A stretch of DNA of 64,000 bases from Candidatus Undinarchaeota archaeon (GTDB lineage: Archaea; Undinarchaeota; Undinarchaeia; Undinarchaeales; UBA543), in contig CAZWSR010000003.1 of the NCBI GenBank assembly GCA_964636545.1, positions 6,947 to 70,946 of the forward strand, in the 5' to 3' direction. A program made the position numbers and the translations under genes. Positions within the stretch are counted from its first letter, which is position 1, and every line of letters starts with the position of its first letter. A model generated the notes under the pieces. That model was not told the DNA's origin. It saw only the letters and a program-made list of their open reading frames with translations, and ran no database searches. This document shows, piece by piece, positions 1 to 64,000 of the stretch.

Positions 1-3000
1 GCCAACAAAACCGCCAACAAGCAGTATGATGACAAAGATAGATACAATACCAAGTGAAAGGCTACTGAGCCATTTACCAATTCTTCCAGGAGGCTTGTCA
101 ACAGCAGCTACTGCAGATTTGATTTTCTCAAGTAGTTCCATTGCCTCATTGTAGTACTGCTCAGATTCAGTGTAATCGCCAGAATTGTATTTCTCTATTG
201 CGTTCTTGATAGCTGCTGAGAATGCTTCCAAATCAGTCTTCATTTCGTCAGTTGCAATTCCTTTAGCTGTAAGAACCTTGACATCTGCTGTAGCATCAGA
301 CAAGTCAGCTTTTATGTCTTCAATGTTAGTGTTAAGCTCGGCAATCTTTGCAGTATCCCAAACCTTTGTAACTTTGAAGGTGACCTTTTTCTCTGCAATT
401 GACAGACCATCTTTGTCTTTTGCTTTAAGCGTGATGGTGTATGATTTTGGTTCTGCGTCAGCAGGTGGGTTGAAAGTTAAATCAAATGTTACAGATTCGC
501 CAGGAGTAAGATCTTCTGTAGCCAAACCAGTTGTTGAAACTTTTAAAGTGTACCAAGAACTTGGGATTCCAATAACTTCAAGCTTGACACCTTCTAGTGT
601 CTTCTTTCCATTATTCTTTATTGTAAAGCTTGTTTTAGCAGTTCTTCCCTGAATAACACTGACCTGACTGTCATAACTTGTTACAGCCATTGAATAGTCT
701 GCACCACTACCGCCACTTCCACCAGTGACACCACTACCGCCAGCATCATCATCACTCCCACTTGATGAAATATCAAGTGAGAATGTGTTTGAGAATGCAC
801 TACCATTGTGGTCTTCACAAGTGATATTCACAACATATGCATCAGGAGCAGTTGGAGTTGTACCAGCGAAAGAGAATGTCCCATTTACATCAGTAGCTAT
901 TGTAGCGTGATAGAACTGGGTACTTTCAGAGCCAACGCTGTTAGTAACATTAACTGTGAAATCCTGCTCAATGTGTGTTAGGTTAAACAAGTAAGAACAA
1001 TTTCCATTTATTGTATAAGATAATCCACTGTTGAGTGTACTACCATTCAAGTTAAGGAAACGCTCATTGGAATTAGTTCCAACACTTGTGAGCTCTGGGC
1101 GCAATCCAAAGTTCTCAGTTATGTTTAGACCTCTGGAAATAACAAGACTAGTATTAGTGTTGTTGGTCTCAAACAAAGTATGGTTTATAGTCAATGCATA
1201 TGTTCCAGCAGGAGCATTGATTATAAACTCACCTTCAGCATTTGAAGTTGAAGAGTAATCAACACCACCGCTTGTGAGTTTTATTGTTGCATTTGGAATT
1301 CTACTATAGTTTGCAGCAGCAGCATAACCAGTCAAGTTTCCAGTAATAGAACCATAATTACTGATCCCAAGTAATCCAAGAGCAGTTACATTAACACTTG
1401 AAGATCCCCAGCTACCCGCAGCTACTTGTTTGGTTAACATCCAATCAAGAGCGTATTTGACAGAACCAGCATATCGATCAGCTGTGGTATCCGAATTTCT
1501 GTCAACATCAACAGTCCATGTAGTTGCTCCAGCTGCCTGTAAGGCCATTACAGTGAGCGCTGTTTCAAAGATATTAATATCAGAACCGAAATGTCCGGAA
1601 ATGTTCTGCTGATCCTTGAGCCAAGTTGTTCCATTTGTTGTGTTTTGAGTTGTATCTCCTGCTGTTGCAAGGGCAAAGATAGCCCATGCAGTATCATTAA
1701 TGTTGTCATTCCAGGAACCATCATTACTCTGGTTTGATTTGAGCCATGCAGTTGCATTTGTAGTTAAAGTTGAGTTATAGCTTGTTGATTTGAGCAAAGC
1801 CGCTAATACAATTGAAGTGTTCTGTGCATCGCAAGGTCGACCAGTAGATGACATGTTTGGCCAGCAAAGTTCAGATTCACTCTGATTGCTTTGGTTCTCA
1901 AGATAACCAACAGTTGAGGATAGGTCAATAAAATTATTAAGCTGGCTTGGAGTTTCAGAGTAACCATTTTCTCTCATTGCCATTAGAACAAGCGCAGTTG
2001 TTATATTACCGTCCCTACCACCATCGTCAAGCCAGAAGTAATTATCAGTTCCAAGCTCCCTTGTTTGGTTAAGCCATAAGGTTGTGTTGTTGATAATAAC
2101 TGATTGTGTGCTGGTTGATGTGTTGGATAAGTGTGTTAAATTGTATGCCCACAATGCCAATGCAGTGTCATAAGTTGAGTTTGAACCAAAGAATCCCATA
2201 CTGATGCTGTGGTTTAATCCAAGCCAGACAGATGCTTTCTGAGAGGATCGTCCATAGTCAGCACCATCTGAACTGGTTGTGTTGTTGATGTGCATGAAAA
2301 CATGGAACCAAGCAATGGTTTGGATTCCACCTCTACCTCCTGAAACTGCAGTGATGTTGAAAGTATAGTTGAATCCAGGTTGAGCTGTGTCAGGAACATT
2401 TATTCTAGCAACGACTGTTTGGTTTGTTTCATTTGTTAGATTAAATGAAGAGTTAGAGAAGCTGATTGTCCAGCCAAGACTAGATGCATTAGATGACATA
2501 TTTATAACATCCCAGTTTTCAGTAAAAGCACCATTTCCTGTGTTGTTGACAACAATTGACACATTTGCAAATGAGCCAGCAGTTGCATTAAGATTGTAGG
2601 ACGTGTTTGTCATGGACACGTTGTTGTAATAGTCGAACACACTACGGTTTATACAATTAAGTTCATCAAAAAGAGTGTCCATAGCATATGTGAAATTACT
2701 TGTGTTACTGGACCAGTTACCTTTAGAAGATGTCACATTAATTGTATAAGGTGTGTAATTCATCAATAGCGATCTTTCTATGCTTGTGAGGTTACCTTGG
2801 ACAACATATTCTGTGAAGAAGGTTGTTGCAGTTGTTCCGTTTGTTGTTGTCAAAGACAAGTTCTCAAAACCAGAACCAGCTGAGGACGTCATCTTGACAG
2901 TTGCATCAGTCAAATTATTGACATGTTCTGCTATACCCTCAGTGTTGTTGATGAGGAATCGGACAGGCCAACTAACAGTTATGTTTGTTCCATTAGTTCC

Positions 3001-3762
3001 AGCAGTTACATTTGCAACAGTGGTGTTGTTGACAGTGATGTTTTGTTGCCAAGACAAAATGTTGTAGGTGTTGGTTGTGGATGAGATGTTGCTGTTTACA
3101 AGAGTTATTGGAGTTTGGTTTATCAACAGACCATTTAAGTTATTGAAGAAATATGTGTCTGAAATGTTGATTGTTCCATTACTTGCATTCAAAGCAAAAC
3201 CAAGTGAGTGCTTGACAGTTGTGTTGTTCATCCAAACAGTACCATTGGATTGGAAACCTGCTTCTGTACCATTTGCGAAATATTCAATATAAGAACCATT
3301 CAAGTAGATTGTTGCATCTTCTCCAACACGGAGATTGTATCCAGCATTGGTGTTATTGGTTGTGACATTTGAACCGTTTGTTACACTGAAAATTGAAGAG
3401 TTTCGGAGAAGGATATCGGTTTTGTTATTAGCAGTACTGTTCATTGTCAGGTTAGTATTGTCAAGAATGATGGTACCATTGATTGTTATGTTTCCTTCAA
3501 CAAAAATTGTAACATTAATGAAGGACACAGAAACTGTGCTGTTGTCAGAAGTTATGCTCCCAGCAACATAGGGATGAAAATTGTAACAGAGCAAACTCTG
3601 ATTCAGTGCCCAATTTCCAGTCCGGTTAGTGTAATTCTCAATTGAATTACCGCTAGTATCAGTACAACCTTCAAATGCACTTGCTGAACTTGCAACAAGC
3701 AAAAAGGCAAAAATCGCAATTATAGCGATAGTAATATAACCATTAGATTTTTTATACGCCAT
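1..3762 (-). CDS. Large secreted, membrane-anchored surface glycoprotein (>1254 aa, 3' end runs off the window) with a prenyltransferase/squalene-cyclase-like alpha-toroid, Ig/CARDB-like domains, a helical bundle and a C-terminal TM helix
   Basis: Hand-translated open frame from ATG at 3762 (MAYKKSNGYITIAIIAIFAFLLVASSASA signal peptide) to the window edge. Contains QW-like repeats WLKSNQSNDGSW, WLKDQQNISGHF and WMLTKQVAAGSW, dense N-x-S/T sequons, and ends in ...GIVSIFVIILLVGGFVG. Absent from the ORF track, presumably because its stop lies outside the window. Confidence 0.85.
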   Translation of the reverse strand, partial: MAYKKSNGYITIAIIAIFAFLLVASSASAFEGCTDTSGNSIENYTNRTGNWALNQSLLCYNFHPYVAGSITSDNSTVSVSFINVTIFVEGNITINGTIILDNTNLTMNSTANNKTDILLRNSSIFSVTNGSNVTTNNTNAGYNLRVGEDATIYLNGSYIEYFANGTEAGFQSNGTVWMNNTTVKHSLGFALNASNGTINISDTYFFNNLNGLLINQTPITLVNSNISSTTNTYNILSWQQNITVNNTTVANVTAGTNGTNITVSWPVRFLINNTEGIAEHVNNLTDATVKMTSSAGSGFENLSLTTTNGTTATTFFTEYVVQGNLTSIERSLLMNYTPYTINVTSSKGNWSSNTSNFTYAMDTLFDELNCINRSVFDYYNNVSMTNTSYNLNATAGSFANVSIVVNNTGNGAFTENWDVINMSSNASSLGWTISFSNSSFNLTNETNQTVVARINVPDTAQPGFNYTFNITAVSGGRGGIQTIAWFHVFMHINNTTSSDGADYGRSSQKASVWLGLNHSISMGFFGSNSTYDTALALWAYNLTHLSNTSTSTQSVIINNTTLWLNQTRELGTDNYFWLDDGGRDGNITTALVLMAMRENGYSETPSQLNNFIDLSSTVGYLENQSNQSESELCWPNMSSTGRPCDAQNTSIVLAALLKSTSYNSTLTTNATAWLKSNQSNDGSWNDNINDTAWAIFALATAGDTTQNTTNGTTWLKDQQNISGHFGSDINIFETALTVMALQAAGATTWTVDVDRNSDTTADRYAGSVKYALDWMLTKQVAAGSWGSSSVNVTALGLLGISNYGSITGNLTGYAAAANYSRIPNATIKLTSGGVDYSSTSNAEGEFIINAPAGTYALTINHTLFETNNTNTSLVISRGLNITENFGLRPELTSVGTNSNERFLNLNGSTLNSGLSYTINGNCSYLFNLTHIEQDFTVNVTNSVGSESTQFYHATIATDVNGTFSFAGTTPTAPDAYVVNITCEDHNGSAFSNTFSLDISSSGSDDDAGGSGVTGGSGGSGADYSMAVTSYDSQVSVIQGRTAKTSFTIKNNGKKTLEGVKLEVIGIPSSWYTLKVSTTGLATEDLTPGESVTFDLTFNPPADAEPKSYTITLKAKDKDGLSIAEKKVTFKVTKVWDTAKIAELNTNIEDIKADLSDATADVKVLTAKGIATDEMKTDLEAFSAAIKNAIEKYNSGDYTESEQYYNEAMELLEKIKSAVAAVDKPPGRIGKWLSSLSLGIVSIFVIILLVGGFVG

Positions 3763-3835
3763 TCAATTAACCCCACAAAGTAAAATCTCCTTATCAAAAG
3801 GGACTTATAAATGCTTCTATAGAAGTGAAATTTAG

Positions 3836-6800
3836 CTATTTTTTAGGAGATTTTGAGATTTTCTGACTTTTGAAGTAAACTCCAGCAATAACACCAATAA
3901 TCAAGAGACTGATAAGCACCACTTTCCAGCTTTTTGCGAATGCGAACTGGACAAAACCAAGTACCATGTTCTTAGATCGAGCATTCAAGAGTGTGGTTGC
4001 TTGAGTTATGTAAGACTGTGCTTCTTCGTAAAGCGCACGAGTTGCTTCAGCATCGCCCTGGCCAGCAGCCACCATTGCTTGTTGAATAAGAGTATCTGCT
4101 TGTTGAAGTAGTTGAGCTACTTCTTTGTTTTTCCTGCTGTTCTTGGCTTCTAATTTAACACCATCAAGCTCTTCAGCAAGAAGTTGGACGTCTTGTTTAA
4201 GTCCATCAACAAGGAGTTGATTAATATCTTCTTCAGGTTCTTCTTGTTCTTCTTCAACTTCATCCTCAAGATTTTGGTTCTGGTTTGGAGTGAATCCTCC
4301 GCCACCTCCACCTCCGCCACCCCAGCCGTTATCTTCTTCTTCCTCAACTGGGAGGGGGCTTGCGAAAAGAGCATATTCACTGAAACCAGTTAGATTTATT
4401 TGGATATGGTTATTTTCTGTGTCAAGAACTGTGTTGTCAGAATCAGAAACAAGCACCCAAGTTGTTCCAACAAGTTTGTAAACTTGGAGTGTTGACTCGT
4501 CAAGAGTTCCAGCAACATTGTTTTGGTTGTAATAGAAATCAACAATTGCATAAGACAATGAGCTGTTGATATTGTTGTCAGGAATTATTTCATAGAATCT
4601 GGAAACATTTAGTTTATCAGCTGGACCGGTTGTCAAATTAGGGTCAGAAGTGTATACTCTGGCTGAGGAAACTGCGTTATTTTTTGTCTGATTAAGTGTG
4701 ACAGTTAATTTGATTTCGTCAGAAGCAAGAACAAGTATTGGAACATTTGCAGTTATTGTTGGAGTTGTGTTTGTATAGATTTTTTCAGCAATTTCAAATG
4801 TGCCTGCAGTTGAATTTGAGTTTTGAGCATTGTCAAAAACAGTGATTGAGTAATTGTAAAGTTTTGTTGGGTAATCTGTGCTGTCGAAAGTATAATAGTA
4901 ACCATTTGCAGACCCTTGAGTCATATTTTGTTTGGTTCCACTAATGTTTAATTCAATATAATCAATAGCATGTCTGTCAGTAGCTGAAACTGTGAAGTTG
5001 ATTGTCTCTGTGCGGTTTATTAGAAGACCTGAAGTTGTGTCAGTGATATTTGGATTCTCTAAATCAACTGTGAAAACATAATTGTCAGCACCTGAGACAT
5101 TGTTTTGAGTAGTGTCATTAACTTGGCAGTTCCAAATATAATTTCCATCTGGAATGTTTGTGACATTTTGCAGAATAATTGTGCTGGATGTGCCATTGGT
5201 GATATTGGAAACATTTGAAGCCAATGCCCCAGAGATATTTGTGAACAAGGTCACTGTACTTATGTTATAATCATCTGTTGCAAGGCATGTGAAACTAAAG
5301 TTTGTCTGAGATGTGTTAAGGAAATTTGCAGGGGAATTTAATGTAACTTCAGGAGGTGTTGTGTCAGTTGGAGTTCTTGTTGTGTTGTTTACCCAAGTGA
5401 AATTGGCAGTTCCACGATTATCAACAGTTCGCAATCCAATTTCATAAGTAGTGTTGATGCTAGCGGTTGTGAAATTGTAGAATTCACCTGAAACATTTGC
5501 ATATAATGAATCATTTATCCAAACTTCAGTGTGGTTGAAATCAACATCGCCTGGGTTTGTCCAATTCCAGTAAATCCAAGTATAGTTCATTGAAACATTT
5601 GTTAGATTTCCAATTGTAGCAGGTGGCAGGTCAACAACTAAAGTGTAATTATTAGTTGCGAAAGTTGTTTCATTGATGCTGTCGTTTGCAAAACAATTCC
5701 AAGAGTATGAGCCAGATGGAATGTTAGCAATTGTCCAGTTTGTCCAGTTCCAAGAACCACCAGGATTGAAGTTTCTGGTTTGGTTTTCATGCCAGGTTCC
5801 AGAGATATTGTGGTAAAGATTAACGTCAGTGATGTTGTAGCTTGTGGTTGCTGAGCAATTGAAAGTTACATTTCCAGTTGTTGAAACATTGTTGTCAGCT
5901 GGCTCATGAATGTCGGAAGTTAAGGTTGCCATGTCTTGAGAACTGATAAGAGAATAGAGTTCTGTTGTTGTTGGGATAGTTGTTCCATTAACAACCAAAG
6001 TCCAGATACCTTCGGCAGGGTCAATGATATTGATTTGTTCTACAACGTTTAGAGAATCAGTTAAGTTTTGGCGAGCTGGAACAGAGGCGTTGGTTGGTGA
6101 TAATGTCCAAGGATAATATTGAGTCCCATTTGGTGCAAATACAATAAGGTCAAGATTATTAACAAGTTCAGTGGCAGCTTCTGCAACTCCTGGATAGTCG
6201 TCCCAAGCAAGAGTGAACTTGAGATTCTCGTTAGTGTTATTTACAAAGAAAGTGTAGGTGTCGTTTTGTGAGTTAGTGACATTGTCTTGGATTATCAACA
6301 AGTTAGTTGAAGTATCATTTGTTACAAAATCAATAGCTTCAGTTGCATTAACTAATCCATATCCAGTTTTGAAATCAGGACCAGTTTCTTCAACATCCAT
6401 TGCAGTGTGAGTAAGTAATGCTTTGAAAGTTGCAGGCCTGACAGAGTTAACATGGGTTGCAGACCATTTTTGCTGGATAAGTGCAATTACACCAGAAACA
6501 GTAGGAGCTGACATTGAAGTTCCGGATTTTTTGCAGTAGGTGTCAGACAAACAAGTTGAATTTAATAATGAACCAATTGCAACAACATCTGGTTTAAGAC
6601 GGCCGTCATCTGTTGGACCCCAACTGCTGTAAGATGACATTGACAAATCCTTATCAAGAGCACCAACAGTTATTGGATTTTTAGCAGTTGCAACAGGCCC
6701 AGTTGTTGTGTTGTAAGTGTGAGATCCTTGATTAACATACCCACAGTAATAACGTTGACCATCAAAAGAAGAAGATCGTTCATTTCCAGCAGAAGCAACA

Positions 6801-7885
6801 ACAGTTAGTGGAGAATCAATATATTCTGCAGTGCCGTCAACAAGATGATCAAATGCAATTGAAAATGAATCGTATTGACCCATTTGAGAGCAATCACCAT
6901 GCACATTATATCCCCAAGAATTTTGAGAAAGCATTGCCCCATAAACTGCAACTGACTCATTTGACTCAAGATATAATTCATTTGTAGTGCCAGGCCACTC
7001 ATAACTGATTAAAGTTGCCTGTGGAGCCATACCTTTCTGCTCTTCAACAGCACCGCCAAGTGATTGACTGAGTGTGCCGTTACCCATCATGGTTCCTGCA
7101 ACATGAGTTGAGTGAGAATGTGGAGAACCGTCATTTGGATCAGCGATTGTAACGCGACCATCAAGATCAGAGTGAACAGCGTGGCCAGCATCCCATTCAG
7201 CTAAGACCACACCACTACCATTCATATAATTATAAGATACGCTTTGAAGGAAATTAACACCGATTCCAGCTCTGCTATCAACATTGTTTGCAAGTAAAGG
7301 AAGGGGCGCATGTTCTACCCATTCTACAATATCTTCAGAAGCAAGACCACTGACCTGATTTTCCTGAACTTCAGCAAGCCAAACATTTCCAACAACTGGC
7401 TCAGAAACAACAGAACCGTAACTTTCAACTATTGTGCGAGCTTCACTTGTTGAAACATCTGGGAAAAAGACAATTGAAATTTCTTGAGTTTGTTCTGATT
7501 CACTAATTTCAATTGTATCAGCAATTTTGTCAGATGAGGAAAGGTCGCCACTAAATGTTAGCCCGTGATTGCCAAGATAGGATTCTCCAGAAGGAGTTAT
7601 GCGGGCAAACCAGGCATTATCTGGAATATAATTAAGAAGATGAACTCCGTTTTGTGCAAATTCTGCTTTTTCAGCATCGGTTGGGATGTGGTCAAGCTGA
7701 ATGATTTTACGGGTTGGGGAATTGCCCTGATCAGCGCCGTTTGCAGCAAATTGTTGAATATTTGTTGGGGTGATTGATCTTGATTTTAGGTGAATTGTCT
7801 TCCCATTTGGATTAATACCGGGCCCAATACTGCAGATTAGTAAAATGAGTAGGAACAATGCAATAAGAGGAGGGAGTTTCTTCAT
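3836..7885 (-). CDS. Membrane-anchored S8 (subtilisin-like) serine protease with Ig-like repeats, a PGF-pre-PGF-like domain and a C-terminal TM helix
   Basis: Signal peptide; catalytic triad motifs LAEWDAG, HSTHVAGT and GTSMSAPTV; C-terminal hydrophobic helix followed by a Lys-rich tail. Confidence 0.92.
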   Translation of the reverse strand: MKKLPPLIALFLLILLICSIGPGINPNGKTIHLKSRSITPTNIQQFAANGADQGNSPTRKIIQLDHIPTDAEKAEFAQNGVHLLNYIPDNAWFARITPSGESYLGNHGLTFSGDLSSSDKIADTIEISESEQTQEISIVFFPDVSTSEARTIVESYGSVVSEPVVGNVWLAEVQENQVSGLASEDIVEWVEHAPLPLLANNVDSRAGIGVNFLQSVSYNYMNGSGVVLAEWDAGHAVHSDLDGRVTIADPNDGSPHSHSTHVAGTMMGNGTLSQSLGGAVEEQKGMAPQATLISYEWPGTTNELYLESNESVAVYGAMLSQNSWGYNVHGDCSQMGQYDSFSIAFDHLVDGTAEYIDSPLTVVASAGNERSSSFDGQRYYCGYVNQGSHTYNTTTGPVATAKNPITVGALDKDLSMSSYSSWGPTDDGRLKPDVVAIGSLLNSTCLSDTYCKKSGTSMSAPTVSGVIALIQQKWSATHVNSVRPATFKALLTHTAMDVEETGPDFKTGYGLVNATEAIDFVTNDTSTNLLIIQDNVTNSQNDTYTFFVNNTNENLKFTLAWDDYPGVAEAATELVNNLDLIVFAPNGTQYYPWTLSPTNASVPARQNLTDSLNVVEQINIIDPAEGIWTLVVNGTTIPTTTELYSLISSQDMATLTSDIHEPADNNVSTTGNVTFNCSATTSYNITDVNLYHNISGTWHENQTRNFNPGGSWNWTNWTIANIPSGSYSWNCFANDSINETTFATNNYTLVVDLPPATIGNLTNVSMNYTWIYWNWTNPGDVDFNHTEVWINDSLYANVSGEFYNFTTASINTTYEIGLRTVDNRGTANFTWVNNTTRTPTDTTPPEVTLNSPANFLNTSQTNFSFTCLATDDYNISTVTLFTNISGALASNVSNITNGTSSTIILQNVTNIPDGNYIWNCQVNDTTQNNVSGADNYVFTVDLENPNITDTTSGLLINRTETINFTVSATDRHAIDYIELNISGTKQNMTQGSANGYYYTFDSTDYPTKLYNYSITVFDNAQNSNSTAGTFEIAEKIYTNTTPTITANVPILVLASDEIKLTVTLNQTKNNAVSSARVYTSDPNLTTGPADKLNVSRFYEIIPDNNINSSLSYAIVDFYYNQNNVAGTLDESTLQVYKLVGTTWVLVSDSDNTVLDTENNHIQINLTGFSEYALFASPLPVEEEEDNGWGGGGGGGGGFTPNQNQNLEDEVEEEQEEPEEDINQLLVDGLKQDVQLLAEELDGVKLEAKNSRKNKEVAQLLQQADTLIQQAMVAAGQGDAEATRALYEEAQSYITQATTLLNARSKNMVLGFVQFAFAKSWKVVLISLLIIGVIAGVYFKSQKISKSPKK

Positions 7886-7969
7886 TGCAAATAAGGTGGG
7901 CGCGGAGGTATATAAGATTTTGTTGAAGCTAACTCAACCTATTTAAATAAGGAAAAACTAATCCCGAAT

Positions 7970-8596
7970 ATGTTCTGGAATATTGATTGGGGCGACATAT
8001 CACGAAACCACAAGATTATTGGATTTACTGGATTAGGATTGTTGTTATTTTATTTTGTATTATCAATTTTCTGGGGCGGTTTTAGGGGGATATTTTTCAG
8101 GGGCTTGTTTATGTTTGTGAGTTTCATTGTAAAACCTAGTATGATAATAGTGCTTGTCCCAATTTACATTAACTGGATAACAAGTGACTTTTTTCAGGAG
8201 CGAAAAGGCACAAGCTTTGTGAATGCATTAACAAACGGAGTTGCTGGGTCTTGGATTTGTGTTGAGTGGATACGTATGTCAGTGAAAGTAAATAGTGCTG
8301 ACCCAAACTTTTTATTGCTGATTGGAAAAATAATGCTGAGCTTGCTGGTTTTGCTTTATGCGGCGTTGGTTATTAAGGATGCTTGGAAAGGAGAAGGAGT
8401 TGTTAGATTTATTGGAAGAGCAAGAGAAATGGGATATATTTCAATAATGATGACGCCAATAATTTACAATGCAGTTCCACTTAGTTTTAGCACATTAGTG
8501 GCAGTGATTTTGATGTTCCCTGTTTTCTATGGAGTTATTGACTTTTTGGAGTTTGCAGTTATACCAACTCCGAAGTTTATGAAGAAGAAATTGTAA
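7970..8596 (+). CDS. Multi-pass membrane protein, function unknown
   Basis: 208 aa ORF with about 5-6 hydrophobic segments, ATG start and a TTTAAATA box upstream. Confidence 0.75.
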   Translation: MFWNIDWGDISRNHKIIGFTGLGLLLFYFVLSIFWGGFRGIFFRGLFMFVSFIVKPSMIIVLVPIYINWITSDFFQERKGTSFVNALTNGVAGSWICVEWIRMSVKVNSADPNFLLLIGKIMLSLLVLLYAALVIKDAWKGEGVVRFIGRAREMGYISIMMTPIIYNAVPLSFSTLVAVILMFPVFYGVIDFLEFAVIPTPKFMKKKL

Positions 8597-9991
8597 TTAC
8601 TTTACGAATGAGTTAAATGACATAACGTACTTATCGATGAAATTCTCATATGCTGTTGGTGGGGCTGTGAATTGATATTGAATGTTGTGTACACCTGGCG
8701 CAACATCAACAATTGCTGGAAAAATCGAGCGAATGCAAGTAGTTAGTGTAGGTAGATATAGATTTAGGAGTGCTGCTTGAACTTTTTTATTACATACAGA
8801 TATTGCTTTTTCCCAACTCTCCCAACAGATAACAGCTTCCCTTGAAATAGTTGCAACCTCTGCTTTCAAGAATTTGTCCTTGAACATTACTGCAAACCAA
8901 GTTGGAATGTGGGTGCCAGGATTGGTTGTTAGAAGATAAAACTGCATTGCAGGGTTTGCCTTTGCTAATTTATTGTTGTGAACATATTTAGTCTGTAAGT
9001 CATTAGCGTGTCCAATTTGATTATGTAAGTGGTGAGCAAGACGTTCCTTACTAATTTCACGGGGGGCAATTTCAGTTAGTGATTTTTCAACCATAACATC
9101 ATTTACTAAATTAGCTACAATATCAAGGACATCAACATCTTTGAGGTCCTTTACTTTTGAAGCTTTTTTCAATTGTTTTTTAGCTTCGACATTATGGTTA
9201 TTCATTGCAAAAAAGGAGGCTTTGACTTGGTCAAGATGATGGAAAACTTCATGGAAAATTGAAGTATAAAAATTAGCTCCAGCATTTGCGTTTTTCTCAA
9301 ATCTATCCTGTTTTAGATACACAATTAAATTCTCATCATCATTATTATCCACTTCTGTTGCAAAATTTGGATAATTATTGTCGTGGAGGATTATGAAAAT
9401 CTGCTTACTGGAAATTGTTGGATACTTTTCAAGTAAAAAAGCAACTGGAGCAAGAACTTGAGTTGCAAAATATTTGCGATGAGTGTCCAGAAACGCGACT
9501 TTGTCAGTTGGAGAACTGCTGAACTGCATAGCGATTTTAACTGGTTTGGAATCTTTTTCTTTTGAGACATTTGCAGTGTATGCAAGTAGGGCTTTCTTAT
9601 TATCAGAAAAGGTTATCTCGGTGTTTGCTGCTGCCTTTTTCATCATATCTTCGGTTTTATAAGTAGAAATAAGCTTGAGTAATCCTTTTGGAGGTTCTAC
9701 TTTTTCATATTTTTTATAATCGCGAGGTTTGAATTGTGGTTCTGCAGATTCAGTTTTTGTTTTTTCAATACTTTTCTGAACATCTGCTGGATCAAGTGCC
9801 TTGAAACTTCCTTTTGTTGGAACAGGATATGATTTGGTTTTGCTTACCTTGAATGCGTTTTCTGATCCTTTTCCCCAGCCACCTTTGCCAAGTTTAGGAT
9901 GTTTTTTTCTGTATTTTCGCCAGATTATAATAATTATAATTAGAACAACGAGAATTCCACCACCGCCACCATACATCATTATTGGTTCCAT
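8597..9991 (-). CDS. N-terminally membrane-anchored protein with an HExxH zinc-metallopeptidase-like motif
   Basis: TM ILVVLIIIIIIW followed by RKYRKK; motif SIFHEVFHHLD; abuts the ychF stop. Confidence 0.7.
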   Translation of the reverse strand: MEPIMMYGGGGGILVVLIIIIIIWRKYRKKHPKLGKGGWGKGSENAFKVSKTKSYPVPTKGSFKALDPADVQKSIEKTKTESAEPQFKPRDYKKYEKVEPPKGLLKLISTYKTEDMMKKAAANTEITFSDNKKALLAYTANVSKEKDSKPVKIAMQFSSSPTDKVAFLDTHRKYFATQVLAPVAFLLEKYPTISSKQIFIILHDNNYPNFATEVDNNDDENLIVYLKQDRFEKNANAGANFYTSIFHEVFHHLDQVKASFFAMNNHNVEAKKQLKKASKVKDLKDVDVLDIVANLVNDVMVEKSLTEIAPREISKERLAHHLHNQIGHANDLQTKYVHNNKLAKANPAMQFYLLTTNPGTHIPTWFAVMFKDKFLKAEVATISREAVICWESWEKAISVCNKKVQAALLNLYLPTLTTCIRSIFPAIVDVAPGVHNIQYQFTAPPTAYENFIDKYVMSFNSFVK

Positions 9992-11188
9992 CTATTTTGA
10001 GCAACTTATTTTAATCACATCGCCATTTTTCAGCTCGTGATCTGCGCCAAGCTTCATTTTGGTTTTTGCATTAACACCGCAAATGAAGTTTTCACCAATA
10101 TCTGTGTGAATTTTATAAGCTAATTGCTTTGTGGTAGTGCCTTTTGAAACTAAATGGACATCTGGGAGAACATTTCCATTCTTGTCAGTGTATTTATTCT
10201 CATCTTCAACTGGGAAAACCGCTATCAAGTCCAGCATTTCAAACGCTGCTTTGTCTAATGCTTGCTGAACTCCGGTGCCATTGAATTTCTTAAGAACATT
10301 ATCTTTAATGAATGTTAATCCTTTTTTCTGGCTGTCAGAAAGCCCTTCTCCAAATGTAAAATCAGTTTCTCCAGGGTAATAATTTATTAAATCTTTTTCA
10401 GCTGCTCTGCGAAGTGCAAGTTCGGAATCAGCAGAAGTTGAAATTAGCATATTTTCAGTATTTTCCAATGGTTTCAGATTTTTTTCAGCTTCTGGAATAT
10501 CGCATTTGTTTGCGCAAAGCATTATTGGTTTTGAAATTTCACGCATTCGGCCAGCGAATTTAAGCAAAGCATCCTCATCCCAGTTTGCTGGATCTTCCAA
10601 GTTAAGTTCAGAGTCTTTTGCTGCCTTGATTATCATTGATTCAGTTACTCCAAGTCCAGAAAACCGTTCTGCAAGCTCTTTTCCAACATCTTTTTTCATT
10701 TGTTGGATTTCGCGAGTGAGTTTTTGCCAATCTTTTTTAAGAAGTGATAAGAACCAAAGGTCAATTTCTTCTTCTAGGAATTTTACATCCTCAACTGGGT
10801 CGTGTTCTCCGGGGTTGCACGGTTTTCCTTCAGCATCAGTTGCTCCAGCAGCGTCAATTATGTGAAGAAGTGCGTCAGCATTACAGAGATCATCAAGAAA
10901 TTGGTTTCCAAGTCCTTTTCCTTCATGAGCTCCTTTGACTAAACCAGCAACATCAAGCAGGTCAATTGGAACAAGTCGAGTTCCATTGTGGCAGGAACCG
11001 TGTTTTGGCTTGCATTCGACTTTGAGTTCTTTGCAAGCGCATTTGACTCTGACATATCCAACTCCGCGGTTTGCTTTGATAGTTGTGAATGGATAATTTG
11101 CGATTTCAGCTCCAGCCATAGTTGCTGCATTAAAGAAAGTTGATTTTCCACAGTTAGGTTTGCCAACTAGGCCTAAGATTTTGGTCAT
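9992..11188 (-). CDS. ychF: YchF/Obg-family P-loop GTPase/ATPase with TGS domain
   Basis: GKPNCGKST, YPFTT, DVAGLV, NKCD and a C-terminal TGS domain (AYKIHTDIG). Confidence 0.93.
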   Translation of the reverse strand: MTKILGLVGKPNCGKSTFFNAATMAGAEIANYPFTTIKANRGVGYVRVKCACKELKVECKPKHGSCHNGTRLVPIDLLDVAGLVKGAHEGKGLGNQFLDDLCNADALLHIIDAAGATDAEGKPCNPGEHDPVEDVKFLEEEIDLWFLSLLKKDWQKLTREIQQMKKDVGKELAERFSGLGVTESMIIKAAKDSELNLEDPANWDEDALLKFAGRMREISKPIMLCANKCDIPEAEKNLKPLENTENMLISTSADSELALRRAAEKDLINYYPGETDFTFGEGLSDSQKKGLTFIKDNVLKKFNGTGVQQALDKAAFEMLDLIAVFPVEDENKYTDKNGNVLPDVHLVSKGTTTKQLAYKIHTDIGENFICGVNAKTKMKLGADHELKNGDVIKISCSK

Positions 11189-11228
11189 TGCACTACCGCA
11201 ATCTATTTATTAATACAAGTATATTAAT

Positions 11229-11723
11229 ATGACCATGAGACTGCCAATTTGCGGGGCTTGTCTTGAGTCAGAAAAACTTTGCGAAGGATGCTCAGATAGG
11301 CTTGAAAAAGGTGAGATCCAGCATTCGGATGTTGAACTAGCAAGAGCAATGGCAAAAGTTTCAGAACAGCACCCGCAATTAGAGAAAGCAGAGTTTTTGA
11401 AAACACATGCAAATGATGATTTATTTGTTGTTGAAGTTCCAAAAGGCAGTGCTGGTCAGATTATTGGGAAAAAAGGCGCACTGATTAAGGAATTATGCAC
11501 TCACATGGGAAAAAGAATTAAGATTGTTGAAGAAACTAATGAGAAGCGCGAATTTGTTGAGAAAGTTTTGAATCCAGCAAAAATGAAAGGCATTACAGTT
11601 GGAGACAAAACATTCAAAATTTATGTTGATAGAATGGATGAGAAAAGAATCGGGAACAAGGCACCGTTTGAGAAGATTTTTTCAGAAGTTATGGGCGGGA
11701 AAGCTGAGATTGTATTTGGGTGA
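11229..11723 (+). CDS. Archaeal NusA-like KH-domain protein with an N-terminal Cys4 motif
   Basis: CGAC...CEGC and the KH motif GQIIGKKG. Confidence 0.8.
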   Translation: MTMRLPICGACLESEKLCEGCSDRLEKGEIQHSDVELARAMAKVSEQHPQLEKAEFLKTHANDDLFVVEVPKGSAGQIIGKKGALIKELCTHMGKRIKIVEETNEKREFVEKVLNPAKMKGITVGDKTFKIYVDRMDEKRIGNKAPFEKIFSEVMGGKAEIVFG

Positions 11724-12920
11724 TTATTTTTTCTTATAAGATATCTTAGAACCATGCCTAATTCTAGAAATAGTTGGATCCATTCTCCGCACATCATTGA
11801 TTATTGCAGTAATATGATAGTTTAATGTACCAGGTTTTAAACCAGAATCAGCATAGGTAGTATGAGACCACTCCTGAAATTGATTGAGAAAAACTTCCTT
11901 TCCTGTAGAAATCTCTTCTATGAACTTCTTTTTGATACCAAGAAGTATTTTTGTGGAGGACTTAGGAAAGGTACTTATGTTTTCGAGAAAGTCATTAATT
12001 TCTTCAATGCTTATTCCTTTCTTGACAATACCTTTATATTTAAGCTTAGAAAAAGGAACATATTTACCAGTTTGCACCATTTGTCTAAACAATATAGTAA
12101 CGATTAGACCTAATTGAGGAATTGGTTTTGAGTACTTTTCATTTACAAGCCTTAAAAATTCTATACGCAATACAGGACCGTCATTAAGCTTTTTAATCAA
12201 GAATGATTTTAATTTAGGAAGTGTTTTCTTGGCCTTTTTACTCAAGTATGAGAATTGAGCTGGATTCAAAGGGAATAATTCTGCTGAGCCAATTGTAATT
12301 TGTTCATACCTGTTTTCTTTTTCAATTCTTTTAGTTGTTTCTTGAATATCTTTTTCAGCAGCTTTTGCGAATTTGTTGCTCAGTTTTTCTTCTTTTTCAT
12401 TAAATTTACTAAACTCCTCATAATATTCTTTCACAAAAATCTTAGAATCTTCAGATAATTCAAATCTGGAAGTAAAGATATCTCTGATGTTTTTGATGTC
12501 TGAGATTTTTTTCCCAACAAGATTAAGAAATCCCATTTTCAGTGCAATTCCACAAAATTTAGGAAGAGTGTCAAGGTTTTGTTTCATAGAAAGTGGTAAG
12601 GCTCTGTCAATCTCACCCCAGCGAAATGGTTTATCATAATCATAAAAATGTAGTAAACAGGTTTCAATAAAGATTATACTCTGTGTATTGAGTGTTCTGG
12701 TGCGACGTGTACGAACTTTATCCATATCTACTTTTTCTTCATTATCTTCTTCATTGTCCCCATCATCTTTCTTTTTCATAGGCGCAACAGCTTTTTGAAG
12801 TCCATCATCTCCCTCTTTGTAGAGTTCCTGTAGTCTGTCGCGAAGCTTTCTGTGTAGTTCCCACATATCTTCTTTAATTTTATCAAGATCACTAATCATT
12901 AAGAAAACATTATAATTCAT
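11724..12920 (-). CDS. Hypothetical protein, possibly with several winged-helix domains
   Basis: 398 aa ORF with no recognisable catalytic motif; the true start may be one of the downstream Met codons. Confidence 0.6.
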   Translation of the reverse strand: MNYNVFLMISDLDKIKEDMWELHRKLRDRLQELYKEGDDGLQKAVAPMKKKDDGDNEEDNEEKVDMDKVRTRRTRTLNTQSIIFIETCLLHFYDYDKPFRWGEIDRALPLSMKQNLDTLPKFCGIALKMGFLNLVGKKISDIKNIRDIFTSRFELSEDSKIFVKEYYEEFSKFNEKEEKLSNKFAKAAEKDIQETTKRIEKENRYEQITIGSAELFPLNPAQFSYLSKKAKKTLPKLKSFLIKKLNDGPVLRIEFLRLVNEKYSKPIPQLGLIVTILFRQMVQTGKYVPFSKLKYKGIVKKGISIEEINDFLENISTFPKSSTKILLGIKKKFIEEISTGKEVFLNQFQEWSHTTYADSGLKPGTLNYHITAIINDVRRMDPTISRIRHGSKISYKKK

Positions 12921-12984
12921 AGAATATAAACTCTGCGTATTGGAGCCGAAAGTTATTTTATACCCTGAAACTTAACATTTTACT

Positions 12985-14721
12985 ATGAGAATAGCAATTT
13001 TGAACAAGGACGACTGCCACCCTGAAAAGTGTGGTGATTACTTGTGTGAAAGAGTTTGTCCTGTTAACAGAACTGGCAAAGAATGTATTGTCAAAGGCGA
13101 AGATGGAAAGGCCTTCATAAATGTGGAACTATGTACAGGATGCGGGATTTGTACGAAAAAGTGTCCGTTTGATGCAATTACAATTATTAATTTACCAGAG
13201 AAACTAGCAGAGAAATGTGTTCATCAATTTGGTGATGAGAACGGTTTCAAATTATTCAGAGAAGCAATACCGATTCCAGGGCAGGTTGTTGGTTTGCTTG
13301 GGCAGAATGGAACAGGTAAAACAACTGCTTTGCAGATTATTGAAGGTGCTTTGAAAGCGAATTTGGGACAGGATCATGAAGCAACTAAGGAAGAACTGTC
13401 CAAATTCTTTGCAGGATCGGAATTACAGGGCTATTTTGCGCATATTGATAAGAAAAAGATGTCTTACAAACCGCAGTATGTTGAGCGGATTCCAAAAGAA
13501 TTCAAAGGAAAAGTAAAAGCACTTCTGAAAAAAGTTGATGAAAAAGGTAATCTTGAAAAAATTGCTAAACAACTTGGTATTGACAATGTTTTAGACAGTG
13601 ATATTTCAAAAATCTCTGGTGGTGAGCTTCAGAAAACTGCAATTGCTGCTTGCTTGCTAAGAGATGCAGATATTTACTTTTTTGATGAGCCATCATCTTA
13701 TTTAGATATCCGCGAAAGATTGAAAATTGCTAAAATAATTCGGAAATTGGCTGAAAAGAAATTAGTTTTGGTAATTGAGCACGATTTGATTATTTTAGAT
13801 TACCTTGCTGACCTCGCACATATCTTTTATGGAAAACCAGGAGCATATGGTATTGTGAGCCAGCCGAAATCAATTAAAGAAGGAATTAATTCTTATTTGG
13901 AAGGTTTTTTGAAAGAAGAAAATGTGCAGTTCAGAGAAAGACCATTGAAATTTGTTGTTAAACAAGCAAGTGAGTCACAGAAAACACACAAGATTGTTGA
14001 ATTCAAAGGACTTAAGAAAAAATTCAAGAATTTTGAATTGAAAATTGATGAAGGTTGGATTCATGAAAAGGAATTGATAGGAGTTTTAGGTCCAAATGCA
14101 ACTGGAAAAACTACTTTTATGAAAATGCTGGCTGGAGAATTAAAATCTGATGCTGGTGAAGTTAGTTCAAAATTAAAAATTGCTTACAAGCCGCAGTATA
14201 TTAAGCCAGATGAAGATGTGATGGTACTGGTTGCGCTGAAAGGTGCTAGCCAGAAGATGATTGCTGATTTGGGACTTGATAAATTGCTGAATCGGACTCT
14301 TGGAGAATTATCTGGAGGAGAATTGCAGAGAGTTGCAATTGTGAAATGTTTGTCGCAAGATGCTGATTTGTATTTGTTAGATGAACCATCAGCTCATTTG
14401 GATGTTGAGCAGAGAGTTAATGCCGCTAATGTTATTCGGCACAGTATTGAGGATAGGGAGAAGAGTGCGATTGTGATTGACCACGATATTATGCTGTTGG
14501 ATTATCTTTCAGACCGTTTAATGGTGTTTGGTGGCGAGCCAGGCAAGAAAGGAACTGGAAAAGGACCATTTGAAATGGGAGAGGGGATGAATTTGTTTTT
14601 GAAAGATTTGGATATTACTTTTAGACGAGAGAAAACAACTGGAAGGCCAAGAGCGAATAAGCAAGATAGTGTGAAGGATAGGGAGCAGAAGAAAAAGGGT
14701 GAGTATTACTATTTGAAATAA
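12985..14721 (+). CDS. rli: Ribosome recycling ATPase ABCE1/RLI
   Basis: N-terminal Fe-S motifs (CHPEKC...CP, CTGCGICTKKCP) and two ABC cassettes (GQNGTGKT, GPNATGKT, SGGELQ twice). Confidence 0.96.
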   Translation: MRIAILNKDDCHPEKCGDYLCERVCPVNRTGKECIVKGEDGKAFINVELCTGCGICTKKCPFDAITIINLPEKLAEKCVHQFGDENGFKLFREAIPIPGQVVGLLGQNGTGKTTALQIIEGALKANLGQDHEATKEELSKFFAGSELQGYFAHIDKKKMSYKPQYVERIPKEFKGKVKALLKKVDEKGNLEKIAKQLGIDNVLDSDISKISGGELQKTAIAACLLRDADIYFFDEPSSYLDIRERLKIAKIIRKLAEKKLVLVIEHDLIILDYLADLAHIFYGKPGAYGIVSQPKSIKEGINSYLEGFLKEENVQFRERPLKFVVKQASESQKTHKIVEFKGLKKKFKNFELKIDEGWIHEKELIGVLGPNATGKTTFMKMLAGELKSDAGEVSSKLKIAYKPQYIKPDEDVMVLVALKGASQKMIADLGLDKLLNRTLGELSGGELQRVAIVKCLSQDADLYLLDEPSAHLDVEQRVNAANVIRHSIEDREKSAIVIDHDIMLLDYLSDRLMVFGGEPGKKGTGKGPFEMGEGMNLFLKDLDITFRREKTTGRPRANKQDSVKDREQKKKGEYYYLK

Positions 14722-14979
14722 CTACTTTTTTGAATATTTCCACTTCATTCCAATTAAAATTATATTAAAACAAACACCAGCAATGTTTGCTCCAATCACA
14801 ATTACATCTTTTATGTGAATACCATACAAAAGCCACAAGAACATTCCAAAGAACAGGAGAAAATACATCCCATAGGAAATATCGCCCATTTCTTTAGATT
14901 TGAAACTTTTGATAATCTGTGGCAAAAATCCAGATAAGGTGATTAAGGCAGCTGCAAGCCCAATAACATACCAAAACAT
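14722..14979 (-). CDS. SemiSWEET/PQ-loop family transporter
   Basis: 85 aa with three TM helices and the FLPQIIKS PQ motif. Confidence 0.88.
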   Translation of the reverse strand: MFWYVIGLAAALITLSGFLPQIIKSFKSKEMGDISYGMYFLLFFGMFLWLLYGIHIKDVIVIGANIAGVCFNIILIGMKWKYSKK

Positions 14980-14980
14980 T

Positions 14981-15382
14981 TTATTCGCCCCCAGTTATTT
15001 GTGCGAGAACAGCATCGAAATCACATTCAATATCCGGGCCTAACTGAACTGCGAATGGTTCTATAGCACCTTCATATGCTGGAATAAGATGAACATGAGT
15101 GTGTGGAACATCCACTCCCATTACAAGCAAAAACACGTACTTAGCGCTTAGTTTTTCTTTTAGGTTTTTTGCGAGCTTTTGGCTTAGGGCGAACAGTTCT
15201 TTTACTTCGTTTTCTGGCATTTCCAGAAATGTTTCGTAATGGCTTTTTGGTATTACGAGTGCGTGGCCTTTTGCTGTTGGATTTATGTCCAGAAACGCGA
15301 GAAACTTTTCGTCCTCGTGAATTTTTTTGCTTGGTATTTCGTTTTTTACTATTTTGCAGAAGATGCAGTTTTCGTTTGTCAT
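14981..15382 (-). CDS. hit: HIT family nucleotide hydrolase
   Basis: CIFCKI N-terminus and the HTHVHLIP histidine triad; GAGGA SD-like sequence upstream. Confidence 0.93.
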   Translation of the reverse strand: MTNENCIFCKIVKNEIPSKKIHEDEKFLAFLDINPTAKGHALVIPKSHYETFLEMPENEVKELFALSQKLAKNLKEKLSAKYVFLLVMGVDVPHTHVHLIPAYEGAIEPFAVQLGPDIECDFDAVLAQITGGE

Positions 15383-15821
15383 TTTTTCCTCTTTTTCCCT
15401 TTGATAAGGTTTTAGGTTTTTGGTTTTTGGTTTTTGGTTTGATTAGAAACGAATCAAAAATTGACTCAAATGATTTTGCTTTCGGTGCCCCGGCTCCACG
15501 GCGCCCCGGCTTTACTTTTTTCGGTTTTTTCTTACTCAGCTTAGCAACTCTGTCAAACATTTTGTCCTTGGAAATAACTAACTGTTTACCTTTTTTGGTG
15601 ATTTTGACAACGCCATACCATTTTAGAACTTGCGTTTCTGAAACAGCTGCGGCTGGAGAGATTTTGACTTTGTCAGGAAATTTGACACAATACTCGCGAA
15701 TGTCGTCATCATAAACAACTGTAAGGGACTTACGCTTTTTTGCTCGAAAAATAGCATCCAAGATAAGAACTGTATTTTTTCCCGGCTCTCCAATTACTTT
15801 TAGAATGTTATCAGGAAGCAT
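15141..15821 (-). CDS. Hypothetical basic protein; the C-terminal 80 codons overlap the HIT gene in another frame
   Basis: TTTAAA box and GAGGTG SD upstream of the ATG. The N-terminal ~100 aa look globular, followed by repeat-derived peptides and a K/R-rich tail. Confidence 0.6.
   Translation of the reverse strand: MLPDNILKVIGEPGKNTVLILDAIFRAKKRKSLTVVYDDDIREYCVKFPDKVKISPAAAVSETQVLKWYGVVKITKKGKQLVISKDKMFDRVAKLSKKKPKKVKPGRRGAGAPKAKSFESIFDSFLIKPKTKNQKPKTLSKGKRGKNDKRKLHLLQNSKKRNTKQKNSRGRKVSRVSGHKSNSKRPRTRNTKKPLRNISGNARKRSKRTVRPKPKARKKPKRKTKR
15408..15442. repeat. AT-rich heptamer array (GGTTTTW x5), coding in-frame for KPKTKNQKPKT
   Basis: ggtttta ggttttt ggttttt ggttttt ggtttga. Confidence 0.8.
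15483..15514. repeat. GC-rich octamer array (single arm), in-frame in the 226-aa ORF (KPGRRGAGAPK)
   Basis: cggtgccc cggctcca cggcgccc cggcttta. Confidence 0.85.
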
Positions 15822-15980
15822 TAGTGCTATTCCACCTCAGAATTGGGTAATAAGTACGTGTTTAAATAGTTTTTAGAGTCCGCCTTGCCGCGGACGATGG
15901 CATGAGGGCATCGCCTTCGGCGAAGCCCTGTCTTGAAATTGGTTCGATCTGCGATAGTTTTTTCTGAGAAACTAAAAAAG

Positions 15981-16054
15981 TGGACCCGTCGTGATTTGAA
16001 CACGAGGCCTCTACCATGCCAGGGTAGCGATCTACCGGACTGATCTACGGGCCC
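15981..16054 (-). tRNA. tRNA-Ala(GGC), no encoded CCA
   Basis: Cloverleaf with acceptor GGGCCCG/CGGGTCC including the G3:U70 alanine determinant, anticodon arm CTACC-CTGGCAT-GGTAG and TTCAAAT T-loop. Confidence 0.95.
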
Positions 16055-16097
16055 AACTGAATTTTCAATAACAACACCACTTTATAATCGTTTTGAC

Positions 16098-16131
16098 TCT
16101 ACCAACTACCTACCACCCACCACCTACTACC
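16098..16131. repeat. GGTAGTA-family heptamer arm; supplies the TAG stop of the EamA gene
   Basis: aactacc taccacc caccacc tactacc (minus strand ggtagta ggtggtg ggtggta ggtagtt). Confidence 0.8.
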
Positions 16132-17038
16132 TTTTCTTAAACAAATAATGAGTCCGCTTAGAACCAGCATAATAAATTATTTTTGATAAACGGCCACGGC
16201 CATATCCACGCATGTAATGTAAGAAAGTTCCGCCAATAAGCAGAACAATAGTTCCTGCAGCAAATCTTGCAGAAAGTGTTTCTCCGAATATGAAGATAGC
16301 ATAGATGAATGCAGATATTGTTGCGCCAAGAAGCAGAGTTATACTCATTGTTTCTGTTTTCAAGCGCATTATAGAATAATTAAAGCAAATATAACCAAAT
16401 CCAGTAGCTCCAACACCAAGAAGAGCTAACCAGTGCCAGACAGCAGCGACATTTCCGAATCCGTAAATCATTGGAAATGGTGCTAGGAATAATGAAGCAA
16501 ATAAGAATATCCAGAAAGTTCCTTTCAAAGTTTGAATCATACCCTCTCTGCGCATATACACAACCATTATTGAGTAAAGCACAACTTCAAGGAACATTAT
16601 TGTTACCCCAATTTGGGATTTGAAAGTGATTGGGTTTAGGACAAGAATTGCAACTGCACCGAAAATAAGTGCAATTAAATCAGATGCGCGGATTCCGTCC
16701 TTGAGAATATACCCACCAAAAACCAGTATGAAGAATGGGAAAAACGCATCCATTACATATGCTTGAGTGATTGTAAGATAGTGAAACGCTGTGTTGAATA
16801 AGGACATTGCAGCGCCGATTAAGAAACCTATTATGATGTAGTATCTGGCTTCACCCTTAGTGATTTTGAATAGATCTCGCCTAAAGAATAAGCCAATGAT
16901 TCCTAGAAAAACAGCTGCAATAAAAACACGTAAGAAATTAACAGTCATAAACGGCACAGCAGTTCCTATAAGGTTGATCCACAATCCTATGCTTCCAATG
17001 GCAAGTGCAGCTAAAACTGCAAATAGGTATTTTCCCAT
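16127..17038 (-). CDS. EamA/DMT family transporter
   Basis: 303 aa, about 10 TM helices in two repeated halves. Confidence 0.88.
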   Translation of the reverse strand: MGKYLFAVLAALAIGSIGLWINLIGTAVPFMTVNFLRVFIAAVFLGIIGLFFRRDLFKITKGEARYYIIIGFLIGAAMSLFNTAFHYLTITQAYVMDAFFPFFILVFGGYILKDGIRASDLIALIFGAVAILVLNPITFKSQIGVTIMFLEVVLYSIMVVYMRREGMIQTLKGTFWIFLFASLFLAPFPMIYGFGNVAAVWHWLALLGVGATGFGYICFNYSIMRLKTETMSITLLLGATISAFIYAIFIFGETLSARFAAGTIVLLIGGTFLHYMRGYGRGRLSKIIYYAGSKRTHYLFKKR

Positions 17039-17088
17039 TAAGAAGAGGATGATTTTGGGATTTAAATAATTTGTTGTAAGAGAAAAAG

Positions 17089-17166
17089 TGGTGCCCCGAC
17101 CGGGATTCGAACCCAGGTCCCAGCCTTGAGAAGGCTGAATGATTGACCGGACTACACCATCAGGGC
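17089..17166 (-). tRNA. tRNA-Glu(CTC), CCA encoded
   Basis: GCCCTGA acceptor, anticodon arm CAGCC-TTCTCAA-GGCTG, GTTCGAATC T-arm and 3' ACCA. Confidence 0.95.
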
Positions 17167-17225
17167 AACAGCTATCTAAAAATCTACTTCTGATTGTTTT
17201 TAAAGTTTGTTATAGGAATAAATAA

Positions 17226-17903
17226 TCAAACCAGTTTCTTCTGCACATATTTTGGCTTCTTTTTTGGGAACAATAATTTCTTCAATCGCTTGAAAAGTCC
17301 TGTGGACAATCGCCTATATCCGTATGTTATGAAGCTAACACCAATAAAAATTGTTATTGCCTTGCCAATTATTGTCCTTGACATTATTTTTAGAACATCA
17401 ACAAGGGTAATCAAGTTCTGTTGCGACACAAGAGATGCAGTTAAAACAATTGAAGCACCAAGCAGAATATAGAGAAGTCCTTTGAATCGATCTCCTGCTT
17501 CTGCTGTTTTCTCATAAAACACAACAATGTTTTTTTGAGTTGAGTGAAAACCATTACTTACTGACTTTCTAAGGGTCCCGATTTGTTTTGCAGTTTCCTG
17601 ATCCTTGACAAAAACAGCCACTGGCCCCATGTCTTGGCTATCCACATGATCAAGAAGATCTTTTTCAAACTGCTCATCAACTTCTTCCTCAATTGCTTCA
17701 CCAATTTCTTCAAGACTGTCTTCAATAAATTCCTGTTCTTCCTCAGCTGTTGCGTTTTTTGGTAATATTGGTTCTTCAGAATCAGATTTGTTTTCCTTAG
17801 GATTGGTTCTTACAGTATCTAAAATAGATTCAATATCATGATGTTCTTTCTTAGCCCTTGGCTTTTTGCTTTTAGCTTTTTTTGGTGATTTTTTGGGACT
17901 CAT
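17226..17903 (-). CDS. Hypothetical membrane protein (basic/acidic N-terminus, two C-terminal TM helices)
   Basis: 225 aa; ATGA overlap with the asnS stop. Confidence 0.75.
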   Translation of the reverse strand: MSPKKSPKKAKSKKPRAKKEHHDIESILDTVRTNPKENKSDSEEPILPKNATAEEEQEFIEDSLEEIGEAIEEEVDEQFEKDLLDHVDSQDMGPVAVFVKDQETAKQIGTLRKSVSNGFHSTQKNIVVFYEKTAEAGDRFKGLLYILLGASIVLTASLVSQQNLITLVDVLKIMSRTIIGKAITIFIGVSFITYGYRRLSTGLFKRLKKLLFPKKKPKYVQKKLV

Positions 17904-19195
17904 GGATGGGACCTATTCATTGTTCTTGGAAAAGTAACAGCTTCCTTGATATTGTCAATGCCACAAATCCATGCTATAACGCGCTCAACACCTACACCAT
18001 AACCAGAATGAGGAACATTTCCATAGCGGCGAAGATCGAAATACCAATCATAATCACCTACAGCTGCATCTTTTTTCTTTGCATCTTTTTTCATCTGCTC
18101 AATGTCAGTTGAGCGCTCAGAACCACCGACAATTTCGCGATATCCTTCAGGAGCTATCATATCAAAACAAAGCGCTACTTTCGGGTTTTTTGGATCAGGA
18201 GGTTTATAAAATGCCATAATTTCTTTTGGATAATAGGTAACAACAACAGGAATTCCGAAATGTTTGCCTAACAGTTCCTCTTCCTTAGTACGAAGATCTT
18301 TACCCCAAGGAACCTTCATTTTGTATTCTTTGTCAAGAATTTTCAAAGCTTCCGTGTAAGTTATCGTGGGATATTTTTCTTTTGCATATTTCTCAAGAAG
18401 TGGAATATCTCGCTCAAGAAGCTTCAGCTCTTCTTTGTTTTCTTTCAGAACTTTTTGAATAATAAATCTGATTTCGTCTTTTGCAACTTCTGTAACTTCG
18501 TCAAGTTTCATCCAGGCAGCTTCCATTTCAGCCATCCAGAATTCAGCAATGTGCATTGAAGTTTTTGATGGCTCTGCTCTGAAAGTAGGAGAAACATCAT
18601 AGATTTTTTCAAGTGCAAATATACCTGCCTCAGCATAAAGTTGCCAAGATTGAGAAAGGTATAAGATTTCATCAAAATATTTGACCTCAAACAGAGTCAT
18701 AGCGCCCTCACACGCATTTGGTGTCAGAACAGGTGGGTCAAATTCAAAATAACCACGACCACGGAAAAATTCATGGATAGCACCCATTACTGTATGACGA
18801 ATTTTGAGTATTGCGGTTAATCGTCTGCTCCTCAGCCAGAGATGGCGGTTATCTAAAAGAAATTCTGGACTTTGATCTTTAGTAATTGGAAACCGCTCTG
18901 CTAAACCAACTATTTCAAGAGAGTCAACATCGATTTCATATCCAGTTGGAGCACGGCCGTCTTTGCGAACTTTGCCAGAAAGCTGAATTGAACTTTCCAT
19001 TGTAACTTTCTTTGCTTCTGAAAATGCTTTCTTGCTATCGGTTTTGACAATTACCTGAATTATTTCAGAAGAATCTCGTAGCACAATAAAAACCTTGTCC
19101 TTAAGCTTCCGCTCCCGATAAACCCAGCCACGGACAGAAACTGTTTTCCCTTCTTGTTTGCTGGAAAGCGCTTGTTTTATGGGAATGAACTCCAT
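17900..19195 (-). CDS. asnS: Asparagine--tRNA ligase (archaeal type)
   Basis: OB-fold N-terminus (RGWV...FIVLRDSS), YLSQSWQLY, APEGYREIVGGSER, WYFDLRRYGNVPHSGYGVGVER. Start placed at MEFIPIK rather than at the longer ORF-track start. Confidence 0.88.
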   Translation of the reverse strand: MEFIPIKQALSSKQEGKTVSVRGWVYRERKLKDKVFIVLRDSSEIIQVIVKTDSKKAFSEAKKVTMESSIQLSGKVRKDGRAPTGYEIDVDSLEIVGLAERFPITKDQSPEFLLDNRHLWLRSRRLTAILKIRHTVMGAIHEFFRGRGYFEFDPPVLTPNACEGAMTLFEVKYFDEILYLSQSWQLYAEAGIFALEKIYDVSPTFRAEPSKTSMHIAEFWMAEMEAAWMKLDEVTEVAKDEIRFIIQKVLKENKEELKLLERDIPLLEKYAKEKYPTITYTEALKILDKEYKMKVPWGKDLRTKEEELLGKHFGIPVVVTYYPKEIMAFYKPPDPKNPKVALCFDMIAPEGYREIVGGSERSTDIEQMKKDAKKKDAAVGDYDWYFDLRRYGNVPHSGYGVGVERVIAWICGIDNIKEAVTFPRTMNRSHP

Positions 19196-19495
19196 AGTAT
19201 CATCTAAGTAATCCTTTTTTATAAAGGTTTGTAGCAACCAAATTTTAAGGAAAAGTATATAAACAATATTTTACTAACGTTAAATTAGAAACAACAGAAA
19301 AAGAGATCAAAGCCAGGAACAACCATGAGTTGCCGCTCATGATATTGGTTTTGATGGGTGGTCGATGTGAATTTTAGATAATACTATTTTAGTTACTATC
19401 ACAATTATAAAGAGATAGTAAAACTGAGTATATAAGCATTTCGGAAAAAGTTGGTTTTTCTATTTCTTAAAAAATTTGGAGGCAAAAAAACTAAA

Positions 19496-20599
19496 ATGGA
19501 TTTCCTAGTGAAAAACGCAATAAGCAGAGAAGAAGAAAAGACCTCACCACTCGGTACAATGAATGCAAACATTGTTGTCGTTGGTGCAGGCGGTGCTGGT
19601 AACAACTCAATCACACGATTGATGAGCATGGGTGGAATTAAAGGTGCAAAAAGTGTGATAATGAACACAGATGCCCAGCATTTAGAAATGTCAAAAGCAG
19701 AAAAGAAGCTGTTATTGGGATATGCGCAAACAAAAGGACTTGGAGCAGGCGGATTCCCAGAAATTGGCAGGCAAGCGGCAGAAGCAAGCAAAAACGAGAT
19801 TAAGGACTGTGTAAAAGATGCAAATCTTGTTTTCTTGACATGTGGACTTGGTGGTGGAACTGGAACAGGCGCATTACCAGTTGTTGCTGAGATTGCAAAA
19901 AACTCTGGCGCAATTGTTGTAGCCACTGTCACAACTCCATTTGACCTGGAGAAAGCTCGCCTTGTAAAGGCTGAAGAAGGCCTTGTTGAATTACGCGAAC
20001 ATTGTGACACTGTAATCGTAGTTGACAACAACAAGTTGCTGGAATATGTGCCAGACCTGCCCGTAGATAAAGCTTTTGGGGTTGCTGACGAGCTAATAGC
20101 CACAATGATGAAGGGAATTTCAGAAACAATCACTGTGCCTAGCTTGATGAACCTTGATTATGCAGATGTTAAGTCAATAATGACTGGTGGCGGAGTTGCA
20201 ATGATCGGCGTTGGAGAAGCAGAAGGCAAAAACCGCGTTGAAGAGGCAGTGCACGACGCTATGAACCACCCATTATTGGATGTAGATTACAGAGGCGCAA
20301 GCGGAGCATTGATCCATGTAACAGGTGGACCAGGAATGACTCTTGCTGAAGTTACTGACGCAGGAGACGCTATTTCAGGCGCATTAGACCCAAGTGCCCA
20401 GGTGATATGGGGCGCTAGAATTGACCCACAGATGGAGGGTAAGATTCGAGTTATGACTATCATAACTGGAGTAAAAAGTCCTAACATTATGGGAAAGAGG
20501 CTGAGTATTGGAGACACTGTACCAACAACACAAACATCTAGAATAAGTGCAAAACAGCCACCCTTGATGAAAGAACTGTCCATCGACTATATTTCCTAA
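19496..20599 (+). CDS. ftsZ: Cell division GTPase FtsZ
   Basis: GAGGAGNN, GGGTGTG tubulin signature and NLDYADV; GGAGG SD upstream of ATG 19496. Confidence 0.96.
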   Translation: MDFLVKNAISREEEKTSPLGTMNANIVVVGAGGAGNNSITRLMSMGGIKGAKSVIMNTDAQHLEMSKAEKKLLLGYAQTKGLGAGGFPEIGRQAAEASKNEIKDCVKDANLVFLTCGLGGGTGTGALPVVAEIAKNSGAIVVATVTTPFDLEKARLVKAEEGLVELREHCDTVIVVDNNKLLEYVPDLPVDKAFGVADELIATMMKGISETITVPSLMNLDYADVKSIMTGGGVAMIGVGEAEGKNRVEEAVHDAMNHPLLDVDYRGASGALIHVTGGPGMTLAEVTDAGDAISGALDPSAQVIWGARIDPQMEGKIRVMTIITGVKSPNIMGKRLSIGDTVPTTQTSRISAKQPPLMKELSIDYIS

Positions 20600-20933
20600 G
20601 AACCTTTCTTTGGTTCTACTCTAGGAAAGCCATTCAAGCAGGGTCCCACCCACTATTTTTTAAGGGGGCCCTGCTTCCCACCCCTGTCAATATTTGAATT
20701 GGTTAAATTGGTTAATTGGTTATTGGATGGAAGTGCAGGGGACACTTCGTACTGCATGAAGCCCACTTCAGTAGTTTAAATTTGCGAAGCTGAAGGGGCT
20801 TAAACAATTCTATAGAAATTGGTTCGGTCTGCTATTTTTTGTTAAAATAGTAGTAATTATTTGCCATATAGACATTAATTAGGCCAAAAAAATGCTCTGA
20901 GGGTTTTAAACCCCAGAGCTATATCATTAATGC

Positions 20934-23900
20934 TTACTTCTTTTTGAGTGACCAGTATGCAATACCAGCTACTACAACCACTATTACAATCAACCAGTAT
21001 ACCCAAGTTGGGATGTCCATTGCTGTTGAAGGCACTGTTGTCTCAGTAGTGTCTTCTGCATCACCAGTTGAAACAACTGATGGACCATCATCTGCGCTGG
21101 AAGGTGCAGGTGTGTCAGCAACTGTTGTGTCACCTGTTCTTGCTGCAGCGAAACCAGATTCAACCTTAGTCACAGTAATGTCTGCAATTCCACGTTTCAC
21201 ACCGTTCAAGGTCAGTTTCAAGTCACTAATAGAATCACCATTCAAGTCAACATACTTTGGAGTAGCAATCTTCAAAGTGTAAGACATTGGAGTTGATGCA
21301 ATTGTAACAACTGCATAACCACTACCAACTTCTCTAACTGTCAGTGTATGGCTTTCTGAACTTGATGAACCAGTATCCTGGTCAAACACTTCAATGCTTA
21401 CGCCCATTACATCATCTGCAACCAACTGAACATTTGCTTCTTCAACAATGTTGTTTGTTGCAGAATCAATAGCTTCTTCGAAGTATTGCTCGATTGGAGT
21501 TGGACTAGAAGCAGTACCACCACTACCAGCACCGCCAGAGCCTGCACCAGAAGTATCTTCCTCTCCGCCACCACAGGTAGCAGTTGTGAAGTCCCAGGTG
21601 TATTGAGTTGCAAGTGAGTTGTTGGCAGAATCCTCAACTGAAGTTTCTATGGTTGCATTATACTTTGTACCACAAGTCAAGGAGTTGTTTGGATTCATAG
21701 TTATTGTAGTGTTATCGCTTGTGCTTATTACATTGCCAATACCAGTACCATCTGTTTTATTGATCCATAAGTTGGTCACTGTGATTGTGCTCATATCCAT
21801 CTTGTCATTAAATGTAATCACAATATCGTCAGTGATATCAACACCAGTGTTTCCATCACCAGGTACAGTTAATGTTACATTTGGCTGCTCATCATCCTGT
21901 GCTCTTATTTCTAGCTCAATACCACTGAAGTGAGGAACTCTAATCCAAATCATTTCTTCAGCTGGAGTGATGTAAGCAAAGGAAGTACCAGTAGCTAGTT
22001 TAACAGCAGTTGTGTTGTTAACAATCATACCAGTTCCATTCCAGTAAGTTGAGTAACTGAAGTACCTGTTGGTTATAGGAGTGTCATTCCACTCTTCATA
22101 CAAGAATGTAGATGCATTAACTAAAGGAGTTGATCCATTTGGATTCCACTCAACATTCCAATTCTCATCATAGAAGTTGAGAACAGATACATTGATGATA
22201 CCAGTTTCATTGAACCTTGAGTCATTATATGGAAGTCCAAGGATTACATAATCATATGAATCGCGTGGGATAAAGCTACCAACAATCCAAGTTTCAACTA
22301 AATTAGAATCACTTTCTGTATTGTTTGAATTGTCATCTTCTGTCTTTATAGAAGTTCTGTTGAAGTGAACATCAGGTACAACACCAACTAAAGAGTTAAC
22401 ACCAGCATAGTGCACAGTGAAGTTAGTTGCTACATCAACAACTCTCAAACTGTAGTTTCCACCACCTAGGGCAGTTTGTAATACATCAAAGTCTCCTGCA
22501 GAGTAGTTGTAACCACCAGAAGGCTGATCTGGGAATTGAGCAGTACATGGACCAGATGCATTAGAGAAGTTACCTTCATTACAGGTTGTGTTGTGTGTTA
22601 ATCTCTGTACAGTTACACTTGGAAGTGAAGTTCCATCACGCTGAGAGTTCTTGTAGGAATCCATTGTCAATGTAACGGAAGTTCCAGACAAGTTACCTGC
22701 AACAAGACCAACTGCTTTGTATGAGGAAAATCTAGTATCAGTGGTGTACACATTTATCTTGTCAATTGGTGCGCTGAACACAGGTATGGAGAAGTTTCCA
22801 TTACCACCAGTTCCGCGAACAGACTTGACCCAAGTAAATGCAGTTGTGTTGTTGTTCATACTAGTATCATTAACATATGCAGTGTAGTTCACATCAACTG
22901 TAACATGTGCATATCTTGGACTGACATTGCCGTTTGTTAAGTTGAAGGTCATCAACTTAGATGTTACTGTCCAAGGTGTACTCTCATATGTACTATTAGG
23001 AATAGAGATATTATATACGTCTCCTTGAAGCTCGTATGCAGTCATTGCAAAGTCAGTTATATTGAATGTATTATACCCTTGTGCAGCTGCGCCATCAACA
23101 ACCATTGTGATGTTTCTAAATGCACCATAATAGGTAAGGTTGCTCTCAACACAAGTTGCTCCGCCGGAACAATTGGTTAATGCAGCAAACAACATAATTG
23201 TAATGTTCTCAGATGATTTGTTACCATCCAAAGACAAAGATGAATTTGCATCGCCTACTGGAAGAGTTATGTTGAAATTACCAGTTGCAGGAATATATAT
23301 ATCAGTGTATGTTGAGCCTGCAATTCCACTTAAATTGAAAGGCAACATACCATCTTCATCAAGACGCCCCTTACCATCCATTATCCATGCCATCATAGTC
23401 ATGTTGTCAAAGGTATTACTTGTCCCATTATCAACTGTTGTAACATTACCTGAAACCCAAATAAATGGAAGTTCATTAAGAGTATCATTAACTTTCCTGA
23501 CACCAGGAGCTAACAATGTTACATTGTTACACAATGAGAATGCAACAATTGAACTTGTATTGTAGATGTGGTAAGTAAATGGTATTGAAGTGTTTGGATA
23601 TACCATCATAGTGTAGTTTCTTCCTCTTGGCAAACCAACTGAAAGATGAGTTACACCAGCTTTGAGCTCTTCATATACAACAAAACTTGTGTTCGCATCA
23701 TATATCTTATATTTGAAAGTTAGGTTGATTGCACCTGTTAAATCAGCATCAAGAGATTCGCCTAATCTAAGATCGAGATCATCACCAGATGTGTTGTTCA
23801 TTACAGTTACATTAAGTGTGTATGCTTCCTGGATGTAGACACTTAAGTTAGATAGTGTGTGTAGTTCTGTAACAGATATTGGAGGTAGGAATGAACCTGT

Positions 23901-24254
23901 AAAGTTCTTAGTAGCAGCAGGAGTTCCATTCAGTACACGTAGTTTGTATGTGTAACCACCAGTGTTCCAGTTTCCAGAAGTATTATTGTAGATACCAGTT
24001 ATGTTCCAGGTACCATTGTGATCAGAAACACTCCAGTTTGTGAAAACTTCAGTTGTGCCATTATAAACTTGTATTGACACATTCATTCCAGCAGCAGTGT
24101 TTCCAGAAGTATTATAAACCATACCAGAAAGATTGAAAGTTTCATTCATTCTAGCAGAGTTACATTTTTCTGCAGCAGTACATGCAGCTTGTGCACTGCC
24201 TGCAATGCAGAGCAGTGTTAGTAGTATAGCAAAAAATACAATTGTTTTTTTCAT
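20934..24254 (-). CDS. Large secreted surface glycoprotein with an SbsA/Big_5-like Ig domain and a C-terminal TM anchor
   Basis: Signal peptide MKKTIVFFAILLTLLCIAGSAQA (alternative start 24266); dense sequons; VPGDGNTGVDITDDIVITFN...YTWDFTT domain; TM helix followed by KKK. Confidence 0.85.
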   Translation of the reverse strand: MKKTIVFFAILLTLLCIAGSAQAACTAAEKCNSARMNETFNLSGMVYNTSGNTAAGMNVSIQVYNGTTEVFTNWSVSDHNGTWNITGIYNNTSGNWNTGGYTYKLRVLNGTPAATKNFTGSFLPPISVTELHTLSNLSVYIQEAYTLNVTVMNNTSGDDLDLRLGESLDADLTGAINLTFKYKIYDANTSFVVYEELKAGVTHLSVGLPRGRNYTMMVYPNTSIPFTYHIYNTSSIVAFSLCNNVTLLAPGVRKVNDTLNELPFIWVSGNVTTVDNGTSNTFDNMTMMAWIMDGKGRLDEDGMLPFNLSGIAGSTYTDIYIPATGNFNITLPVGDANSSLSLDGNKSSENITIMLFAALTNCSGGATCVESNLTYYGAFRNITMVVDGAAAQGYNTFNITDFAMTAYELQGDVYNISIPNSTYESTPWTVTSKLMTFNLTNGNVSPRYAHVTVDVNYTAYVNDTSMNNNTTAFTWVKSVRGTGGNGNFSIPVFSAPIDKINVYTTDTRFSSYKAVGLVAGNLSGTSVTLTMDSYKNSQRDGTSLPSVTVQRLTHNTTCNEGNFSNASGPCTAQFPDQPSGGYNYSAGDFDVLQTALGGGNYSLRVVDVATNFTVHYAGVNSLVGVVPDVHFNRTSIKTEDDNSNNTESDSNLVETWIVGSFIPRDSYDYVILGLPYNDSRFNETGIINVSVLNFYDENWNVEWNPNGSTPLVNASTFLYEEWNDTPITNRYFSYSTYWNGTGMIVNNTTAVKLATGTSFAYITPAEEMIWIRVPHFSGIELEIRAQDDEQPNVTLTVPGDGNTGVDITDDIVITFNDKMDMSTITVTNLWINKTDGTGIGNVISTSDNTTITMNPNNSLTCGTKYNATIETSVEDSANNSLATQYTWDFTTATCGGGEEDTSGAGSGGAGSGGTASSPTPIEQYFEEAIDSATNNIVEEANVQLVADDVMGVSIEVFDQDTGSSSSESHTLTVREVGSGYAVVTIASTPMSYTLKIATPKYVDLNGDSISDLKLTLNGVKRGIADITVTKVESGFAAARTGDTTVADTPAPSSADDGPSVVSTGDAEDTTETTVPSTAMDIPTWVYWLIVIVVVVAGIAYWSLKKK

Positions 24255-24371
24255 TGGATTCCCCATTCTGAACGAAGCTAGTTACATAACCTTTATATAC
24301 CTTTCGCCGAGGTCAAAAAAATCTAAAACCGATAGCAAGCAAGGTAGAAATTCGTAAAAAGTGTGAAAAAA

Positions 24372-26045
24372 TTACTTGTGAGAGAGGATAAATTTATTTT
24401 TTGTTTCTTTTTTGCAGAACCCAAATCTCTCAAACTGGACAACGCCTTCCGGTTTTATGTCAGCAACTACAGCTTCAGCTTTTCCTTTAATTTTTTTCAA
24501 ACCATCTTTTCCAACTTCGCCAGGGACAGTAACTTCAATTTCAATGTTCTCTTCAGTAACCCACTGTATCTTGCTTGTGTTTGGTTTGACTTCAACTGAA
24601 TCAAATTCTGCTTTACCTTTTCCAATATATTTGACATTAAATAAATCCTTTAATCTGAAAATATTTCCCTTTTTCAAATTCTTTTCATCATCAGAACTGA
24701 TGTAAAAAATATCATTTGTTTTTACTTTTCGTGTTCCGTGCTCTGGATGATTTGGATGCATTTTTAGCTCAGCTGTTTTTCCAGTAGCGCCCTTGACAGT
24801 GAGCTTAACTGGAGTTGGAACAAAGAAATATCTGTCTGCTTGCTCATCCAAAATCTTCCGGTTGATACCGAAAATGGTTTTGTAATCAATAGTAGTTGAG
24901 CTCTTTGTCATCCGAACTTCCAATGCAAGTTGGCGCAAAGTCTCTGGTAAAATACCTCGTTTTTTCAATCCTTTAATTGTCACAAGTCGTGGATCATCCC
25001 AGCCAGTTACGTCGCCGCTATCGATTAATGGTTGGATTTCTCTTTTGGAAGTTGGAGCACCACTTGTATTTATTCTAGAGTAGGAAATAATTTCAGGATT
25101 TTTGTAGCCAAGAAGTTCGCGTAATTTGTTCTGCAGTTCATCCCTTTGCACAAATTCATTTGACCTTAGCACATGAGTTATTCCGCTTTCAGCATCAGCA
25201 ATTGAATTTGCAAAATCATAAAGTGGCCACACACGGTACTTTTTCTTCTGTAATGGATGACTGTCCTCAACAATTCTGAAAAGAGTTGGATCGCGCATCA
25301 CACTGTTTTTTGCCTGCATGTCTGCTTTCAACCTAAGGACTGCTGTTCCTTTTTCCATATCTTTCAGCATTTTGTTCCAGAGTTCAAGGTTCTTCTTTGC
25401 ATCCTGTTTCCTGCATTTGCAATCTTTTCCATCATATCTATTTTTTCTGGACGTCTCAACAGGACATGAACAAATATACACATAATTATTTTTTATCAAC
25501 TGTTCTGCTTTCTCATAAAAAAGATCAATAAAATCTGAGTCGTTTTTCCTCTCTATATATATTATACCAAGCCAGTCAATATCTTCAGCAATTGAATCAT
25601 AGAATTCTTTTTTTTCTTTTCCAGGATTTGTATCCTCGAATCTCAGTAAAAGTTTGCCTTTGTACTTCTTGGCGTAATACTCATTAAAGAAAAATGAAAT
25701 TGCGTGGCCAATATGCATGTGCCCATTTGGCTCAGGTGGTAGACGAGTTACAACTTTTCCAATTTTTGCATTTGGTAATTCCGGAAGCTCGCGAGGCCCT
25801 TCCTTCTCTTTTGGTTTGAAAAAGTCTGGCCAGAGTTCAAGTAATCTTTTTTCCTGATCATCAGCTCTCATCAAGTTCACTTTGTTTGTTACCTCTGCAA
25901 TCTGATTTTGAATTTTCTTAATATTGTTCTTGAGCTTTGGATCTTCAGAAAGCACTCTGCCAATAACAGCGCCAATGTTCGCTTTTCCATTATGCTGCAC
26001 AGCATTTGCAAGTGCGTGCTTCTCAATTAACTCATCAGGTTTCAT
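24372..26045 (-). CDS. gltX: Glutamate--tRNA ligase
   Basis: RLPPEPNGHMHIGH (HIGH motif), LRFEDTNP and THVLRSNE. Confidence 0.95.
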   Translation of the reverse strand: MKPDELIEKHALANAVQHNGKANIGAVIGRVLSEDPKLKNNIKKIQNQIAEVTNKVNLMRADDQEKRLLELWPDFFKPKEKEGPRELPELPNAKIGKVVTRLPPEPNGHMHIGHAISFFFNEYYAKKYKGKLLLRFEDTNPGKEKKEFYDSIAEDIDWLGIIYIERKNDSDFIDLFYEKAEQLIKNNYVYICSCPVETSRKNRYDGKDCKCRKQDAKKNLELWNKMLKDMEKGTAVLRLKADMQAKNSVMRDPTLFRIVEDSHPLQKKKYRVWPLYDFANSIADAESGITHVLRSNEFVQRDELQNKLRELLGYKNPEIISYSRINTSGAPTSKREIQPLIDSGDVTGWDDPRLVTIKGLKKRGILPETLRQLALEVRMTKSSTTIDYKTIFGINRKILDEQADRYFFVPTPVKLTVKGATGKTAELKMHPNHPEHGTRKVKTNDIFYISSDDEKNLKKGNIFRLKDLFNVKYIGKGKAEFDSVEVKPNTSKIQWVTEENIEIEVTVPGEVGKDGLKKIKGKAEAVVADIKPEGVVQFERFGFCKKETKNKFILSHK

Positions 26046-26102
26046 TGTTGATTGGGTAAGATGTTGTATTATATAAATGGTTTGAGTTAGTTGAATTATA
26101 TA

Positions 26103-26175
26103 TTAAGGTAGTAGGCAGTTGGCACTAGGTAGTAGGTCTTACCCACTGCCCCCTGCCCACCACCCACAACCTTAA
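26103..26175. repeat. GGTAGTA-family heptamer hairpin, both arms, bounded by TTAAGGT...ACCTTAA
   Basis: ttaa ggtagta ggcagtt ggcacta ggtagta ggtcttacc cactgcc ccctgcc caccacc cacaacc ttaa. Confidence 0.85.
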
Positions 26176-26230
26176 CAAACAAGTCAGCTGATTAGTTACT
26201 TTTATAAACTTGCCAGAATAATCCCCAACT

Positions 26231-27136
26231 ATGGTAAAACACGAACTTGTAACATGGGTCAAAGATGGTCTAACAAAAGGCCATGAACTTGAGAAATTAT
26301 TAAGCAATCTCAAGACGCAGGGTTATCCTGATGTTGATATTGTTGAAGTGCGTTCTCATGTCACAGGGAAAAAACCAGCTCCAAAAATCCAAGCGAAATC
26401 AGTAGGAGGGGGCACATTTATGCAAGTTATGCGCTGGCTAAGTGGAATATTTTTTGAGCCACATAATACAATCAAACAAATTGCAGATCATGCCAGACAC
26501 ATCCATGTTGCACTTATGGGTGGAATAGCAGTTGCAGTTGTTTTCAGTGCATTTTTGTTAAACAGTATAATGATAGAAGGACTACAAACTTTGCCGTCAC
26601 AAGTGATGAGCAAATTCAGTTTAATAATTTCACCACAAGGAAGTTTTGCAAAAGTCATTGGTTTTGGTGAGCTCTCAATTTCAGGAATTTTCGCAAACAT
26701 AATTGCAGGGGTTCTGCACTATTTCATTCCACTGCTTGGTATCGCTTTCTTAGCACATATGATCCTAAAAGGAATCTATCAGAAAAATAATATGTGGACT
26801 GCTTACAAAGCAATTGGAATACCGTACGGAGCTGGAACAATTGCAATAAGTTTACTAAATCTTTTGCTTGTTCCATTCCTTTTCATTGCAGAGCAAGTTG
26901 GATCAGCAAGCTTTTTTGCAAAAGCAATTACAGGCGTGATATTAATTGTGCAAATGGGAATAATCTTTTTTGGAATTGCAATTGCAATTTACACTTATGT
27001 GGCATATGCAATGGTAATAAAAGAAAAATACGAAACCAAAACATTGATGGCAATTGGAGTTTCAGTTGTAAGTGGCTTCTTTGTTGTAAAAGTGATTCTA
27101 CCGCTTTTGGTTCTTCTTGTTGCAAGCTTATTCTAG
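26231..27136 (+). CDS. Yip1-like multi-pass membrane protein with a small N-terminal helical domain
   Basis: Soluble N-terminal helical segment followed by about 5 TM helices. Confidence 0.65.
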   Translation: MVKHELVTWVKDGLTKGHELEKLLSNLKTQGYPDVDIVEVRSHVTGKKPAPKIQAKSVGGGTFMQVMRWLSGIFFEPHNTIKQIADHARHIHVALMGGIAVAVVFSAFLLNSIMIEGLQTLPSQVMSKFSLIISPQGSFAKVIGFGELSISGIFANIIAGVLHYFIPLLGIAFLAHMILKGIYQKNNMWTAYKAIGIPYGAGTIAISLLNLLLVPFLFIAEQVGSASFFAKAITGVILIVQMGIIFFGIAIAIYTYVAYAMVIKEKYETKTLMAIGVSVVSGFFVVKVILPLLVLLVASLF

Positions 27137-28468
27137 TTTTTTGTCAAGCTGAAGGCGCTGACCATTTTGGAGAATGTGCATTGTTTCTCCAAGCAAATAT
27201 TTGTCATCCCGTCTCTCTGAAGCGAGCTTAGCATAAGAACTTAATTTATCCAATCCACCGTGACAAGGTATCACATGATCTGGGTTTAGCATTGTAAGAA
27301 GATCTCGATGATCCTCTTTTCCAGCGTGTCCACTAACATGCACATCTCGGAAAATTCGGGCTCCATAGAATTGTAATTTTCTTTCAAGAATATCTCGATT
27401 TGCAATATTACTTGGATTAGGAATTGTACTGCAGGAGAAAATAACCTCATCCCCTGGATCAATTTTGTATTCATATTCGCCATTAGCAATTCTGGAAAGA
27501 ACAGCATTTGGCTCACCCTGACCACCAGTAACCACAAAGATGTAGTCCTTTTTGTTTTTGGCTGCTTCATTCAAAGCTTTCTTTCGTCCTTTGCTTCTGC
27601 CATAAATTTCAAATTCTGTAAAGTCACGGATCCCACAATTCTGCGCAACTTTCATGTATTTTGACATTGAGCTTCCGCAGAAAACAATCTGTCTTCCAAG
27701 TTTTTTGCCAACTTCCAAAATAGAATTTAGACGCTCAATGTGTGAGCTGAAACAAGTAACAAGAATCCCATTATTGTCATTCAGTGTCTCAGTCATTGTG
27801 TCATTTAGCATTTGTTTTGCAACAACTTCTGACGGAGTTTTGCTAGGATCATCAGCCCTAACAGATTCCACAATCATTGCTTTGACACCTTCTTTCCCCA
27901 GCTTCTGAAGACGCTTGTAATCTGGTGGTTTTTCAAGAGCCTGATAATTATCAAATTTGTAATCATTGGCGTAGAAAACAACTCCTTCAGCTGTGTGAAG
28001 TGCAGTGAAAGTTGTTTGTGGAGTTGAGTGAGTTACATGCAAAAATTCAACAGCAAGATCACCAAGCTCCATCACTTCTCCAAATTGCATTTCAACAAAT
28101 TTAGTTGGCTTTTCCCGCTCTTCTTTTAGGTTTTCCTTGAGGATGCCAAGAGTAAATGGTGTTCCAACAATTGGCGCATTATATTTTTTAGCTAGTTTTC
28201 CAATTGCACCAATATGGTCAAGGTGAGCATGTGAAGCAATAATTGCAGAGACCTGACCGCGATATTTGTCAAGAACTGTGTCGTCAGGAACCACACCCAT
28301 GCGAGTAAGTTCTGGCTCGCCCAAAGCTTCTACAGATTCACCCCAAAGAAGGAGCTTATCCAAGGCAATTCCCATGTCCATAATAACGACTTGGTCATCA
28401 ACCTTAACTGCGGTCATATTTTGTCCAACTTCTTCATAACCGCCTACAGCGAAAATTTCTATTGTCAT
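27128..28468 (-). CDS. rnj: Ribonuclease J (MBL/beta-CASP)
   Basis: AVGGYEEVGQNMT, SHAHLDHIG and HVSGHA. Confidence 0.93.
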   Translation of the reverse strand: MTIEIFAVGGYEEVGQNMTAVKVDDQVVIMDMGIALDKLLLWGESVEALGEPELTRMGVVPDDTVLDKYRGQVSAIIASHAHLDHIGAIGKLAKKYNAPIVGTPFTLGILKENLKEEREKPTKFVEMQFGEVMELGDLAVEFLHVTHSTPQTTFTALHTAEGVVFYANDYKFDNYQALEKPPDYKRLQKLGKEGVKAMIVESVRADDPSKTPSEVVAKQMLNDTMTETLNDNNGILVTCFSSHIERLNSILEVGKKLGRQIVFCGSSMSKYMKVAQNCGIRDFTEFEIYGRSKGRKKALNEAAKNKKDYIFVVTGGQGEPNAVLSRIANGEYEYKIDPGDEVIFSCSTIPNPSNIANRDILERKLQFYGARIFRDVHVSGHAGKEDHRDLLTMLNPDHVIPCHGGLDKLSSYAKLASERRDDKYLLGETMHILQNGQRLQLDKKLE

Positions 28469-28519
28469 AATTGCAGATAACTGTTGTGGGTTTATAAAAG
28501 TATGCCAACTAATGCAAGT

Positions 28520-29365
28520 TTACTCAAAAATTACACTACCATATCCAACAACTTTTGTCAAGTCTTTTGTTGTATCTCCAGAAGTTGCGTATTTTAGCAA
28601 ATGACCGGTCTGTGCATGTCTGCTTTGCGCATAAGACATTGCAGAAATTATTGGACCTTTGCCGCAGATGCTTGGTTTCTTCGCTGTCAAGTATTGGTTG
28701 AATCCGAAAATATCTAATGCTTCAATTTTCTGAAGAGCTCCAGAATCCATTGCCTCGGCCTGTTTTTGAGTAATGTAATGCGAGAAATCAGTACTTGCAA
28801 TAACTGTAACTTTCTTTTTTTCACAAACTTTTGCAATTGCATCCCCAAGCTCTTGAGCCACATTTAGTTCATGTCTGGCCATGCAAATTGGAACAATTTT
28901 GAACTTCTTTGTTTTCTGAACATGTTGTAAGAAAGGTAATTGAACTTCAATTGAATGCTCGTATAGGTGCGCTGCTTCTTCAATATCAATGGTTCCGGTT
29001 TCATCAACTAAATCTTGAGCAATCTTGTCATCAATTTTAATTTGACCAAGTGGAGTTGCCCATGCACCTGCTCCACTAATTGAAATTGGGGCTCCCTGGC
29101 CAGTGTGATTTGGACCTAGTATAATATATGTATCAGCCTGCTGGCTGTATTTTATTACATTGTAAAAGTGCGCAGCAACAGGACCAGAGTAGGTATAACC
29201 AGCATGAGGCGCAATACCTGCAGTAACCATTGGGAACTTTTTAGAAGGTGCTTTCTTAAGAATTCCTGGACCTAGCTTTGACTTAAAACAAGCATCCAAT
29301 TGCTTAACAAGCTCAGGTTTTGTGCCAGCATAAAACTGGCCAGCGACTGCCGGTGCTCTTACCAT
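28520..29365 (-). CDS. MEMO1 family protein (AmmeMemoRadiSam protein B)
   Basis: VRAPAVAGQFY, PHAGYTYSG, EHSIEVQLPFLQ, STDFSHY and ICGKGPI. Confidence 0.93.
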   Translation of the reverse strand: MVRAPAVAGQFYAGTKPELVKQLDACFKSKLGPGILKKAPSKKFPMVTAGIAPHAGYTYSGPVAAHFYNVIKYSQQADTYIILGPNHTGQGAPISISGAGAWATPLGQIKIDDKIAQDLVDETGTIDIEEAAHLYEHSIEVQLPFLQHVQKTKKFKIVPICMARHELNVAQELGDAIAKVCEKKKVTVIASTDFSHYITQKQAEAMDSGALQKIEALDIFGFNQYLTAKKPSICGKGPIISAMSYAQSRHAQTGHLLKYATSGDTTKDLTKVVGYGSVIFE

Positions 29366-29422
29366 GCTAAGTTTTGTAAAAATAATGATTTATAAGTTTA
29401 TCCAATGGGTTAAATTGGTTCG

Positions 29423-29457
29423 GGTAGTAGGCAGGGGGCAGGGGGTAGTAGGATTAG
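29423..29457. repeat. GGTAGTA-family heptamer arm
   Basis: ggtagta ggcaggg ggcaggg ggtagta ggattag. Confidence 0.8.
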
Positions 29458-29491
29458 GAAAAGGTTTATACTAAAAAAACAAACAGAGATT

Positions 29492-29842
29492 GTGAAAATA
29501 AAAAAAGTAAAAGATGTTGAAGATTTTAAAAAAGGCGATGAGGTTCTTGTAATACATGAAAGTAAGTTTCCATCAATGAGATTTATGTTTCATGGAAAAT
29601 TCTTGGACATTAATAGAGGAATAAAAGTAAAGGGAGCTGACAAAAAAGGAGAAGGATGGATACGGTTCACAGACATTATTCAACTGCCACTGACAACCTT
29701 TCTGGGGGACGAAAAAAGAATTAAGCATATAGTAAAGATTCTGAGAAAACTTGAAGACCCAAAACATCCGCGTGAGAAAGGGCCAAAAGGATACCATCTA
29801 AGTATTACTAAAAAAGGTTGGACTGCTTACAAAATAAGTTAA
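29492..29842 (+). CDS. Small basic hypothetical protein
   Basis: 116 aa, GTG start, TTTATA box upstream; convergent with and abutting rps2. Confidence 0.55.
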   Translation: MKIKKVKDVEDFKKGDEVLVIHESKFPSMRFMFHGKFLDINRGIKVKGADKKGEGWIRFTDIIQLPLTTFLGDEKRIKHIVKILRKLEDPKHPREKGPKGYHLSITKKGWTAYKIS

Positions 29843-30502
29843 TTATTCTTCTTCAGGAAAATCTTCAAATTCTTCAACAGTGTATTTGAAAGCATCTGCT
29901 TTCTTGATTTTTCCCTGCTTCAACATAACTTCCCTTGCCAATAACCAGAAAATCATTGACAAAGATTTCTTTCCCTTGTTGTTGCATGGGATTATGAAAT
30001 CAATATTCTGAGTCATGTTATTTGAATCGCAAAGTGAAATAATTGGAATATTCATTTTCAAAGCTTCCATTAATGCCTGTCTGTCTGCTCCTGGATCAAT
30101 AATGAAAATTAATTCTGGCTCAGTGTATTTTACATAAGCAGGATTTGTCAAACTACCTGGCATGAATCTTGTAATAATTGGAGTTGCTCCAATCAAATCA
30201 CAGAATTTTTTAATAGCTGGCCTGCCAACATCACGAGCACAAACTACCATGATTTTTTCTGGCTTGTAATTAGCGAGCATATTTGAAGCTGTCTTAAGTC
30301 TGCGATCAATTTCAGAAACATCAAGAACTGACAAACCATCTGGCCTAACTTTGTAAATGAATTTTGCCATGTCATTTAGCTTTCGCTGTGTGCCAATATG
30401 AACTCCAGCAGACAAGTACTTGTCCAAAGGAACTAGAGTATCTTGTGCCGGTAGTGCGTCTTCTTTTGGCGCTTCTTCTTTGGTTTTTGGTTCTTCTGTC
30501 AT
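29843..30502 (-). CDS. rps2: 30S ribosomal protein S2 (uS2)
   Basis: YLSAGVHIGTQ, RFMPGSLTNP and IPCNNKGKKSL. Confidence 0.96.
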   Translation of the reverse strand: MTEEPKTKEEAPKEDALPAQDTLVPLDKYLSAGVHIGTQRKLNDMAKFIYKVRPDGLSVLDVSEIDRRLKTASNMLANYKPEKIMVVCARDVGRPAIKKFCDLIGATPIITRFMPGSLTNPAYVKYTEPELIFIIDPGADRQALMEALKMNIPIISLCDSNNMTQNIDFIIPCNNKGKKSLSMIFWLLAREVMLKQGKIKKADAFKYTVEEFEDFPEEE

Positions 30503-30581
30503 TTTGGTTTTTGGTTAAATGTATCGGGCATCTGGCTTCGGGTATCAGGCCTGATACCTGATGCCTGTTACCTGATCCCTA
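30503..30581 (-). repeat. CAGGTAT-family heptamer hairpin between eno and rps2
   Basis: Minus strand caggtaa caggcat caggtat cagg-cctgata cccgaag ccagatg cccgata catttaa ccaaaaa; perfect 18-bp palindrome ggtatcaggcctgatacc at 30541-30558. Confidence 0.88.
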
Positions 30582-31800
30582 TTTTGCCCATCCCAGCTTC
30601 TGTTTTTTCAGCGATTCTGAGTAGCTCATCGAGCTTTGCAATTCGTTCTCCCCCAGTCACGCCGCACTTAATGATAGGTGCGGAAAAGCCAACAGCAATA
30701 TGAGATATTGATGTATCTGTAGTCTCACCAGAACGATGTGACACCACAGGAGTGTACATATTCTCAATAGCCGTGTTTATAACCTTTTCTGTATCTGTGA
30801 GTGAGCCGATTTGATTTGGTTTTACAATTATAGAATTAGCTGATTTTTGCTTTATGCACTTGTCAAAAATCTTCGGATTGGTGACAGTTAGGTCATCTGC
30901 AACAACCAAACATTGATTTCCAACCCTTTTTGTAAGCTCAGCAAATGACTTAAAATCGGCCTCATGAAACGGATCTTCAAGATAGAAAATTCCAAAATGG
31001 TCAACAAGTTGTTCCATATAATCAATTTGTTCTGCAGGAGTTTTCTTAACTCCATTCTTGTAAACATAAGCTTCTTTGTCAGCATTCCAGAACTGAGTTG
31101 CTGCTAAATCCAGACCAGATTTGACTGTAAAACCAACTTGGTCAGATGTCTTAATACAAGCTGCAACCAAGATTTCAAGAGCTTCATCATTATCCATTTG
31201 CGGAGCCCAGCCACCTTCATCATTTCTACCTTTTGTGAAATTCGGAATTTTTGATTTAATAAGCTCAAGCACGATCTTGTGTGCGGTTTCATTCGCCATT
31301 ACTGCATCATGAATATTATCTGCACCAGTTGGGATGACAAGATATTCCTGGAAATCAGGACTTCCTTTTCCAGCATGCGCACCCCCGCCAATCACATTTC
31401 CAAGCGGAAACGGCATTGTGTAATTATTTGTTTTTGTGAAAATTTCAAAAAAATCTTTTCCATCAACTTCTGCTTTCAGCTTGCCAACAGCCATTGACAA
31501 CGCAACTGCAAGATTGCCCCCAAGCAATGAAAAACCAGGATCAAGCTCCTTGAATTTTGAATCAACTTGATGAAAATCAGCAGAAATATTTACAAACTTT
31601 TCAGCATAAGAATCATTGAATCGCTTAACTGCTGCTGCAACTCCTTGCTTTGGAAATGCAATAACTTCATTGGATCCAGTTGATGCACCAGAAGGCGCTG
31701 CCGCGATTGCACTTTGTTTTCCAGCCCAGACCTCAACTTCAATTGTTGGGTTTCCACGTGAATCAATTATTTCTCTTGCATGTAATTTTGTAATAGGCAT
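30568..31800 (-). CDS. eno: Enolase
   Basis: IIDSRGNPTIEV, PSGASTG, NVIGGGAH, KPNQIG and SHRSGET. Start at MPITKL (31800), with a TATA box about 25 nt upstream. Confidence 0.95.
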   Translation of the reverse strand: MPITKLHAREIIDSRGNPTIEVEVWAGKQSAIAAAPSGASTGSNEVIAFPKQGVAAAVKRFNDSYAEKFVNISADFHQVDSKFKELDPGFSLLGGNLAVALSMAVGKLKAEVDGKDFFEIFTKTNNYTMPFPLGNVIGGGAHAGKGSPDFQEYLVIPTGADNIHDAVMANETAHKIVLELIKSKIPNFTKGRNDEGGWAPQMDNDEALEILVAACIKTSDQVGFTVKSGLDLAATQFWNADKEAYVYKNGVKKTPAEQIDYMEQLVDHFGIFYLEDPFHEADFKSFAELTKRVGNQCLVVADDLTVTNPKIFDKCIKQKSANSIIVKPNQIGSLTDTEKVINTAIENMYTPVVSHRSGETTDTSISHIAVGFSAPIIKCGVTGGERIAKLDELLRIAEKTEAGMGKIGIR

Positions 31801-31856
31801 GAAAAAGAGTAGGCTGTTCGTTATATAAATACGTTGAGTTCGTTGATATTTTTTCA

Positions 31857-31923
31857 GGGGCTCCGGGGCGCAGGGGCTCAGTAGATCCGTACGGCGCTCC
31901 GGCTCCACGGATTCACGGCTCCC
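31857..31923. repeat. GC-rich octamer hairpin between the divergent eno and psmB promoters
   Basis: ggggctcc ggggcgca ggggctca gtagatccgta cggcgctc cggctcca cggattca cggctccc. Confidence 0.88.
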
Positions 31924-32018
31924 ATTATCAAATTTAACCAATAATAAAACTTATAAACCCAACAATCAACACTTAACCAAGCAATTTTAAGAGTTTTAAA
32001 ACTTTAAAGGTGAGAATA

Positions 32019-32654
32019 TTGGAAAAAAAAGATATGGAAAAATATTTGAAAGGGACAACCACTGTTGGTTTTACATGCACTGACGGTGTCGTAATGGCTT
32101 CTGATAGCAGAGCAACAATGGGCTTCATGATAGCTGACAAAAATGCCCGAAAAATATATGCAATTGATGACAAGATCGCAATCACAACAGCTGGAATGGT
32201 TGGCGACAACCAAATGCTTGTTCGATTAATGAAAGCACAACTTGCGCTTTACAAAATGGATGGAAAACCAATAACAGTAAAGGCAGCAACCACATTACTT
32301 TCAAATGTACTGCACCAAAATCGCTTTTACCCAATGTATGTACAGAACATAATTGGCGGATTTGATACAAAAGGAAGAATATTTGAATTGGATATGGCAG
32401 GCGGAATGGGTGAGAAAGATATATCATCCACAGGATCCGGCTCCCCAACAGCATACGGTGTTCTTGAAAATGATTGGAAAAAAGGAATGACTGTAGACGA
32501 AGGTGTTCACCTTGGTGTAAAATGTATCCACACTGCTTTGGAACGAGATGCAGCAACAGGAAACAATGTTCGCGTAATGAAAATAACTGCAAACGGAGTT
32601 GAAGAAGTTTCAAAAGAAACAATTGCACAAATAAGAACTGAGTTAGCAAAATAA
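32019..32654 (+). CDS. psmB: Proteasome beta subunit
   Basis: Propeptide followed by KG|TTTVG, ASDSRAT and GSGS. Start at TTG 32019 (GGTGA SD) or ATG 32034. Confidence 0.95.
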   Translation: MEKKDMEKYLKGTTTVGFTCTDGVVMASDSRATMGFMIADKNARKIYAIDDKIAITTAGMVGDNQMLVRLMKAQLALYKMDGKPITVKAATTLLSNVLHQNRFYPMYVQNIIGGFDTKGRIFELDMAGGMGEKDISSTGSGSPTAYGVLENDWKKGMTVDEGVHLGVKCIHTALERDAATGNNVRVMKITANGVEEVSKETIAQIRTELAK

Positions 32655-32657
32655 AGA

Positions 32658-32722
32658 ATCGTTTTTAGTCTTTCGTTATTCGTTTTTAGTAAACGAACAA
32701 CGAGAAACCAATAACGAATAAC
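32658..32722. repeat. AT-rich heptamer hairpin between psmB and fttA
   Basis: atcgttt ttagtct ttcgtta ttcgttt ttagta aacgaac aacgaga aaccaat aacgaat. Confidence 0.8.
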
Positions 32723-32763
32723 AAGATAATAATCACGTTTTCAAAATTTAGGAGAATAATATA

Positions 32764-34674
32764 ATGACAGTATTTCTTGACGAAATTCAGGAGAATATCC
32801 CAAAACCAGCACAAGTAGAGAAAGTGCAGCTAGAGGGATCTAAAATTGTAATTTATGCAAAAAAACTAGATTACTTTAGTGCAAATCCAGAAATTGTCAA
32901 AAACATTGTTGGAAAATACAAAAAGCGCGTTGATGTACGAGCAGATGTTACTGTTCTAACAGATGTTGAAAAAGCTAAAAAAACAATAATGGATATTGTT
33001 CCAAAAGAAGCAGAAATCACAGAAATTATTTTCATGAGCGATGTGAGTCGAGTTATAATTGAAGCAAAGAAACCAGGGCTTGTTATTGGAAAAGCAGGAA
33101 CAACATTGCGAGAAATCAAAAAAGAGATAAAATGGTCTCCACGTGTTGAGCGAACTCCCGTGATTCCATCAAAAATCATACAAACAATAAGGCATGTTCT
33201 TTATACTGGTGGAGCAGACAGATCAAAATTCCTAGCATCACTTGGAAGAAAAGTCAGGCCGAAAACAATTGGACCAGATGGAGATGAAGGTGACAAGTGG
33301 ATTAGAGTAACATCACTTGGAGGTTTCAGAGAAGTTGGCCGCAGTGCAGTGCTTTTGCAAACACAGGACAGCAAAGTTTTGATGGATTGTGGAGTTAATG
33401 TAGCAGCGCACGGCTCAAATGCATTCCCATATTTGAATGCCCCAGAATTTGATTTGAAAACACTGGATGCAATTGTTGTAACCCACGCCCACCTTGACCA
33501 CTCAGGATTTATTCCATATTTGTACAAGTACGGTTATGACGGACCGGTTTACTGCACACCAGGAACACGGGACTTAATGACCTTGCTACAGCTTGATTAT
33601 GTTGATATTGCACAGCGAGAAGGAAAGAAAATCCCTTACTCTAAAAAAGAAATTCAAGAAGTTATCAAACACACAATAACATTAGATTATGAAGAAGTTA
33701 CTGACATAACACAGGACTGCAGACTTACACTTTATCCAGCAGGACACATTCTTGGATCTTCAATGGCACACATACATATTGGTGAGGGGCTTCATAATAT
33801 TATTTACACTGGAGATATTAAATTTGAAAACACTAACCTACTTCAGGGAGCAGCAAGCAATTTCCCTCGTCTTGAAACATTGATTATGGAGAGTACATAC
33901 GGTGGAAAGAATGACATGCAAGCTCCACGACAAGATGCAGAGACAAAACTTGCCGATGTTTTAAAAGAAACAATTGCAAGGAAAGGAAAAGTTTTGATTC
34001 CAGTTCTTGCTGTTGGACGTGCACAGGAAGTTATGATTGTTCTTGAAAGACTTGCTCGACAGAAAAAAGTTGGAGACTTCAATATTTATCTAGATGGCAT
34101 GATTTGGGATGCAACAGCAATCCACACAGCTTATCCAGAATACTTATCACGAAACCTAAGACAACAGATATTCCACGATGACAAGAATCCGTTTATGTCT
34201 GGAGTTTTCAAGAGAGTTGGCGGAAAGAAAGAACGTGAGGAATTAATAGAGCATGGAGATCCTTGTGTAATTTTGGCAACATCTGGTATGCTTGCTGGCG
34301 GTCCGTCAGTTGAGTATTTCAGACGCTTTGCTGAAAGTGCAAAGAATTCTATTGTATTTGTGTCATATCAGGCAGAAGGCTCACTTGGAAAAAGGATACA
34401 GAAAGGTTTCAAGCAAATTACACTGGAAAACGGAAAAGGGCAGAATGAAATTGTTAATATGAAAATGCCTGTTCACACAATTGATGGTTTCTCAGGTCAC
34501 AGTGACCGAAGATCTTTAATGAATTTTGTTGGAAAACTGAATCCAAAACCAGACAGAGTGCTGGTAAATCACGGAGATAATATGAAATGTTTGGATTTAG
34601 CAAGTTCTTTGCATAAGGCCTACAAGGTTGACACTTATGCTCCAAAGAATTTAGAGACAATTAGGTTGCGGTAA
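32764..34674 (+). CDS. fttA: aCPSF1/FttA beta-CASP ribonuclease with KH domains (transcription termination factor)
   Basis: KPGLVIGKAG KH motif, LGGFREVGRS, THAHLDH, AGHILGS and FSGHSD. Confidence 0.95.
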   Translation: MTVFLDEIQENIPKPAQVEKVQLEGSKIVIYAKKLDYFSANPEIVKNIVGKYKKRVDVRADVTVLTDVEKAKKTIMDIVPKEAEITEIIFMSDVSRVIIEAKKPGLVIGKAGTTLREIKKEIKWSPRVERTPVIPSKIIQTIRHVLYTGGADRSKFLASLGRKVRPKTIGPDGDEGDKWIRVTSLGGFREVGRSAVLLQTQDSKVLMDCGVNVAAHGSNAFPYLNAPEFDLKTLDAIVVTHAHLDHSGFIPYLYKYGYDGPVYCTPGTRDLMTLLQLDYVDIAQREGKKIPYSKKEIQEVIKHTITLDYEEVTDITQDCRLTLYPAGHILGSSMAHIHIGEGLHNIIYTGDIKFENTNLLQGAASNFPRLETLIMESTYGGKNDMQAPRQDAETKLADVLKETIARKGKVLIPVLAVGRAQEVMIVLERLARQKKVGDFNIYLDGMIWDATAIHTAYPEYLSRNLRQQIFHDDKNPFMSGVFKRVGGKKEREELIEHGDPCVILATSGMLAGGPSVEYFRRFAESAKNSIVFVSYQAEGSLGKRIQKGFKQITLENGKGQNEIVNMKMPVHTIDGFSGHSDRRSLMNFVGKLNPKPDRVLVNHGDNMKCLDLASSLHKAYKVDTYAPKNLETIRLR

Positions 34675-34718
34675 AAGCTCACCGCTAACCCCTAATTCCC
34701 GAAAAATTTAATCCAATT

Positions 34719-35162
34719 TTAAGCTAATGGATTTGTTTCTGCTGGCTCTTCAGGTAGTGGACTCAAATCAGATGGCCCAACACTAACAGGTTCCATTCCA
34801 GCTCGTGCAATTCTGACACTTGGAGGTGTAATAACAATTATATCCTCTTTAATGCCTGCAATATCGCCGCCAATGGCTGAAGTTGTTCGCTGAATACGCT
34901 TCAAAGCTCGTTTTAGTTCCATTTTCTCTTGAACTAAAGAAGGCTTGACCTTAAGCACAACAACATTAGAACGGTCACGAAGATGTGCAAGGATACCCTC
35001 TACATCAGTGAACTCGTTTAGTGAAAGAACACGCAAAACATGTGCAGAATCTGCTTTTCCACCTTTCCAGTCTAGCTCGAGATACTTTGGCTCGCGCGAA
35101 ACATGAGTAGGTGCTCTGGCGCCTACACTTGGTTTAAGTATTTTATCTAGTAATCTCCTCAT
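34719..35162 (-). CDS. sepF: Archaeal SepF (DUF552)
   Basis: ELKRALKRIQ...GGDIAGIKEDIIVITP pattern. Confidence 0.85.
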   Translation of the reverse strand: MRRLLDKILKPSVGARAPTHVSREPKYLELDWKGGKADSAHVLRVLSLNEFTDVEGILAHLRDRSNVVVLKVKPSLVQEKMELKRALKRIQRTTSAIGGDIAGIKEDIIVITPPSVRIARAGMEPVSVGPSDLSPLPEEPAETNPLA

Positions 35163-35227
35163 TATAACTCCCCTCGGACTTAATGTGTTAGCGTGTTTGT
35201 TTATATATTTTTCTCCAGTGAACTATG

Positions 35228-35494
35228 TCACTTCTTGTTATTACCACTTAATGACTCAACCATGCTCAATGCTTGGTAAATGAACGTTCTTGTGCTCATA
35301 TCAATGTTTGAGTCACCTGCCATATCCTCAAGATGCTGGAGTGCCTTGTTCTTTCTAGCCTCAATTGAATCGCCATTGTCCTGCAGAACTTTTGAAACTG
35401 TTTCAGCTCGTGTACGGACATTTTGTGGAAGATAAGTATCCTCCGAAAGCTCAGACAAATTCTCAACAATCTGATTTAGAACAGAAACACTCAT
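35228..35494 (-). CDS. UPF0147 family protein
   Basis: LSEDTYLPQNVR...DSNIDMSTRTFIYQALS pattern. Confidence 0.85.
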   Translation of the reverse strand: MSVSVLNQIVENLSELSEDTYLPQNVRTRAETVSKVLQDNGDSIEARKNKALQHLEDMAGDSNIDMSTRTFIYQALSMVESLSGNNKK

Positions 35495-36471
35495 TTTGAA
35501 ACGCGCTCCTTGATTATTTGAACTGCTTTTTCCAATGCTGCATCGATATTTTGTGTGTTCTTGCCATTAACACCAGCAGCATTTGGATGACCGCTTCCAG
35601 TTCCTTCAATAATTTTAGATAGCTCTGGAGCAATATCTGTTCCTAAGTTTATCCCAGTTGCATCTGAAAATGAACTTTTAGATCGCATACTTATCCGAAC
35701 TTCCTTGTCCTTGTGAGCAGCTGCGATTGCAACATCAGCTCCGCTTCTTAAAAGAGCGCGGGCAGTTGCTGCTTCAAATGTTCCAACAACTGTTGTAACA
35801 ACTAAAAACTCAGAAACGCGAGTTGTCTGAAGACGTTGCATTCCTTTTAGAACAGCGATTCTCTCAGAAACATCAGGAACTAGTGAAAGAGTTTCCATTA
35901 TTTCTTTTGGCTCAATATTGTGCTCTTTCATCAAAGTAGTAATCATCTCAAAAGTTGAAACCTTTGCAAATCGGAAGTGAGCAGTGTCAGTCACCATTCC
36001 AAGAATAAGAGCAAGAGCTGTTTTTCGATTAAGCTCATAACCAAGAAGAGGCACTAGCTTGTAAACAAGCTCAGTTGTGCTAACTGCATTTACATCAACG
36101 ATTTTTTCATCAGCAGTTATTGATTCGCCTTGGATTGCATGATGATCAATAACAACTCGTGGGATTTTTGAATTTAAAACAGTATTAGAGTAAGAAGACA
36201 ATTGTCCCGGAGTTGAAGTATCAACTAAAATAACAAGATCGCAATCTAGTGGTGGGCTTTTAACAAACTCAGCACCTAGGCTAGACATTACTTTTTTGGA
36301 AAGCTTGCTGATACTTTCTGCAAAACCGATAACAGTCTCGCAACCCAAACTTTTCAGTGCTTCTGAAAGAACATAAGCGGACCCAACTGCGTCAGGATCA
36401 GCATTATGATGTCCAATAATAACTACTTTTTTTCCAGAATACTGTTTGAGAAAATCAGCGATTTTTTCCAT
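35491..36471 (-). CDS. DHH/DHHA1 family phosphoesterase
   Basis: HHNADPDA, LVDT, IDHH, TDT and GSGHPNAAG. Confidence 0.92.
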   Translation of the reverse strand: MEKIADFLKQYSGKKVVIIGHHNADPDAVGSAYVLSEALKSLGCETVIGFAESISKLSKKVMSSLGAEFVKSPPLDCDLVILVDTSTPGQLSSYSNTVLNSKIPRVVIDHHAIQGESITADEKIVDVNAVSTTELVYKLVPLLGYELNRKTALALILGMVTDTAHFRFAKVSTFEMITTLMKEHNIEPKEIMETLSLVPDVSERIAVLKGMQRLQTTRVSEFLVVTTVVGTFEAATARALLRSGADVAIAAAHKDKEVRISMRSKSSFSDATGINLGTDIAPELSKIIEGTGSGHPNAAGVNGKNTQNIDAALEKAVQIIKERVSK

Positions 36472-36475
36472 TATC

Positions 36476-36844
36476 TTATTCAGACTTTTTTTCTGGTGCG
36501 CCAGGAAGAATTCCCTGTAACCTGTCCTGAATGGACTTCAAGTTGTTTGTAAGCTTTTCTTCTTGGGAAGAAAGTGACTTCATACGAACTTCAAGAGAAT
36601 CAACTTTTTCCTTTAATTCACCAGAGATGGTTGCCTTGTCAGTTTTGATAAGGATTTGTCCAACAATCTTGTGAACTTCGGATTTATCATCTGTTTTCTC
36701 AAGTTCTTCCAGTGCAGATTGTGCTTCCTTTAATTGGATTTCTGCTTGGTATTTCTGAGACATAATCATTCGAGCCTGTTGCTGGCCTTCTTGAAATTCT
36801 CTTAGTTTGTCCTGAATATCAGGAGACATTTTTTCTTCAGTCAT
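36476..36844 (-). CDS. pfdB: Prefoldin beta subunit
   Basis: Coiled coil with a central hairpin (VHKIVGQILIK); operon context. Confidence 0.92.
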   Translation of the reverse strand: MTEEKMSPDIQDKLREFQEGQQQARMIMSQKYQAEIQLKEAQSALEELEKTDDKSEVHKIVGQILIKTDKATISGELKEKVDSLEVRMKSLSSQEEKLTNNLKSIQDRLQGILPGAPEKKSE

Positions 36845-36930
36845 TTTTGTTTATCCTCTTGGTTAAGGTTTCAGCCCTCGGCCATCAGCCATCAGTTCCT
36901 GAGGGCTGACTGCTGACTGCTGATACCTGT
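36845..36930 (-). repeat. CAGGTAT/TCAGC-family heptamer hairpin between pcc1 and pfdB
   Basis: Minus strand acaggtatcagcagtcagcagtcagccctcaggaactgatggctgatggccgagggctgaaaccttaaccaagagga; near-identical to 51929-52013. Confidence 0.9.
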
Positions 36931-37146
36931 TTATTCCAACCCCTCCGCAACTTGAACAAGCCGCAGGTAAGAGTTAAGCGCTGCTTTGAGCGCAGCAACA
37001 TCAGTTGCCTCTATGTTGAACACGAGTTTGTTACCAGATGCAGATGCTTTTACTGAAAAGCGATTAGCATCTTCCATATCTGGTTTTAGTGAGTCAATTA
37101 CTCTCTGTGGATTTTCTGTTTCGATATTAACCTGTGCAGTAATCAT
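36931..37146 (-). CDS. pcc1: KEOPS complex subunit Pcc1
   Basis: SLKPD and DVAALKAALNSYLRLV; start at MITAQ. Confidence 0.88.
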   Translation of the reverse strand: MITAQVNIETENPQRVIDSLKPDMEDANRFSVKASASGNKLVFNIEATDVAALKAALNSYLRLVQVAEGLE

Positions 37147-37147
37147 T

Positions 37148-37291
37148 TTAACGGGATGAAACTTTGCAAGCAACAGGTTGTCTAACCTTGAAGAAAATCT
37201 TGTAACCGCATTTCACGCAGCGTATACTGCCTGAAGAATCGCGCGGTTCAGTTGTTTTTTCATGACAATTCCAGCATGTGTATTCAGCCAT
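37148..37291 (-). CDS. rpoP: RNA polymerase subunit P (Rpo12), 47 aa
   Basis: Hand-translated MAEYTCWNCHEK...IRCVKCGYKIFFKVR; missing from the ORF track (too short). Confidence 0.9.
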   Translation of the reverse strand: MAEYTCWNCHEKTTEPRDSSGSIRCVKCGYKIFFKVRQPVACKVSSR

Positions 37292-37576
37292 TTATTTTTC
37301 CTCCTGTTTAGATTCAGATTCATAATCTTCCACAGCAACTACTTGAGATTTTTTCTCTGTTTTAGTTAATGGAGCATAAGCGCCACCAGCGTATTTTGCA
37401 CCACATTTTGAGCATTCCCAAACACCAGTAGCAGTACGTTTAGCAGATTTCATTTGGCATTTAAGGCAAGGATGCTTGGCTTTTGAAACAGCTTCAATTG
37501 CCTTTACCTTGTTCCTGATTTTTCTACCGTACCGTGGGCCGAATCTACCTGTACTTCCTACTTTTTTTGTTGCCAT
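37292..37576 (-). CDS. rpl37ae: 50S ribosomal protein L37Ae (eL43)
   Basis: [12 protein letters not shown]...WECSKCG and AGGAY. Confidence 0.95.
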
Positions 37577-37666
37577 CTTTTGTTTTTCCTTTTGGTTAAG
37601 GTGTCAGCCCTCTGCCCTCTGCCTTCAGGTCCTGAAGGCTGAATGCTGACTGCTGATACCTGTTTA
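37577..37666 (-). repeat. CAGGTAT/TCAGC-family heptamer hairpin between rrp42 and rpl37ae
   Basis: Core gccttcagg-t-cctgaaggc at 37620-37638; ends ccttaaccaaagga...ATG. Confidence 0.9.
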
Positions 37667-38479
37667 TCACATCTTCCCAGCACTTGGCTGAGCTTCTTGT
37701 GGACTGGTTTTTGCTTGTGCAAGAGCATCTTGCACAATTTTCCGCTTTTCAGCAGCACGAGTTATTGCAATGTCAACACATTTCATTATTTCTTCTATTG
37801 ACCATGCACCACCAAGTGCCTTTTGCATTGCACAGACATTGTTATTCTCCTCAACAGTTATTGTTAAGCGAGCGTCTGCGACATTCTCTTCTGCCACTGT
37901 TGGGTCAAGCAATATGTCACTATCCACCTTTATAAAAGTATTGGATATTGGCATTTTGGTAATCGGCAAAGGGCCGAAATCCTCAATCACAGTGTTGTGA
38001 AGAGCTGCAACTGCTGCTAAAGAAGCTGCATCCATGTAATTTCCGCTGTTGTCTAGGACATAAGCATCAATACACACAATTCTTGTTTCTTCTCCAGGAG
38101 TTATGCAAAGCTTTTCAAGGTCAATACATTTTGACTCGCGGATTCCGCGGTCAACGACTCTTGCAAGTTCAATTGCTACCTCACTTGGAGGTCCTGGCTG
38201 GAATTTAGGATCAGCTGATGCATTAAGCTCAGCATTGGTTGTCAAAACACCCATGTTTGGTGAGTCAGGGTATGGAACTGCTTTTCCAATTTTGATTCCT
38301 GAAGCAACCATTGTCTGGCCAAGCCAGCAGGTTGCAGATCCTTCAGCACGTTTGTAGTCGCCGATAGTCAGTTTAATTGGCCTAAATTGGTCAAAAGCCC
38401 GACCATCTGCACGCTTACCGCTTTTAATTAGCTCACGTGTTGATTTCTTTTCCAGATTTGGAATTATTGTTACACTCAT
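37667..38479 (-). CDS. rrp42: Exosome complex component Rrp42
   Basis: [24 protein letters not shown] and LDPTVAEE. Confidence 0.94.
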
Positions 38480-39192
38480 TTGTATCTCCTCCGAAGCGCA
38501 TCCTTTTGCGCCTCATACAATTGGTTGCATCCGTCTGTTGCATACTTAATTGCCTGGCTGAGCTCGTCTTTTGTCAAAAGCCCATCCATCTGAAGCAAAG
38601 TTATATGTTTGCCTCGGCCAGTAACTGCAACTGGGACATCTGCTTCTCCACAATTGTCTTCAATGCCATTCAAATCTAGAACAACAGTGCCGTCGATTTT
38701 TCCTGCTGCGCAGGATGAAAGAAGGTCTGTCATTGCGATTCCAGCATCGGCAAGAGCCACAGAAGCAGCAGTAAGGCCAACAACACGTGTTCCAGCATCT
38801 GCTTGAACAACATTGATGTCAATCTCTATTGCTGATCTTGGGTACTTTTCAAGTAAAACTACTGATTCAAATGCCTCGCGAGTAACTTTTCCGATTTCGC
38901 GTGACCTTCGATCAGGGCCTGGGCGTTTCCTGTCAGAAACTGAGAAAGGAAGCATATTATACCTCACTTTCAAAACACCTTTGTCAGGCCGCAATGCGTG
39001 CCTTGGGTGCATTTCAACAGGGCCGTAAACAGACGCATATGCGTGGGTTTCGCCAAGTTCTACATATGCAGAACCGTCAGCTCGCTCCAGTACACCTGCC
39101 TCTATCTTAAAAGGCCTCATGTCTCCTGGTCCACGACCGTCAGTTCGCTTGCCATCGACAAGCAGTTTAACATCAGTTTGAGTTCCTCCCAT
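38476..39192 (-). CDS. rrp41: Exosome complex exonuclease Rrp41
   Basis: RTDGRGP...[21 protein letters not shown] and LQMDG. Confidence 0.95.
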
Positions 39193-39193
39193 T

Positions 39194-40093
39194 TTAAAAC
39201 ACCTCCATGTCATCAACCTTTTTCTCTTCAGGTGCTTCAGATCCTTTTATTTTTGGAAGCTCAGCTTCTGCAAGTTTTTTAACTTGTGGAACTGGCTTTG
39301 GAGCTGGTGCTGCCTGAGCAACAGGTGCTGGTGCCGCTGCTGGTGTAGCTTGTGCTACAGGAGCAGGTGCGCCAGGAGTTGCTGGTGCTGCAAGTGCTAC
39401 TGGTTTTGGTGCAGATATTCCTGTTGATTTTGACAGAAATTTCTGAACTTCATCAGTCAAACCCTGTTTGTGTGCATTCTTTTCAATTAGACGAATTGCG
39501 TCAACAGCAAGTTGCATGTTAACACCGCTAATCCAGATGCGTCCGTTCTGACCAACTACAATTCTGCAGCCAGTTTTGTCCTTTATCATCTGAATCATTG
39601 TGCCTTTCTTTCCAATTATGCGTGGCACTTTTGTTGGGCAGATTTCTATCATTTGCCCACCATTCAGTTTGTACAAGCCGCGATCTTTCATTGTAAGACC
39701 TGCGACAAGAGATTCTGAAACATTATCCACTTTTGCTAGGATAACATCACCAATTGCGTATATGTCTGACAGCTTTTCGCTGTTCAGATCAACGTATCGC
39801 TCGCATCCGTTTGCTACTGAAAGCACTGCGGAATAATTAGAATTTATTTCCAAGTTCCACATTGAAAATGCAATATCGGTTATTACACCAATTACAAGAT
39901 CGCGTGGCTTTGGAAGATATTTTCCCTTAAGCGGTATCACTTTTAAGAAGGATTCTTTTGCATCCAAAAGTCCAAGAACTGAAGCATAGACTCCAGTCTC
40001 GTCTCGGAATGTTCCTTCACCGAGCAGATAGTCACCTTCTGCTATCTGATCACCAGGCAAAACCAATTGCCTGTTCTCTATTTTTAAAGTCAT
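39194..40093 (-). CDS. rrp4: Exosome RNA-binding subunit Rrp4 with a long Ala/Pro-rich C-terminal tail
   Basis: VLPGD, S1 domain and KH motif [10 protein letters not shown]...GQNGRIW. Confidence 0.93.
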
Positions 40094-40109
40094 TTTTTAT
40101 TTTTCTCCT

Positions 40110-40808
40110 TTAATTATTAATTTTGTTAAATTGTGCTTGTCCTTTTGTTTCGTTTTGAATTTCTTCATAAAAGTCAGTTTCAATTCCAGCTGGAATAACA
40201 ACAATTGCTTTTAGGAATCCGTTGTTGTCCCATTCTTCTTTTGCAAGAGAATGATGCTTTAGTATTCCGTAAACCTTTCCTGTGTATTCCGGCGGAATTG
40301 TGACTTCTATCTTCAGCTGTTCTATACTTATTGGAATCAGCGGCTTTAGGGCCTGCACAACTTTCTCAACTTGGTCCTCTGCTTTTGCAAAAGGACTTAT
40401 TGAAACGCGCGCCTCTTCAATTGCTGTCTCGATTCTTTGAGGCGGGTGAGGTGTTTTTGTTTGTGGGTTATACGCCTCTCGCGCTATTATCGCTATGATT
40501 GCTCGCTTTTTTTCTTCAGACATTTTCTTTTTCTGTTCTGTTGTAAGTTGAACCTCTCCTTTTTGTATGATTTGAGAGGCAACTTGTTCAGAATCATTCG
40601 TTCCGAATATGTCTTTCATCACATTTTCTGATGCTTTGTCGCCTTTGCGAGCGTCTTTGTAGATTTCATTTGATGCCAGCACATCGCGAATGCTTACGCT
40701 GGTTTCCCCGTCTTTTAGCTTTAATGCAAGGACAGGGTCTACATATATTTCGAAATTATGGCCACCTTGACTATAACGTGCAAGGACTGCCTTATCAATG
40801 TTTACCAA
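40110..40808 (-). CDS. Ribosome maturation factor SBDS/Sdo1
   Basis: FEIYVDP, GEVQLTTEQ and PHPPQRIE. Confidence 0.94.
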   Translation of the reverse strand: MVNIDKAVLARYSQGGHNFEIYVDPVLALKLKDGETSVSIRDVLASNEIYKDARKGDKASENVMKDIFGTNDSEQVASQIIQKGEVQLTTEQKKKMSEEKKRAIIAIIAREAYNPQTKTPHPPQRIETAIEEARVSISPFAKAEDQVEKVVQALKPLIPISIEQLKIEVTIPPEYTGKVYGILKHHSLAKEEWDNNGFLKAIVVIPAGIETDFYEEIQNETKGQAQFNKINN

Positions 40809-40846
40809 TGTTTTCTCCTATTACTCAACAAGTCGGTGAGTATGAT

Positions 40847-41590
40847 CTATTTTTTGCCTTTTTTGACATTCCCTATTACTTTCAGAATGTATTCTTTTAT
40901 TTTTTCAGGCTTTGGTGCGTGGAACTTTCCATTTATATCAATGTACACGATTTCAATGCTTCGTTCATTGAACCTTTCGTTTGTTCCTTTGTAAAGGGCT
41001 TTTAATCCCAGTTCTATAGCTTGTTCAAGCCCCATTTCCTCTTTATAACCTTTTTGGAGCAGTTCTTTTACTTTTTCAACGTTCTCACCAATGGCTGTAG
41101 CCTTATATTCCCAAAAAGAGCCACTTGGGTCAGTTTCAAAGAGTTTTGGAGAGCCATCAACACCTGCTAACAAAAGTGCAGTGCCGAATGGCCTCACGCC
41201 AGCGACTTGGGTGTGTAATTGCTTGTAGTCACAAATTTCTTTTGTAATTGAGTCAACTGCTATTGGTTCATCATAAGTTATTTTATGAGATTGTGCAATA
41301 ACTCTTGCTTTGTCAATGATTCTTCTGCCATCTGCAACTAATCCAGATGTTGCAGCACCAACGTGCTCATCAATCTTGAATAGTTTTTCAACAGAATCAG
41401 CTACCATTAATTCCTCATTTACATTCTTGTCAGCAGCTAGAAGAACTCCGTCTTTGTAAACAATTCCAAGGGATACTGTCCCTTTTTTTACAGCTTCTCT
41501 TGCATATTCAACTTGGTAAAGTCGTCCTTGCGGAGAGAAAACCGTTATTGCGCGGTCATATCCCATCATTTGTGGGGGTTGCATTTCCAT
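40847..41590 (-). CDS. psmA: Proteasome alpha subunit
   Basis: GYDRAITVFSPQGRLYQVEYA and RPFGTALL. Confidence 0.97.
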   Translation of the reverse strand: MEMQPPQMMGYDRAITVFSPQGRLYQVEYAREAVKKGTVSLGIVYKDGVLLAADKNVNEELMVADSVEKLFKIDEHVGAATSGLVADGRRIIDKARVIAQSHKITYDEPIAVDSITKEICDYKQLHTQVAGVRPFGTALLLAGVDGSPKLFETDPSGSFWEYKATAIGENVEKVKELLQKGYKEEMGLEQAIELGLKALYKGTNERFNERSIEIVYIDINGKFHAPKPEKIKEYILKVIGNVKKGKK

Positions 41591-41648
41591 TCTTTAATCA
41601 CCTCATAATAATATCTGTGGATACTGGGGTAGTGGTATTTAAGGGTTG

Positions 41649-41987
41649 TTATATGAATTTCACTTTTGCTTTCTTAATTGTCCCTGAAACTCCTTTCACT
41701 ACAAAAGCTGCTTCAACATCTCCGATTTTCGTAATTGTAGTTACTGAAGCAACAACTGTCTGAACTGCCTTGTGTGAACAGCGAACAATTCCCTTCTTTG
41801 TTTTAGCATCATATTCAATAAGCCAGACATTTGTTTTTGAAGCTCCAAATTCACCAAACATTCGAAGTATTGAACCAGTAATTGCACGTACAACATCCTG
41901 CTCCTTGACACTGGTTTTTGATATCAGATCAAATACAATGTATCTCCAAGTTTCTTTCATTGTTGGTTTTACGCGAAATTTGGTCAT
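41649..41987 (-). CDS. rnp2: RNase P protein component 2 (Pop5/Rpp14)
   Basis: PTMKETWRYIVF, GIVRCSH and GVSGTIKKA. Confidence 0.92.
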   Translation of the reverse strand: MTKFRVKPTMKETWRYIVFDLISKTSVKEQDVVRAITGSILRMFGEFGASKTNVWLIEYDAKTKKGIVRCSHKAVQTVVASVTTITKIGDVEAAFVVKGVSGTIKKAKVKFI

Positions 41988-42649
41988 TTGATTTCAACTC
42001 CCTCTGAAACAATTTTTCCAGATAATTTCTTTCTGTTTGTTTCAACAATCTTTTTTGGAGTAGTGAATATTGCTTTTTTTGCTTCATCTTTTTTAAAACC
42101 AATTGCTTCTGCGAAAAGCTGAATTTGTTTTGGAGTTCTCATGTCATAAATTGTTTTGGCCCCAGTTGTTAGAACAATTGGTGTTTTGTATTTTCTTGCA
42201 AGACGAAGATTGAAATTCAATTTAGAAAGCAAGTTAGCACGCTTCATACCGTAAACTTGGAGAATATCTCTCAAATTTACTTCAAGTGCAACATTATTTT
42301 TAGCAGCATCGCGTGCAGTTGTCTGGTCCACAAAAGCGTGTGAGATTATGTCAACATCAGACATTTCAGCAGCAGCTCTTGCAACTGACACATCCTCAGC
42401 ATCAACCATTACAACAACTGCTTGATTGCGGACTCGTTTGACTGTCTGCTTGAGCTCGTTTTCCCGTTTTGCTTTGATTTCAACAACTGGGATAAGATCA
42501 AGTTTAACTTGTTTCTCAATTTTATCAAAAACCCCACCATCAATTTTATTCTCAAAAACAACACCTAGACCCTTGATTCCAAAACCCTCTACTACAGTAG
42601 GTTTTTCCTTAAATAAAATCTTGTTGTGCAAGTCGTACATAATCAACAT
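41984..42649 (-). CDS. rnp3: RNase P protein component 3 (Rpp30)
   Basis: ARKYKTPIVLTTGA...DMRTP; position between rpl15e and pop5. Confidence 0.88.
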   Translation of the reverse strand: MLIMYDLHNKILFKEKPTVVEGFGIKGLGVVFENKIDGGVFDKIEKQVKLDLIPVVEIKAKRENELKQTVKRVRNQAVVVMVDAEDVSVARAAAEMSDVDIISHAFVDQTTARDAAKNNVALEVNLRDILQVYGMKRANLLSKLNFNLRLARKYKTPIVLTTGAKTIYDMRTPKQIQLFAEAIGFKKDEAKKAIFTTPKKIVETNRKKLSGKIVSEGVEIK

Positions 42650-42664
42650 TTAGAATGGCGCCTT

Positions 42665-43168
42665 TTATTTGTTTCTAAGGCCGCGAATCTTTTTAGCAGC
42701 ACTTGTCAAACCACGGTTTGCTCTGTGAGTGTGCTGTTTTTCGCATATCCATTTCAAGTTCTTGTCATTCTGTATTTGTGGATGCATTGGGTCAACGATT
42801 ATAACTTCATACCAAACTGATTTACTGTCAGTTCCAACCCAGTAAGAGTTCAGAACTTCCATGTTTGGATATTTTCGCTGTACTCGCTCCTCAAGCATTA
42901 GGCGTTTGCTCTTTCCAGGAGTTACATGAACACCAAGTTTTGAAGGCTTTCTACCTTTGTTTGGCCTTGGTCGTTTCCTGCCACCTGTTCGCATTTTTGC
43001 CCTAACCACAAATATCCCTTCTTTTGCCTTGTAACCAAGTGCTCGTGCACGGTTTATCCTAGTAGGTCTTTCAAGTCGTAGGAAAGATGGATCGCGTCTC
43101 CACTGAATAAAACGTTCCTTGTCTTTACTTTGTAGAAATGATTTGTTTAGATATTTGTAATATCCCAT
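42665..43168 (-). CDS. rpl15e: 50S ribosomal protein L15e (eL15)
   Basis: RPTRINRARALGYKAK, VLNSYWV and RGLTSA; start at MGYY with a GAGGA SD. Confidence 0.95.
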   Translation of the reverse strand: MGYYKYLNKSFLQSKDKERFIQWRRDPSFLRLERPTRINRARALGYKAKEGIFVVRAKMRTGGRKRPRPNKGRKPSKLGVHVTPGKSKRLMLEERVQRKYPNMEVLNSYWVGTDSKSVWYEVIIVDPMHPQIQNDKNLKWICEKQHTHRANRGLTSAAKKIRGLRNK

Positions 43169-43177
43169 TTTATTATC

Positions 43178-43246
43178 CTCGTTTTTAGTTTTTGGTTCTT
43201 CGTTTTTCGTTACCAATAACTAATTACTAATAACGAAAGACGAATT
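43178..43246. repeat. AT-rich heptamer hairpin in the rpl15e leader
   Basis: ctcgttt ttagttt ttggttc ttcgttt ttcgtta ccaat aactaat tactaat aacgaaa gacgaat; same family as 32658-32722. Confidence 0.8.
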
Positions 43247-43346
43247 ATCTATTTTCGCTCAAGCCAAAGCCATCAACGCAACGGACGTATCCGCAAATAG
43301 ACTTGATTTTATCAAACAGGTGGTTTAAAAAGGTTTGTATTGATTA

Positions 43347-43724
43347 CTATGCAGAAGCTGGTTCTGCAGGAGTTTCGGGTTCAGGTTTTTCAATTGGTTC
43401 TGGTGTTGGCTCTGGTTCAGCCACAGGTTCTGGTGTCGATTCCTCTTTCTTAGCTTCCTGTATTTCAACTTCCTTAAAACTTTCCTCAATTTTTGGTTCC
43501 TTTAATTTCTCTCCACAGAATGGACATTTTTTATGAATGTGCCTAATCACAAGATCCTCTATTTTTTCTTCGGCTTTCTTTACATCATCACGATCATTAG
43601 TGTCAACAGCAATCATTAGTTCCATAACAGCGTGATTACAGGAATTACAAGATGCTTTCAAAATATCATATCCTTTCTTGTTATCTTCAGGGTGTTCCTT
43701 TTTTCCGAAAAATTTTAGATTCAT
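43347..43724 (-). CDS. Hypothetical protein with CxxC...CxxC (possible Zn binding) and a Pro/Glu tail
   Basis: CNSCNH, CPFCGE and EPVAEPEPTPEP. Confidence 0.7.
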   Translation of the reverse strand: MNLKFFGKKEHPEDNKKGYDILKASCNSCNHAVMELMIAVDTNDRDDVKKAEEKIEDLVIRHIHKKCPFCGEKLKEPKIEESFKEVEIQEAKKEESTPEPVAEPEPTPEPIEKPEPETPAEPASA

Positions 43725-43780
43725 GACATTGCTTTGTAAAGTATTCTATAAAAAGTTTTCCTCCAATCAACTACACAAAC

Positions 43781-43812
43781 GACCTACTACCTCCTACCTA
43801 CTACCCACTACC
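43781..43812. repeat. GGTAGTA-family heptamer arm immediately downstream of the rhomboid gene
   Basis: tactacc tcctacc tactacc cactacc. Confidence 0.8.
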
Positions 43813-43838
43813 TTATTAAAAAACTCCGCCTAATAACT

Positions 43839-44465
43839 TTACATCCACTTCTTTTCCCATTGGTCAAATGACTCTCCGCTAATTTCAATATCGTTTTTTC
43901 TATTGTGTTTTACTTCCTTGAATTTCTTATAGAAATAAATTCCAAAACCAATTCCAATAAACAATCCAGCAAGATGAGCGGCATTCGCTGTCCCACTTGG
44001 CACAAACAATCCTATAAAATCACCGAAAGCCCAGAATGCTGCAGCAACTGCCATTGGCATTGGAAAACCAGTAACCCATACGGTCATTTTTGGCCTGAGA
44101 ATTGCAAGTGCACCTAGGATTCCGAAAATTGCCCCAGAAGCTCCGAGAACTGCGCCGTAAAAAGGAATGGAAATAAATGCAGATGCTAGCCCTGCAGCAG
44201 CGTATAGTATAAGAAAATTTTTACTGCCTATAACTTTTTCTAGTATGGGACCGAAGATTAGAAGCGCGAACATATTATAAAGTAAATGTGAAAAACCGCC
44301 ATGCATGAACGCATGTGTCACAATTGTCCAAGGCCGGAAGACTGCATAATCAGAGACCAGTACAAAATAATTTTGGAGATCTCCAATAATAAATTGTATT
44401 ACAAAAACTCCCATACAGATTAGAGCAATGCGTATTGACCACCAAGAGGATTTTTTTTTAATCAT
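43839..44465 (-). CDS. Rhomboid intramembrane serine protease
   Basis: RPWTIVTHAFMHGGFSHLLYNM, GASG and AHLAG; ATGA overlap with the upstream gene. Confidence 0.93.
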   Translation of the reverse strand: MIKKKSSWWSIRIALICMGVFVIQFIIGDLQNYFVLVSDYAVFRPWTIVTHAFMHGGFSHLLYNMFALLIFGPILEKVIGSKNFLILYAAAGLASAFISIPFYGAVLGASGAIFGILGALAILRPKMTVWVTGFPMPMAVAAAFWAFGDFIGLFVPSGTANAAHLAGLFIGIGFGIYFYKKFKEVKHNRKNDIEISGESFDQWEKKWM

Positions 44466-45109
44466 ATTATGAACCACATAACAATTGAAACTGCAAGAGG
44501 AATTGTGAAATTATCATCAAGTCGGATTGGGAGAGACTCAACAATCATTCCGACAACCGCGGCAATGATTGCTAATGGAAGTGAAGTAATAATTAAACAA
44601 GCAATAAACGATGTCAAGAGACCAGCTATAGAACCTTCCCATGTTTTTTGTCGATTAAAGGAAATTTTGTGTTTTCCAAAATGTACTCCGATTAATGTAG
44701 AAAAAGAATCACCAACAGCTAACACAAGCATTGCTATTCTGAAAACAGCAGGTCCGAAAACAAGCAGGGAAATAAAACCACTGAAAAAAATAGTTGTGAT
44801 CCCAATATAAATTCCAAGTCGGCGCTCTTCAGCTCTGGCAAAACTATGGCAATAATCAAGAACTCTTTTGAGAAAACCTAATCTGTGTGAAAGTGGACGG
44901 AAAAAGCACAATGTAGAGCCAACAACAAATCCTAGAATTAAAAATAATAAAAGAAATACTTTTGGAATAAAATAGCTTGCAATCACCATTATCATTCCAA
45001 ATAAGTGAAAGAGCTGTCGTTTAAATTCCAAAGTCATGGCCAGAAATTGAATCAGTGAGTTTAAATAAATTATTATTGCAAAAATAGCGATAACTATAAA
45101 AGCCACCAA
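44462..45109 (-). CDS. Dolichol/phytol kinase-like CTP-dependent lipid kinase (SEC59/DGK1 family)
   Basis: RQLFH, GDSFSTLIG...KTWEGS and DDNFTIP. Confidence 0.85.
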   Translation of the reverse strand: MVAFIVIAIFAIIIYLNSLIQFLAMTLEFKRQLFHLFGMIMVIASYFIPKVFLLLFLILGFVVGSTLCFFRPLSHRLGFLKRVLDYCHSFARAEERRLGIYIGITTIFFSGFISLLVFGPAVFRIAMLVLAVGDSFSTLIGVHFGKHKISFNRQKTWEGSIAGLLTSFIACLIITSLPLAIIAAVVGMIVESLPIRLDDNFTIPLAVSIVMWFII

Positions 45110-45127
45110 AATATAGGGTGAAACATT

Positions 45128-46165
45128 GTGAGGCTAGACGAAAAGATTTTAGATTATATTAAGAGAACTGGACCATGCACTCCGATTGAGGTAGCGCAGC
45201 GTGTTGGTTCTGATTCCTTGATTGTTGCAGCAGTTTTAGTTGATGCAGTTAGCCAGAAGAAAATAAAACGCTCAAAAAGAAAAGCTGGTGGAAGCCATCG
45301 TTATTATTACTATCAAGAACAACTTTCAATGCTCCAGAAAAGAATCAACAGCGTCCTGACACCGCAGGACAAAGAGATGGTGCAGAAAATTCTGGACAAG
45401 AAAATGTTCAGTGAATTAGAAGTAGAACCGCAAGAAGTCAGCATACTTTCAGGTCTAGAAGACCTTATCACAGGATTTACATTTGAATATGACAATCACC
45501 TTATACGAGGATGGTGCGCACCAAATATTCCTGAAGAAAAAGCTCGAGAAGATGTTTTGAAAAAATTGCAGAAGAAATTACAAAAAGAGGCTGCAAAAGA
45601 AGAAGCCGCAAAAGAAGAAGAAGCTCCAGCTCCTAAACAAGAAGAACCTAAAGCTGCAGAACCTGAAGAACCTAAAAAAAAACCTCAACCAGAAGAAAAA
45701 AAGGAAAAAGAGCAAGAAAAGCCAACAAGCCAAAGCAAAGAAAGTCCAAAAAAAGAAAAAAAGGACGAGGAAAGTAAGGAAGACATCAAAGAGCAAATAA
45801 GAAAAGAAGTTCTGGCAGAAGTTAAGGGAAGTTTTGTTGATAATATTATACAAGCACTTGAAAAGCAAGAAATCGATCTCACAGACCAGCGAGTTGTGAA
45901 AAAAGACAAGGAATATGAAATGATAATTTCTGTTCCAACAAAACTAGGCATAACCCAGAGATATCTTGTAAGAATTTTTGACCATGGCAAGAAAAAGATT
46001 GGTTCAAAAGACATTTTCAGTTTAGGAATGGATGCGATTTCAAGAAAGATTCCTGCAATAGCAGTAAGCTCAACAGGATTTGCAAAAACCGCTATTAAGA
46101 AATGGAAAGAAGAATTGCAAGACATGATGCTGCTGATGACTGAGGACGATTTATCGGACATTTAA
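45128..46165 (+). CDS. Hypothetical protein: N-terminal winged helix, charged linker and a C-terminal Mrr/restriction-endonuclease-like fold (tentative)
   Basis: ILDYIKRTGPCTPIEVAQRVG; K/E-rich linker; C-terminal IAVSSTGFAKTA. Confidence 0.6.
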   Translation: MRLDEKILDYIKRTGPCTPIEVAQRVGSDSLIVAAVLVDAVSQKKIKRSKRKAGGSHRYYYYQEQLSMLQKRINSVLTPQDKEMVQKILDKKMFSELEVEPQEVSILSGLEDLITGFTFEYDNHLIRGWCAPNIPEEKAREDVLKKLQKKLQKEAAKEEAAKEEEAPAPKQEEPKAAEPEEPKKKPQPEEKKEKEQEKPTSQSKESPKKEKKDEESKEDIKEQIRKEVLAEVKGSFVDNIIQALEKQEIDLTDQRVVKKDKEYEMIISVPTKLGITQRYLVRIFDHGKKKIGSKDIFSLGMDAISRKIPAIAVSSTGFAKTAIKKWKEELQDMMLLMTEDDLSDI

Positions 46166-46717
46166 ATGAAAATTTTCTACAAAGACATTGAATTGGATAT
46201 TTTAGATCAGGTTTATGAGCCACGAGAGGATTCAATATTGTTAGCTGACCAGTTGAATGTTAAAAAAGGAATGAATGTTTTAGATATTGGAACTGGGTGC
46301 GGGATTCAGGCAATTGTTTCTGCAAAACAAGGAGCAAGTGTGGTTGCAACTGATATTAATCCAAATGCAATTGAATGTGCAAAGCAGAATGCGGAAAAGA
46401 ATAATGTTGAGATTGAGTTTCGACAGGGAGACTTATTTGAGCCAATTACTGAAAAATTTGATTTGATTATTTTCAATGCACCTTATTTGAAAGAAGAAAG
46501 TGCACCAGCTGAAAAACAACCAATTGATGATAGTTATGCAGGTGCTGGAAAGATCAATGAATTTCTTGAACAATATAAAAATTATTTAAAACCAGATGGA
46601 AGCGCACTATTAGTTTACAGTTCACTTTCTGGAATTGAAGTAACTGGAGAAATAATTGCCACTAAGAAAGTAGCTTTTGAAGAAATTTTTGTTATTAAAT
46701 TAAATGCACGGAATTGA
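46166..46717 (+). CDS. HemK2/PrmC-like SAM-dependent methyltransferase (putative release-factor Gln methylase)
   Basis: VYEPREDSILL, LDIGTGCG and FNAPY (NPPY-like). Confidence 0.85.
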   Translation: MKIFYKDIELDILDQVYEPREDSILLADQLNVKKGMNVLDIGTGCGIQAIVSAKQGASVVATDINPNAIECAKQNAEKNNVEIEFRQGDLFEPITEKFDLIIFNAPYLKEESAPAEKQPIDDSYAGAGKINEFLEQYKNYLKPDGSALLVYSSLSGIEVTGEIIATKKVAFEEIFVIKLNARN

Positions 46718-46876
46718 ACCACGGCAGAAAAACAAGAAAATTATAATAACAACAATGATACCAATTATTGCACCAACACCCATACCTTTCTCGCTTCTAA
46801 TTTTGTAAATTGCGTCCTTTAGAGACATTTCAGTACGATTATCACAAATACCGTTGATTGTGTCACTAATGTCCAT
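46700..46876 (-). CDS. 58-aa single-TM small protein, pilin-leader-like
   Basis: Hand-translated MDISDTINGICDNRTEMSLKDAIYKIRSEKGMGVGAIIGIIVVIIIFLFFCRGSIPCI; TTAAATA box 22 nt upstream of the ATG. Confidence 0.55.
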   Translation of the reverse strand: MDISDTINGICDNRTEMSLKDAIYKIRSEKGMGVGAIIGIIVVIIIFLFFCRGSIPCI

Positions 46877-46919
46877 AGTTAGAATAAGGATATTGCACTA
46901 TTTAAGTGTTTTTTTTAGG

Positions 46920-46980
46920 AATTTAGATTTTAGAATTTGGAATTTAGAATCAATTCTAAACCCCAAAATCAAAACTCCAA
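46920..46980. repeat. AT-rich heptamer hairpin downstream of the DUF2085 gene
   Basis: aatttag attttag aatttgg aatttag aatcaatt ctaaacc ccaaaat caaaact. Confidence 0.7.
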
Positions 46981-46987
46981 GCTCTAT

Positions 46988-47551
46988 TCACAGAAGCACG
47001 AAAATCAGTTTGACTATTACTGAAACCCCAAGAGAAAGTGAAAGAAGAATAGATAAGAAAATTAGGAAAAGACTAGCCCCGTTTGAGAATGTTTTGAATG
47101 ATTTAGAATTTCTACCTAAGTGAAAAATCAGAAAAACAATTGGTGCTATCAAGAAACTAAGAAGCGAGTTCCAGTTTGGAATAGTTGCAACAACTGTTCC
47201 GCTTGCGAAAACTTTAGAGAAAACAAAAAAGAAACTGGTTGCAATTGCTGAGCCAGCAAGATAGCCAGAGAAAAACCGAATTGTGTTATTACTTTCTCTC
47301 AATTTAAACAACTGAGTAAATCCGTCAATAGCAACTGGAAGGATCATTAAACCGATTAGCCAGATTGAGAATGAAACACTTGAAAGTCCATAAAAGATAA
47401 ACAGCCAGATCAGAGTAAACAAAAACCCATACTGATTTCCAGTGCATCTTGAGCATAAAACCGAGAAGCTGTCAGCAAGTTTGAAACAGCGGTTCTTTTT
47501 CTGGTGGCAAGCAAATCGTAAAATTATTCTGAACAATTCAAGGTTGTTCAT
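46988..47551 (-). CDS. DUF2085-like membrane protein
   Basis: CHQ...CSRCTG motif and DGFTQL...ESNNTIRFFSG. Confidence 0.82.
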   Translation of the reverse strand: MNNLELFRIILRFACHQKKNRCFKLADSFSVLCSRCTGNQYGFLFTLIWLFIFYGLSSVSFSIWLIGLMILPVAIDGFTQLFKLRESNNTIRFFSGYLAGSAIATSFFFVFSKVFASGTVVATIPNWNSLLSFLIAPIVFLIFHLGRNSKSFKTFSNGASLFLIFLSILLSLSLGVSVIVKLIFVLL

Positions 47552-48627
47552 TCTTTCTCCAAAATCAAACCAAGAACATCTCCGTCCTTGACTTTATGTT
47601 TTAGATGAACTTTTTGAGCATCAAACTTGGCACTTGGACCCCAGACCTCAGCATATCGGAATCGCTTGAGAAATGATTTGTGCAATTGTTTGCAAACATC
47701 TTCAATAGTTGAACCTTTTTTGATAATCAGCGGCTCTTCTAAATCAGCTTTCTTTCCTTGTTTTTTCATGAAAACCCTAATGAAATTTAGTTTTTTGAAA
47801 ATCATTTCCCTGAGCTTGTCAATATTTACACCTTTGTCAGCTGAAATTGTCAAATCGTGTTTTACTTTTGGAACAATTTCAACTGCATCAATTTTATTTA
47901 GAATCCGCAATGCAGGAACATATTTCCGGTTTCCAATAACTGCATCAAGGAAATCATCAAAAGTCAGTTTTCCGCGAGCTGAAACATGAACATTAAGATA
48001 GCCAAATTCAGTAAGAACATCCTTTATTGATTGATTGTCAAGTTTAACTGCGCTGGACTTGTCAATTGTAATTCCACCATACATCTTTTTCTTAACTGCA
48101 ACTGCTGGCTCTGGCTGATCTAATCTGAAATTTGCATCATACAACTCCTTTTCCATTTCAGCAAGTTGTTTTGGTTTGGTTGCATCAATTAAAAGAACAA
48201 CCAAATCTGCGTTTCTGATAACTGAAAGCACTTCCTTACCACGCCCTTTTCCTCCAGCAGCTCCTGAAACAAGTCCTGGAACATCAAAAATCTGGAGTTT
48301 AGAATGATTGTAATTCATCATACCTGGAACAACATTGAGAGTTGTGAATTCGTAGGCGCCAACTGGAGATTCTGCATTTGTGAGCTGATTAAGAAGAGTT
48401 GACTTTCCAACAGACGGGAAGCCGACCAGAATCACAGTAGCGTCGCCTGTTTTCCTTAAACCATAACCAAGACCCTGCGCCTTTCCAACACTTGCTGATT
48501 TTACTAATTGCTCTTTTAATCTAGCGAGTTTTGCTTTAATTTTCCCAATATGGTGCTGAGTAGCTTTGTTGTACTTGGTTGTTACAAGTTCTTCTTCAAG
48601 TTCTTTGATTTCGTCTTCAATTGCCAT
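47548..48627 (-). CDS. drg: DRG/Rbg-family GTPase with TGS domain
   Basis: GFPSVGKST, YEFTTL, DVPGL and NKID; start at MAIEDEI. Confidence 0.93.
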   Translation of the reverse strand: MAIEDEIKELEEELVTTKYNKATQHHIGKIKAKLARLKEQLVKSASVGKAQGLGYGLRKTGDATVILVGFPSVGKSTLLNQLTNAESPVGAYEFTTLNVVPGMMNYNHSKLQIFDVPGLVSGAAGGKGRGKEVLSVIRNADLVVLLIDATKPKQLAEMEKELYDANFRLDQPEPAVAVKKKMYGGITIDKSSAVKLDNQSIKDVLTEFGYLNVHVSARGKLTFDDFLDAVIGNRKYVPALRILNKIDAVEIVPKVKHDLTISADKGVNIDKLREMIFKKLNFIRVFMKKQGKKADLEEPLIIKKGSTIEDVCKQLHKSFLKRFRYAEVWGPSAKFDAQKVHLKHKVKDGDVLGLILEKE

Positions 48628-48679
48628 ATAATAAAATATAAAAAGGTAGATATGATATAAAGATACTGGTAAGGTAAAA

Positions 48680-48889
48680 ATGGTAAGAAAAGGAAAAAGA
48701 GCAAAAGATAACAACAGCAAGAAAGAAAAAAAGAAAAACTTTGCAACAATTAATTGTAGAATCTGCGGAGCATTTGCAGGGCAATTTGAATATACTGAGA
48801 AAGTAGATTATCAGCGAAAAGTAAAAAAGGAGTTAGGAAACACGCAGTGGCGAAATGTGAAAAATGTAAGAATGATAAAGAATTTGTAA
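48680..48889 (+). CDS. Small basic hypothetical protein (CxxC)
   Basis: 69 aa with an ATG start, divergent from drg; no recognisable family. Confidence 0.4.
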   Translation: MVRKGKRAKDNNSKKEKKKNFATINCRICGAFAGQFEYTEKVDYQRKVKKELGNTQWRNVKNVRMIKNL

Positions 48890-49005
48890 TAGTTGTGAAA
48901 GGAAAAACAAGAGATATAATAAAATAGACAGAAAGGTTGTTATATTATAAAGATATTTGGTAGCTGACCCAAAACTAATTTAAACCAAACAATTAACTCT
49001 AAATT

Positions 49006-49806
49006 ATGAAAAATCAGGAATGGCTAGCAACCTGCCAAGCAATCGGCGATGAGGCATCAAGAGAGGTTATGCATTATTACAAACGCAATACAGGGACTGA
49101 GGAGATTGGACGAGGTTATGGCGGAGATATGACAATGCAGGTTGACAAGATTGCTGAGGACATTATTATCAAACACCTGAAAAAAACAAATGAAAACATC
49201 AAATTAACCACAGAAGAAGCAGGAGTTGTGAAAATCGGGAAAGGTGAACCAGATTATTTAGTATTTGCAGATCCGCTGGACGGCTCATTCAATTTCAAAA
49301 TGGGAATTGGTTATTTTGGAACTTCAATCGCCGTTCTAGATGCAAAAAAGAATATTGATGTTGTTGGCTACACTAAAAATTTTGTAAGCAAATCAGAATA
49401 TTATGCAATGCTTGGCAAAGGTGCTTTCAAAAATGGAGACAGAGTTTACACAAGCAAGAAAGAAACACCTGAAAACGTTATGCTGGAATGCTCGTATGGT
49501 GCAAATTTTGATAGTATTAAAAAAATCACAGATGTTTTTCACACAGCACGACACTCCAGAATGGCTGGAGCAGTTGCAATTGATTACTGCAAAGTTGCAA
49601 GTGGCGGATTTGATGCTTTGATTTACGCTGGATCAAAAAGATATTTAGATGTTGTTGCAGGAAATTTCATTATCAAGGAAGCAGGTGGAGTGATTACTGA
49701 CTTTACTGGCAATGAAACAATTTACAAAGGAAATGAGCTTCTTGCAAGTGATTTGCTGGTTTGCGGAAACACGAAAATTCGAGATTATATTTTGGGGAAG
49801 AAATGA
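49006..49806 (+). CDS. suhB: Inositol monophosphatase / FBPase (SuhB family)
   Basis: TEE, DPLDGS and YLDVVAG...EAGG. Confidence 0.9.
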   Translation: MKNQEWLATCQAIGDEASREVMHYYKRNTGTEEIGRGYGGDMTMQVDKIAEDIIIKHLKKTNENIKLTTEEAGVVKIGKGEPDYLVFADPLDGSFNFKMGIGYFGTSIAVLDAKKNIDVVGYTKNFVSKSEYYAMLGKGAFKNGDRVYTSKKETPENVMLECSYGANFDSIKKITDVFHTARHSRMAGAVAIDYCKVASGGFDALIYAGSKRYLDVVAGNFIIKEAGGVITDFTGNETIYKGNELLASDLLVCGNTKIRDYILGKK

Positions 49807-50576
49807 TTACAGTTGTCTTAATTGAACCACATTATTCTGGGAATATTGGCTCAGTTTGCAGAGCTATGAAGAATTTTGGATTTAGTAAATTGGAATTTGT
49901 TAATCCAAAAAAGATTACAGCTGAAGCTGGGATGATGGCTGTTCATGCAAAAGATGTTCTGGAAAAAGCAAAAACAGTAACTAAGTTTGATTTTAAGAAA
50001 TATGATTATGTAATTGGAACAAGTTGCAAAGCAACAGAAAAGGATGATTATTTTTTGAGAATGACAACGCCACTGAAAGAGTTGAAAAAGAAATTTGGGG
50101 CACCGGGGCGCGGGGGCGCCGCTGGACAGAAACGGCGCTCCGGATCCACGGCGCTCCGGCCAACTGGAAAGATAGCAATTGTGTTTGGTCCAGAACCTTC
50201 TGGCTTGTCAAATGAATTTCTTGAGAAATGTGATATCATCACAACAATCCCAACTTCTCCAAAATACAGAAGCATGAATTTGTCACACGCTGTTGCAGTA
50301 GTGCTGTACGAACTTGCAGGTAGTGGGCAGGGGGCAGTGAGCAGTGGGGCAACAGTGCGATTAGCAAATTCAAAGGAGAAATCACTAATCAATACCAATA
50401 TGAAAAGTATTGTTAAGAAAAGTGGTTATCCTGCTGAAAAACACAAAGTATTTAACAGCATGTTCCAGAAGCTCCTAGGGAGAGCAGTAGTAACTGGGAG
50501 AGAAGCAAACACATTAATAGGCGTTCTCAAACGTATAAAGAAGGCAACAGGCGTCAGGGATCAGGCATCAGGATAA
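49803..50576 (+). CDS. trmJ: TrmJ/TrmH-family SPOUT tRNA methyltransferase carrying repeat-derived in-frame insertions
   Basis: VLIEPHYSGNIGSVCRAMKNFG, VFGPEPSGLSNE and SMNLSHAV; ATGA overlap with suhB. Confidence 0.92.
   Translation: MITVVLIEPHYSGNIGSVCRAMKNFGFSKLEFVNPKKITAEAGMMAVHAKDVLEKAKTVTKFDFKKYDYVIGTSCKATEKDDYFLRMTTPLKELKKKFGAPGRGGAAGQKRRSGSTALRPTGKIAIVFGPEPSGLSNEFLEKCDIITTIPTSPKYRSMNLSHAVAVVLYELAGSGQGAVSSGATVRLANSKEKSLINTNMKSIVKKSGYPAEKHKVFNSMFQKLLGRAVVTGREANTLIGVLKRIKKATGVRDQASG
50097..50164. repeat. GC-rich octamer hairpin, in-frame inside trmJ (GAPGRGGAAGQKRRSGSTALRPT)
   Basis: ggggcacc ggggcgcg ggggcgcc gctggacagaaa cggcgctc cggatcca cggcgctc cggccaac. Confidence 0.9.
50319..50346. 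repeat. GGTAGTA-family heptamer arm, in-frame in the trmJ linker (GSGQGAVSS)
   Basis: ggtagtg ggcaggg ggcagtg agcagtg. Confidence 0.8.
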
Positions 50577-50616
50577 CAAAACCTGATACCAGAAACCCGA
50601 TACCTGATACCTGTAA
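50548..50616 (+). repeat. CAGGTAT-family heptamer hairpin encoding the trmJ C-terminus and stop
   Basis: caggcgt cagggat caggcat caggata acaaaa cctgata ccagaaa cccgata cctgata cctgtaa. Confidence 0.88.
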
Positions 50617-50635
50617 AAAAGAGGTAAATAAAAAA

Positions 50636-51928
50636 ATGTCATTACTTATGGGCGGCGGCGGATCAACAGTTCAGACAATGATAAACTGGGGTATAATGCT
50701 TTTTATCTTCATGTTTATTTTGCCTAAATTGTACTTTTACCAGATATTTTCAAAACTGGAACTAAGTGCTAGGAAACTTGAGGCACTTTCTGATAAAGCT
50801 CAGAAACAATTGCTCAAAGATACAAAAAAATGGAGCAATAGCCAGAGTGGGCCAAAGGGAATTCTCAAAGGCTTTATTGACTTTTTCATGATACCCCCAA
50901 TTAATCTTGATCCATTTGGAATTGTTAAGAAACTGGGTCACATGATAGACCACACAGAAAACAGGTTCAAAGAAACTGCAAAACAAATGGTGCCAAAAGC
51001 AAATAGTGAGCAGATAATGAATGTGAATATGGGATTGCAAGCAGCAACCATGCTCCACCAGCTCTCAAAAATAGTTAGACACTATGTTGAAATGGCAAAG
51101 AAATTCAAGAACTTGCAAATCGCAATGATAATTCAGATGCAGATGCCAATACTTGAGAAAATCGCAGAAGCACAATATGATGGAATGGAAACTTTCCTCA
51201 AAGGAGAAGCAATTGGAGATGCAGCAGGACCGCTAACAATCGCCAGTTTGCTTGACAAAGAAGGAAAAGAAATTGCACAAGATGTTGTTGCAGTAACTGA
51301 AAAGAAATGGGGCAGAAACATAACATTCCTTAAAGCAAGTGGACCAGGTGGACGCCTTGGAAAACTTGGAGAAGCTGTTGCAAAAGCTTGCAAAGGCAGG
51401 AAAATAACAAAAATAATCACAATTGACGCTGCTCAGAAGCTTGAAGGAGAGAAAACAGGCAGTGTTGCAGAAGGAGTAGGTGTTGCAATGGGTGGAGCGG
51501 GAGTACAGAGATCGCAAATTGAAGCAACTGCAGTTACTTTAGGTGTTCCAGTTGAAGCAGTTGCAATAAAAATGAGTCCTTTCCAGGCAATTAAGCCAAT
51601 GACAATTAATGTATTGAAAGCAATTGACAAGGCAACTGGATTACTTAGAATGAGAGTAGAAGCCACACCGAAAGGTTCAAATATAGTAGTGATTGGTGTA
51701 GGTAACACTTGTGGTATTCCTAACACAAACAAAAACCTTAAAAGCGTTGAGGAAGCCATAAAGAAAGCCGCTAGGAAGAAAAAAGCAGAAGAACAGAAGA
51801 AAATGAAGAAAGGCCTGTTCAAGAGAAAGAAAAAACAAGGCGACTATGACGATGATGATGTGCCAGCTACTGGTTCAATGTCAAAACTTGGGATGTTCAT
51901 GAATTTCATGTATTCCAGAATAAGATAA
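50636..51928 (+). CDS. DUF1512 family protein
   Basis: N-terminal TM; GDAAGP, IITIDAAQKLEGEKTGSVAEGVGVAMGG and IGVGNTCG. Confidence 0.88.
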   Translation: MSLLMGGGGSTVQTMINWGIMLFIFMFILPKLYFYQIFSKLELSARKLEALSDKAQKQLLKDTKKWSNSQSGPKGILKGFIDFFMIPPINLDPFGIVKKLGHMIDHTENRFKETAKQMVPKANSEQIMNVNMGLQAATMLHQLSKIVRHYVEMAKKFKNLQIAMIIQMQMPILEKIAEAQYDGMETFLKGEAIGDAAGPLTIASLLDKEGKEIAQDVVAVTEKKWGRNITFLKASGPGGRLGKLGEAVAKACKGRKITKIITIDAAQKLEGEKTGSVAEGVGVAMGGAGVQRSQIEATAVTLGVPVEAVAIKMSPFQAIKPMTINVLKAIDKATGLLRMRVEATPKGSNIVVIGVGNTCGIPNTNKNLKSVEEAIKKAARKKKAEEQKKMKKGLFKRKKKQGDYDDDDVPATGSMSKLGMFMNFMYSRIR

Positions 51929-52013
51929 GAGGCATCAGGTGTCAGCAGTCAGCCATCAGGACCTGATGGCTGAAGGCCGAGGGCTGAAACCTTAACCAAG
52001 AGGACAAATAAAA
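51929..52013 (+). repeat. CAGGTAT/TCAGC-family heptamer hairpin upstream of uL16
   Basis: Perfect 12-bp arms tcagccatcagg-a-cctgatggctga at 51949-51973; ends ccttaaccaagagga...ATG. Confidence 0.9.
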
Positions 52014-52544
52014 ATGGGTGAACGAAGAGGAGGAATTTACGCAAGGTTCGATTCAAGGCCGAACTGTAGAAAGAGTGAGCGAAAGCCTCGAAAAGGATAT
52101 GTAAAAGGAGTTCCAGGACTACGAATTCACCACTTCCACACAGGAAACAGGAAAAGCAAATTTGATATTGAACTTTCACTTGCACCAGAGAATGATGTTC
52201 AGATAAAGCACACAGCTCTGGAAGCAGCTCGTATTAGCGCTGGAAAAACACTTGCAACCAAACTTGGCGAGCAGAATTTTCATTTACTTATTAGAAAGTA
52301 CCCACACCACATTTTGAGGGAAAACTCAATGGCTACTGGTGCTGGTGCAGACCGATTTTCAAGTGGTATGAGCAAATCTTTTGGTAGACCTATTGGAATG
52401 GCAGCCCGTGTTAGACGCGGAGAGAAGATTATGAGCTTGTTTGTTCCAAAAGGCAGTGAAGTTGTTGCAAAAGATGCACTACGAAGAGCAAATATGAAAT
52501 TCCCAGCAAGATGCAGTACCACTATTGAGAAGGTATTGGAATAA
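52014..52544 (+). CDS. rpl10e: 50S ribosomal protein L10e/L16 (uL16)
   Basis: ALEAARI, YPHHILREN...GAGADR and GMSKSFGRPIG. Confidence 0.95.
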   Translation: MGERRGGIYARFDSRPNCRKSERKPRKGYVKGVPGLRIHHFHTGNRKSKFDIELSLAPENDVQIKHTALEAARISAGKTLATKLGEQNFHLLIRKYPHHILRENSMATGAGADRFSSGMSKSFGRPIGMAARVRRGEKIMSLFVPKGSEVVAKDALRRANMKFPARCSTTIEKVLE

Positions 52545-52590
52545 AGCAGATTTCTAAAAGAATTTATACTAAAAAGTTAAAGGAATAGCC

Positions 52591-53451
52591 ATGACACCAT
52601 CCTGGAGAAGAAAATTTGAGGAATTTAATAACGAGAAGGTAGTTGATACGATTCTTGAAAAACTTGAGACTAACATAAGAGACAAGGACGAAAAAAAGAG
52701 GGAAGTTGAAATAGACTGGGATCATGACGGAGATACAGATGCATGGGAAAGAAATGAACGGACCATTGCAGAATTTGTTAACAAAGAAAAATTTATTTCA
52801 AAACTTGTGAAAGGAGTAAAACCAATAAGAGTGGATGGAAATGAAAGATTTTATGGATTATTTGCACAAGAAATAGATGGCTGGAAAGTTCTACTAGAAC
52901 CATGGACACAAGTGGACAAAGGAAAGGTAATTAGTGCAGAGTATGAGAGTGTTACGATAATTATAGCAAAGATAGACAACAAAAGAAATTTGGAATACAA
53001 GGCTGATCGAATCTATGGAGAACATTTAGCAGTACAACATGAAGATTGCTCATCTTTTTTAGGTGCAAAATTTGACTTGAAATTCAAAACATCAAAGAAT
53101 CCAAAGGGCCTGATTCTTGGAGAAGATTTGTATGATTTCGCAGGAGAACTTATTGAATTATCAAAAAGTATGGATTGTGGAATAGGAGTAAAAAACATTA
53201 AGCAGAAAAAGAACGGAGAGTTGAAATTCCATGGAGGAATACATATCTACCCTCGTTTTCAAAGCTCATTTAAGAACAATAAAATGAAGATACAAATGGG
53301 TTATGCTTTATTTTATAGAGAAGGATATGAGTTATGGGGCAACAGAATAGGATTGAACAAAACAGATGATAAGGCAAATGGAGTTGAACTAAAGATCCCA
53401 TATACAACAGGAGATCTTGATGATCTTGGATTTACAGACGGAGAGTCGTGA
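52591..53451 (+). CDS. Hypothetical protein
   Basis: 286 aa ORF with a TTTATA box upstream; no recognised motif. Confidence 0.65.
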   Translation: MTPSWRRKFEEFNNEKVVDTILEKLETNIRDKDEKKREVEIDWDHDGDTDAWERNERTIAEFVNKEKFISKLVKGVKPIRVDGNERFYGLFAQEIDGWKVLLEPWTQVDKGKVISAEYESVTIIIAKIDNKRNLEYKADRIYGEHLAVQHEDCSSFLGAKFDLKFKTSKNPKGLILGEDLYDFAGELIELSKSMDCGIGVKNIKQKKNGELKFHGGIHIYPRFQSSFKNNKMKIQMGYALFYREGYELWGNRIGLNKTDDKANGVELKIPYTTGDLDDLGFTDGES

Positions 53452-53518
53452 ATAACTGAAACTCACATTACCCACTATTTATTTAAACCCGCGATTACTA
53501 CTGCGATTAAGATAAAAC

Positions 53519-56266
53519 ATGGATTATATTGTATGGTTCAAAGATTTGAATAAAAAAAGCATCAGCGTAGCTGGAGGTAAAGGAGCAAACCTTGGTGAGC
53601 TGACTGCTGCTGGAATGCCAGTGCCTGAAGGTTTTATTTTAACTGCACAAACCTACAAGAAATTTATTGACGAGGCAGATCTGAATGAAGACATAAACGA
53701 AATTCTAAAGGACTTGGATGTTGAGGATAATGACAAACTGCAGAAGGCATCAAAAGATATTGGAAGTATGATAACTGGTTCTCCAATGCCAGATGAAGTG
53801 CAGGAAGCAATCAAAACCGAGTATGAAAAAATTGAATCAACTGATAATATTATAATTGCAGGAACAGGGCAAGAACCAGGAGAATTTGTTGCAGTGCGCT
53901 CTTCAGCAACTGCAGAGGACCTGCCAGGCGCAAGTTTCGCAGGCCAACAAGCAACTTTCTTGAATGTGAAAGGTGGAACCAACCTAATCCACGCAGTAAA
54001 AGAGTGCTGGGCTTCATTGTTTACAGCAAGAGCAATTTATTATCGTGTGAAAAAAGGTTTTGAGCATGAGAAAGTTCTGATTTCAGTTATTGTTCAGAAA
54101 ATGATTGACTCAGACAAGTCAGGAGTTATGTTTACTGTAAATCCAGTTGATAATGACCGCTCAAAAATTTCAATTGACTCTGCTTGGGGACTTGGAGAAG
54201 CAATTGTTGGCGGACAAGTTACTCCAGATCACTTCCTTGTTGATAAAGAAACACAAGAAATTACAGAAAGTAAAGTTTCTAAAAAGGACTTCATGTACAC
54301 CCGAGATATTGCAGAAGGAAACACAACAAAAGTGACTTTGACTGACGAAACCGCGAATAAGAGCTCAGTTACTGATGAGGAAGTTAAAACTCTTGCTGAG
54401 TTTGGGAAGAAGATTGAGGCGCATTATGATTATCCACAAGATATTGAATGGGCAATTGATAGTGGTGAATTTTTCATTTTGCAATCAAGGCCAGTTACGA
54501 CTTTAGGGGATGAAGATGGAAAGGCAGTAGGTAGTGGGCAGAAGGCAGTAGCTGAAAAACCTCAAACCACTGCACCAACAGGCGATGTTTTAGTAAAAGG
54601 TTTTGGCGCAAGCCCAGGAATTGGCGGCGGAAAAGTGAAGATTGTTCACGATGCTAGTGAATTAACAAAAGTTGAAAAAGGAAATGTGCTTGTTGCTAAA
54701 ATGACTAGCCCAGATATGGTTCCAGCAATGGAAAGAGCAAGTGCAATTGTCACAAATGAAGGTGGAGTAACTTGTCATGCTGCAATTGTTTCACGAGAAC
54801 TTGGAATACCATGTATTGTTGGAAGTGAAAATGCAACTGAAGTTTTGAAAGATGATCAAGAAGTCACAGTTGATGCAAAAGCAGGAGTTGTTTACCCTGG
54901 AATAAAAGCAAATGCAAGCACAGAACCAATAAAACTTGAAACAGCTGACAAAATCCCAACAAAAACAAAGATTTATGTTAATTTAGGAATTCCAAGCAAG
55001 GCAAAAGAGGTTGCTGCACTGCCAGTTGACGGTGTTGGTTTGATGCGAGAAGAATTTTTAATTGCTTCGCAGATTGGTGAGCACCCACTTGCAATGATTG
55101 AACGTGGAGCATCGCAGGAGTTTATTGACAAATTAGCTGACGGAATTCAGCAAGTTGCTGAAGCATTTAATCCACGACCAGTTGTTCTGCGACTAAGTGA
55201 TTTGAAAACAAATGAGTACCATGACTTGAAAGGTGGAGATAAATTTGAAGATCCTGAAGATAATCCAATGATTGGATGGCGCGGATGCTCAAGATACACT
55301 TCTGACAAATACAAAGAGGCATTCAAGCTTGAATTGAAAGCTGTGAAGAAGGTGCGTGATGCTGGTTTCAAGAATATTGTAATAATGTTACCGTTTGTTA
55401 GAAAACTTGATGATGTTACACGAGTTACAGAACTGATGAAAGAAGAAGGACTTGAGCGCGGCGAGGACTTGAAATTATGGATAATGGCAGAAGTTCCTTC
55501 AGTTGTTATTCTTGCTGACGAATTTGCAAAACTTGTTGATGGATTTTCAATTGGCAGTAATGATTTAACTCAATTGACAATGGGAGCAGACCGCGATTCT
55601 GAATTGCTTGAGAAACTTGGTTATTTTGATGAGCGAGATGAAGCAGTTATGCGATCAATTGCACGTTTGATAAAATTAGGAAATAATGCAGGAATTACTG
55701 TTTCAATTTGCGGACAAGCACCTAGCACAAAGCCAGAGATTATCAAAGTTTTAGTTGAGAAAGGAATTACTTCAATAAGTGCAAATCCAGATGTTGCTGT
55801 GCAGACAATGAAAATGGTTGCTCAGGAAGAGAGTAAGATTACTTTAGCTAAGGATGAAATTGAATCAGGGGCTCCGGGGCGCAGTGAAACCGGGGCGACG
55901 GAGCGGAGTATAGACGTAGAGACGAAAACAGAACCTCAAACTCCAAACCCACAACCCCAAACCACTGAACCAATTGAAATACAAACTCCAAGCCATGTAG
56001 AACCGAAACCACCTAGCGCACCAGCCCCTATGCCACCTAAAGAAGAATCAGAGAAAAAGCAAGAGAACCTACCCCATTTTTCACCTCCAGCACAACTTCC
56101 AAAAAAAGATGATGACGAAGACGACGAGGATGACGATGATAATGGATTTATTGAGAAAGTAGAAGATGTTGTTGAAGATATTGGAGATAAAGTTGAAGAA
56201 ATTGGAGAAAAAGTAACTGGATTTTTCAGGCATGATAAGGACGAGGAAGGGAAGGAAGAAGAATAG
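53519..56266 (+). CDS. ppsA: Phosphoenolpyruvate synthase with a long low-complexity C-terminal extension
   Basis: GGKGANLGEL, AVRSSATAEDLPGASFAGQQ, GGVTCHAAIVSRELG, NPMIGWRG and SIGSNDLTQ. Confidence 0.96.
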   Translation: MDYIVWFKDLNKKSISVAGGKGANLGELTAAGMPVPEGFILTAQTYKKFIDEADLNEDINEILKDLDVEDNDKLQKASKDIGSMITGSPMPDEVQEAIKTEYEKIESTDNIIIAGTGQEPGEFVAVRSSATAEDLPGASFAGQQATFLNVKGGTNLIHAVKECWASLFTARAIYYRVKKGFEHEKVLISVIVQKMIDSDKSGVMFTVNPVDNDRSKISIDSAWGLGEAIVGGQVTPDHFLVDKETQEITESKVSKKDFMYTRDIAEGNTTKVTLTDETANKSSVTDEEVKTLAEFGKKIEAHYDYPQDIEWAIDSGEFFILQSRPVTTLGDEDGKAVGSGQKAVAEKPQTTAPTGDVLVKGFGASPGIGGGKVKIVHDASELTKVEKGNVLVAKMTSPDMVPAMERASAIVTNEGGVTCHAAIVSRELGIPCIVGSENATEVLKDDQEVTVDAKAGVVYPGIKANASTEPIKLETADKIPTKTKIYVNLGIPSKAKEVAALPVDGVGLMREEFLIASQIGEHPLAMIERGASQEFIDKLADGIQQVAEAFNPRPVVLRLSDLKTNEYHDLKGGDKFEDPEDNPMIGWRGCSRYTSDKYKEAFKLELKAVKKVRDAGFKNIVIMLPFVRKLDDVTRVTELMKEEGLERGEDLKLWIMAEVPSVVILADEFAKLVDGFSIGSNDLTQLTMGADRDSELLEKLGYFDERDEAVMRSIARLIKLGNNAGITVSICGQAPSTKPEIIKVLVEKGITSISANPDVAVQTMKMVAQEESKITLAKDEIESGAPGRSETGATERSIDVETKTEPQTPNPQPQTTEPIEIQTPSHVEPKPPSAPAPMPPKEESEKKQENLPHFSPPAQLPKKDDDEDDEDDDDNGFIEKVEDVVEDIGDKVEEIGEKVTGFFRHDKDEEGKEEE
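54523..54550. repeat. GGTAGTA-family heptamer arm, in-frame in the ppsA inter-domain linker (KAVGSGQKAV)
   Basis: ggcagta ggtagtg ggcagaa ggcagta. Confidence 0.8.
55868..55907. repeat. GC-rich octamer arm, in-frame in the ppsA tail (GAPGRSETGATER)
   Basis: ggggctcc ggggcgca gtgaaacc ggggcgac ggagcgga. Confidence 0.8.
55934..55968. repeat. Heptamer arm, in-frame in the ppsA tail (PQTPNPQPQT)
   Basis: cctcaaa ctccaaa cccacaa ccccaaa ccactga. Confidence 0.65.
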
Positions 56267-56302
56267 CTAACATTTTTATACCATAACTTGAAGGAATTTA
56301 TT

Positions 56303-57286
56303 ATGCAAGACAAGATTTTACAAGCAGTTCAGGAAAAAGGAGCAAAGAAGATAGGACTGCAGGTTCCAGAAGGCCTGAAGAACAAGGCAGTTGAGTGGGC
56401 ACAAGAAATTGAGAAAACTGGAGCAAAAGTTTATATTTTCGCTGATCCATGCTATGGAGCTTGTGATTTATGGGATTTTGAAGCAGACCGACTTGGTTGC
56501 GATTTGCTAATTCATGTTGGGCATTCTACAATTGGAATTGAAGAAAAAATTCCAACAGTTTACATTGAATATGAATCTGACTTGGATATTTCAAAAATTG
56601 TTGAGAAAGCTGGACAGGAAATTGAAGAAAAAAAGATTGTATTAACCACTACACTGCAACACATCAAACAACTTGATAAAATTAAAGAAATTCTGGAAAA
56701 ATCTGGAAAAGAAGTTGTTATTGGAAAAGCAGGAACTCGTTCAAAATATGATGGACAGATTCTTGGATGCGACCCAGGAGTTATTGCTGATGCAGATGCA
56801 TATCTTTACATTGGTACTGGAAACTTCCACGCAATTGAAATTGCACTTGCAACAGGCAAAAAAGTTTACATTGCTGATCCTGAGCTTGACCAAATTAGGA
56901 TTTTAGATGATGAAAAAGAGGAATTCTTAAGAAAACGATTTGCAAAAATTGAGAATGTGAAGGGGGCGCCGGGGCGCCGGGGCGCCGGGGCTCAGAAGTT
57001 CGGTATTCTGGTCAGCATAAAACCAGGTCAGAACCGAATGGACTTGGCTGAAAAACTGAAAAAGATGTGTGAAGAGAAAGGAAAGCAAGCAGAAATTCTT
57101 GTGATGGACTACATTAGCCCAGAAAAACTACTTGGATTTGGATTTGATGCATATGTAAACACAGCTTGTCCGCGAATTGCTATTGATGATTCTGGAAATT
57201 ATGACAAGCCGCTACTAACTCCGCAGGAATTAGAGATTGTTCTGGGAATTAGAGAATGGGAAAAATATAAATTAGATAGATTCTAA
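56303..57286 (+). CDS. dph2: Diphthamide biosynthesis radical-SAM enzyme Dph2
   Basis: Three Fe-S cysteines in DPCYGACD, ILGCD and TACPR; LQVPEGLK. Confidence 0.94.
   Translation: MQDKILQAVQEKGAKKIGLQVPEGLKNKAVEWAQEIEKTGAKVYIFADPCYGACDLWDFEADRLGCDLLIHVGHSTIGIEEKIPTVYIEYESDLDISKIVEKAGQEIEEKKIVLTTTLQHIKQLDKIKEILEKSGKEVVIGKAGTRSKYDGQILGCDPGVIADADAYLYIGTGNFHAIEIALATGKKVYIADPELDQIRILDDEKEEFLRKRFAKIENVKGAPGRRGAGAQKFGILVSIKPGQNRMDLAEKLKKMCEEKGKQAEILVMDYISPEKLLGFGFDAYVNTACPRIAIDDSGNYDKPLLTPQELEIVLGIREWEKYKLDRF
56963..56994. repeat. GC-rich octamer array, in-frame in dph2 (GAPGRRGAGAQ)
   Basis: ggggcgcc x3 perfect, followed by ggggctca. Confidence 0.9.
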
Positions 57287-57295
57287 TAATAAGAT

Positions 57296-58000
57296 ATGAG
57301 TTTTGAAACTGAAAACGAAAAACTAAAACAGAATGAAGTTATTACATATGAAAGTAAGGTGAATATAAAGAATATTAAAGATGACTACGAGAAACTGATA
57401 ATCGATATTGGCGCAATTGGAGATATTGAAAAAGAAATCGGGTTTGGAAAAATACTTCTACCATGTGTTGAGCTGTCAAAGAACAAGAAATGGTTTGTAA
57501 CAGCTATTGATCTACCATTTATAACTGTAGAAGATATGATTACAGTTGAGGAATTCTGCGAAAATGATCTCCAAAAACTGAAGAGGAAGAATTTAGGTAT
57601 GAGAATTCTGGAAACAAATTACAAGACACTTCCGTTTGACACTTCAATTTTTGACAGGGTTGAGATGCATTATGTTCTTACAATTTGCGACAAAAACGCA
57701 AAGAATATTCTAAGTGAAGCTGACAGAGTCCTGAAACCAGGTGGAGTCATGATGATAAGTGGCGAGTATGGTTCACTAGTGAACTTGGATAGAAAGCAGA
57801 AAAAACTTCTACATAAGTTCATACAAAAGAAAAAATATACAAAAATAAAACCTGTGACAAAACAAGTGATGGTTAGTAACTTTGGTGAGGAGTTTGGAGA
57901 TGAGAAAGAACATCGTTTATACATGCTAAGAAAACCAGTTGAAAAAGATAAGAGAGGAATACTCAATAGTTTGAAAAAGTGGATAACTAATTGGATGTGA
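57296..58000 (+). CDS. Class I SAM-methyltransferase-like protein (divergent)
   Basis: LIIDIG and LPFDTSIFDRV...EADRVLKPGG. Confidence 0.65.
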   Translation: MSFETENEKLKQNEVITYESKVNIKNIKDDYEKLIIDIGAIGDIEKEIGFGKILLPCVELSKNKKWFVTAIDLPFITVEDMITVEEFCENDLQKLKRKNLGMRILETNYKTLPFDTSIFDRVEMHYVLTICDKNAKNILSEADRVLKPGGVMMISGEYGSLVNLDRKQKKLLHKFIQKKKYTKIKPVTKQVMVSNFGEEFGDEKEHRLYMLRKPVEKDKRGILNSLKKWITNWM

Positions 58001-58030
58001 AAATTATAAATTGGACCGATTTTAAGCCAA

Positions 58031-58062
58031 TTACCTACCACCCACTACCCACTACCTGAACC
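58031..58062. repeat. GGTAGTA-family heptamer arm upstream of the rpoL promoter
   Basis: ttacc taccacc cactacc cactacc. Confidence 0.78.
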
Positions 58063-58111
58063 AATTGGATAAACTTATAAACACCCAAAAACTCAGAATA
58101 GAGGTAATAAA

Positions 58112-58384
58112 ATGGAACTAAAAATTTTAAAAGATGAAAAAGACCTTCTTGAGGTTGAACTTGTTGGAGAAACACACACTCTAACAAATGTACTGAAAGA
58201 TATTTGTAATGAAGATAAGAGTATTGACAGTGCATCATACAGAGTGGATCACCCAATGACATCCAACCCAATTCTAGTTATTAGAACAAAAACAGGTTCA
58301 CCAAAAACTGCAGTGAAGAAAGCAGCAGCAGCACTAGAAAAAATCGCAGCTGACTTTGGAAGCAAGTTCAAAAAATCTATATAA
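58112..58384 (+). CDS. rpoL: RNA polymerase subunit L (Rpo11)
   Basis: GETHTLTNVL and SYRVDHP. Confidence 0.94.
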   Translation: MELKILKDEKDLLEVELVGETHTLTNVLKDICNEDKSIDSASYRVDHPMTSNPILVIRTKTGSPKTAVKKAAAALEKIAADFGSKFKKSI

Positions 58385-58424
58385 ACTGTAATAACTAATT
58401 CTTACAAAGCTGGGGAAGATTATT

Positions 58425-58952
58425 TTGAAAATAAAACTTAGCAAAAAGACAAAGAGCTTTTTAGAAACGCTTGCATATATTTTCATAGGTTACCTAATCG
58501 CTGTTGGAGCAAACAAAGGAATGTCAATGGCAATGCACACAGACTACCCAGTTGTTGCTGTTGTTTCAAGTAGTATGGAACATGACGATCCCATTAGTTA
58601 TGAAACATGGTTTATTGATAGAAAATATGATGAGGCAGATAGAGAAGAATGGGATTTTGGAAGAGGAATCAACAAAGGAGATATAGTTTTTGTTAATGGG
58701 GTTCCATTAGAAGAGATTGGTAGCGGAGATGTAATAGTTTACAAATCAGGCAATATGGAGCCGATAATCCATAGAGTTATTGAAGTCACAGATGATGGAT
58801 TAAGAACAAAAGGTGACAATAACATGGATGTTGATCAGGATGATAGTATTCCAATTGTAACACAAGGGGCTTTGCAAGGAAGAGCAGTTTTCCGAGTTCC
58901 AATGTTAGGTTATGTTAAAATCGCGTTTATGAAAATTACAGGGAGGAGCTAG
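58425..58952 (+). CDS. sec11: Signal peptidase I (Sec11 type)
   Basis: TM helix, VVSSSME (Ser), IIHRV (His), TKGDNN and PMLGYVK; TTG start. Confidence 0.9.
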   Translation: MKIKLSKKTKSFLETLAYIFIGYLIAVGANKGMSMAMHTDYPVVAVVSSSMEHDDPISYETWFIDRKYDEADREEWDFGRGINKGDIVFVNGVPLEEIGSGDVIVYKSGNMEPIIHRVIEVTDDGLRTKGDNNMDVDQDDSIPIVTQGALQGRAVFRVPMLGYVKIAFMKITGRS

Positions 58953-58954
58953 AA

Positions 58955-59035
58955 CAGGTGTCAGGTAACAGGGATCAGGGTTCAGGATAACAGTTCCTGA
59001 TACCCGATGCCCGAACCCCGATACCTTTAACCAAA
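58955..59035 (+). repeat. CAGGTAT-family heptamer hairpin between sec11 and tfs
   Basis: caggtgt caggtaa cagggat cagggtt caggata acagtt cctgata cccgatg cccgaac cccgata cctttaa ccaaa-ATG. Confidence 0.9.
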
Positions 59036-59362
59036 ATGCAATTCTGTCCAAAATGTGGTGCAATGATGCAACCGCGTGAAAAAAAAGGAACTGATGACAT
59101 GGAGCTTGTCTGCCCAAAGTGCAAATATGTTGAAGGCGCTGATGAAGATGCTCACACAAGCACAGAAGTTCAGGAGAAAGTTGAAGAAGTTGCAGTTATT
59201 GATGAAAACTCAGTTGCACTGCCAAAAACCGATAATGAGTGCCAGAAATGCCACAATAAGAAAGCGTACTGGTGGCTTGAGCAAACAAGATCTGCTGACG
59301 AAGCACCTACTAGATTTTACAGATGCACAAAGTGCGGAAATACTTGGCGGGAATATAGTTAG
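59036..59362 (+). CDS. tfs: Transcription factor S (TFS/RpoM)
   Basis: FCPKCG...CPKC, CQKC...QTRSADE...CTKCG. Confidence 0.95.
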   Translation: MQFCPKCGAMMQPREKKGTDDMELVCPKCKYVEGADEDAHTSTEVQEKVEEVAVIDENSVALPKTDNECQKCHNKKAYWWLEQTRSADEAPTRFYRCTKCGNTWREYS

Positions 59363-59366
59363 TTCC

Positions 59367-59418
59367 GTGAATCCGGGGCTCCGCAGGGCCGTACGGCGCT
59401 CCGGCTCCACGAATTCAC
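59367..59418. repeat. GC-rich octamer hairpin directly after the tfs stop
   Basis: 59389-59418 matches 31887-31916 at 29 of 30 nt (ccgtacggcgctccggctccacgRattcac). Confidence 0.88.
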
Positions 59419-59480
59419 TGAAACAGAGATACACGATACATTTATAAGTTCAAAACAATTACTCCAAACTTGATGTTAAA

Positions 59481-59678
59481 ATGGCTTCAATAAAACACTC
59501 AAAAGTATGGGAATCAATGCTCGTTGCAGGCGGAATAGTTTTCGCCTTCGGGATGATCTGGGGCGCGTTTCTGATGGCAAAGCGGTTCACTGAAGCGCAA
59601 GGCGCACTTGTTCTGGTAGTTATTGGAATAATATTACTTGTAATGTCAGAATCAATATTGATAAGCTTCAAAAAGTGA
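59481..59678 (+). CDS. Small two-TM membrane protein
   Basis: 65 aa with two hydrophobic helices; directly upstream of rpa3. Confidence 0.6.
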   Translation: MASIKHSKVWESMLVAGGIVFAFGMIWGAFLMAKRFTEAQGALVLVVIGIILLVMSESILISFKK

Positions 59679-59679
59679 A

Positions 59680-59982
59680 ATGGACAAACCTAGAAGAGCA
59701 CCAGCTGTAGAGAAGAGCATTCCAGAGGTTACTGAAACGGATATTAAAATCCGTGTGATAGGGCGAGTTATTAAACCGGATGATAGTGGTTTCACGCTTG
59801 AGTATGACAAAAACAGCATAAAAGTAGATACTCAAGAAAATCATAAAGAAGGAACACTCGTACGGGTTTTTGGCAGACCAACGAACATGAATAATGAGCT
59901 AGTACTTAGCTCAGAACTCATTCAGGACATAAACTCCATGGATGAAAAGGTATATAAGAAGATTAAGACACAAGGGTTATGA
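59680..59982 (+). CDS. Replication protein A small subunit (Rpa3/RPA14-like OB fold)
   Basis: RRAPAVEK...IRVIGRVI...VRVFGR...ELIQD pattern resembles Thermococcales RPA14. Confidence 0.75.
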   Translation: MDKPRRAPAVEKSIPEVTETDIKIRVIGRVIKPDDSGFTLEYDKNSIKVDTQENHKEGTLVRVFGRPTNMNNELVLSSELIQDINSMDEKVYKKIKTQGL

Positions 59983-60233
59983 TGAAAAAGCAATACGCAA
60001 TAATATTAGTTGCAGTTCTTGTCATGATGATGACAATGAGCGCTGTTTACGCACGAACAAGCAAAGACGAAGAAGGAGAATGTGTAAACCAGCCAACCAA
60101 GGCATTCGGTCTTGACATGGTTACAGAAAGCGCAGTCTACCTGTTCTCAGGCGGACTTGGACCATTATTAATGGTTGGCCTTATCGTTGTGATAACTGCA
60201 ATAATTTCATACTTTGCCTTTAACGGATTTTAG
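59979..60233 (+). CDS. Small exported membrane protein
   Basis: Signal-like N-terminus plus a C-terminal TM helix; ATGA overlap. Confidence 0.6.
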   Translation: MMKKQYAIILVAVLVMMMTMSAVYARTSKDEEGECVNQPTKAFGLDMVTESAVYLFSGGLGPLLMVGLIVVITAIISYFAFNGF

Positions 60234-60309
60234 TTGAGTTAAACTACATACCGTAGAGGCATGTCCTATTTGGGAATGGGATTAATATTATACAGAGGGA
60301 GAGAGATTA

Positions 60310-61062
60310 ATGGCGAAGAAATTCAAAGCAGTAATACAAGATTCAGAATTGTTAAAGGACAGCATAAATGCTGTTTCTAACTTGCTCAATGAAGGAGTTT
60401 TCAGAGTAACTAAGAACGGAATGGAGCTTACTAGCATGGACTCCGCAAATGTTGCAATGGTTGACATGAAAATTCTTTCAAGTGCTTTTTCAGAATTTAC
60501 TGTTGAAGAAGATGTTGGAATTGGAGTTAATATTGTAGAGTTCACAAATATTTTGAAAAGAGCAAAAGCAACTGACACAATTACTTTGGAACTGGAAGAC
60601 AATACTTTACATATTTCATTTGCAGGCGGATTTAATAGAGCTTTCAAAGTTCCGTTATTGGATTTGAAACACGAAGCAAAAACACCAAATCTTGAGTTCC
60701 CAGTTGATGTTCAGATTAGAAGTGTTATTTTGGAAGACGGTATTAGCGATGCTGAATTGATTTCAGATGCAGTAACACTTGAAGCAGATCCTGATAATTT
60801 TATAATGAGGACTGAAGGTGATTCAAGAAAAGCTGAATTGAAACTTGAAAAAGGAAATGACGCACTTGTTGGTTTGAATGCAAAAGATCATGTGAAGAGC
60901 ACTTTTCCACTTGATTATTTGAGAAAGATGTCAAAAGCAGCTAAATTAGCTGACTCAGTTACAATTAAACTTGGAAATGATTATCCAATGCGAATGGACT
61001 TTACAGTTGTTGATAAAGTTCAATTAGGATTTGTTTTGGCTCCTAGGATAGAATCAGAATAA
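60310..61062 (+). CDS. pcn: DNA polymerase sliding clamp PCNA
   Basis: SMDSANVAMVDM, FKVPLLDL, DYLRKM and LAPRIE. Confidence 0.96.
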   Translation: MAKKFKAVIQDSELLKDSINAVSNLLNEGVFRVTKNGMELTSMDSANVAMVDMKILSSAFSEFTVEEDVGIGVNIVEFTNILKRAKATDTITLELEDNTLHISFAGGFNRAFKVPLLDLKHEAKTPNLEFPVDVQIRSVILEDGISDAELISDAVTLEADPDNFIMRTEGDSRKAELKLEKGNDALVGLNAKDHVKSTFPLDYLRKMSKAAKLADSVTIKLGNDYPMRMDFTVVDKVQLGFVLAPRIESE

Positions 61063-61165
61063 AACAACTCGATAAACTCACAAGAGTTAATGAAGAGTTA
61101 TATACGGCTAAGCACATCTATTTTTAGAAAGTTTTAAATACTATAGCAAGCTATAGTGAGCTATA

Positions 61166-61414
61166 ATGACTCCAACAACAATTCAACTTGACACAAACAC
61201 AAAACATCGTCTTGACGAGCTTAAGCCTTATCCAAGAGCGACTTATGATGAGGTGGTAGTTCAGCTAATACAAGTTTCTGAAAATCTTAGTAAGGAACCT
61301 GAACTGAAGGAGAAAGTTATGCAAGATATCAAAGAAGCAAGAAAGAATTTTCAGCTTGGAAAAACAATAAGTACAGATGAACTTTTGAAGGAACTTGGTA
61401 TTAATGACTTATGA
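61166..61414 (+). CDS. Antitoxin (RelB-like, RHH-type N-terminus)
   Basis: TTIQLDTNTKHRLDELK...TYDEVV; acidic C-terminus ISTDELLKELG overlapping the toxin start. Confidence 0.8.
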   Translation: MTPTTIQLDTNTKHRLDELKPYPRATYDEVVVQLIQVSENLSKEPELKEKVMQDIKEARKNFQLGKTISTDELLKELGINDL

Positions 61415-61661
61415 AATCGTGTGGGATCCTAAAACAAAAAAATGTCTCAAAAAACTAGAAACAAAATGGATTAGAGAAATTATTAGAAAAGTTCGTGAAT
61501 GTGCTGAAAACCCGTTTCTTTACCTGAAAAAACTAAAAGGAGATAACGGATGGCGGTTACGTGTCGGTGATTTTAGAGTTATTATTGACATATATTCAGC
61601 AGAAAATAAAATGAATATTACAACATTAGGCCACAGGAAGGATATTTACAAAGAAGTGTAG
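61404..61661 (+). CDS. relE: RelE/ParE-family toxin
   Basis: LKKLKG...WRLRVGDFRVI...GHRKDIY. Confidence 0.9.
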   Translation: MTYEIVWDPKTKKCLKKLETKWIREIIRKVRECAENPFLYLKKLKGDNGWRLRVGDFRVIIDIYSAENKMNITTLGHRKDIYKEV

Positions 61662-61733
61662 AGTTTTGGCGCCACGGATTGAAAGTGAGTAAGGAAACTG
61701 TTTTATATTGAAAAAACGAAAGTATTTACTCAT

Positions 61734-63233
61734 ATGAATGATCGAATAAAATATTTTCTAGTGAAAGAGCTGAAAAAAATCGGAATTGTAAAAGAGCATG
61801 TGTGGGTTCATGCAAAACTGCATGAGAAAACAGTTAACAGACTACTTGAGAGAACACCAGAAGAAATTCTTGAAAATCCTGAAATAACACAAGAAGAGTT
61901 TAAAGTAGTTCAAGAAGAGCTTGATAAAATTAGGAATTCTTACACCACAAAATATTACGAGTATTTTGTTGCAAAAGCTCTTCAAAGGGCAGGGATTTCG
62001 CTAAAAACAGCATCCACATTAAGAAATATAAAATATGCTACAATCATTACCTGGTATACAAACAGGTCTAAACCAAAAGGGATTGTTGAAAATTTTTACA
62101 ATAAGGAGCGGATACGATGTGCAGTTAATTATTGTAGAAGAAAAATCAAGAAAAAGAGGCTGGGCGAGAATTTGAAGTATTTTATTTTCAGAGAGGTGTA
62201 TACAAAATATGAAGTAGCATATGAGAGAATAGCAAAAGAACTTGGGATTACTGGAGACCGTGCAGGCCACTGGGCAAGCGGCGACAGGAAAGCTCATTTG
62301 GAGAAGTTTAGAAGAGATTATGAAAAAGATATTGAGCCATATGTCTTGGAAATTAGAGAGACTCTGACCAGAGAAGGAATAACATACTTCCTTGCAATGG
62401 AAATGAAGAAATACAAAATTGTTCCAACAATCGTGGACAAGTATTTGGGTATAAACAATTCAGCGAATTGGACTCAAGTAGGAAGAGTGAAAATAAAGGT
62501 GTATCCAAAAGTCAAGGTGCAATCAATAATTGATGAAGAGATTGTCCCCCTTAAGAAAAGATATACAGAAGACAATAAGGATTATTTTATTGTGATGAGG
62601 ATGATGGAGTATGGATATCCTGTGTATAAGATAAGAAACAAAACAGGGTTGGGTGAGAGTAAGATAAGAGGGTGGATGAAGCTGGGAAGAAAACCTGTCT
62701 ATTTCAGAGAAGATTTCATAGATAAAGAATACTTGAAAGAAGAAATCCTGAAAAAGCTTGATAAGGAAAAATACAAGTTTGATGTAGAAGATATAAACAA
62801 AATTTCATTGAAGAGGAAAGAGGTTACAAATGGAGAACTTGAAACCTTCTTGAAAAAATGTGATGAAAAAAAGATAGATAGGAAAAAAGTTCTAAAATAC
62901 ATAACAAATAATTACAACTACAAAAAAATAGGACCAGGAATTAGTCAACTTCTACTATTTTATTACATTAAGAAAAGTGGGGGGGAGGGAAAGTGGGTTG
63001 GAAACAACGCAGTTGCAAATGAGATTGCTCAAGTGTTCAGCAGGATTTTGTTCAGAATGTCTATGGATATAACTTGGGAAAACTGTACTAAGCAGATAAG
63101 TAACCACTCTATTAGTCATTTAGCAAGAAACCTAACAAGAGGAGAAGCAGACTTCCTGCTAAGGCTTGATGAGATATATAGTATTGTTAAGAAGAAAACA
63201 GCTAATAAAGTACCTTACAGAAGACCTCTTTAA
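61734..63233 (+). CDS. Hypothetical protein with five tandem HTH-like repeats
   Basis: YF-anchored repeats at aa 7, 77, 149, 218 and 284; the clearer repeats show an HTH-like LGI...W-G-KP pattern. Confidence 0.7.
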   Translation: MNDRIKYFLVKELKKIGIVKEHVWVHAKLHEKTVNRLLERTPEEILENPEITQEEFKVVQEELDKIRNSYTTKYYEYFVAKALQRAGISLKTASTLRNIKYATIITWYTNRSKPKGIVENFYNKERIRCAVNYCRRKIKKKRLGENLKYFIFREVYTKYEVAYERIAKELGITGDRAGHWASGDRKAHLEKFRRDYEKDIEPYVLEIRETLTREGITYFLAMEMKKYKIVPTIVDKYLGINNSANWTQVGRVKIKVYPKVKVQSIIDEEIVPLKKRYTEDNKDYFIVMRMMEYGYPVYKIRNKTGLGESKIRGWMKLGRKPVYFREDFIDKEYLKEEILKKLDKEKYKFDVEDINKISLKRKEVTNGELETFLKKCDEKKIDRKKVLKYITNNYNYKKIGPGISQLLLFYYIKKSGGEGKWVGNNAVANEIAQVFSRILFRMSMDITWENCTKQISNHSISHLARNLTRGEADFLLRLDEIYSIVKKKTANKVPYRRPL

Positions 63234-63275
63234 GAAGTAGAAACTATTTTATAATCCAATACTAATCATTTTATC

Positions 63276-64000
63276 ATGGATATTCCACACAACTTTCTTG
63301 GACTGCCTGAACAATTTTCACACTGGCAAGGTTCAAAAATAGTTGTACTTCCTGTTGCTTATGGCGGAGAACCTGTTTGGGGAGCTGGAGCTGAGAAAGG
63401 ACCTGATGCAATACTTGAAGCTAGCAAGAACATGGAGCCGTATGACGAAGTTCTCAAACAAAATACTGCAATAAATGTTATTCACACTGGCCACACTATT
63501 GAAGATGATAAGCCAGAAACAGTTATTAGAAAAGTGCAAGACAAAGTTACTCTTGTTGCAGGTGCAAATAAGTTTCCAGTAATTATTGGCGGAGATCATT
63601 CAATAACTCCAGGAGCAGTTGCTGCTTTGAAAGAATATTATCCAGACATGAGTGTTCTTCAATTAGATGCGCATGCTGACATGTGGGACAAATACAAAGA
63701 TAGTGCAAATTCGCCTGCTTGCGTAATGACAAATATTCGCAAAATGAAAATTCCAGCAGTTCAAGTTGGTATTAGAAGTTTGAGTGAGGATGAAGAAGCA
63801 CTTATCAAAAAACACAATTATGATATTTTCTATGCTCATGAAATGAAAACCTGCAAGAGTTGGCAGGAAAAAGCTTTGAAAGGACTTGGAAATGATGTTT
63901 ACATTACACTTGATTTAGATGTGCTGGATCCAAGTATTATGCCAGCTACTGGAACACCTGAGCCAGGTGGGATGTTGTGGGATGAGATTTTAGAGTTTTT
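63276..64000 (+). CDS. speB: Agmatinase/ureohydrolase family protein (runs off the window end)
   Basis: Hand-translated GGDHS, QLDAHAD, QVGIRS and YITLDLDVLDPSIMPATGTPEPGG; missing from the ORF track. Confidence 0.9.
   Translation, partial: MDIPHNFLGLPEQFSHWQGSKIVVLPVAYGGEPVWGAGAEKGPDAILEASKNMEPYDEVLKQNTAINVIHTGHTIEDDKPETVIRKVQDKVTLVAGANKFPVIIGGDHSITPGAVAALKEYYPDMSVLQLDAHADMWDKYKDSANSPACVMTNIRKMKIPAVQVGIRSLSEDEEALIKKHNYDIFYAHEMKTCKSWQEKALKGLGNDVYITLDLDVLDPSIMPATGTPEPGGMLWDEILEF

Follow-up and report, generated by a model that had tools for sequence, protein, structure and literature searches.

By the window we mean the whole 64,000-nt stretch of DNA analysed here, which derives from a marine Undinarchaeota-like DPANN archaeon. 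It carries a gene of the TrmJ/YjtD family whose coding sequence contains segments of three different repeat families (Table 1). The gene had been recognized as TrmJ in the original prediction, and this identity is borne out: the protein exceeds the cut-offs of PF00588 (SpoU_methylase; 95.1 bits against 29.7, E 5.3e-27) and TIGR00050 (TrmJ/YjtD; 189.8 bits against 167.15, the match being split in two by the first segment), and its sequence matches in the PDB include the TrmJ structures 4CNF, 4XBO and 3ILK. The predicted AF2 model (overall pLDDT 86) has the SPOUT alpha/beta fold with a C-terminal helical extension (helices 190-248), as in the solved TrmJ structures. Its top Foldseek matches are all TrmJ, including the full-length Escherichia coli protein (4XBO_B; E 1.2e-15, TM 0.69/0.77), with 3ILK, 5GRA and 4CNF as further matches.

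The N-terminal GNxG..R motif, FGxExxGL and IPxxxxxxS-NLS-A...YE are all present. In the ortholog alignment every invariant SPOUT residue is kept (N14, G16, R20, G129, E131, G134, P150, N159, L160, S161, H162 and Y169), in agreement with the predicted intactness of the catalytic motifs despite the inserts. The score of the protein against the Sulfolobus TrmJ equivalog model NF041077 (105.8) is below the cut-off of 350, and its substrate specificity is therefore assigned at the subfamily level only; at that level, 2'-O-methylation of tRNA position 32 would be the expected activity.

Table 1. Features of the TrmJ locus and repeat segments elsewhere in the window (positions are those of the window)
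Feature	Position	Strand	Remarks
TrmJ/YjtD-family SPOUT tRNA 2'-O-methyltransferase gene	49803..50576	+	257 aa; Pfam, NCBIfam, PDB, AF2/Foldseek
Insert 1, octamer (GGGGCGCC-type) hairpin	50097-50165	+	23 codons, G99-T121
Insert 1, 5' arm: octamers GGGGCACC GGGGCGCG GGGGCGCC	50097..50120	+	encodes GAPGRGGA
Insert 1, loop: GCTGGACAGAAAC	50121..50133	+
Insert 1, 3' arm: GGCGCTCC GGATCCAC GGCGCTCC GGCC plus AACT	50134..50165	+
Insert 2, single-arm GGYAGT heptamer array	50316-50350	+	linker between SPOUT domain and C-terminal helical extension, residues about 172-183
Junction hairpin (ATCAGG-family heptamers), 5' arm: GGCAACA GGCGTCA GGGATCA GGCATCA GG	50543..50572	+	encodes the last 10 codons, A248-G257
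Junction hairpin, loop: ATAACAAAA	50573..50581	+	contains the present TrmJ stop TAA (50574-50576)
Junction hairpin, 3' arm: CC TGATACC AGAAACC CGATACC TGATACC TG	50582..50613	+	intergenic
AAGAGGTAA, relic of the ancestral TrmJ end (...AAG AGG TAA)	50619..50627	+	downstream of the hairpin
Octamer insert in the diphthamide synthase gene (Dph2), three perfect GGGGCGCC units	56963..56986	+	in-frame, +8 aa (GAPGRRGA); absent in L016, L012 and L017
GGYAGT heptamer array in the PPDK/PEP-synthase linker	54521..54551	+	in-frame; L016 has an AGTCAGC-family hairpin at that site
Octamer-family insert (GAPGRSETGATERS...) in the PPDK C-terminal region	55865..55925	+	shorter form in L009 and L012
TCAGC/TCAGG heptamer hairpin between DUF1512 and L10e	51930..51990		fold z -5.6
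Full octamer hairpin upstream of the enolase start	31852..31920		composite order same as insert 1

The first of the three segments (insert 1) is an octamer hairpin whose 3' arm forms a composite module, GGNGCYCC-GGMTYCAC-GGNGCYCC, also present at other loci. It replaces four codons (KNKK) of the insert-free orthologs, which lengthens the gene by a net 57 nt (19 aa); the length of roughly 22 aa proposed earlier was close enough. The insert is absent from the relatives P0002 and P0005-P0009 and from every distant ortholog, and P0003 and P0004 have only a 3'-arm-type octamer module (one arm) at the same codon position. In one sample, a divergent relative is shorter over this region by 57 nt (136 nt instead of 193 nt), i.e. 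by exactly the net insert size. The loop had also been predicted to be short in typical enzymes. Among the aligned orthologs, none that lacks octamer repeats has additional residues there, so the search for long loops in repeat-free orthologs does not refute an insertion at this site.

Between the window and locus L005, insert 1 shows 92.8% nucleotide identity, compared with 80.4% for the rest of the gene, and the third codon positions show 87% compared with 63% (Fisher p 0.02), the hairpin loop being the most diverged part. Since synonymous positions are conserved as well, the cause is not constraint on the protein. Such excess conservation is not what a purely neutral passenger would show, and counts against the explanation that we favour below; it points to constraint at the nucleic-acid level, homogenisation with other copies, or later acquisition.

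Insert 2 consists of about five GGYAGTG units (net gain 15 nt, 5 aa). It is a single arm, does not fold significantly (z -0.5), and is present only in the lineage of the window. At the same site the relative P0002 (locus L011) carries a different heptamer family, GGCGTCA x4. The heptamer arm predicted for this linker is indeed there and is absent from repeat-free relatives. The length of the linker also varies naturally in distant orthologs (e.g. P0027, P0017 and P0032).

The third segment is the 5' arm of a hairpin (fold z -5.0) that spans the 3' junction of the gene, a junction occupied by different repeat families in different lineages. TrmJ orthologs without this hairpin terminate in ...KKLKR, and the repeat-free relatives lack the tail, which confirms that the C-terminus is formed by a repeat family of its own. 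The ancestral end of the gene was recognized by comparison with the empty sites of L009 and L012, which read '...AAATTAAAGAGGTAAGAAAAAAATG'. The sole role left to the relic is that of a Shine-Dalgarno-like site in front of the DUF1512 gene, whose ATG is at 50636.

Each of the three segments belongs to an over-represented family, and the claim that three different families lie within one gene is therefore upheld. The comparison with orthologs likewise confirms that all of them keep the frame, the coding inserts being stop-free multiples of three. When mapped on the structure model, as had been proposed, they fall in low-confidence loops and termini of an otherwise confident prediction: residues 101-116, 177-180 and 255-257 are the only ones with a pLDDT below 50.

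TrmJ is one of several genes affected. The window contains 25 period-7 arrays against 0.55 expected and 11 period-8 arrays against 0.85 expected, and the three family patterns occur 12, 8 and 16 times (expected 0.00, 0.03 and 0.16, respectively). They comprise tandem heptamers of several families together with a G+C-only octamer family of fixed composite order, and are usually organised as two inverted arms forming a hairpin, sometimes as one arm. The composite octamer order recurs at 15482, 31852 and 50134. Within L009, the octamer module TC-GGAGCCCC-GGATTCAC-GGAGNCCC-GGAGCCCC is identical at 31 of 32 positions between TrmJ and a methyltransferase gene, and 12-mers such as GGTAGTGGGCAG are common to the TrmJ and PPDK arrays. 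We counted at least 13 lineage-specific coding inserts (TrmJ, the methyltransferase at two sites, PPDK at two or three sites, Dph2 and hyp45128), and the downstream frame is always intact; if the inserts were not translated, the probability that all 13 keep the frame would be about (1/3)^13. The gene junctions are affected as well, e.g. the one between DUF1512 and L10e, which in L009, L012 and L017 is hairpin-free and only a few nt long.

Orthologous hairpins have kept their position, unit number and loop, yet a single C-to-T change separates them, repeated in each of the units and matched in most units of the opposite arm. Elements that simply inserted and then decayed would not give this pattern, which also counts against our preferred explanation. 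An Rfam scan of the window identified two tRNAs only and no known RNA family at the repeats. None of the RNA sequencing runs searched contains the TrmJ gene. A function of the sense RNA was sought in the strand asymmetry of folding, and no consistent rule was found over 11 hairpins. We reject the reading of the hairpins as intrinsic terminators, because the region 49000-52600 contains a single terminator-like match, on the antisense strand (3.4 in shuffled sequences), and because hairpins also lie between divergent genes (26106-26173). In viral contigs (IMG/VR) the composite octamer module has no exact match. Heptamer arrays with TCAGG or with the control core AGTCG do occur there, among the matches listed, and a scan for GGYAGT heptamers gave at least 107 contigs, a number similar to those of the TCAGG and AGTCG scans. 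These scans show only that heptamer arrays are common in unrelated viral contigs; TCAGG is not shown to be special.

The hairpins built of 7- and 8-nt units are limited to one subclade. In the window 36 period-7 and period-8 segments were detected (0.56 per kb), and in L005-L014 and L016 the density is 0.3-2.9 per kb. Such segments are absent from L015, L017 and L018, and nearly all of the other 77 loci stay at 0-0.2 per kb. In repeat-free relatives the loops are short, the gene junctions measure about 0-45 nt, and TrmJ lacks the octamer insert, the heptamer insert and the C-terminal tail. It had been suggested that TrmJ is an insertion hotspot. Judged by density, this is rejected: at least three elements in 814 bp have a probability of 0.004 per stretch, which is not significant across the approximately 79 such stretches in the window, and PPDK carries as many inserts, with further in-frame copies in Dph2, a methyltransferase and other ORFs. 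What remains of the suggestion is recurrence, which is real: the linker, the loop and the 3' junction of TrmJ have been re-occupied independently in relatives.

The observations are probably best explained by dispersed short-unit repeats that are copied round the genome, where only frame-preserving, stop-free copies at permissive loops, linkers and termini survive. Copying between loci, as opposed to local slippage, is supported by the nearly identical octamer modules within L009 and by the recurring composite order. In a very compact genome the elements would insert, or be retained, only at tolerated places, i.e. at junctions between a stop codon and the promoter or ribosome-binding site of the next gene or, within genes, at surface loops, interdomain linkers and termini. 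In the latter case, selection would limit persistence to copies that keep the frame and introduce no stop codon. The octamer arrays consist almost wholly of G and C and so are free of stop codons in all frames; units of GGCAGTG and ATCAGGC are open when read in the sense direction. TrmJ would then retain three survivors. One, a complete octamer hairpin, occupies the loop that precedes the strand leading to SPOUT motif 2, and another, a heptamer array of one arm, the linker that joins the SPOUT and C-terminal domains. The third would be a junction hairpin inserted a few codons ahead of the former stop, with translation running through its 5' arm and ending in its loop. The resulting G/A/P/R/S-rich peptides are most likely tolerated, disordered passengers.

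A rather unlikely alternative is microsatellite-like growth of the arrays on the spot, through replication slippage and fold-back copying of local sequence, the families reflecting mutational convergence or slippage bias. Some arrays do look as if they had grown locally: the three perfect tandem units of the Dph2 insert lie beside a fourth, GGGGCTCA, overlapping the native ...GCTCAG, the outer units of the TrmJ 3' hairpin (AAGAAGG, CAACAGG, CGTCAGG) grade into native sequence, and arrays grade into each other, the one at 51930 mixing TCAGG and TCAGC units. Heptamer arrays of arbitrary core are, moreover, common in unrelated viral contigs (among the matches listed). Slippage alone, however, does not create an inverted arm, nor would it be expected to reproduce at unrelated loci of one genome a non-periodic octamer order with its GGMTYCAC unit, or identical 12-mers in TrmJ and PPDK. 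The inverted arms, the terminal inverted ends of the octamer element (TTCAGGGGC...GCCCCTGAA), the dispersed and lineage-restricted occurrence of the families, and a further element of about 25 nt nested inside the L016 hairpins would all suit MITE- or REP-like miniature transposable elements, mobilised by a transposase or RAYT-type enzyme from elsewhere in the genome and hitting TrmJ three times. This origin also appears unlikely, given that one-arm copies are common and that unit number differs between copies. No target-site duplication was found where empty and filled sites were compared (in TrmJ, Dph2, the methyltransferase and gene junctions); in the filled state a few native bases are replaced, with microhomology to them. 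The 63 proteins of the window (a part of the genome) that were scanned against Pfam include no transposase, RAYT or reverse transcriptase. These negative results count against the explanation favoured above as well.

An adaptive role is improbable, whether through better tRNA binding by the Arg/Gly-rich loop (GAPGRGGAAGQKRRSGSTALRPT, with five basic residues) and the lengthened linker or through control of translation or mRNA stability by the intragenic hairpin. The loop is basic and belongs to an RNA-modifying enzyme, the site of insert 1 is also occupied in a second clade (P0003/P0004), and its DNA is unusually conserved between two lineages about 15% apart in protein; against this, the conservation extends to synonymous positions, the hairpin energy is ordinary given the base composition (z -1.9), the unrelated enzymes Dph2, PPDK and methyltransferase contain the same peptides, and close relatives, the sister of P0003/P0004 among them, do without the insert. 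Hardly credible is the removal of the segments before the protein is made, in the manner of introns or inteins, or their origin as assembly artefacts. The hairpin shape of insert 1 superficially resembles RNA processing substrates, but one-arm inserts cannot make a bulge-helix-bulge, the segments are far too short for inteins, and all coding inserts are multiples of three without stop codons. An artefact is ruled out because the sequence is identical in independent assemblies and runs: the exact TrmJ protein was found on seven contigs from independent metagenomes, and the DNA of the region is identical across contigs from four unrelated runs. These readings were accordingly rejected. Across the contigs of the same four runs no variants in repeat-unit number were seen over the TrmJ region, which is weak evidence, since contigs drop rare variants.

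Some DPANN genomes count among the smallest and most compact of any cell; even so, dozens of repeat hairpins per 64 kb are tolerated in one lineage, some of them inside essential enzymes. Nature has thereby tested where proteins can take up an insertion, and the case would show selfish or mutational repeats creating new disordered peptide in a minimal proteome. Because sister genomes with and without the repeats can be contrasted in gene content, the origin of heptamer repeats, which is unsolved for cyanobacteria too, comes within reach. For annotation, it matters that the elements shift stop codons and inflate ORFs, as at the TrmJ C-terminus and in the upstream extension of the enolase ORF. 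A more speculative idea, to which we give little credence at present, is that an active, undescribed repeat-writing process (a non-autonomous element class, or templated repair or gene conversion) operates in one Undinarchaeales subclade, placing hairpins at gene ends and permissive loops, re-templating them in concert and repeatedly making Arg/Gly-rich disordered segments in housekeeping enzymes.

Among known systems, REP/BIME-RAYT elements and prokaryotic MITEs are likewise short, dispersed, imperfect palindromes at gene junctions. The elements described here differ from them in their internal 7/8-nt periodicity, in the many intragenic copies predicted to be translated, and in the lack of a RAYT or transposase among the scanned window proteins and of target-site duplications at the compared sites. 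Intragenic repeats of Borgs are said to have unit lengths divisible by three, in contrast to the 7- and 8-nt units found here, which are not multiples of three, so that gain or loss of a single unit would shift the frame. The peptide period in our case is 7 or 8 aa over three units, and the arrays are imperfect, often form hairpins and reside on a cellular chromosome. Borg tandem repeats are described as fast-evolving and as creating intrinsically disordered regions (PMC9879509); to that extent they resemble our repeats, which are also fast-evolving, lineage-specific tandem arrays in archaeal-associated DNA that add disordered low-complexity peptide.

There is a further likeness to short tandem heptamers, several over-represented families of which are, as here, mostly intergenic and differ between close relatives. 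Such repeats (STRR) were reportedly described in cyanobacteria by Mazel et al. in 1990. Bacterial heptamer repeats form several tandem families of unknown origin, mostly intergenic and near gene ends or starts, that vary between close relatives (PMC4679880), and TAACTGA heptamers are placed in Beggiatoaceae, cyanobacteria and Bacteroidetes (PMC4692102). Our literature searches found no report of such repeats in Undinarchaeota or DPANN. The arrays described in this study differ from the bacterial ones in being typically paired as inverted arms with periodic mismatches, in the accompanying G+C-only octamer family, and in having several copies, predicted to be translated, inside conserved enzymes. 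This last property is shared with the Rickettsia palindromic elements (RPEs), many copies of which lie in-frame in unrelated housekeeping genes of a reduced genome, adding peptides compatible with fold and function (reviewed in PMC10969869). RPEs, at about 100-150 bp, have a family-specific conserved peptide and belong to Rickettsia, whereas the present elements measure 15-70 nt, are built of 7- or 8-nt tandem units in variable number, often as one arm, and have an archaeal host. The parallel with RPEs drawn in the original prediction, that of dispersed in-frame palindromic repeats making new peptide loops inside unrelated genes, is therefore apt as an analogy and not as membership, with no sequence relationship to be expected.

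TrmJ, which lies between genes of the inositol-monophosphatase family and of DUF1512, was identified by several concordant lines of evidence. Its product matches Pfam SpoU_methylase (5.3e-27) and reaches 189.8 bits in the NCBIfam TrmJ/YjtD subfamily (curated cut-off 167.15), a match that is split into two stretches by the octamer hairpin, insert 1. The nearest solved structures by sequence are those of TrmJ (H. influenzae 3ILK, Sulfolobus acidocaldarius 4CNF and E. coli 4XBO), and TrmJ structures are the top Foldseek matches throughout for an AlphaFold2 model (mean pLDDT 86; alignment of 26 sequences). In the same alignment every invariant residue of the family is kept in the window protein, i.e. 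the inserts have spared the catalytic motifs, as originally predicted.

Positions of the TrmJ gene and its repeat-derived segments in the window
Feature	Position	Strand	Description
TrmJ gene	49803..50576	+	257 aa; the feature under study also takes in 40 nt downstream
Segment 1 (insert 1)	50097-50165	+	GGGGCACC GGGGCGCG GGGGCGCC, 13-nt loop, GGCGCTCC GGATCCAC GGCGCTCC GGCC
Segment 2 (insert 2)	50316-50350	+	about five GGYAGTG heptamers, linker after ...VVLYEL
Segment 3, 5' arm	50543-50572	+	GGCAACA GGCGTCA GGGATCA GGCATCA GG; codes for the last ten TrmJ residues
Segment 3, inverted arm	50582-50611	+	intergenic

The three segments represent three distinct repeat families, each of them over-represented. 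The window contains 25 period-7 and 11 period-8 arrays (Markov simulations predict 0.55 and 0.85), and pattern matches for the three TrmJ families number 12, 8 and 16, against 0.00, 0.03 and 0.16 expected. An assembly artefact is ruled out, since the exact TrmJ protein is present on seven contigs from independent metagenomes and the DNA of the region is unchanged in contigs from four unrelated seawater and vent runs; in one divergent relative (from one sample) the insert-1 region is 57 nt shorter, which equals the net size of the insert. Segment 3, whose loop (ATAACAAAA) contains the TrmJ stop codon TAA, forms a much more stable fold than shuffled sequences do (z -5.0). Segment 1 (-39 kcal/mol, z -1.9) is unremarkable given its G+C content, and folding analysis found no partner arm for segment 2. 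Within 50538-50620 the antisense RNA of the 3' hairpin folds much better than the sense RNA (-39.7 vs -26.1 kcal/mol), because C.A mismatches turn into G.U pairs.

Comparison with orthologs delimited the inserts. Insert 1 (G99-T121, GAPGRGGAAGQKRRSGSTALRPT) is common, among the 26 aligned sequences, only to the window protein and its sister sequence P0001; P0003 and P0004 carry a shorter one-arm octamer segment there (+24 nt in P0003, four octamers replacing 8 nt), and every other ortholog, whether close or remote, has just four residues at this position, so that no repeat-free ortholog has an equally long loop. Insert 2 is unique to the window lineage, and P0002 (TrmJ of locus L011) has four units of another heptamer, GGCGTCA, at this site. 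Since the linker is naturally longer in some distant orthologs, site 2 is a length-tolerant position. The predicted retention of the reading frame was borne out by the codon alignment (net changes of +57 nt for insert 1 and +15 nt for insert 2), and the C-terminal arm codes for protein up to the stop. In repeat-free relatives TrmJ ends with ...AAG AGG TAA and DUF1512 starts 7 nt further; this ancestral-end sequence (AAGAGGTAA) is retained in the window at 50619-50627, downstream of the hairpin. The hairpin thus inserted a few codons upstream of the former stop and gave TrmJ its present tail and stop codon.

On the structure model, the stretches with pLDDT under 50 (residues 101-116, 177-180 and 255-257, and no others) coincide exactly with the three repeat segments, which agrees with their predicted role as extra loops and a tail. 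Insert 2 occupies the linker that joins the SPOUT domain to the C-terminal helical extension. Insert 1 is placed between helix 91-97 and strand 124-128, which leads into the FGPE motif, and joins this strand at its N-terminal end; as the cofactor site in such alpha/beta folds is at the C-terminal ends of strands, the insert is probably remote from the active site.

The suggestion that TrmJ is a special hotspot was not upheld. Three elements in 814 bp (P = 0.004) are not significant in a window holding about 79 such stretches, and the same families occur in-frame in other genes. Three perfect GGGGCGCC units add 8 aa (GAPGRRGA) to the window's diphthamide synthase; the PPDK linker contains GGYAGT heptamers in the window and a whole AGTCAGC hairpin in UBA543, while the C-terminal region of PPDK has an octamer insert common to the window and two relatives. 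Octamer inserts are also present at two sites in a small methyltransferase of relatives, and ORF 15141..15821 combines an octamer array with a GGTTTTT array. The downstream frame is intact in all of at least 13 lineage-specific coding inserts; were they removed before translation, frame retention throughout would have a probability of about (1/3)^13. Octamer arrays are nearly pure G and C and have no stop codon in any frame, and ATCAGGC is open only in the sense orientation, consistent with its use in the TrmJ tail. TrmJ is an example of what the repeats of this lineage do at every permissive site.

The diphthamide synthase insert (56963-56993; three perfect units plus GGGGCTC) looks like the youngest, and its four GGGG runs, spaced 4 nt apart, match a G-quadruplex motif as well. 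The long enolase ORF (30568-31941, minus strand) is inflated: the Pfam Enolase_N match starts at residue 50, residues 8-30 correspond to an octamer hairpin (31852-31920) that precedes MPITKLH, the likely true start, and at the other end an ATCAGG hairpin (30520-30581) provides the stop together with the final 2-3 codons.

The window carries typical archaeal housekeeping genes (exosome, proteasome, RNase P, FttA/aCPSF1, PCNA, FtsZ/SepF). Its nearest genomic match is 'archaeon UBA543', which is 83% identical and collinear in gene order, followed by a 'Candidatus Undinarchaeota' MAG (69%); the host is thus probably a marine Undinarchaeota-like DPANN archaeon. Array density is 0.3-2.9 per kb across the window's subclade. 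The sister lineage (L015 and L017), with a TrmJ about 70% identical and the genes in the same order, has no arrays, and the remaining loci have practically none; junctions in repeat-free genomes measure about 0-45 nt. In the TrmJ tree the window protein pairs with P0001 (100% bootstrap) and P0003 with P0004 (93%), the sister of the latter pair being P0007 (95%), without insert. Filled site-1 alleles have lost the ancestral KNKK, and as precise loss could not restore the empty state, this site was probably occupied twice independently. Upstream of the RNA polymerase L gene, three different families are found in three lineages. In the UBA543 lineage the L10e-PPDK interval holds a 361-aa ORF with a weak LAGLIDADG_3 match (L005:7981-9066 / L016:9466-10551), and in the window (52591-53451) an unrelated 286-aa ORF without a Pfam match. 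At 61166-61661 a small DUF7557 ORF precedes one of the ParE-toxin family, and the two look like a toxin-antitoxin pair in this reduced genome.

The octamer element is composite and non-periodic (GGNGCYCC, GGMTYCAC, GGNGCYCC), the same order is found again at unrelated loci, and within L009 the TrmJ and methyltransferase copies are identical at 31/32 positions; these features favour copying between loci. At filled sites a few bases are common to element and target (Dph2 ...GCTCAG; methyltransferase ...CTGAA), no target-site duplication was seen at filled sites compared with empty ones, and none of the 63 window proteins scanned against Pfam is transposase-like. Simple insertion followed by decay does not fit two observations. 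Between the window and L005, insert 1 is 92.8% identical in nucleotides (80.4% in the rest of the gene) and 87% at third positions (63%; p 0.02). The orthologous TrmJ 3' hairpins of the window (50543-50611) and UBA543 (L016 7207-7300) keep their position, 4+4 units and a similar loop, but differ by TCA vs TTA in all four 5' units, with the matching change in most 3'-arm units, a pattern that reads as concerted change and not independent point mutation. Such over-conservation and joint change suggest homogenisation or re-templating of the repeats.

The hairpins do not resemble terminators of the hairpin-plus-U type (the sole terminator-like match in the region is antisense) and display no consistent folding preference for the transcribed strand. 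A GGYAGT hairpin (26106-26173) and a single-arm array (29421-29453) lie between divergently transcribed genes, in promoter regions and away from 3' ends; transcript-end structures can thus not account for every element. The UBA543 hairpins after TrmJ (L016:7195-7330) and DUF1512 (L016:8575-8700) have elements of about 25 nt (ATTCAGCTGCTCAAACAGCTCAAAA and ATCAAGTTGACTCAAACAAGTCAAAA) nested in the 3' arm, which look like a second, smaller dispersed element inserting into heptamer arrays.

Our literature searches turned up no earlier account of such repeats for Undinarchaeota or DPANN. Of the original prediction, in-frame repeat-derived loops and a tail around an intact core, akin to Rickettsia palindromic elements, stand, and the special hotspot does not; the generating mechanism and the concerted hairpin changes are the more interesting questions. 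High-GC IMG/VR contigs (L104, L107, L132) contain heptamer hairpins nearly identical in design to those of the window (e.g. GATCAGGCATCAGGTATCAGGCATCAGG-TTTT-CCTGATCCCCGATCCC). Arrays of heptamers built on different 5-mer cores, a control core included, occur on more than 100 viral contigs each, and unit length alone is thus not special. Cyanobacterial STRR are heptamer tandem repeats. In architecture the window elements are like the heptamer tandem repeats of bacteria, a class likewise of unknown origin (PMC4679880). The functionally nearest parallel is that of Rickettsia palindromic elements, which also sit in-frame within housekeeping genes of a reduced genome and are palindromic (PMC10969869); by size, architecture and host the window elements do not qualify as members of that class, so the parallel holds as a functional analogy. 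Borg tandem repeats, as outlined in PMC9879509, generate disordered peptide, and the window repeats most likely do so as well.
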